A stretch of DNA of 21,068 bases from Candidatus Hodarchaeum mangrovi. Lineage in GTDB: Archaea; Asgardarchaeota; Heimdallarchaeia; Hodarchaeales; Hodarchaeaceae. This document shows, one piece after another, positions 1 through 21,068 of the stretch. The stretch is from assembly GCA_016839515.1 (NCBI GenBank), contig JAEOUE010000217.1, forward strand, positions 1 through 21,068. The letters run 5' to 3'. The notes beneath the pieces were generated by a model that saw only the letters and a list, made by a program, of their open reading frames with translations, did not search any database and was not told where the DNA came from. Each line of letters starts with the position of its first letter. The stretch's first letter is position 1. A program made the translations under genes and the position numbers.

Positions 1-18
1 AAATCTTGACTATGGGTA

Positions 19-813
19 TTAATCAACAGAAACAACATTGGAACTACTGAAGAATGAGGTAATATTGATTAAACTCGTATCAGAGGTCCAAATAGCATAC
101 ACATTTGGTGAAGTCCAATTAGAGACAGAAAGTAGATAGTTTTGATCAATCATTAAATAGAAACAATCACAACATTTTTTACATATAGTCAGTGGTAATT
201 CAGGAATACGTTCTGATTCTCTTAGTTTATTCATAGAAAATTGACATAAACCAGCATCAATCTTAATCCCAGACCTCTTTAACTCAAGTAAAACTGGTTC
301 AAAGTCAAAATATAGCTGGGGACTAGGAAAACGAATAAGTACCTCCTTTTCAGCATTTGGTAACTCATGATAAATTTTTCGAATGATATATTTTCTTCCC
401 TTAATAATAAATGCCATAGCAATAGGTATTGACGATGTTGACTCAAATAAAGGAGTCAACCGAATATTAAGCTCTGAAATAGCAACCTTTTTTTTCTTGA
501 AATCATTTTCCACTTGCTCTAGAAGATTATGAAGACCTTCTACTAATGGTACAACAATATAATGCTTAGGTGAAGTGTTTAAAACCATTATTAAACCCAT
601 TTGTTCAAGTTCGTTTAATATAAAATAGATTCTTGAACTTTTCACTCCTGTTGCCTTACAAAGATCACTAGCAGTAGCTTCTTTTTTTTTCACTAGTTCA
701 AGATAGACTTGTGCTAGTGATTGTGAAAGACCTGCAGTTATTAATAAATTTACAACCTCCTCTGAGTTAAAATCTTCGTTTGAGAGTGAAATTTTAGATT
801 TAAGACCTGCGAT
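19..813 (-). CDS. TrmB-family transcriptional regulator (N-terminal wHTH plus C-terminal effector domain with a Cys cluster); probable non-canonical ATC start at 813
   Basis: The frame stays open upstream of the ORF-track GTG (693) and adds the TrmB first helix: GLSQSLAQVYLELV-KKKEATASDLCKATGVKSSRIYFILNELEQMGLI. The C-terminal half resembles the TrmB effector domain (IKGRKYI...AEKEV...YLMIDQNYLL). SD GGAGGA at 826-821. Start position is inferred. Confidence 0.85.
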   Translation of the reverse strand: MAGLKSKISLSNEDFNSEEVVNLLITAGLSQSLAQVYLELVKKKEATASDLCKATGVKSSRIYFILNELEQMGLIMVLNTSPKHYIVVPLVEGLHNLLEQVENDFKKKKVAISELNIRLTPLFESTSSIPIAMAFIIKGRKYIIRKIYHELPNAEKEVLIRFPSPQLYFDFEPVLLELKRSGIKIDAGLCQFSMNKLRESERIPELPLTICKKCCDCFYLMIDQNYLLSVSNWTSPNVYAIWTSDTSLINITSFFSSSNVVSVD

Positions 814-838
814 GGTTCTATCCTCCTTTTTTTAAATT

Positions 839-867
839 TACTACTAACTACTATTAGTAATTAGTAG
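839..867. promoter_or_regulatory. Candidate TrmB operator: TACT-ATT-AGTA (849-859) nested in a CTACTAA/TTAGTAG inverted repeat (841-847/861-867)
   Basis: Palindromes read directly from the sequence. The core matches the TACTNNNAGTA pseudopalindrome known for Thermococcales TrmB. It lies between the divergent trmB and thioredoxin genes. Confidence 0.6.
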
Positions 868-872
868 CTAAT

Positions 873-881
873 CTTTATAAG
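873..881. promoter_or_regulatory. Candidate archaeal TATA box CTTTATAAG, usable on either strand
   Basis: Matches the TTTAWAA consensus, lies in the divergent intergenic region next to the operator. Confidence 0.45.
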
Positions 882-922
882 TATTTTCATCTAATTGTTT
901 TACTGTTTGACTTATAGCGGAT

Positions 923-1528
923 ATGATTCATATGAATAAACAAGATTATTTTAACAAATTGTTTACAATTGGTATTTCTTATGAAAATTATTTTAATAAA
1001 ATTGATAAATATAAAGATAGGATGAATTCTAGTTTTTCAGCTGGTAAAAAAGCAGTAGAAAAGCTAACTCAAGAACAAATCGCACGATTGAATGAAAAAA
1101 TTCATGTACTTTGTATTGCAGAGAGTTGGTGCATTGATTGCGCAAATGGAGTACCACTAATTGCTTTACTAGCTGAGACAGTTACTAAGTGGGATTTTCG
1201 TATTGCTTCTCGTGATCAATTCAAAGAAGAATTTAGCATTTATTATTCAACTGCTGGAAGAATGAAAATCCCAGTAGTTATTTTTGCGGATGAAGACGGA
1301 GATGAAATTATACGTTGGGTTGAAAGGCCTATTCGCAGTTACCAACTATTGGGTCAATTACGTGATCAAAACCTATCAAAAGAGGAATTTATCCAAAAAT
1401 ATCATGATACACGAGAATTTGAACCCCCAGTTGTCTCACAAGCTATTCTAAACGAATTAATTTTTATAGCAGAAAAAGCTACTTCAATAGTTCATGTTAA
1501 CCCTCCTTCAAGAAAAAATTCTAGGTGA
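923..1528 (+). CDS. Thioredoxin-fold protein (Thioredoxin_9-like); start may be ATG 932
   Basis: AESWCIDC CxxC motif, cis-Pro loop KIPVVIF and WVERP, all typical of this family. Confidence 0.85.
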   Translation: MIHMNKQDYFNKLFTIGISYENYFNKIDKYKDRMNSSFSAGKKAVEKLTQEQIARLNEKIHVLCIAESWCIDCANGVPLIALLAETVTKWDFRIASRDQFKEEFSIYYSTAGRMKIPVVIFADEDGDEIIRWVERPIRSYQLLGQLRDQNLSKEEFIQKYHDTREFEPPVVSQAILNELIFIAEKATSIVHVNPPSRKNSR

Positions 1529-1574
1529 ATCTAACAAAAATACAGATGAAACTAGAAGTACTTTATTACTCCTT

Positions 1575-2426
1575 TTATTCTAAATTAAGTTCTATTGCAT
1601 CCGTTGGACATACTTCTAAGCAACGATTACAAAAATAACACTCCTGTTTCTTGCTAGTAACAGCTGCTTCTTGTGTAGGACAAATCCGCTCACAATCGCC
1701 ACATTCTATACAGTTCTCAGTTCGTATATATTTTGTCCCAGTAAAACGACTGCAAAACGCTGAACCCGCCCCAAAAGGGCAAAACAACCGACACCAAGGT
1801 CGATAAACAAAAATACTACTGATAACAACTCCTATCATTGCTATAAAGGGCACACTAAAGAATAATTTAAAGATTTTAGGAATATCCACAAACCCCATCA
1901 GTGGATTGATCAATGACAACAAAGAAATTCCTCCAATCCAAGCGAAAAGGATTAGAATTGCTAAAAAGAGCCAACGAATTTTTCCAGCTGGAGAAGTTTG
2001 AATGGTTAAAAAATGACTAACTTTTTCTTGATCCTTGACAGATCGCTTAAATTTAAAGGTAGAAATTAATTCCTGAAGTGCACCTAAAGGACAGAGATAA
2101 CCGCAAAAAATCCTGCCGATTAATAATGAAGAACCAAGTAAAAGTGAAAGAACTACCACGGCGGGTAAAAGATAACTTAAGTCACTTTTTTGACTTATAG
2201 TAATAAGAACCTGTTGAATTGGCATCACACTGTTGGGAATTCCTCCAAGTAAAAACCCACAAATTAATATGGTAATAAAACAAAAGATGGTGCTTACTCG
2301 GCGGGTCATCAATTTGGCTTCTATTAGAATGATACAAAAAAGGAATGCAACAATCCAGTAAAACAGCATTGGTACACTAAATATAACTCTAGAATCGAAC
2401 GGAAGCGCTTGGTCTTGAATTAACAT
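1575..2426 (-). CDS. Membrane-bound 4Fe-4S polyferredoxin, NapH/MauN/YccM-like
   Basis: Several TM helices; GRIFCGYLCPLGALQE and RPWCRLFCPFGA motifs; C-terminal CIECGDCERICP and CYFCNRCLEVCP ferredoxin motifs. Confidence 0.9.
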   Translation of the reverse strand: MLIQDQALPFDSRVIFSVPMLFYWIVAFLFCIILIEAKLMTRRVSTIFCFITILICGFLLGGIPNSVMPIQQVLITISQKSDLSYLLPAVVVLSLLLGSSLLIGRIFCGYLCPLGALQELISTFKFKRSVKDQEKVSHFLTIQTSPAGKIRWLFLAILILFAWIGGISLLSLINPLMGFVDIPKIFKLFFSVPFIAMIGVVISSIFVYRPWCRLFCPFGAGSAFCSRFTGTKYIRTENCIECGDCERICPTQEAAVTSKKQECYFCNRCLEVCPTDAIELNLE

Positions 2427-2495
2427 AGTTTTTCACTTATGAATAAAGGAAATATTCTAAAAAAGAAGGAGAAAGGACTCCCTGTATCATTATAA

Positions 2496-3305
2496 TCAGG
2501 GAATCGTTTCAGCTTTTTTAACTGCTTGAGAAACCAGACGATCCCATAATCGAGGCCAAAGGGGAATTATTAGTAAAACAGTAGATAACACGGGAGCCAT
2601 AAAGAACATAGAGAATTTTTCAAAACTCAACGAGGAAGCGGTTGCAAGAGGGTAACCTGCAGCTACTTCAAGGATAGCAGAGCCAAGAGCTAAGATACGA
2701 ACCCATTCTTTATCGGATCTCCTTAAAATACCGATTGTAACAATGCCAAAACCTATAGCAGCAATCCAATTGACCCGTTGTAATTCTTTAAAGATCGGCC
2801 AACCAACAGTTTCCATACGATTTGTACTAGCAATTCCATTCAAGAAACACATGACATAAGCGATCCCTGTAATGAGAGCAAAGATCACGGTAACCCATGG
2901 AAGACTCGCAACATATCGAGTAAGAAGAAGAAATATAATCAGATTAGGAAGAAAAATAATACCCCAAACAGGAACCAATCCCATTTGCATAGCAGGAATG
3001 GTAGGCCAAAATCCTGCTAATAGACAGAGTGTGTTACCAACTACCGCTAAAGAGATTGACCAGTCTTCATTAGTGAAAAAACCATAGGCAGCTAAAGTAA
3101 AACACACCCCACCAAGAATAGAGAGGTCAGAAATGATAGGAAGGAAGTCCCTGATGATTATTTCACATCCTTCTTCTCCAAGATTATTTAATTCTGCTAG
3201 AATATATTCCTCATATGTCAGATTAAATAACAGCATTGCGCCAAAAATTCCAAGTAAAGCTCCAATAACTGAAAGAGTAATACCTAATATTCGTTTTTGA
3301 TCCAT
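2496..3305 (-). CDS. Polytopic membrane protein of unknown function (~8 TM, internal duplication)
   Basis: Repeated hydrophobic helices. ATG 3305 (MDQKR) is preferred over 3383 because the extension overlaps the AT-rich divergent promoter region. Confidence 0.75.
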   Translation of the reverse strand: MDQKRILGITLSVIGALLGIFGAMLLFNLTYEEYILAELNNLGEEGCEIIIRDFLPIISDLSILGGVCFTLAAYGFFTNEDWSISLAVVGNTLCLLAGFWPTIPAMQMGLVPVWGIIFLPNLIIFLLLTRYVASLPWVTVIFALITGIAYVMCFLNGIASTNRMETVGWPIFKELQRVNWIAAIGFGIVTIGILRRSDKEWVRILALGSAILEVAAGYPLATASSLSFEKFSMFFMAPVLSTVLLIIPLWPRLWDRLVSQAVKKAETIP

Positions 3306-3427
3306 TTCAAAACAACTTCTAAATTCGAATTTCGTAGAGATTGGTTTGAATGAATATTTGGCTTGGGTTAAAAAATTTTTCATGGCAAATTTTTTTAACT
3401 AGAAGATAAAGCTACTAGTGATTCTTT

Positions 3428-4459
3428 ATGGAAGTTAATTATCGGGAATTTCTGGATTTAAAAGCGAGTCAACTGATTCTTCTTCATGCTATTATTGAGG
3501 AAGCCGCCTCCCCTCAAGAGATTGTTGATTATTTTGCCATAAATTTCCCTGAATTCTATTCAAAAGAAGCAGAAGAAGATTCTAAAGGCAAACCTTTAAA
3601 TAAAAGACAGATTTTTGCTATGCTTCGTTATTTAGGTACTAAAGAATTTATAATGCGTGATCGAAGTCAAAGGTGGATGATTACGCCTAAAGGGCGTGGA
3701 GCTCTAATCCAGAATGCATTCCTAACCTTCCGAAATGTAATGCAAACGATTACGAATTCTTATTTGACTGGTTTTCTTCCACCTACAACTCAAATTGGAG
3801 GAGATCTCCAGACATGTTTATCTATTGAACCTTTAAATTTTCCAGCTTTTCCCTCTCCTGTCACCAAGAGTCGTATTAGTCAATTGAAGCGAGGAGAACT
3901 ATATCTTGTTGATATAGGAAGTAAAGGGTTTAGTGACTCTCAAGAGAAAATCGAGAATCTCATTCATATGCAAAATCATCTTGACAGTTTATCTGCTGAA
4001 GTTAAAGTGCGTGTAGGAGATTATCAAGGTAAATTTCGTTTTTTTCAAGAGACTCAGGCATCAACAAATACTCAAGAGTTGACAGCTAACCTAGAATTAA
4101 TAGAAGAACTTGCTTCCGAAACCATTGATTCGTGTTTGGTACAATTTCTTTTTGCATTAGCTGATAATCCAAAAGGAATTCTGCAGGAAATCTATCGTGT
4201 TCTTAAACTTGGACAATTTGTGATCTTAGTTGACTACACCACGGATAAATCACTCTTCCAAATTTATCAAAGGACTCTATTCCAAAATCTTGAGGAAGTG
4301 GATCTCCCTCCAACCTATCAACAAATCTTAAAACCACAAAAAGAACGAACTAAAGAAATTATTCTCTCAATTATTAAACAAACATCTTTTAAGGTTGTTG
4401 AGGTTGTTGATATTCCCAATCTTCCTCGTTTTGTACTTAGAAAGACCCAAAATAATTAA
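3428..4459 (+). CDS. Winged-helix (PadR/ArsR-like) domain fused to a class I SAM-methyltransferase-like domain
   Basis: N-terminal LILLHAIIEEAASPQEI...WMITPKGRGAL wHTH pattern; C-terminal IDSCL...LQEIYRVLKLGQFVILVDY resembles the MTase motif III region. SD GTGAT 5 nt before ATG. Confidence 0.65.
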   Translation: MEVNYREFLDLKASQLILLHAIIEEAASPQEIVDYFAINFPEFYSKEAEEDSKGKPLNKRQIFAMLRYLGTKEFIMRDRSQRWMITPKGRGALIQNAFLTFRNVMQTITNSYLTGFLPPTTQIGGDLQTCLSIEPLNFPAFPSPVTKSRISQLKRGELYLVDIGSKGFSDSQEKIENLIHMQNHLDSLSAEVKVRVGDYQGKFRFFQETQASTNTQELTANLELIEELASETIDSCLVQFLFALADNPKGILQEIYRVLKLGQFVILVDYTTDKSLFQIYQRTLFQNLEEVDLPPTYQQILKPQKERTKEIILSIIKQTSFKVVEVVDIPNLPRFVLRKTQNN

Positions 4460-4470
4460 GAATAGAGTTC

Positions 4471-5094
4471 TTATTGATTAATACCTTCCATTAACATAAT
4501 CTTAACATCATCTAATTGATGCATTTTAATTATTTTATTGGTCTTGGTCCGAATTCCTGCAGTTATTTCTTCTTGCCAGGTTTTGAGTAATGAAATAATA
4601 GCACCTTGAGATTCTATTCGTTTTAAACCTATGCTATGTTCTATTATATTCCGAGAGAAAGTGATATCAGATAATAATACCACACGGTAATTATTATTTA
4701 AAAGATCAACGGCAGTCTGCATGATACAAACATCAGTTTCCAGTCCACAAAGAATTACGACCTTTTTTTGACATTCTTTAATTTCTTCTTGAATATCAGG
4801 TTGCCCCCAACAGGAGTAAATAAACTTATCAAAAATCTTTATTTTTTTATCTAATTCTACCATAAGTTCTTCATGAACTGTATCATTTTTTTGAATGTCC
4901 TCAGCTGTAACTACTATTGGGATATCTAAGACCTTAGCAACTCGTATTAGATGTTTTATCTTCTGAATAAATATTTCTTTTGTTTCTCCTATTAATCCAT
5001 TCAAAAAGCGTTCTTGAACATCAATGATCAATATGAGACAATCTTCTTTGTTAATTAATCCTATTGAGCGAGAAATCGGTTCTATAATCTCCAT
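4471..5094 (-). CDS. Isochorismatase-family cysteine hydrolase
   Basis: IIDVQERF, K-x-x-YSC and GLETDVC give the Asp-Lys-Cys triad. Alternative start at 5121. Confidence 0.9.
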   Translation of the reverse strand: MEIIEPISRSIGLINKEDCLILIIDVQERFLNGLIGETKEIFIQKIKHLIRVAKVLDIPIVVTAEDIQKNDTVHEELMVELDKKIKIFDKFIYSCWGQPDIQEEIKECQKKVVILCGLETDVCIMQTAVDLLNNNYRVVLLSDITFSRNIIEHSIGLKRIESQGAIISLLKTWQEEITAGIRTKTNKIIKMHQLDDVKIMLMEGINQ

Positions 5095-5203
5095 TTGAAT
5101 ATACCTTACTTCTATTTTCATCTTTCCTGCTTTTTTCCCAGCATTCTAATCCAAATATTATAAAAAGAAAAAAGAACCATTTAAATTAAGTCTTCCTAGC
5201 AAT

Positions 5204-6133
5204 CTATTTTAAGGGAAATTGTTTCATTCTTTTAATTAACATTTCCTTACCTGTTTTTACCATCCCTGGTAGATTATTTTTATATCCAAAGAATATGTAA
5301 GCTAAACCTGCCCGTCCATATAGGAATTTCATCCGATTCACGAAGCCAGTATTGATTTCATACTTATAATTCTTTAGAATAACTTTTAAAAAAGAATCTC
5401 CCTCGTTAAAGAATAATAAATCTGCTGCAGGGTCATAAATTCTTGTTTCTTCAAAATCAACTATACCAGAAATATGTTTTGTTTTAGGATCATACAGGAT
5501 ATTTGATATATCAAAATCACCATGAATAACCTTCGGTTCAAACTCAAAATTCTCCTCTTCATCTAGAAAAATAGTAAATAATTTAGCAATCCATCTCTTT
5601 TGGGATTTAGTCAATAAAGGAAAAATTTCATCTTGGGTTTTTTGATAAAATGTTTTCCATTCTTGTTTATATCCTTTTAAGGAAAAATTTTGATTTGGAA
5701 ATGACTTAGTTAATTCAGGTGAATGAAGTTGTGACAAAAATGAACTTATATCTAATGATAATTGCTTTAGTACTTCCTTCTTTAAAGATAGAAAGATCCG
5801 AGAGAGTGGAATTCCATCAAGCTTCTCATACCCCATATATGGAGAACTTGGATCATCAGAAACAAATTGGGGGGTGGGAATAGAAATATTTAAGTGTTTT
5901 TTGAGTAAAGTGAGGGTCTTGACCTCATTCCTAATTAACTGGACTCCAGAGTCATTCCTAAAATATTGGTCAGGAAAACGAAAAATAAAATCATTCTTTA
6001 CTTCAAACACATTGTAAGTTCCATGATAAAAGAAATGAATATCTTCCTCTTTTAAATTTGAGAATATTCTTTGTAAAACTTTTAAAACTTCTTTATTTGA
6101 AATATCTTGGGGATTTCTTTCTTCATAAAAAAT
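5204..6133 (-). CDS. Aminoglycoside phosphotransferase (APH)/choline kinase-like phosphotransferase; start uncertain (ATT 6133 proposed)
   Basis: FIFRFP, HGDFDISNIL (Brenner motif), GIVDFEE, DPAAD. The frame is open upstream of GTG 6010 to a TGA at 6142-6140 and adds the nucleotide-loop strands IHFFYHGTYNV. Confidence 0.85.
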   Translation of the reverse strand: MFYEERNPQDISNKEVLKVLQRIFSNLKEEDIHFFYHGTYNVFEVKNDFIFRFPDQYFRNDSGVQLIRNEVKTLTLLKKHLNISIPTPQFVSDDPSSPYMGYEKLDGIPLSRIFLSLKKEVLKQLSLDISSFLSQLHSPELTKSFPNQNFSLKGYKQEWKTFYQKTQDEIFPLLTKSQKRWIAKLFTIFLDEEENFEFEPKVIHGDFDISNILYDPKTKHISGIVDFEETRIYDPAADLLFFNEGDSFLKVILKNYKYEINTGFVNRMKFLYGRAGLAYIFFGYKNNLPGMVKTGKEMLIKRMKQFPLK

Positions 6134-6134
6134 T

Positions 6135-7148
6135 TTAGATCACCCTACTTAATTTTGAATCCCGACCAATTTTCATTTCAGGAATGTACTTGTATCGATA
6201 AGTGGGTTCATTATCTAAAATTTTTTCGATGCTTTCCAATTGATTTTTAGTTAATTTAACTCCTGATGCTTGCGCGTTTTGCTCAATGTGCTCTGTTTTT
6301 GTAGCACCAGTAATAACAGAAGAAATTTCTTCCTTGCTTAAGATCCAAGCTAATGCTAATTGGGGTAGTTTTAGTTCATATTCATCAGCAAGAGTTTTTA
6401 ATTGTCTTAGTTTTTCTACTTCAGAATTAGTTCTTAGTATTTTTTTCCTAGTTGTCATCATCGCACGACTATCTAAAGGTATACTCTCTAAGTATTTCCC
6501 TGTTAAAAATCCTTCAGCAAGAGGAGAAAATACAGTAATCCCAATCCCATGGTCTTTACATACATTGAACTCATGCAATTCAGGGTCACGATCTAGCATA
6601 TTATACATTGGTTGTTCCACAATTGGTGGTTGACAGTATAATTCTTTTGCTACCCATTGCGCTCGTTCTAATTGATAAGAAAGCCAACAAGAAGTACCCC
6701 AATAATGAATTAACCCTTGACTAATCAAATCATCCATAGTACTTACGGTTTCAGACAATGGAGTATAATAATCAAAACGATGACAATAATAAATATCTAA
6801 ATAATCTGTTTGTAATCGATCGAGGGTTCCCTCAATACTCTCCATGATATGTTTTCTGCTTAGTCCCCTGTCATTAATTTCCTCTGACATAGGATAAAAA
6901 ACTTTACTTGCTATAACTAGCTTCTTTCTTTCAATAGTTGCATCAGTTAAAACATTTCCTATTATTTTCTCCGATTTACCGTTTTCATATGCGTCTGCTG
7001 TGTCGAAGAAATTAATACCTAGCTCAATGGCTCGTACTATTAAAGAATTGGTTTGTACTTCATTTAGATCATAGCCAATTGTAAGCCAAGAACCCAATCC
7101 TACCTCACTTATTCGTAATCCTGATTTTCCAACTTGCCTATATTCCAT
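6135..7148 (-). CDS. Aldo/keto reductase (Kv-beta-like/Tas-YghZ group)
   Basis: GLGSWLTIG, FFDTADAY, ASKV, GLSRKHI, YYCHRFD (D-Y-K-H tetrad), SPLAEG. ATG 7148 (MEYR) is the likely start. Confidence 0.93.
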   Translation of the reverse strand: MEYRQVGKSGLRISEVGLGSWLTIGYDLNEVQTNSLIVRAIELGINFFDTADAYENGKSEKIIGNVLTDATIERKKLVIASKVFYPMSEEINDRGLSRKHIMESIEGTLDRLQTDYLDIYYCHRFDYYTPLSETVSTMDDLISQGLIHYWGTSCWLSYQLERAQWVAKELYCQPPIVEQPMYNMLDRDPELHEFNVCKDHGIGITVFSPLAEGFLTGKYLESIPLDSRAMMTTRKKILRTNSEVEKLRQLKTLADEYELKLPQLALAWILSKEEISSVITGATKTEHIEQNAQASGVKLTKNQLESIEKILDNEPTYRYKYIPEMKIGRDSKLSRVI

Positions 7149-7491
7149 TTTTATCGATTTCTCCAATTTTATCTGTTAAAGGATTCCATAAGAACTGGTG
7201 AAAATCAATTCGATCAAGAGAATCGAAAACAACTCCTTCACTTATTAAGAGCATTTTTTGTTCTTCGTATCCCCCTTCTTTGGGTAAAGAAATTCTTCGT
7301 TGACTATTAACAACTCTATGCCACGGAAGATTTTCTTTTTCAGTTGCTGAATGTAATAGCCAAGTTACTTGGCGTGCTCCTCTTGGATTTCCAGCTAAGG
7401 CGGCAATTTGACCATAAGTTGCCACTTTTCCCTTTGGAATGGATTTAATGATATTGATAACTTCATTAGAGAAGGTACTTCGTTTAGTCAT
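7138..7491 (-). CDS. atl: Alkyltransferase-like protein (ATL/YbaZ, MGMT family, non-catalytic)
   Basis: IPKGKVATYGQIAALAG, ARQV and PWHRVV, where Trp replaces the MGMT active-site Cys of PCHR. Confidence 0.92.
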   Translation of the reverse strand: MTKRSTFSNEVINIIKSIPKGKVATYGQIAALAGNPRGARQVTWLLHSATEKENLPWHRVVNSQRRISLPKEGGYEEQKMLLISEGVVFDSLDRIDFHQFLWNPLTDKIGEIDKNGI

Positions 7492-7534
7492 TCTGAAATT
7501 TCATCCATCATTTTAAATTTCTAAATATCGAATC

Positions 7535-7559
7535 AAAAAAACCATTTATTTCCAAATGG
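7535..7559 (-). terminator. Possible terminator of the rpiA-phnN-IMPase unit: hairpin CCATTT-N6-AAATGG followed by T7
   Basis: 6-bp stem (7559-7554/7547-7542) then 7 T on the minus strand, about 60 nt after the IMPase stop. Confidence 0.4.
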
Positions 7560-7618
7560 AAGATAGATAGTTTGTTTTTTTAATTTTTGAAGAAATTTGT
7601 TCTATTAGATATCTCATC

Positions 7619-8398
7619 TTAGAGGGTTGTCTTTTGAATGAGCTCTAAAAGGGCTTGATGAACTGATTCTGGTGCAGCTATTAAATTTTGTGAACTTATC
7701 GAAAATTTTTTACCGTTAAAATCACTTACTTTCCCTTTTGCTTCTTCTACTATTAAAGTTCCTGCTAAAATATCCCATGAATTTACTCCTGGCATGAAAA
7801 AACCACCAGTACGAGCTGCAGCAACATAAGATAATTCTAAGGCTGCTGCACCAATCTGTCGAATTCTATTATTTTTTAGTTTTAAGTTCTGGTATATTTG
7901 GATAAGTATCTTACGAGATTCGATATCTCTACCATTACAAAAGGTAATCACAGATTTTTCAATGTCTTTTTGATTATCAACAATTATGGGTTTATTATTA
8001 AGAAAAGCTCCTTTTCCTCTTATAGCCCAGAACAGTTCATCTTGTATAGGTGAATAGATTACCCCAACTTGGGCGACTCCTTTTAACAAAACGCAAATTG
8101 AAACTCCAAAGAAGGGATTACAAATTGAGAAATTTGTTGTTCCATCAAGGGGATCAATGATCCATTGGTAATTAGATGATGTTTTTTTCTTCGTACTTTC
8201 TTCACTTATAATAGAATGGGAAGGAAATGTTTTTTCAATCTCCGTTCGTAAAAAGCGATCAGCTTCCAAGTCCGCCTCAGTTACTAAACTAGAATCTGAT
8301 TTATAGATTAAGGTGTTCTTTTTGCAATAATACTTCTTCAATAAATCTCCAGTGTTTCTAGCTAATTTTTTAGCAATTTTAGGAATATCTTGTTCCAT
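7619..8398 (-). CDS. suhB: Inositol monophosphatase family (IMPase/FBPase, SuhB-like)
   Basis: LVTEAD, SEE, WIIDPLDGTTNF, GAAALEL, WDILAG..IVEEAKG motifs. Confidence 0.92.
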   Translation of the reverse strand: MEQDIPKIAKKLARNTGDLLKKYYCKKNTLIYKSDSSLVTEADLEADRFLRTEIEKTFPSHSIISEESTKKKTSSNYQWIIDPLDGTTNFSICNPFFGVSICVLLKGVAQVGVIYSPIQDELFWAIRGKGAFLNNKPIIVDNQKDIEKSVITFCNGRDIESRKILIQIYQNLKLKNNRIRQIGAAALELSYVAAARTGGFFMPGVNSWDILAGTLIVEEAKGKVSDFNGKKFSISSQNLIAAPESVHQALLELIQKTTL

Positions 8399-8953
8399 CT
8401 AGACCGAACTCATTTTTAAAAATTGAACCACTTCTGTAACAGCTTCCTCAAGTACCCCATTATTTTTCACAATTAAATCAGGACTCGGCATTTCAATATC
8501 CATTTTCATACGTGCCTTTCTTTCCTGCAATCCATCATTTTGTCGATTTCTGTTACTTATTCTCTGAGTGGCTATTTCTACAGCTACTTCTATTAGAATA
8601 ATTTTACACTTTGGATACTTATTCCGTGCAGTGGAAAGAATGGTTCTGGAAACATTGACAAAAACTAGGAAATCCTTTCTCAGATAATCCTCAAGTTCTA
8701 TTGGGCAACCATAATATTTTCCATAGACATACCAATCTAATGCAAATTTTCCTTCTTCCTTATATTTCAGAAATTCTTCTTCAGAGATAGATGTGAAAGG
8801 TTCACTAGGATGAGGAGGTCGGGTTATCCACCGTTTAAGAACGTGAACTCTAAAATCTTCTTGAACAAGGATTTCTGCAGTTTTTAACATAATTGAGTCC
8901 TTACCACTACCAGAGTTTCCTACAAAAAAGCAAAGTTTCTCGGAATTCAACAT
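8399..8953 (-). CDS. phnN: Ribose 1,5-bisphosphate phosphokinase PhnN-like (guanylate-kinase fold)
   Basis: P-loop VGNSGSGKDS, RWITRP, FALDW..YG..YG.P and VNVSR are PhnN-type rather than Gmk-type (no TTR-x-PR). Confidence 0.8.
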   Translation of the reverse strand: MLNSEKLCFFVGNSGSGKDSIMLKTAEILVQEDFRVHVLKRWITRPPHPSEPFTSISEEEFLKYKEEGKFALDWYVYGKYYGCPIELEDYLRKDFLVFVNVSRTILSTARNKYPKCKIILIEVAVEIATQRISNRNRQNDGLQERKARMKMDIEMPSPDLIVKNNGVLEEAVTEVVQFLKMSSV

Positions 8954-8962
8954 TTAGAGAGA

Positions 8963-9685
8963 TCAATTCCTCTTTTTCTTCTCAATGGTGATTTTTCCAG
9001 ATTCTTCACCAATATATGCGGTGGAAATCATTTGAATGAAGAAACCAGTTTCCAAAACTCCTGGGATCGCTTTTAACTTTGCATTAAGAGATTCTGGATT
9101 CTCAATCAATCCAAAGTTCACATCAACAATAAAATTACCATTATCTGTTATGACAGGTCCTAGTTTCTTAATCCCTTGTCTAAGAGTGGGTTTACCTCCT
9201 AATTGGATGAATTTTGTCATAAGTGGTTTAAAAGCGATTGGATGTATCTCAATGGGTACACCATTCTTCCAATTAGTTCCCAAATTGAATGACCTCTTTT
9301 TATAATCCAAAACAACGATGAAATTATTTGTATTTGATGCAACGATCTTTTCTTGTAATAAACAGCCACCACCACCCTTAATAGCATTTAAATGGCTATC
9401 AATCTCATCGACACCATCAATTACTATATCTAATTCAGGATATTCTGTTAAAGATCCTAATTTCAGTTTATTTTGTGTTATAAGTTGGGAAGACTGATGA
9501 GAAGTTGGAATACATACGATATCTAATCCCCCTAATTCTCTATTCATTTGTCCCATCATATTTATTGCATAAATAATGGTTGATCCACTTCCCACTCCTA
9601 CTACCATTCCCTCTTCTAAGTTATCTTTGACAGCTTGCTCAGCAACAGTTTTTTTAATTCGCTCTAAGAGTTTTCCATTAACCAT
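8963..9685 (-). CDS. rpiA: Ribose-5-phosphate isomerase A
   Basis: GVGSGST, IDGVDE, IKGGGG..QEK, TDNGN, PGVLETGFF. ATG 9685 follows an SD-like GTGAA. Confidence 0.96.
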   Translation of the reverse strand: MVNGKLLERIKKTVAEQAVKDNLEEGMVVGVGSGSTIIYAINMMGQMNRELGGLDIVCIPTSHQSSQLITQNKLKLGSLTEYPELDIVIDGVDEIDSHLNAIKGGGGCLLQEKIVASNTNNFIVVLDYKKRSFNLGTNWKNGVPIEIHPIAFKPLMTKFIQLGGKPTLRQGIKKLGPVITDNGNFIVDVNFGLIENPESLNAKLKAIPGVLETGFFIQMISTAYIGEESGKITIEKKKRN

Positions 9686-9734
9686 TAGCTTCACTGTTAA
9701 CTAAATATCTCAAGGAGAAAAAATAAAAAGATTA

Positions 9735-11486
9735 TTAATTAATTTTCCTTTCTTCCTCCTTTAAAGCACGACGTAATACTTTACCAACTTGAGTCAAAGG
9801 TAATTCACTTCTGATTTCTATAAAATCTTCTGAATGGGGTTGTTTATACTTTACTAGCTTCTTTTGACAATATTCTAGGATTTCTGTTTTAGTAAGCTCA
9901 CTTCCTTGTTTAGGGACGACAAAAATCTTCACTGTTTCGCCTACTTTTTCGTGCGGAACCCCAATACAGGCTGCATTAATAATTTTAGGATGAGCAATTA
10001 ACACTTCTTCGATTTCACGAGGATATGCTTTAAATCCACCGACATCAATCATATCTTTCTTACGATCAGTTATATAGAAGTAAAAATCTTTATCATACTT
10101 TCCTATGTCTCCAGTTAGGAAGAAACGCTTTCCATCAATTATCCGTATTACTTCAGATGTTTCTTTCTCTTTTTTATAATATCCTGCAAAAACCTGTGGA
10201 CCTGCTATAGCAATTTCACCCTCCTCATCAATACCTAATTGTTTGGTTCCAGTTTCTAGATCTAGAATAAGTACATCAGTATCAGGTAAAGGTAAACCAA
10301 TAGATCCTTCTTTTTTAAAGGGAACCTCTCCTCTAGGAGGAGCTGCCATTGGAATAATATGGGTAACTGGTGAGGTTTCTGTTAGTCCATACCCTTCTGC
10401 AAGATTTGCTCCTGTGACAGCTTCGAACTCTCTGAGCACAGCTAGTGGAAGAGGGGCAGCTCCTGAGCTACTAGTTACTAAGGAGCTTAAATCATATTTC
10501 TTAAGATCAGGATGATTTAATAAAGCAATATATAAAGTAGGAACGGTATTAAAGAGTTGGACTTTATATTTTGAGACTAGATAAAGAATTTGAGTAAATT
10601 TATTTTCTCTGGGGTCTAGCATTAATATTAATGTTCCTGCAAAATACATACACAAGTTCATACTTGTTGTTGCACCATAAGAATGGTAAAATGGTAAAGA
10701 GCCGATTCCTACTAAACTACCTCTTTCTAGTGGCGGATACATCCATACTGAACATTGATAGACATTACTTACTAGATTTCCTTGGGTTAGCATCGCAGCT
10801 TTTGGGGTCCCTGTTGTCCCTCCCGTAAACATTAGGACAGCTAGATCATCAGGAAGAACTTTAATAATGGGTCGATCCTTGGCTTGATATTGTCTGATGA
10901 TCTCATATAAGTACACATCACGAGGATCTTTTACGCTAATTTTTCCCATTTTTTTACCTAAAACGCTTTTATATCCTTTCAAATATTGAGTAACAGACGC
11001 TACAACAATAAACTCTAAAGAGGTTTTTCCCTCATCTCTAACTTTCTTACATACCTCATAAGGTTGAGTTGCGGGAGAAATCATATCAGCACAGACAATT
11101 CCTCGAGCTTCACTTTGGATTAATTGTCCTTCTAACTCACTAGCGGGATATTGAAAATTTAATGAAACAACAACTGCTCCTGCTTTCAATATTCCATAAT
11201 AAGCTACAACAAACTCTACCATATTCGGTAAAAAGACTGCTATTTTGTCCTTTGGTTTTATTCCTTTTGATACTAAGAATGCAGCGAATTTATCAGACTG
11301 TTCACCTAGTTCTTTATAGGTAAGTTTGGCAATTTTATCAAAGCTCATTGTCTCGAGAATTAAAGCATCACGATGAGGAAAATCGCGTACTGCTACATCC
11401 ATTAGTTCATAAAGGGCTATATTGGGATAATCCATATGTTTTGGAACTTTTTCGGGATAGAGGGGAATATTTTCGGGAGAAACCAT
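9735..11486 (-). CDS. fadD: Long-chain fatty acid--CoA ligase (ANL adenylating family)
   Basis: FTGGTTGTPK AMP loop, EGYGLTETSP, TGDIG, DRKKDMI, GKVLRR. Confidence 0.93.
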   Translation of the reverse strand: MVSPENIPLYPEKVPKHMDYPNIALYELMDVAVRDFPHRDALILETMSFDKIAKLTYKELGEQSDKFAAFLVSKGIKPKDKIAVFLPNMVEFVVAYYGILKAGAVVVSLNFQYPASELEGQLIQSEARGIVCADMISPATQPYEVCKKVRDEGKTSLEFIVVASVTQYLKGYKSVLGKKMGKISVKDPRDVYLYEIIRQYQAKDRPIIKVLPDDLAVLMFTGGTTGTPKAAMLTQGNLVSNVYQCSVWMYPPLERGSLVGIGSLPFYHSYGATTSMNLCMYFAGTLILMLDPRENKFTQILYLVSKYKVQLFNTVPTLYIALLNHPDLKKYDLSSLVTSSSGAAPLPLAVLREFEAVTGANLAEGYGLTETSPVTHIIPMAAPPRGEVPFKKEGSIGLPLPDTDVLILDLETGTKQLGIDEEGEIAIAGPQVFAGYYKKEKETSEVIRIIDGKRFFLTGDIGKYDKDFYFYITDRKKDMIDVGGFKAYPREIEEVLIAHPKIINAACIGVPHEKVGETVKIFVVPKQGSELTKTEILEYCQKKLVKYKQPHSEDFIEIRSELPLTQVGKVLRRALKEEERKIN

Positions 11487-11700
11487 GCATTTTGCCTTCT
11501 TCTTAAAATTTGAAATATAATAGAAACCAGATTAATTAAATTTTTTTACGAAACTCAATTCTTCCTAAATTTCATATCTAGCTCTATTTCAACGCTTTTC
11601 TTTTTATATTCTTTACTATCAATATTTTCGATTTAGAAGCTCGAATATATAAATTCAATTCATTCTACATTGTTATTTTTAGGAAAATTATGATATTTTC

Positions 11701-12339
11701 TTACTTTCTAGTCGAAGAACCACAGTTGGAGCAATACCGCTCATCTGGGTTAATCCTATCACCACATGTTCGGCAATAGGAAGAATAAGATGAGGAAAAC
11801 TCTCCTTTATCATATTCTTGTTGATATAAAGAAGTATCACCAATTGATTCAAGAAAAGCTTCTCGTGCTATTCTTGCTTGTTTTGCTTGATGAGGCCCTT
11901 TAACGAAGAATTGTCTTAGTAAACATACCATAATAACAAGCGGGATTATAAAAAATAGGGGTGTAAAGATTAATAAAATTTCAGGTCCTGGACCCATAGA
12001 AGGTCCAGGAGTATTATTCCAGAGATCGATAAATTGAAGAAGAACAAAAACCATCAAAAATGTTCCCCCTAGAAATACAATGATAAACATAAAGGGACAA
12101 ATGAAACCCATTCGCCTCATTCCATCCCCAGCTCTCTCCATATTATCATAATAACATATTGGGCAGAGAGTATGTTTTTCACTATATGAATCTGAAACCA
12201 TATCATGATCTATGTCAGAAGTGGTGTAGGGTGTTTGATAGACCTTTTTACATTCTAAACAAATAAAAGCTGAACAATTTTCACATTTATCAATTGCATC
12301 CCGATTCGAATGATATCTACAAGAAAATCCAGTACTCAT
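11701..12339 (-). CDS. B-box-like zinc finger, two TM helices and C-terminal zinc ribbon
   Basis: CRYH-x8-CENC-x4-CLEC...CPIC; two hydrophobic segments; CRTCG-x9-CSNCG at the C-terminus. Confidence 0.75.
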   Translation of the reverse strand: MSTGFSCRYHSNRDAIDKCENCSAFICLECKKVYQTPYTTSDIDHDMVSDSYSEKHTLCPICYYDNMERAGDGMRRMGFICPFMFIIVFLGGTFLMVFVLLQFIDLWNNTPGPSMGPGPEILLIFTPLFFIIPLVIMVCLLRQFFVKGPHQAKQARIAREAFLESIGDTSLYQQEYDKGEFSSSYSSYCRTCGDRINPDERYCSNCGSSTRK

Positions 12340-12398
12340 AAAAGATCAATTGAAATAGAACTTCTTACCACAAAAAGGTTTCTATTATCTACCATAAT

Positions 12399-13952
12399 TT
12401 ATTCAACAATATCCTTATAACAATCCTTTGGATAGAAATTATTTTCCGTGATTTCATGATTTGAATACCAAACTTGAGCAAAGAAGGGATTTCTTTTTGC
12501 TTCTTCATCATAATTCCAAGGTGGAGGAAGGCATTCAGGACACCAATGACCCGCTTTTAAGATTGTATAAACCTTGCTTTCAAAATAGTGACCACTAGCA
12601 CATTTCCATTTTATTTTTTGATATAAATCTCCATTCCATGATCCTGATAGACATTCACCACCCCTAAAAGCAGCTGCTTTTTGTAAATCATTTAGATCTA
12701 GCTGTATTTTCTCCTCATCATAACCATGATCAAGGCGGATCCATTCTAATTTGCTAGAATCAAGTTCAGGCAGATCAACTCCCCAATCAGGAATTGCTTC
12801 ATAGGTGGCGTAATCCTTGTAAAACGCGGAAATTCGCATATCATTCCTAGTTTTATACCAATATTCTGTTCCATTTTTTGATTCGGAGACCATTTCCCGA
12901 AATTTCTTATACATGGCACGTTCAATTCTTTTTTGAATGAAAGGAATCCTTGAACATATCCAACTAAGAAGTTTCATCCCAATAGACCGCTGATCTGTCA
13001 ATCGTTGATAGTAATCTTCGTTTGATTCCCTCCAATTATGGATATAATTATTGAGAACATATGAATCTTCAAAATATTGCATATGAAAATTTCTTAATGC
13101 AAACCATCTTCTTTCAGTTACTTTTTCAAGTCTTAATCCATTAATGGCAAGAGCTCGGTTTAACATCTCATAGAAAGTAGTTCGACAACTGGATCCCCCA
13201 CCCATATTGTATACGCGTTTCCAGAAATTAGAATCCTCAGGAATTTCTAGACAATTAATTAATCCTCTTCCTGCATCCTCTTTGGTGTTATTCTCCATGA
13301 AAGAATTTATTGGTTGATGAAACATAATTGGATCAAGAAGATCATCTGTTGTCATTATGAATGTTTGACGGAGTGAAGCCCAGTGTTGAATATTGGATTC
13401 TAAAACGGCTCTTTCTCCTGCGATTTTTGTTACAGCGTAGAAATCAAATATCGAGGGTTTTAAAGGATCTCCCACTCGTCCCACATGGATTGAAGGTAAT
13501 CTATCCCCTGTTTCAGCCACTGTACCGATGTAAATGAGTTTAATTTTCTCCTTCCCATTCGGTTGTGATTCAATAGCCTTAATGATATGCTGTACTGCTG
13601 TTGTATTGACTGCTTTTGCCATTTCAGGATTATGATCAGCTGCTGGAGAGATAAATGCCATCGGACAAAGACACCAATCAATGTTTTTACATGCTTCTTC
13701 AACATCTGGATAATAAGTTGCATCTCCCCAAACTATTTTCAATCCATTCCCTTCTACTATTCCTTTTCCAGTTATTGGGATAATATTACATTTCTTTTCA
13801 TACTTTCTAAAGAGTTCTTTGTTTTTCTGAGAAGGTCGTTGGAGCAATATGATATCATACATCTCTCTTTTTTCCCAAAGATTTTTGAAGGCTTCAAAGC
13901 CCATGGAACCAGAAGCACCAGCTAAAAATACTCTTTGCTTTTTCAATACCAT
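12399..13952 (-). CDS. Extended SDR (NAD-dependent epimerase/dehydratase) with C-terminal zinc-ribbon domain
   Basis: GASGSMG, WGD, YAVTK; C-terminal RGGECLS...WKCASGH...GHWCPEC. Start is ATG 13952 or TTG 13946. Confidence 0.85.
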   Translation of the reverse strand: MVLKKQRVFLAGASGSMGFEAFKNLWEKREMYDIILLQRPSQKNKELFRKYEKKCNIIPITGKGIVEGNGLKIVWGDATYYPDVEEACKNIDWCLCPMAFISPAADHNPEMAKAVNTTAVQHIIKAIESQPNGKEKIKLIYIGTVAETGDRLPSIHVGRVGDPLKPSIFDFYAVTKIAGERAVLESNIQHWASLRQTFIMTTDDLLDPIMFHQPINSFMENNTKEDAGRGLINCLEIPEDSNFWKRVYNMGGGSSCRTTFYEMLNRALAINGLRLEKVTERRWFALRNFHMQYFEDSYVLNNYIHNWRESNEDYYQRLTDQRSIGMKLLSWICSRIPFIQKRIERAMYKKFREMVSESKNGTEYWYKTRNDMRISAFYKDYATYEAIPDWGVDLPELDSSKLEWIRLDHGYDEEKIQLDLNDLQKAAAFRGGECLSGSWNGDLYQKIKWKCASGHYFESKVYTILKAGHWCPECLPPPWNYDEEAKRNPFFAQVWYSNHEITENNFYPKDCYKDIVE

Positions 13953-14077
13953 CACATAAATCCAAAAATCACTATATACTCCCTTAAAACCTAATTTCTA
14001 GAAAATATTTAATAATATAATATTCATAAATTTATTTCTTAACCTAAATAAGAGACAAGGTATAAGGATTATCTATT

Positions 14078-15058
14078 ATGCCAATGATGACTTGTGATGC
14101 GAAATGCCTTACCTGTTATTATGAAAAAGGCCGCCGCTCCAATTTTGGTATGAATGACATTATTTGGTTCTGTCCTGCCTGTAAAAGAGATTATTTCTGT
14201 GAAATAGGATTAACACAGGGATATGACCGAAATAATCAAATTATTTACTCGTGTCCGCATTGTAATACTCTATTAAAACAACAAGAAGTTGATAAGATTA
14301 TTATTGCCAAAAGCAATGATAAACTGAGGAAGAAAGAGGATTCCCACGAACTTTATCAAAAGGTTATGAATACAAAAGAAAAAACCAGTGGACTATTTAG
14401 AAGAAGGAAAACATCAGAAAAGACAATCACTGAGTTAGAACGGTCACAAATCAGTGAATTAACAGACAATCCAAATCTTTCTGTACCCATAATATTAGAA
14501 ATTGCTAAAAGCTTTTATCAGCTTTCAGTCGATGATGAAAAAGCCTATCAATCCCCATTTATGCTATTAAATTATTTTGCATCGAAAAATACTGATCTAG
14601 TCCCTCTTCTCTACTCCTCAATTTGTCAAAATGAAGATACTCATGCTGCATTAATTATTCGTTTCACAGTTTTTTGCCATAAATGGAATTATAACAAAAT
14701 CGATATAGGATCAAAATCAACTGATGATATCTATGATATTAGACTCTCTAAAGATAATGAAGAGATTCTAGTTTTTTGTTCGGAGAAACATTTAGATGTT
14801 GATACGCTAGAAGCATTTCTTAGACGACCCTTTTCGTTAAACTTTAAGGATTTTCCCAAAGTTACACAGATTTTTTTTGTTGCCAAATCTTTTTCATATG
14901 TCTCAAGGGAGATGATTAAAAAATATCATTCTGCTCTAACAGCACGAGACAAAGAACTACAAGTTTTATCTAAAGGTATGACCTGGGAAATTATTCCTCT
15001 TCGGCTCTGGAAGGAAAAACCTCATGAAATAGAATTTATAGAACTACTATTAAAATAA
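14078..15058 (+). CDS. Eight-cysteine zinc-finger protein with a C-terminal Mrr/restriction-endonuclease-like domain, probably degenerate
   Basis: Cys at residues 6, 10, 13, 32, 35, 41, 59, 62. C-terminal YDIRLSKDNEEILVFCS...IFFVAKSFS...IIPLRLW follows the Mrr_cat pattern, recognised by eye. Confidence 0.55.
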   Translation: MPMMTCDAKCLTCYYEKGRRSNFGMNDIIWFCPACKRDYFCEIGLTQGYDRNNQIIYSCPHCNTLLKQQEVDKIIIAKSNDKLRKKEDSHELYQKVMNTKEKTSGLFRRRKTSEKTITELERSQISELTDNPNLSVPIILEIAKSFYQLSVDDEKAYQSPFMLLNYFASKNTDLVPLLYSSICQNEDTHAALIIRFTVFCHKWNYNKIDIGSKSTDDIYDIRLSKDNEEILVFCSEKHLDVDTLEAFLRRPFSLNFKDFPKVTQIFFVAKSFSYVSREMIKKYHSALTARDKELQVLSKGMTWEIIPLRLWKEKPHEIEFIELLLK

Positions 15059-15065
15059 AAAAAAA
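15057..15065 (-). terminator. Oligo-T (T9) tract, candidate archaeal terminator for tldD-pmbA
   Basis: A9 on the plus strand, 11 nt past the pmbA stop, in the convergent junction. Confidence 0.4.
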
Positions 15066-15076
15066 GGGTATTTCAC

Positions 15077-16477
15077 CTAAATTACTAAAGATAGCCCATC
15101 AATGACTAGACTGGGTGTTTCAACTCCGAAGGGAGTTACTTTTAGATTTCCACCGATCTGACGAATACTTTTTAATCCTGTATAAAAACTACCGGCAACT
15201 GAGACAGCTTTTAAAGGAGTCTTAAGTTCTCCATTTTCAATTAAGAACGCTGCATTGGCCACTGCAGAAAATTCTCCAGTTGATACATTGCTATGAAATA
15301 TTCCCATTGGCATTTCTTTAATATAAACACCTCTATCAATCTGAGAGATTAATTCCTCTTCTGAAAACTTCTTGGGTTCTACTAGAAAATTAGTTGCAAC
15401 AACAGCTGGTGACTCCTCATAAGGCAAACTACTAGGAAATATTCCACCACCTCGGGTACAATTACCTGTTGAATTTGTCCCAAAAATCTTTGCATAATAA
15501 TGATTAAAAAGAAAACTTTTGAGAACACCATTTTCAACAATATTAGTCTTTTGTTGTGGAATGCCCTCAGCATCGATTGCATGTGTATAGGCTCCAGTAG
15601 GATTCTGACCATCATCAAGAAGGGTGAAATCAGTCACAGCTACTTGATCTCCTATACGATCTGCAAGTGGAGACAATCCTTCTACAATATTACTTCCGTT
15701 TGATCCTGCACCAATTCCAGCCCGAATAAAGCAAGCTGAAGCCATATTATCCCAAACCGTAGGCAAAGATGTTGTTTCATTCAGAATCTTTCCGTTCAAC
15801 AATTTAACTGCTTTTCGTGCTGCTATCTCACCAAATCCTTGAATTTCAGGAATCTTCTCACGAGAAATGGCATATTCATAAGCATCTTTCCGATCATCTC
15901 CCTCAACAGCTTGGCAATAAAAAGAGGCTCCAGAGGAAGTTATTCGACTCGCTCTTTGAACACCATTTGAGTTGCCAACAGCAAAACCCCCCCAAAAGAT
16001 TCCCATTGAAAATCCAGTCATTTTTATTCGTTCATCAACCTGTTTAGCTTCATCTATCACTTGTTGAGACATAGGGAGAAGGTCAACTGCAGAGGAGATT
16101 ATTATATCATTTGATAAAATACCTTCAACTCCTCCTGGAATTGGATCAGGAAAGGATTGAAATCGTGAATCAGTTATTTTCAAGACGTCATTAAATGCTA
16201 ATGCTTCCTTTATATTAGCTTTTATTCGCTCTAGATCTACTCCACTTGATGAAGAAAAGCTGATTTTCTTTTCTTTCACTCCACCAACTACACGAATAGC
16301 ATTTCCAGCAATAATTCCGTCTGAACTCTCAACCACTCCCTGAGTTATATCTACACCAGATTTGTGTGCATAAAATAAATAGATTTCGTAAGCTACTTTT
16401 GAATCAAGTCCATGAGCATATTTTAATGCAGAATCAACAGTTGATAATAGCTCAGAATTTAAATTATCGAATTCCAT
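15077..16477 (-). CDS. pmbA: TldE/PmbA family protein
   Basis: DAEG, ENGVLKSFL, STGN, TGEFS and IENGE motifs; no HExxxH motif. Confidence 0.9.
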   Translation of the reverse strand: MEFDNLNSELLSTVDSALKYAHGLDSKVAYEIYLFYAHKSGVDITQGVVESSDGIIAGNAIRVVGGVKEKKISFSSSSGVDLERIKANIKEALAFNDVLKITDSRFQSFPDPIPGGVEGILSNDIIISSAVDLLPMSQQVIDEAKQVDERIKMTGFSMGIFWGGFAVGNSNGVQRASRITSSGASFYCQAVEGDDRKDAYEYAISREKIPEIQGFGEIAARKAVKLLNGKILNETTSLPTVWDNMASACFIRAGIGAGSNGSNIVEGLSPLADRIGDQVAVTDFTLLDDGQNPTGAYTHAIDAEGIPQQKTNIVENGVLKSFLFNHYYAKIFGTNSTGNCTRGGGIFPSSLPYEESPAVVATNFLVEPKKFSEEELISQIDRGVYIKEMPMGIFHSNVSTGEFSAVANAAFLIENGELKTPLKAVSVAGSFYTGLKSIRQIGGNLKVTPFGVETPSLVIDGLSLVI

Positions 16478-17910
16478 TAAACTTGTCCTCCAAATGTTAC
16501 TTCTGAAAAGATTATTTTTGGTCCCCCATCACCCACTGGTAGAGGAAATTGGTCTCCTTTCCCACATCCTCCAAAATATCCAGAACCTAATTCTAATTCT
16601 TTTGTAGCTCCTTCAACTTTTGTAAGTAAGTTTAAAATGTTACCAGAAAGACTTACCTCCCGTAATGGGTATTTTATTTCTCCATTCTCCACCCAGTATC
16701 CCCTGACAGCTTTAAAGACAAAGTTCCCATCTCCTTCGACTTGGCCTCCATATGATTGTATGGCATAAATCCCAGTCCCGAGCTTTTCTAGAGCTTCCTC
16801 CTCAGTTAAGTCTCCAGGAGCAAAATATGTATTAGTCATCCTAGGAATAGCTTGAAAAGTGAAATTAATAGCACGACAATTGCCAGTTGGAGATTGGTTC
16901 AAATGTTTAGCTGTACCACGGTTGTGTAGATAGTGCTTTAAGATCCCTTTATTAACAATAACAGTCTCTTTTGCTTTCATTCCTTGATCATCAAAAGGTA
17001 CTAAAAGCCCCCCATGAGTTTTAATATCAGGTACGCCGTTGTCTATTATTGTAACTATATCAGTTCCTAAACGTTCACCGATCTTACCTGTAATGGGAGA
17101 CGCTTCAATAACAACAAAATCTGCCTCCGATAAATGACCAAAGGACTCATGTGCTAAAACTCCCGTTAATTCATTTTCACTCAGGGCACGAAACTTTCCA
17201 GCAGGGCAAGCTTTAGCTTCTAATTGCTCATTAGCATTTTTCGCAGCAATCGATCCAAAATCTTCAGGCGTTTTACCCTTTTCCTCAAATATTTCTAATC
17301 CTCTTGTCCCTCCAAATCCTTTAGCTCCTATAACAAGGTCTCCTTCCTCGGTTTTTGAAGTAACTCTACACCTAAGATCAATTACTTCAAATTCCCAGTC
17401 TATTATACTTTGATCTGAATTAGTGAATAATTTTTGACCAAACATTTCTCCATATAAGGTTCGAATATTTTTGACATTTTTTCCACCAACCTTTGCAGCC
17501 TCAGATGTTCGATCTACAAGATTAATCTTATAATCCAAATCACGAGAATTGGGGTGAATTTTGATTAAACTGCCAAATTGAGGACCTGATGATTTAGCAG
17601 TAATAGAGGGTAAAGGATCAAAATCTAAGGGTAATTGTACGCTTGGAGAAATGGATTTAGCGAGTTTAAAGGCACGGGTAACGGTATCCATAATTTCTTT
17701 TGACTCAAGGCTTGCAGTAAATGAGTAACCAGCTGCTCCTTTGTAATAACAAGTTACACCAATTCCAGAACGTTTCCGGGAAAGGATTTTACTGTAGTTT
17801 TCATTCATCTTTTCCAGAGTTCTGAGGGCTAGATCATCATATCGAACGTCAACGAAGTCTGAACCTAACTTTTCTCCGTACTCAACCCCTTTTTGTAATA
17901 ATTCGAGCAT
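16477..17910 (-). CDS. tldD: TldD metalloprotease
   Basis: HESFGHLSEAD zinc motif, FDDQG, PRMTNT, CGKG. TAATG overlap with pmbA. ATG 17910 follows AGGTG. Confidence 0.93.
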   Translation of the reverse strand: MLELLQKGVEYGEKLGSDFVDVRYDDLALRTLEKMNENYSKILSRKRSGIGVTCYYKGAAGYSFTASLESKEIMDTVTRAFKLAKSISPSVQLPLDFDPLPSITAKSSGPQFGSLIKIHPNSRDLDYKINLVDRTSEAAKVGGKNVKNIRTLYGEMFGQKLFTNSDQSIIDWEFEVIDLRCRVTSKTEEGDLVIGAKGFGGTRGLEIFEEKGKTPEDFGSIAAKNANEQLEAKACPAGKFRALSENELTGVLAHESFGHLSEADFVVIEASPITGKIGERLGTDIVTIIDNGVPDIKTHGGLLVPFDDQGMKAKETVIVNKGILKHYLHNRGTAKHLNQSPTGNCRAINFTFQAIPRMTNTYFAPGDLTEEEALEKLGTGIYAIQSYGGQVEGDGNFVFKAVRGYWVENGEIKYPLREVSLSGNILNLLTKVEGATKELELGSGYFGGCGKGDQFPLPVGDGGPKIIFSEVTFGGQV

Positions 17911-18018
17911 TCTGTACACCTTTTTTTTGAAAATAACGCATCAGATACTATATCTTATAAACAAGATTTGAGTAAGGGGAGAATTGAAAAGTATTTCCCT
18001 AAAGACTAAAGGTTCCTA

Positions 18019-18085
18019 TTACGGATTTCAAAAGTTTTCCAGTAGAGTTGGAAATCTTTTAATAACGGGTCATAGAATGCCGTAA
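18019..18085. other. Nested inverted repeat / predicted stem-loop in the tldD-SDR intergenic region
   Basis: AAAAGTTTTCCA (18030-18041) pairs with TGGAAATCTTTT (18049-18060) with one mismatch; outer TTACGG (18019-18024) pairs with CCGTAA (18080-18085). Confidence 0.5.
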
Positions 18086-18258
18086 AGTACTATTTGAGTG
18101 TTTTAAAATTGTTTTGTGACAATTAATTCTCTTAATAACAATTATTTACTAGGTAAAAAGCTATAATTGTCAACTCTATCAAAAGAAATATATTTATGAT
18201 AAAATAATGACAAGATTCAAGGGAAAGTAAAAATAAGCTAATATAGAGTGAATTCTTA

Positions 18259-19116
18259 ATGGAAAGTAAAACCATAATTATTACGGGACCTACCTCTGGA
18301 ATAGGTAAAGTAACAGCCCAAGAAATAGCTAAAATGGGGCACAATGTTATATTAGCCTGTCGTAATGAAGAGAAAGGAAAAAAATTAAAAGAAGAATTAC
18401 AATCGGTAAAAGATAACAGTAATATTGGCCTTTATTTACTCGATCTAGGATCTTTAACCTCCATCAAGGCAATGGCAAAAAATTTTCTCTCAGAGCACTC
18501 CGAATTGGATGTATTAATAAATAATGCTGGAACTTTTCAATATAAGAGGCGTTTATCAGTAGATGGATTTGAATTAACCTTTGCTGTAAATTATCTTGGT
18601 CCATTTTTACTCACTAACCTATTATTACCGATTTTAAAACAAAGTCCATCAGGCAGGATAGTAAATGTAGCTTCTGGACTACATAAGACCGCAACCCTTG
18701 ATTTATCAGATCTCCAAACTGAAAAAAGAAAATATCAGGGAATGAGTGTTTATGGAAGTTCTAAGCTGGCAAATGTGCTTTTTACTTATACACTGCATGA
18801 TCATCTTCGAGAAGAAGGAAATACGACCTTGTCCGTCAATGCTGTCCATCCTGGATTTATCCGTACAAATCTTAATCGTGAGGGAGGAAGCTTCTTCCAT
18901 CGATATATTTTCCACTATCTTCTCCGTCCCTTTATTACCAAATCCCCTGAAGTGGGTGCACAAACTTCTATTTACGTAGCGACTTCTCCCGAGGTTGAAG
19001 GAATTAGTGGTAAATATTTCGCTAAGTCTCAAATAACCCCTAGCTCTGAATTATCTCATGATAAAACGCTGCAAAAGAAATTATGGAATATCAGTTACGA
19101 ATTAACAAATATTTAA
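18259..19116 (+). CDS. Classical SDR, retinol dehydrogenase/WWOX-like subgroup
   Basis: TGPTSGIG, ACRN, LDL.SL, INNAG, VNYLG.FLLT, YGSSK, HPG, GAQT..Y.A. Confidence 0.92.
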   Translation: MESKTIIITGPTSGIGKVTAQEIAKMGHNVILACRNEEKGKKLKEELQSVKDNSNIGLYLLDLGSLTSIKAMAKNFLSEHSELDVLINNAGTFQYKRRLSVDGFELTFAVNYLGPFLLTNLLLPILKQSPSGRIVNVASGLHKTATLDLSDLQTEKRKYQGMSVYGSSKLANVLFTYTLHDHLREEGNTTLSVNAVHPGFIRTNLNREGGSFFHRYIFHYLLRPFITKSPEVGAQTSIYVATSPEVEGISGKYFAKSQITPSSELSHDKTLQKKLWNISYELTNI

Positions 19117-19121
19117 TCTGA

Positions 19122-19808
19122 TTAATTATCTCTATTTAGCAATTCATCCAATTTTTTTTCTAATTGAGCTAAACGCGTATCCAAAAGACTATTAATGTTC
19201 TGTAACTCCACGATTATTGCAGAAACATCAGCACTCTTTTTAGTAAGCCCTTCAGAGGTATCTAGATGAGAAGCTTGATAAGCACGTAATTGTGTTAAAA
19301 TATAATCTCGAACCTCCTTATAAACTCGAATTCCTTCAAGCTTTTCTTCAGGACCTGCTTCTAATGAGGAACTCGAAATACTTCCTCCTGCTGTTTGAAT
19401 CTCAACCGTACCAATCTGGAATAACCTATCAAATAGGCCAATTCGCATATCGATGTTTGTTACGGTTCTATAGGGCACATGCTTCTCAGTAATATTGATT
19501 AAACCTTTTTTAACAACAATTTCATGTCCATGGACAATAAAATACATGTTCCTAATATAAAGATACTCTCCAATTGTATATAATATTCCTCCTATTATCC
19601 AGAGCAAAAAATAAATGATCATTAATAAAAAGAATAGATCTTGAAGAACAGGCCCTCTTGCTTGATCTATTGAACTTAGAAAGGTAATAAATAACGATAA
19701 TGTTACTATCGTCGGAACTGATGTTACGAAGAATATTAAAAAAAATTGAAAATAATTTTTCCAGAGAAAATTTCGACTCGGGCGGATTATTCGGGGTTCT
19801 CTACTCAT
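19122..19808 (-). CDS. Membrane protein with bacterial PH domain (bPH_2, YdbS-like) and C-terminal coiled coil
   Basis: Two TM helices, then KKGLI...VPYRTVTNI...GLFDRLFQIGTVEIQTAG. Start at 19808, 19817 or 19826. Confidence 0.85.
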   Translation of the reverse strand: MSREPRIIRPSRNFLWKNYFQFFLIFFVTSVPTIVTLSLFITFLSSIDQARGPVLQDLFFLLMIIYFLLWIIGGILYTIGEYLYIRNMYFIVHGHEIVVKKGLINITEKHVPYRTVTNIDMRIGLFDRLFQIGTVEIQTAGGSISSSSLEAGPEEKLEGIRVYKEVRDYILTQLRAYQASHLDTSEGLTKKSADVSAIIVELQNINSLLDTRLAQLEKKLDELLNRDN

Positions 19809-20370
19809 TTTGTTCATTCCTCTCACGCAATAAGATTAATTTAAGAATTTCATCAAACTTCTTTGGTATTGATGGCTGAGTCAGGTCATTTGAATTTATT
19901 CCATGCTCCTTACTAAACTGATGTAAGATATTATTACAATCTTTTTCACAATCATCATTTCTACAGGAATGTTCTTGCCAATGTAGTAAACTTTCTTTAG
20001 TAGGGGAGTAAAACAGATAAACAAAACGATCATCTCGGAAATCATACCCTCTTAATATTCCATGATTAATTAATAAATTAAAATCTTTTTCACTTCGATC
20101 ACGCTCCTCTTTAGTTATCCCTTGAGGAGAATAATCTAAAAAAGATTCGTCAGCACGAGTAAGAAGTTCTTTACGCAATTTTTTTAAAGCTAATGATTTA
20201 AATTTCGAGATAGATCTTATATCTACTTCCTTCTGCATCCTTCCATCTTTCTCTAATCGACTCCATGTTTGACGTTCCTCATTAAGAATTTTAGGGATAT
20301 CTTTCAGATCTGTTCCTTGAAAAAATTCTTTCAGAACCAAATTTTCGGAATCAGTAAGAAAAATGACCAA
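19801..20370 (-). CDS. Putative archaeal HTH regulator with C-terminal His/Cys metal-binding motif
   Basis: GTDLKDIPKILNEERQTWS is HTH-like; GILRGY...VYLFY...WQEHSC-x4-C-x3-C...EHGI. TTG 20370 follows SD GGTG; the ORF track start is 20442. Confidence 0.5.
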   Translation of the reverse strand: MVIFLTDSENLVLKEFFQGTDLKDIPKILNEERQTWSRLEKDGRMQKEVDIRSISKFKSLALKKLRKELLTRADESFLDYSPQGITKEERDRSEKDFNLLINHGILRGYDFRDDRFVYLFYSPTKESLLHWQEHSCRNDDCEKDCNNILHQFSKEHGINSNDLTQPSIPKKFDEILKLILLRERNEQNE

Positions 20371-20464
20371 AAAAGCTACACCAATCTTATTACTATTTTT
20401 AGTAAGGAAATATTTTATCCCTTTAAAAAAATAGCGATTCAAACAAATAAATTAATTATTTCGG

Positions 20465-21068
20465 CTAATCAATAGAAATACGTGATTTCTCTCTCTGATT
20501 AAATTTTATTAGATACTTTACTCCTTTTTTCCGTAAATATGCAAGCGTAGTATCAAAATTAAATGCTATGTCTTCAGGTGTATGCGCATCTGACCCTAAT
20601 GTTAAAGGAATTTCTCTATTTATTAATTCACTTATAATTTCATTACTAGGATAAGGTTCACCGATGAATTTTCTAAATCCTGAAGTATTAATTTCCACAA
20701 CCATCTCAGAGGATTCAATATGGTCAAGGACGGTCAGAACCTTTTGCCATACTAAGTTTGTATCCATTGGAAGTAAACCATACTTTTTAGGAACGTCCAA
20801 ATGACCTATGATATCATAAAATCTCGTCTGAACCAATTCAATTAGCGAATCATAATATGAAACGTAAACATAATCAATTCCTGCTTCTTTGATTTGCGGA
20901 ATGGCGACACTTTCGTCAATTGGCAAAACACTGGTTTTAGGAGTGGTAATCGCATGTATTGACCCTATTAAATAATCAAGATCATCCATAAACGGTTTTA
21001 AAGCTTTTTTATAGTCAGAAAAACTTTTTTTGAAATAATCAACCTCAGTAGCAATCTTGATCGTGATG
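20465..21068 (-). CDS. hisJ: Histidinol-phosphatase HisJ-family PHP hydrolase, 5'-truncated by the window edge
   Basis: The frame is open to the window end (IKIATEVDY), then DYLIGSIH, GHLD, EINTSG, GSDAH. Confidence 0.88.
   Translation of the reverse strand, partial: ITIKIATEVDYFKKSFSDYKKALKPFMDDLDYLIGSIHAITTPKTSVLPIDESVAIPQIKEAGIDYVYVSYYDSLIELVQTRFYDIIGHLDVPKKYGLLPMDTNLVWQKVLTVLDHIESSEMVVEINTSGFRKFIGEPYPSNEIISELINREIPLTLGSDAHTPEDIAFNFDTTLAYLRKKGVKYLIKFNQREKSRISID

Follow-up and report, generated by a model that had tools for sequence, protein, structure and literature searches.

Archaeal translation initiation is taught as relying on AUG, GUG and UUG only. NCBI translation table 11 lists ATT, ATC and ATA as start codons as well, and in bacteria pcnB is a further case of such a start beside infC. 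In one paper (PMC4705826), the E. coli infC gene is given an AUU start, and the initiation factor aIF1 of Saccharolobus solfataricus is described as discriminating against AUU in vitro. Among Heimdallarchaeia, an ATT start has been proposed for a tubulin gene, in a remark within a methods section (PMC13394414). In the articles that we searched, this single ATT remark is what we found, and no systematic description of AUU, AUC or AUA (AUH) starts in Asgard archaea was encountered.

Here we describe a TrmB-family transcription regulator gene that probably starts at ATC. It lies in a 21,068-nt stretch of DNA from Candidatus Hodarchaeum mangrovi, hereafter called the window, which corresponds to contig C162 of a 4.0-Mb MAG (348 contigs, 91% complete, 33% G+C).

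An open frame upstream of the called start

The elements of the locus are as follows.

19..813, minus strand: TrmB-family transcription regulator gene as re-annotated here, 264 codons plus stop, with its proposed start at ATC
691..693, minus strand: GTG, first canonical in-frame start, picked in automatic gene calling (224-aa form, P0002)
694..810, minus strand: codons 2-40 (variable N-terminal tail and first wHTH helices), lost with a start at GTG 693
811..813, minus strand: ATC, proposed initiation codon, from the orthologue alignment and the contigs of three runs
821..827, minus strand: Shine-Dalgarno (SD) sequence AGGAGG(A), 8 nt from the last G of GGAGG to ATC
832..834, minus strand: in-frame TAA closing the frame, upstream of the SD

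The frame opens at 831, directly after TAA 834-832 on the minus strand, and comprises 270 codons. Its first ATG, GTG or TTG is GTG 693-691, at codon 47, and is thus preceded by 46 start-less codons. This confirms, from the sequence, that no canonical start is available between 831 and GTG 693, as a sequence-only reading of the window had noted; the first-helix peptide quoted in that reading is indeed encoded, at 747-691. No SD-like motif is present in the 30 nt upstream of GTG 693. Farther upstream, GGAGGA (826-821) is followed by a 7-nt spacer (820-814) and by ATC (813-811), all on the minus strand.

The Pfam TrmB domain (PF01978) matches frame residues 33-95, covering positions 4-66 of the 68 in the profile, with 51.6 bits for a cut-off of 25.6. 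Because the match begins at residue 33, a protein begun at codon 47 would lack 14 residues of this domain; the DNA-binding domain would be cut, as had been proposed. The Regulator_TrmB profile (PF11495) is passed marginally, with 24.3 bits for a cut-off of 22.2 and over half of its length (3-121 of 233), and phmmer aligns query residues 33-199 with residues 19-189 of TrmBL2 from the PDB (E 1.5e-4). The layout is that of TrmB, TrmBL1 and TrmBL2 of Thermococcales (PDB 5bqt, 5box, 5bpd), with a TrmB-type wHTH at the N-terminus, then a long helix, and a further domain at the C-terminus. Unlike these proteins, the regulator stays far under the NCBIfam equivalog cut-offs, with 40.8 bits versus 650 for TrmBL1, 27.5 versus 500 for haloarchaeal TrmB and 19.9 versus 530 for TrmBL2. 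An AlphaFold2 model of the ATC-started protein, of low confidence (mean pLDDT 61, pTM 0.42), shows helices at 17-26 and 31-55. If the gene starts at ATC, its correct product would have 264 residues. The public 224-residue call is devoid of the helices with which the DNA-binding domain begins, and expressing or modelling this form would mean working with a crippled protein.

The window stretch, or part of it, is present in 20 listed runs from 8 studies, with no RNA run among them. Of four runs compared with it, three, belonging to three studies, yielded contigs, and the fourth (X5) yielded none. Record 2 of run X1 spans 769-1364 with 0 differences. Record 5 of run X3 (300-1305) differs solely by 748 A>G, a synonymous AAT>AAC change within the N-terminal extension, and record 11 of run X4 (768-1500) differs at 916 and 1430. 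Positions 811-827, containing the ATC and the SD, are identical to the window in all three. Run X1 may be the window's own source. X3 and X4, on the other hand, belong to other studies and years; with their private SNPs, they represent independent populations. Hence, the ATC at 813-811 is real and not a sequence error: at the place where reads might have revealed an ATG, the contigs of three runs from three studies have ATC.

Upstream of the SD, the alignment of 12 upstream regions revealed two further elements, in an intergenic region shared with a divergent gene.

841..867, no strand assigned: near-perfect 27-nt palindrome, flanked by the TATA-like box and the SD
873..880, minus strand: TATA-like box upstream of the palindrome, conserved in the 12 aligned upstream regions
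923..1528, plus strand: divergent thioredoxin-like gene (Pfam Thioredoxin_9)

According to the usual position of archaeal promoters, the TATA-like box would make the mRNA leadered, with about 35 nt of 5' UTR. The genome has a single copy of the palindrome, which is the probable operator of the TrmB-family regulator. The thioredoxin-like gene is the divergent neighbour in all 11 orthologous loci that hold this flank. The C-terminal domain of the regulator contains an invariant cysteine cluster (C211, C214, C215 and C217; residues 211-217, window 163-183, minus strand), which is unusual among sugar-sensing TrmB proteins. Together with the conserved thioredoxin-like neighbour, this cluster suggests that the signal differs from that of Thermococcales TrmB and is possibly redox-related. 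With the conserved TATA-like box and palindrome in addition, the arrangement suggests a local, autoregulated and possibly redox-linked pair. A 4Fe-4S protein gene is located at 1575-2426; considered along with the cysteine cluster and the thioredoxin-like gene, it hints at redox or metal sensing.

Shine-Dalgarno use, orthologues and selection

Genome-wide, 114 of 3054 long ORFs (3.7%) have GGAGG at most 20 nt from their first canonical start. Spacers of 6, 7, 8, 9, 10 and 11 nt occur 9, 39, 13, 21, 19 and 10 times, respectively, with a mode at 7. The ATC of the TrmB-family gene has a spacer of 8, counted from GGAGG, and it is thus placed within the 6-11 nt range of the genome's canonical starts. 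The chance of finding GGAGG at one of these six spacers before a given codon is about 0.4%. The window is not poor in GGAGG (30 copies versus 24 +/- 4.4 expected), so that the weight of the observation rests on the position of the motif before a codon fixed independently by homology. An obvious SD is lacking in most genes of the window, in agreement with two reviews that describe SD sites as rare in Lokiarchaea (PMC12993045, PMC7531240). A search with RF01959 did not find a 16S rRNA in the MAG; the anti-SD sequence used is therefore the consensus from the literature, as given in PMC7531240, and not the genome's own.

GGAGGA before the ATC had also been described as the strongest SD of the window. 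It is of top strength, but it shares this rank with the GGAGGA preceding the ATG at 16477, the only other well-placed copy in the window. The latter ATG belongs to the downstream gene of an adjacent pair encoding PmbA/TldD-type metallopeptidases (15077-17919, minus strand). Another GGAGG (756-760, minus strand) is internal to the N-terminal extension. It corresponds to Glu-Glu-Val codons, is not conserved in orthologues and has no start-like codon at a functional spacing, with TTA at 8 nt and ATA at 14 nt.

Of 21 other genomes of the genus, nine gave protein matches with 65-82% identity, and six metagenome loci were obtained in addition. Among the 16 loci, L005, L027 and L028 are without their 5' end, and L024 and L025 repeat L008, which leaves 11 distinct sequences with a complete 5' end. 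In each of these 11, the codon aligned with the ATC is a canonical start, ATG in eight cases and TTG in three.

ATG at the aligned codon: L004, L006, L007, L009, L010, L023, L026, L039
TTG at the aligned codon: L008, L011, L012

None of the 11 starts at the position equivalent to GTG 693. The extension of about 40 residues is shared by all 11 orthologues, with a start aligned with ATC. Overall, the proposal of a non-canonical ATC start behind a strong SD, made by the sequence-only reading, is supported, as both the reads and the orthologues came out in its favour.

The same picture emerged at the protein level. From 55 database hits, with source labels such as 'Candidatus Hodarchaeales archaeon' and similar Asgard names, 19 full-length homologues (257-272 aa) were picked for alignment. 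The first column is M in 18 of them and L in the remaining one, and six invariant columns (N22, L23, G28, A34, E39 and L40) precede the residue encoded by GTG 693. Shorter homologues of 154-245 aa (P0020, P0029, P0041, P0043, P0046-P0050, P0053 and P0055) were left out of the alignment; these may be fragments, calls at internal starts or further cases of non-canonical starts.

The nearest relative, L023 (90% identity), has an ATG behind the 5-base SD AGGAG, whereas the window has ATC behind the 6-base AGGAGG. No other of the 12 sequences has an SD as long as that of the window, in which six contiguous bases are complementary to the 16S rRNA 3' end, versus 3-5 elsewhere. A three-codon in-frame indel is the sole difference in tail length between the window and L023. 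Changes between these two were polarised by parsimony with L004 as the outgroup. On the window's branch, codons 2-40 accumulated 4 synonymous and 0 non-synonymous changes, and the rest of the gene 15 and 6, respectively. This corresponds to an overall dN/dS of about 0.09, from small counts and with an ATG>ATC change that is not datable within the branch. Even with these small counts, the gene shows purifying selection on this branch, and the N-terminal extension has the pattern of coding, constrained sequence. Of the 12 orthologous sequences, that of the window alone has ATC, which points to a lineage-specific change that could be recent.

Candidate near-cognate starts elsewhere in the genome and genus

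We scanned the genome for GGAGG at a spacer of 6-11 nt from a codon that is separated from an upstream in-frame stop by at most 40 codons devoid of canonical starts, opens a downstream frame of 120 codons or more and is followed by no canonical start in the next 10 codons. This yielded 42 non-canonical sites, including 16 at ATT (7), ATC (5), ATA (1) or CTG (3). The proportion of these four codons, 16/42, exceeds that in controls with other spacers or the reverse-complement motif (23/198; Fisher p 1e-4). With all SD 5-mers, it is 42/195 versus 93/769 in controls (p 8e-4), an excess of about 15-20 sites. Genome-wide candidates were chosen by their SD, so that the coupling between codon and SD is partly built in; the orthologues in relatives are free of this bias.

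The Pfam domain extends well into the start-less stretch in 5 of the 10 candidates tested, designated below by their contigs.

C311: Fe-ADH_2, candidate ATT start, Pfam-supported
C265: GT2, candidate ATT start, Pfam-supported
C209: PhzF, candidate ATT start, Pfam-supported
C198: GNAT, candidate ATT start, Pfam-supported
C219: Transket_pyr, candidate ATC start, Pfam-supported

The other five candidates were set aside: those on C16 and C96 (both ATC) matched no Pfam family, a CTG candidate on C113 had a weak nSTAND3 match alone, the domain of the C299 candidate begins past the next ATG, and the extension of the C148 candidate was supported solely by a signal-peptide-like stretch.

Orthologues were compared for several of these genes. 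The Fe-ADH_2 gene is G1PDH-like (G000:C311:11483-12571, minus strand; 317 bits with NCBIfam NF002022, under the cut-off of 413) and has ATT at its start in this genome. Orthologues in the genus are among L041-L053 and L074-L082; the 19 compared have GGAGG followed by ATA in 9 cases, one of which also shows in-frame canonical codons upstream, canonical starts in 6 and unclear starts in 4. A subclade formed by L075, L077 and L082 may start at CTG. Outside the genus, the gene has canonical starts. The PhzF gene (G000:C209:24435-25340, minus strand) has ATT behind GGAGGT; of its orthologues (L055-L067), the two closest have ATA or ATT behind GGAGGT, whereas in the other 11, which are more distant, a weaker AAGGT precedes ATG or GTG. 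This exchange of start-codon strength for SD strength is the same as that in the TrmB-family gene. For the transketolase-like gene, five of five orthologues have ATG behind GGAGG.

The window contains a second gene with a putative non-canonical start.

5204-6144, minus strand: APH-family phosphotransferase gene, extended and with its SD

This gene is called as 5204-6010, with 43 start-less codons upstream of the call. An ATT (6133-6131) follows a 7-base SD (6144-6138) that overlaps the stop codon of the preceding aldo/keto-reductase gene, and the automatically chosen GTG 6010 lies 41 codons downstream of this ATT. With the extension, the Pfam match starts at profile position 8 instead of 23. 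Among 12 orthologous 5' ends, G015 has ATT with the same type of SD, five have ATG at the aligned codon, and six have ATG or TTG 1-2 codons upstream. Judging from these sequences, the APH-family gene most likely begins at ATT 6133-6131. Hence, several genes of this genome seem to start at ATT, ATC or ATA and to be cut short by standard gene callers, a warning against using callers limited to ATG, GTG and TTG on Asgard MAGs.

Proposed initiation at AUC, its alternatives and known systems

Genuine SD-led initiation at AUC 813-811, with the TrmB-family gene intact, is in our judgement the probable explanation. The codon, its homology to the starts of relatives, the functional SD spacing, the purifying selection and the parallel genes are shown by the sequences; that ribosomes initiate at this AUC, with which tRNA and how efficiently, is what we infer. 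The mRNA would be leadered, and pairing of AGGAGG with the 16S rRNA 3' end would set the P site of the small subunit over AUC, which would be read by the initiator Met-tRNA with a third-position mismatch. The protein, presumably with Met as its first residue, would share its starting point with all relatives and retain the full winged-helix DNA-binding domain. The near-cognate codon would be inherently weak and compensated in part by an SD longer than that of any orthologue, with a probably low, SD-dependent translation rate as the net result. It is plausible that the combination of a strong SD and a weak codon might hold the regulator at a low copy number, as the sequence-only reading suggested. 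In the sequence data, AUH codons are coupled with strong SDs. The discrimination of S. solfataricus aIF1 against AUU (PMC4705826) suggests that the efficiency of AUC may be very low. In the present genome, the aIF1 (SUI1) gene is present and starts with ATG (G000:C341:350-562, minus strand). SUI1 Pfam scores range from 60.9 to 68.5 bits in this genus (19 genomes) versus 68.8 to 83.6 in other Heimdallarchaeia families (17), in a comparison of kin that are not independent. No initiator tRNA was found in the MAG, either among the 19 tRNAs detected by ARAGORN or in pattern searches for an initiator-type anticodon stem, which gave nothing tRNA-like; the two CAT tRNAs begin with G, and no GAT tRNA is among the 19.

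A different view of the locus is that the start codon was lost by an ATG to ATC change, leaving a gene that is silent, decaying or expressed as a GTG-693 product truncated of its first wHTH helices. The restriction of ATC to this species among the 12 orthologous sequences would fit such a loss, as would the 224-aa form (P0002) produced by gene callers. We regard it as unlikely, because populations from three studies, distinct at other SNPs, all retain the ATC, the branch shows a dN/dS of about 0.09 without amino acid change in the extension, and the SD has become stronger, not weaker, than in the 90% relative. In addition, GTG 693 has no SD, and AUH starts recur in the genome and genus. That the true codon is ATG, hidden by a sequencing or assembly error, is close to refuted: the MAG is fragmented into 348 contigs and the window may itself derive from one of the three runs, but the X3 and X4 contigs, from different studies and years, both have ATC and an unchanged SD.

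Initiation at another near-cognate codon within the extension is very improbable. ATT 792-790 and ATA 741-739 are both in frame, and the internal GGAGG at 760-756 is real and precedes the ATA by 14 nt. However, neither codon lies 6-11 nt behind an SD, this GGAGG is accounted for by unconserved Glu-Glu-Val codons, the invariant N22 and L23 would be lost with a start at ATA, and the starts of orthologues align with ATC. An equally slim chance is given to a reading of AUC by an Ile-tRNA or a special initiator, yielding a protein that starts with Ile. The MAG, with its 19 detectable tRNAs and none of initiator type, leaves room for such a reading and gives it no direct support; we know of no precedent in archaea for a non-standard initiator reading AUC. 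Moreover, this position is occupied by ATG, TTG or ATC depending on the orthologue, and ATG alternates with ATA or ATT in other genes; such free exchange is better explained by a single initiator that misreads in a wobble-type manner than by a tRNA dedicated to AUC.

Beyond SD-led initiation at this AUC, it is conceivable, if somewhat short of an even chance, that AUU, AUC and AUA are regular, and not accidental, start codons in this genus of Hodarchaeales and perhaps in Asgard archaea as a whole. They would serve about 0.5-1% or more of the genes, including the G1PDH-like lipid gene, always with an extended SD, and lineages would move back and forth between 'ATG + weak SD' and 'AUH + strong SD', the two states in which one start site can be set. 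If so, published Asgard proteomes, including eukaryotic signature proteins, would be systematically truncated at their N-termini. The Asgard order of this genome is placed closest to eukaryotes, and AUH use in it would offer a testable handle on start-codon stringency before eukaryotic scanning evolved. The contrast between 'ATG + weak SD' and 'AUH + strong SD' also constitutes a natural allele series suited to reporter assays.

The TrmB-family gene resembles the bacterial SD-led AUU, AUC and AUA starts, such as that of E. coli infC, in having a third-position near-cognate codon behind an SD and ATG-started relatives. It differs from infC in that the initiation machinery is archaeal and eukaryote-like (aIF1, aIF1A, aIF2) and does not use IF3, and in that the gene encodes a transcription regulator and not an initiation factor. 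Since the aIF1 gene starts with ATG and the gene with the weak start belongs to the TrmB family, autoregulation of the infC type is not indicated. As in the Heimdallarchaeial tubulin gene (PMC13394414), where an upstream ATT restores the fold and a likely ribosome-binding site stands at a plausible distance, the proposed start lies upstream of the called one. Unlike the TrmB case, the tubulin proposal involves ATT and not ATC, another protein family and a single gene, without population, orthologue or genome-wide evidence. SD-led near-cognate starts are thus already known from bacterial precedents, and the TrmB-family gene would be a well-supported further example, to which it adds population evidence, a matched relative with ATG and a weaker SD, and a pattern at the level of the genus.
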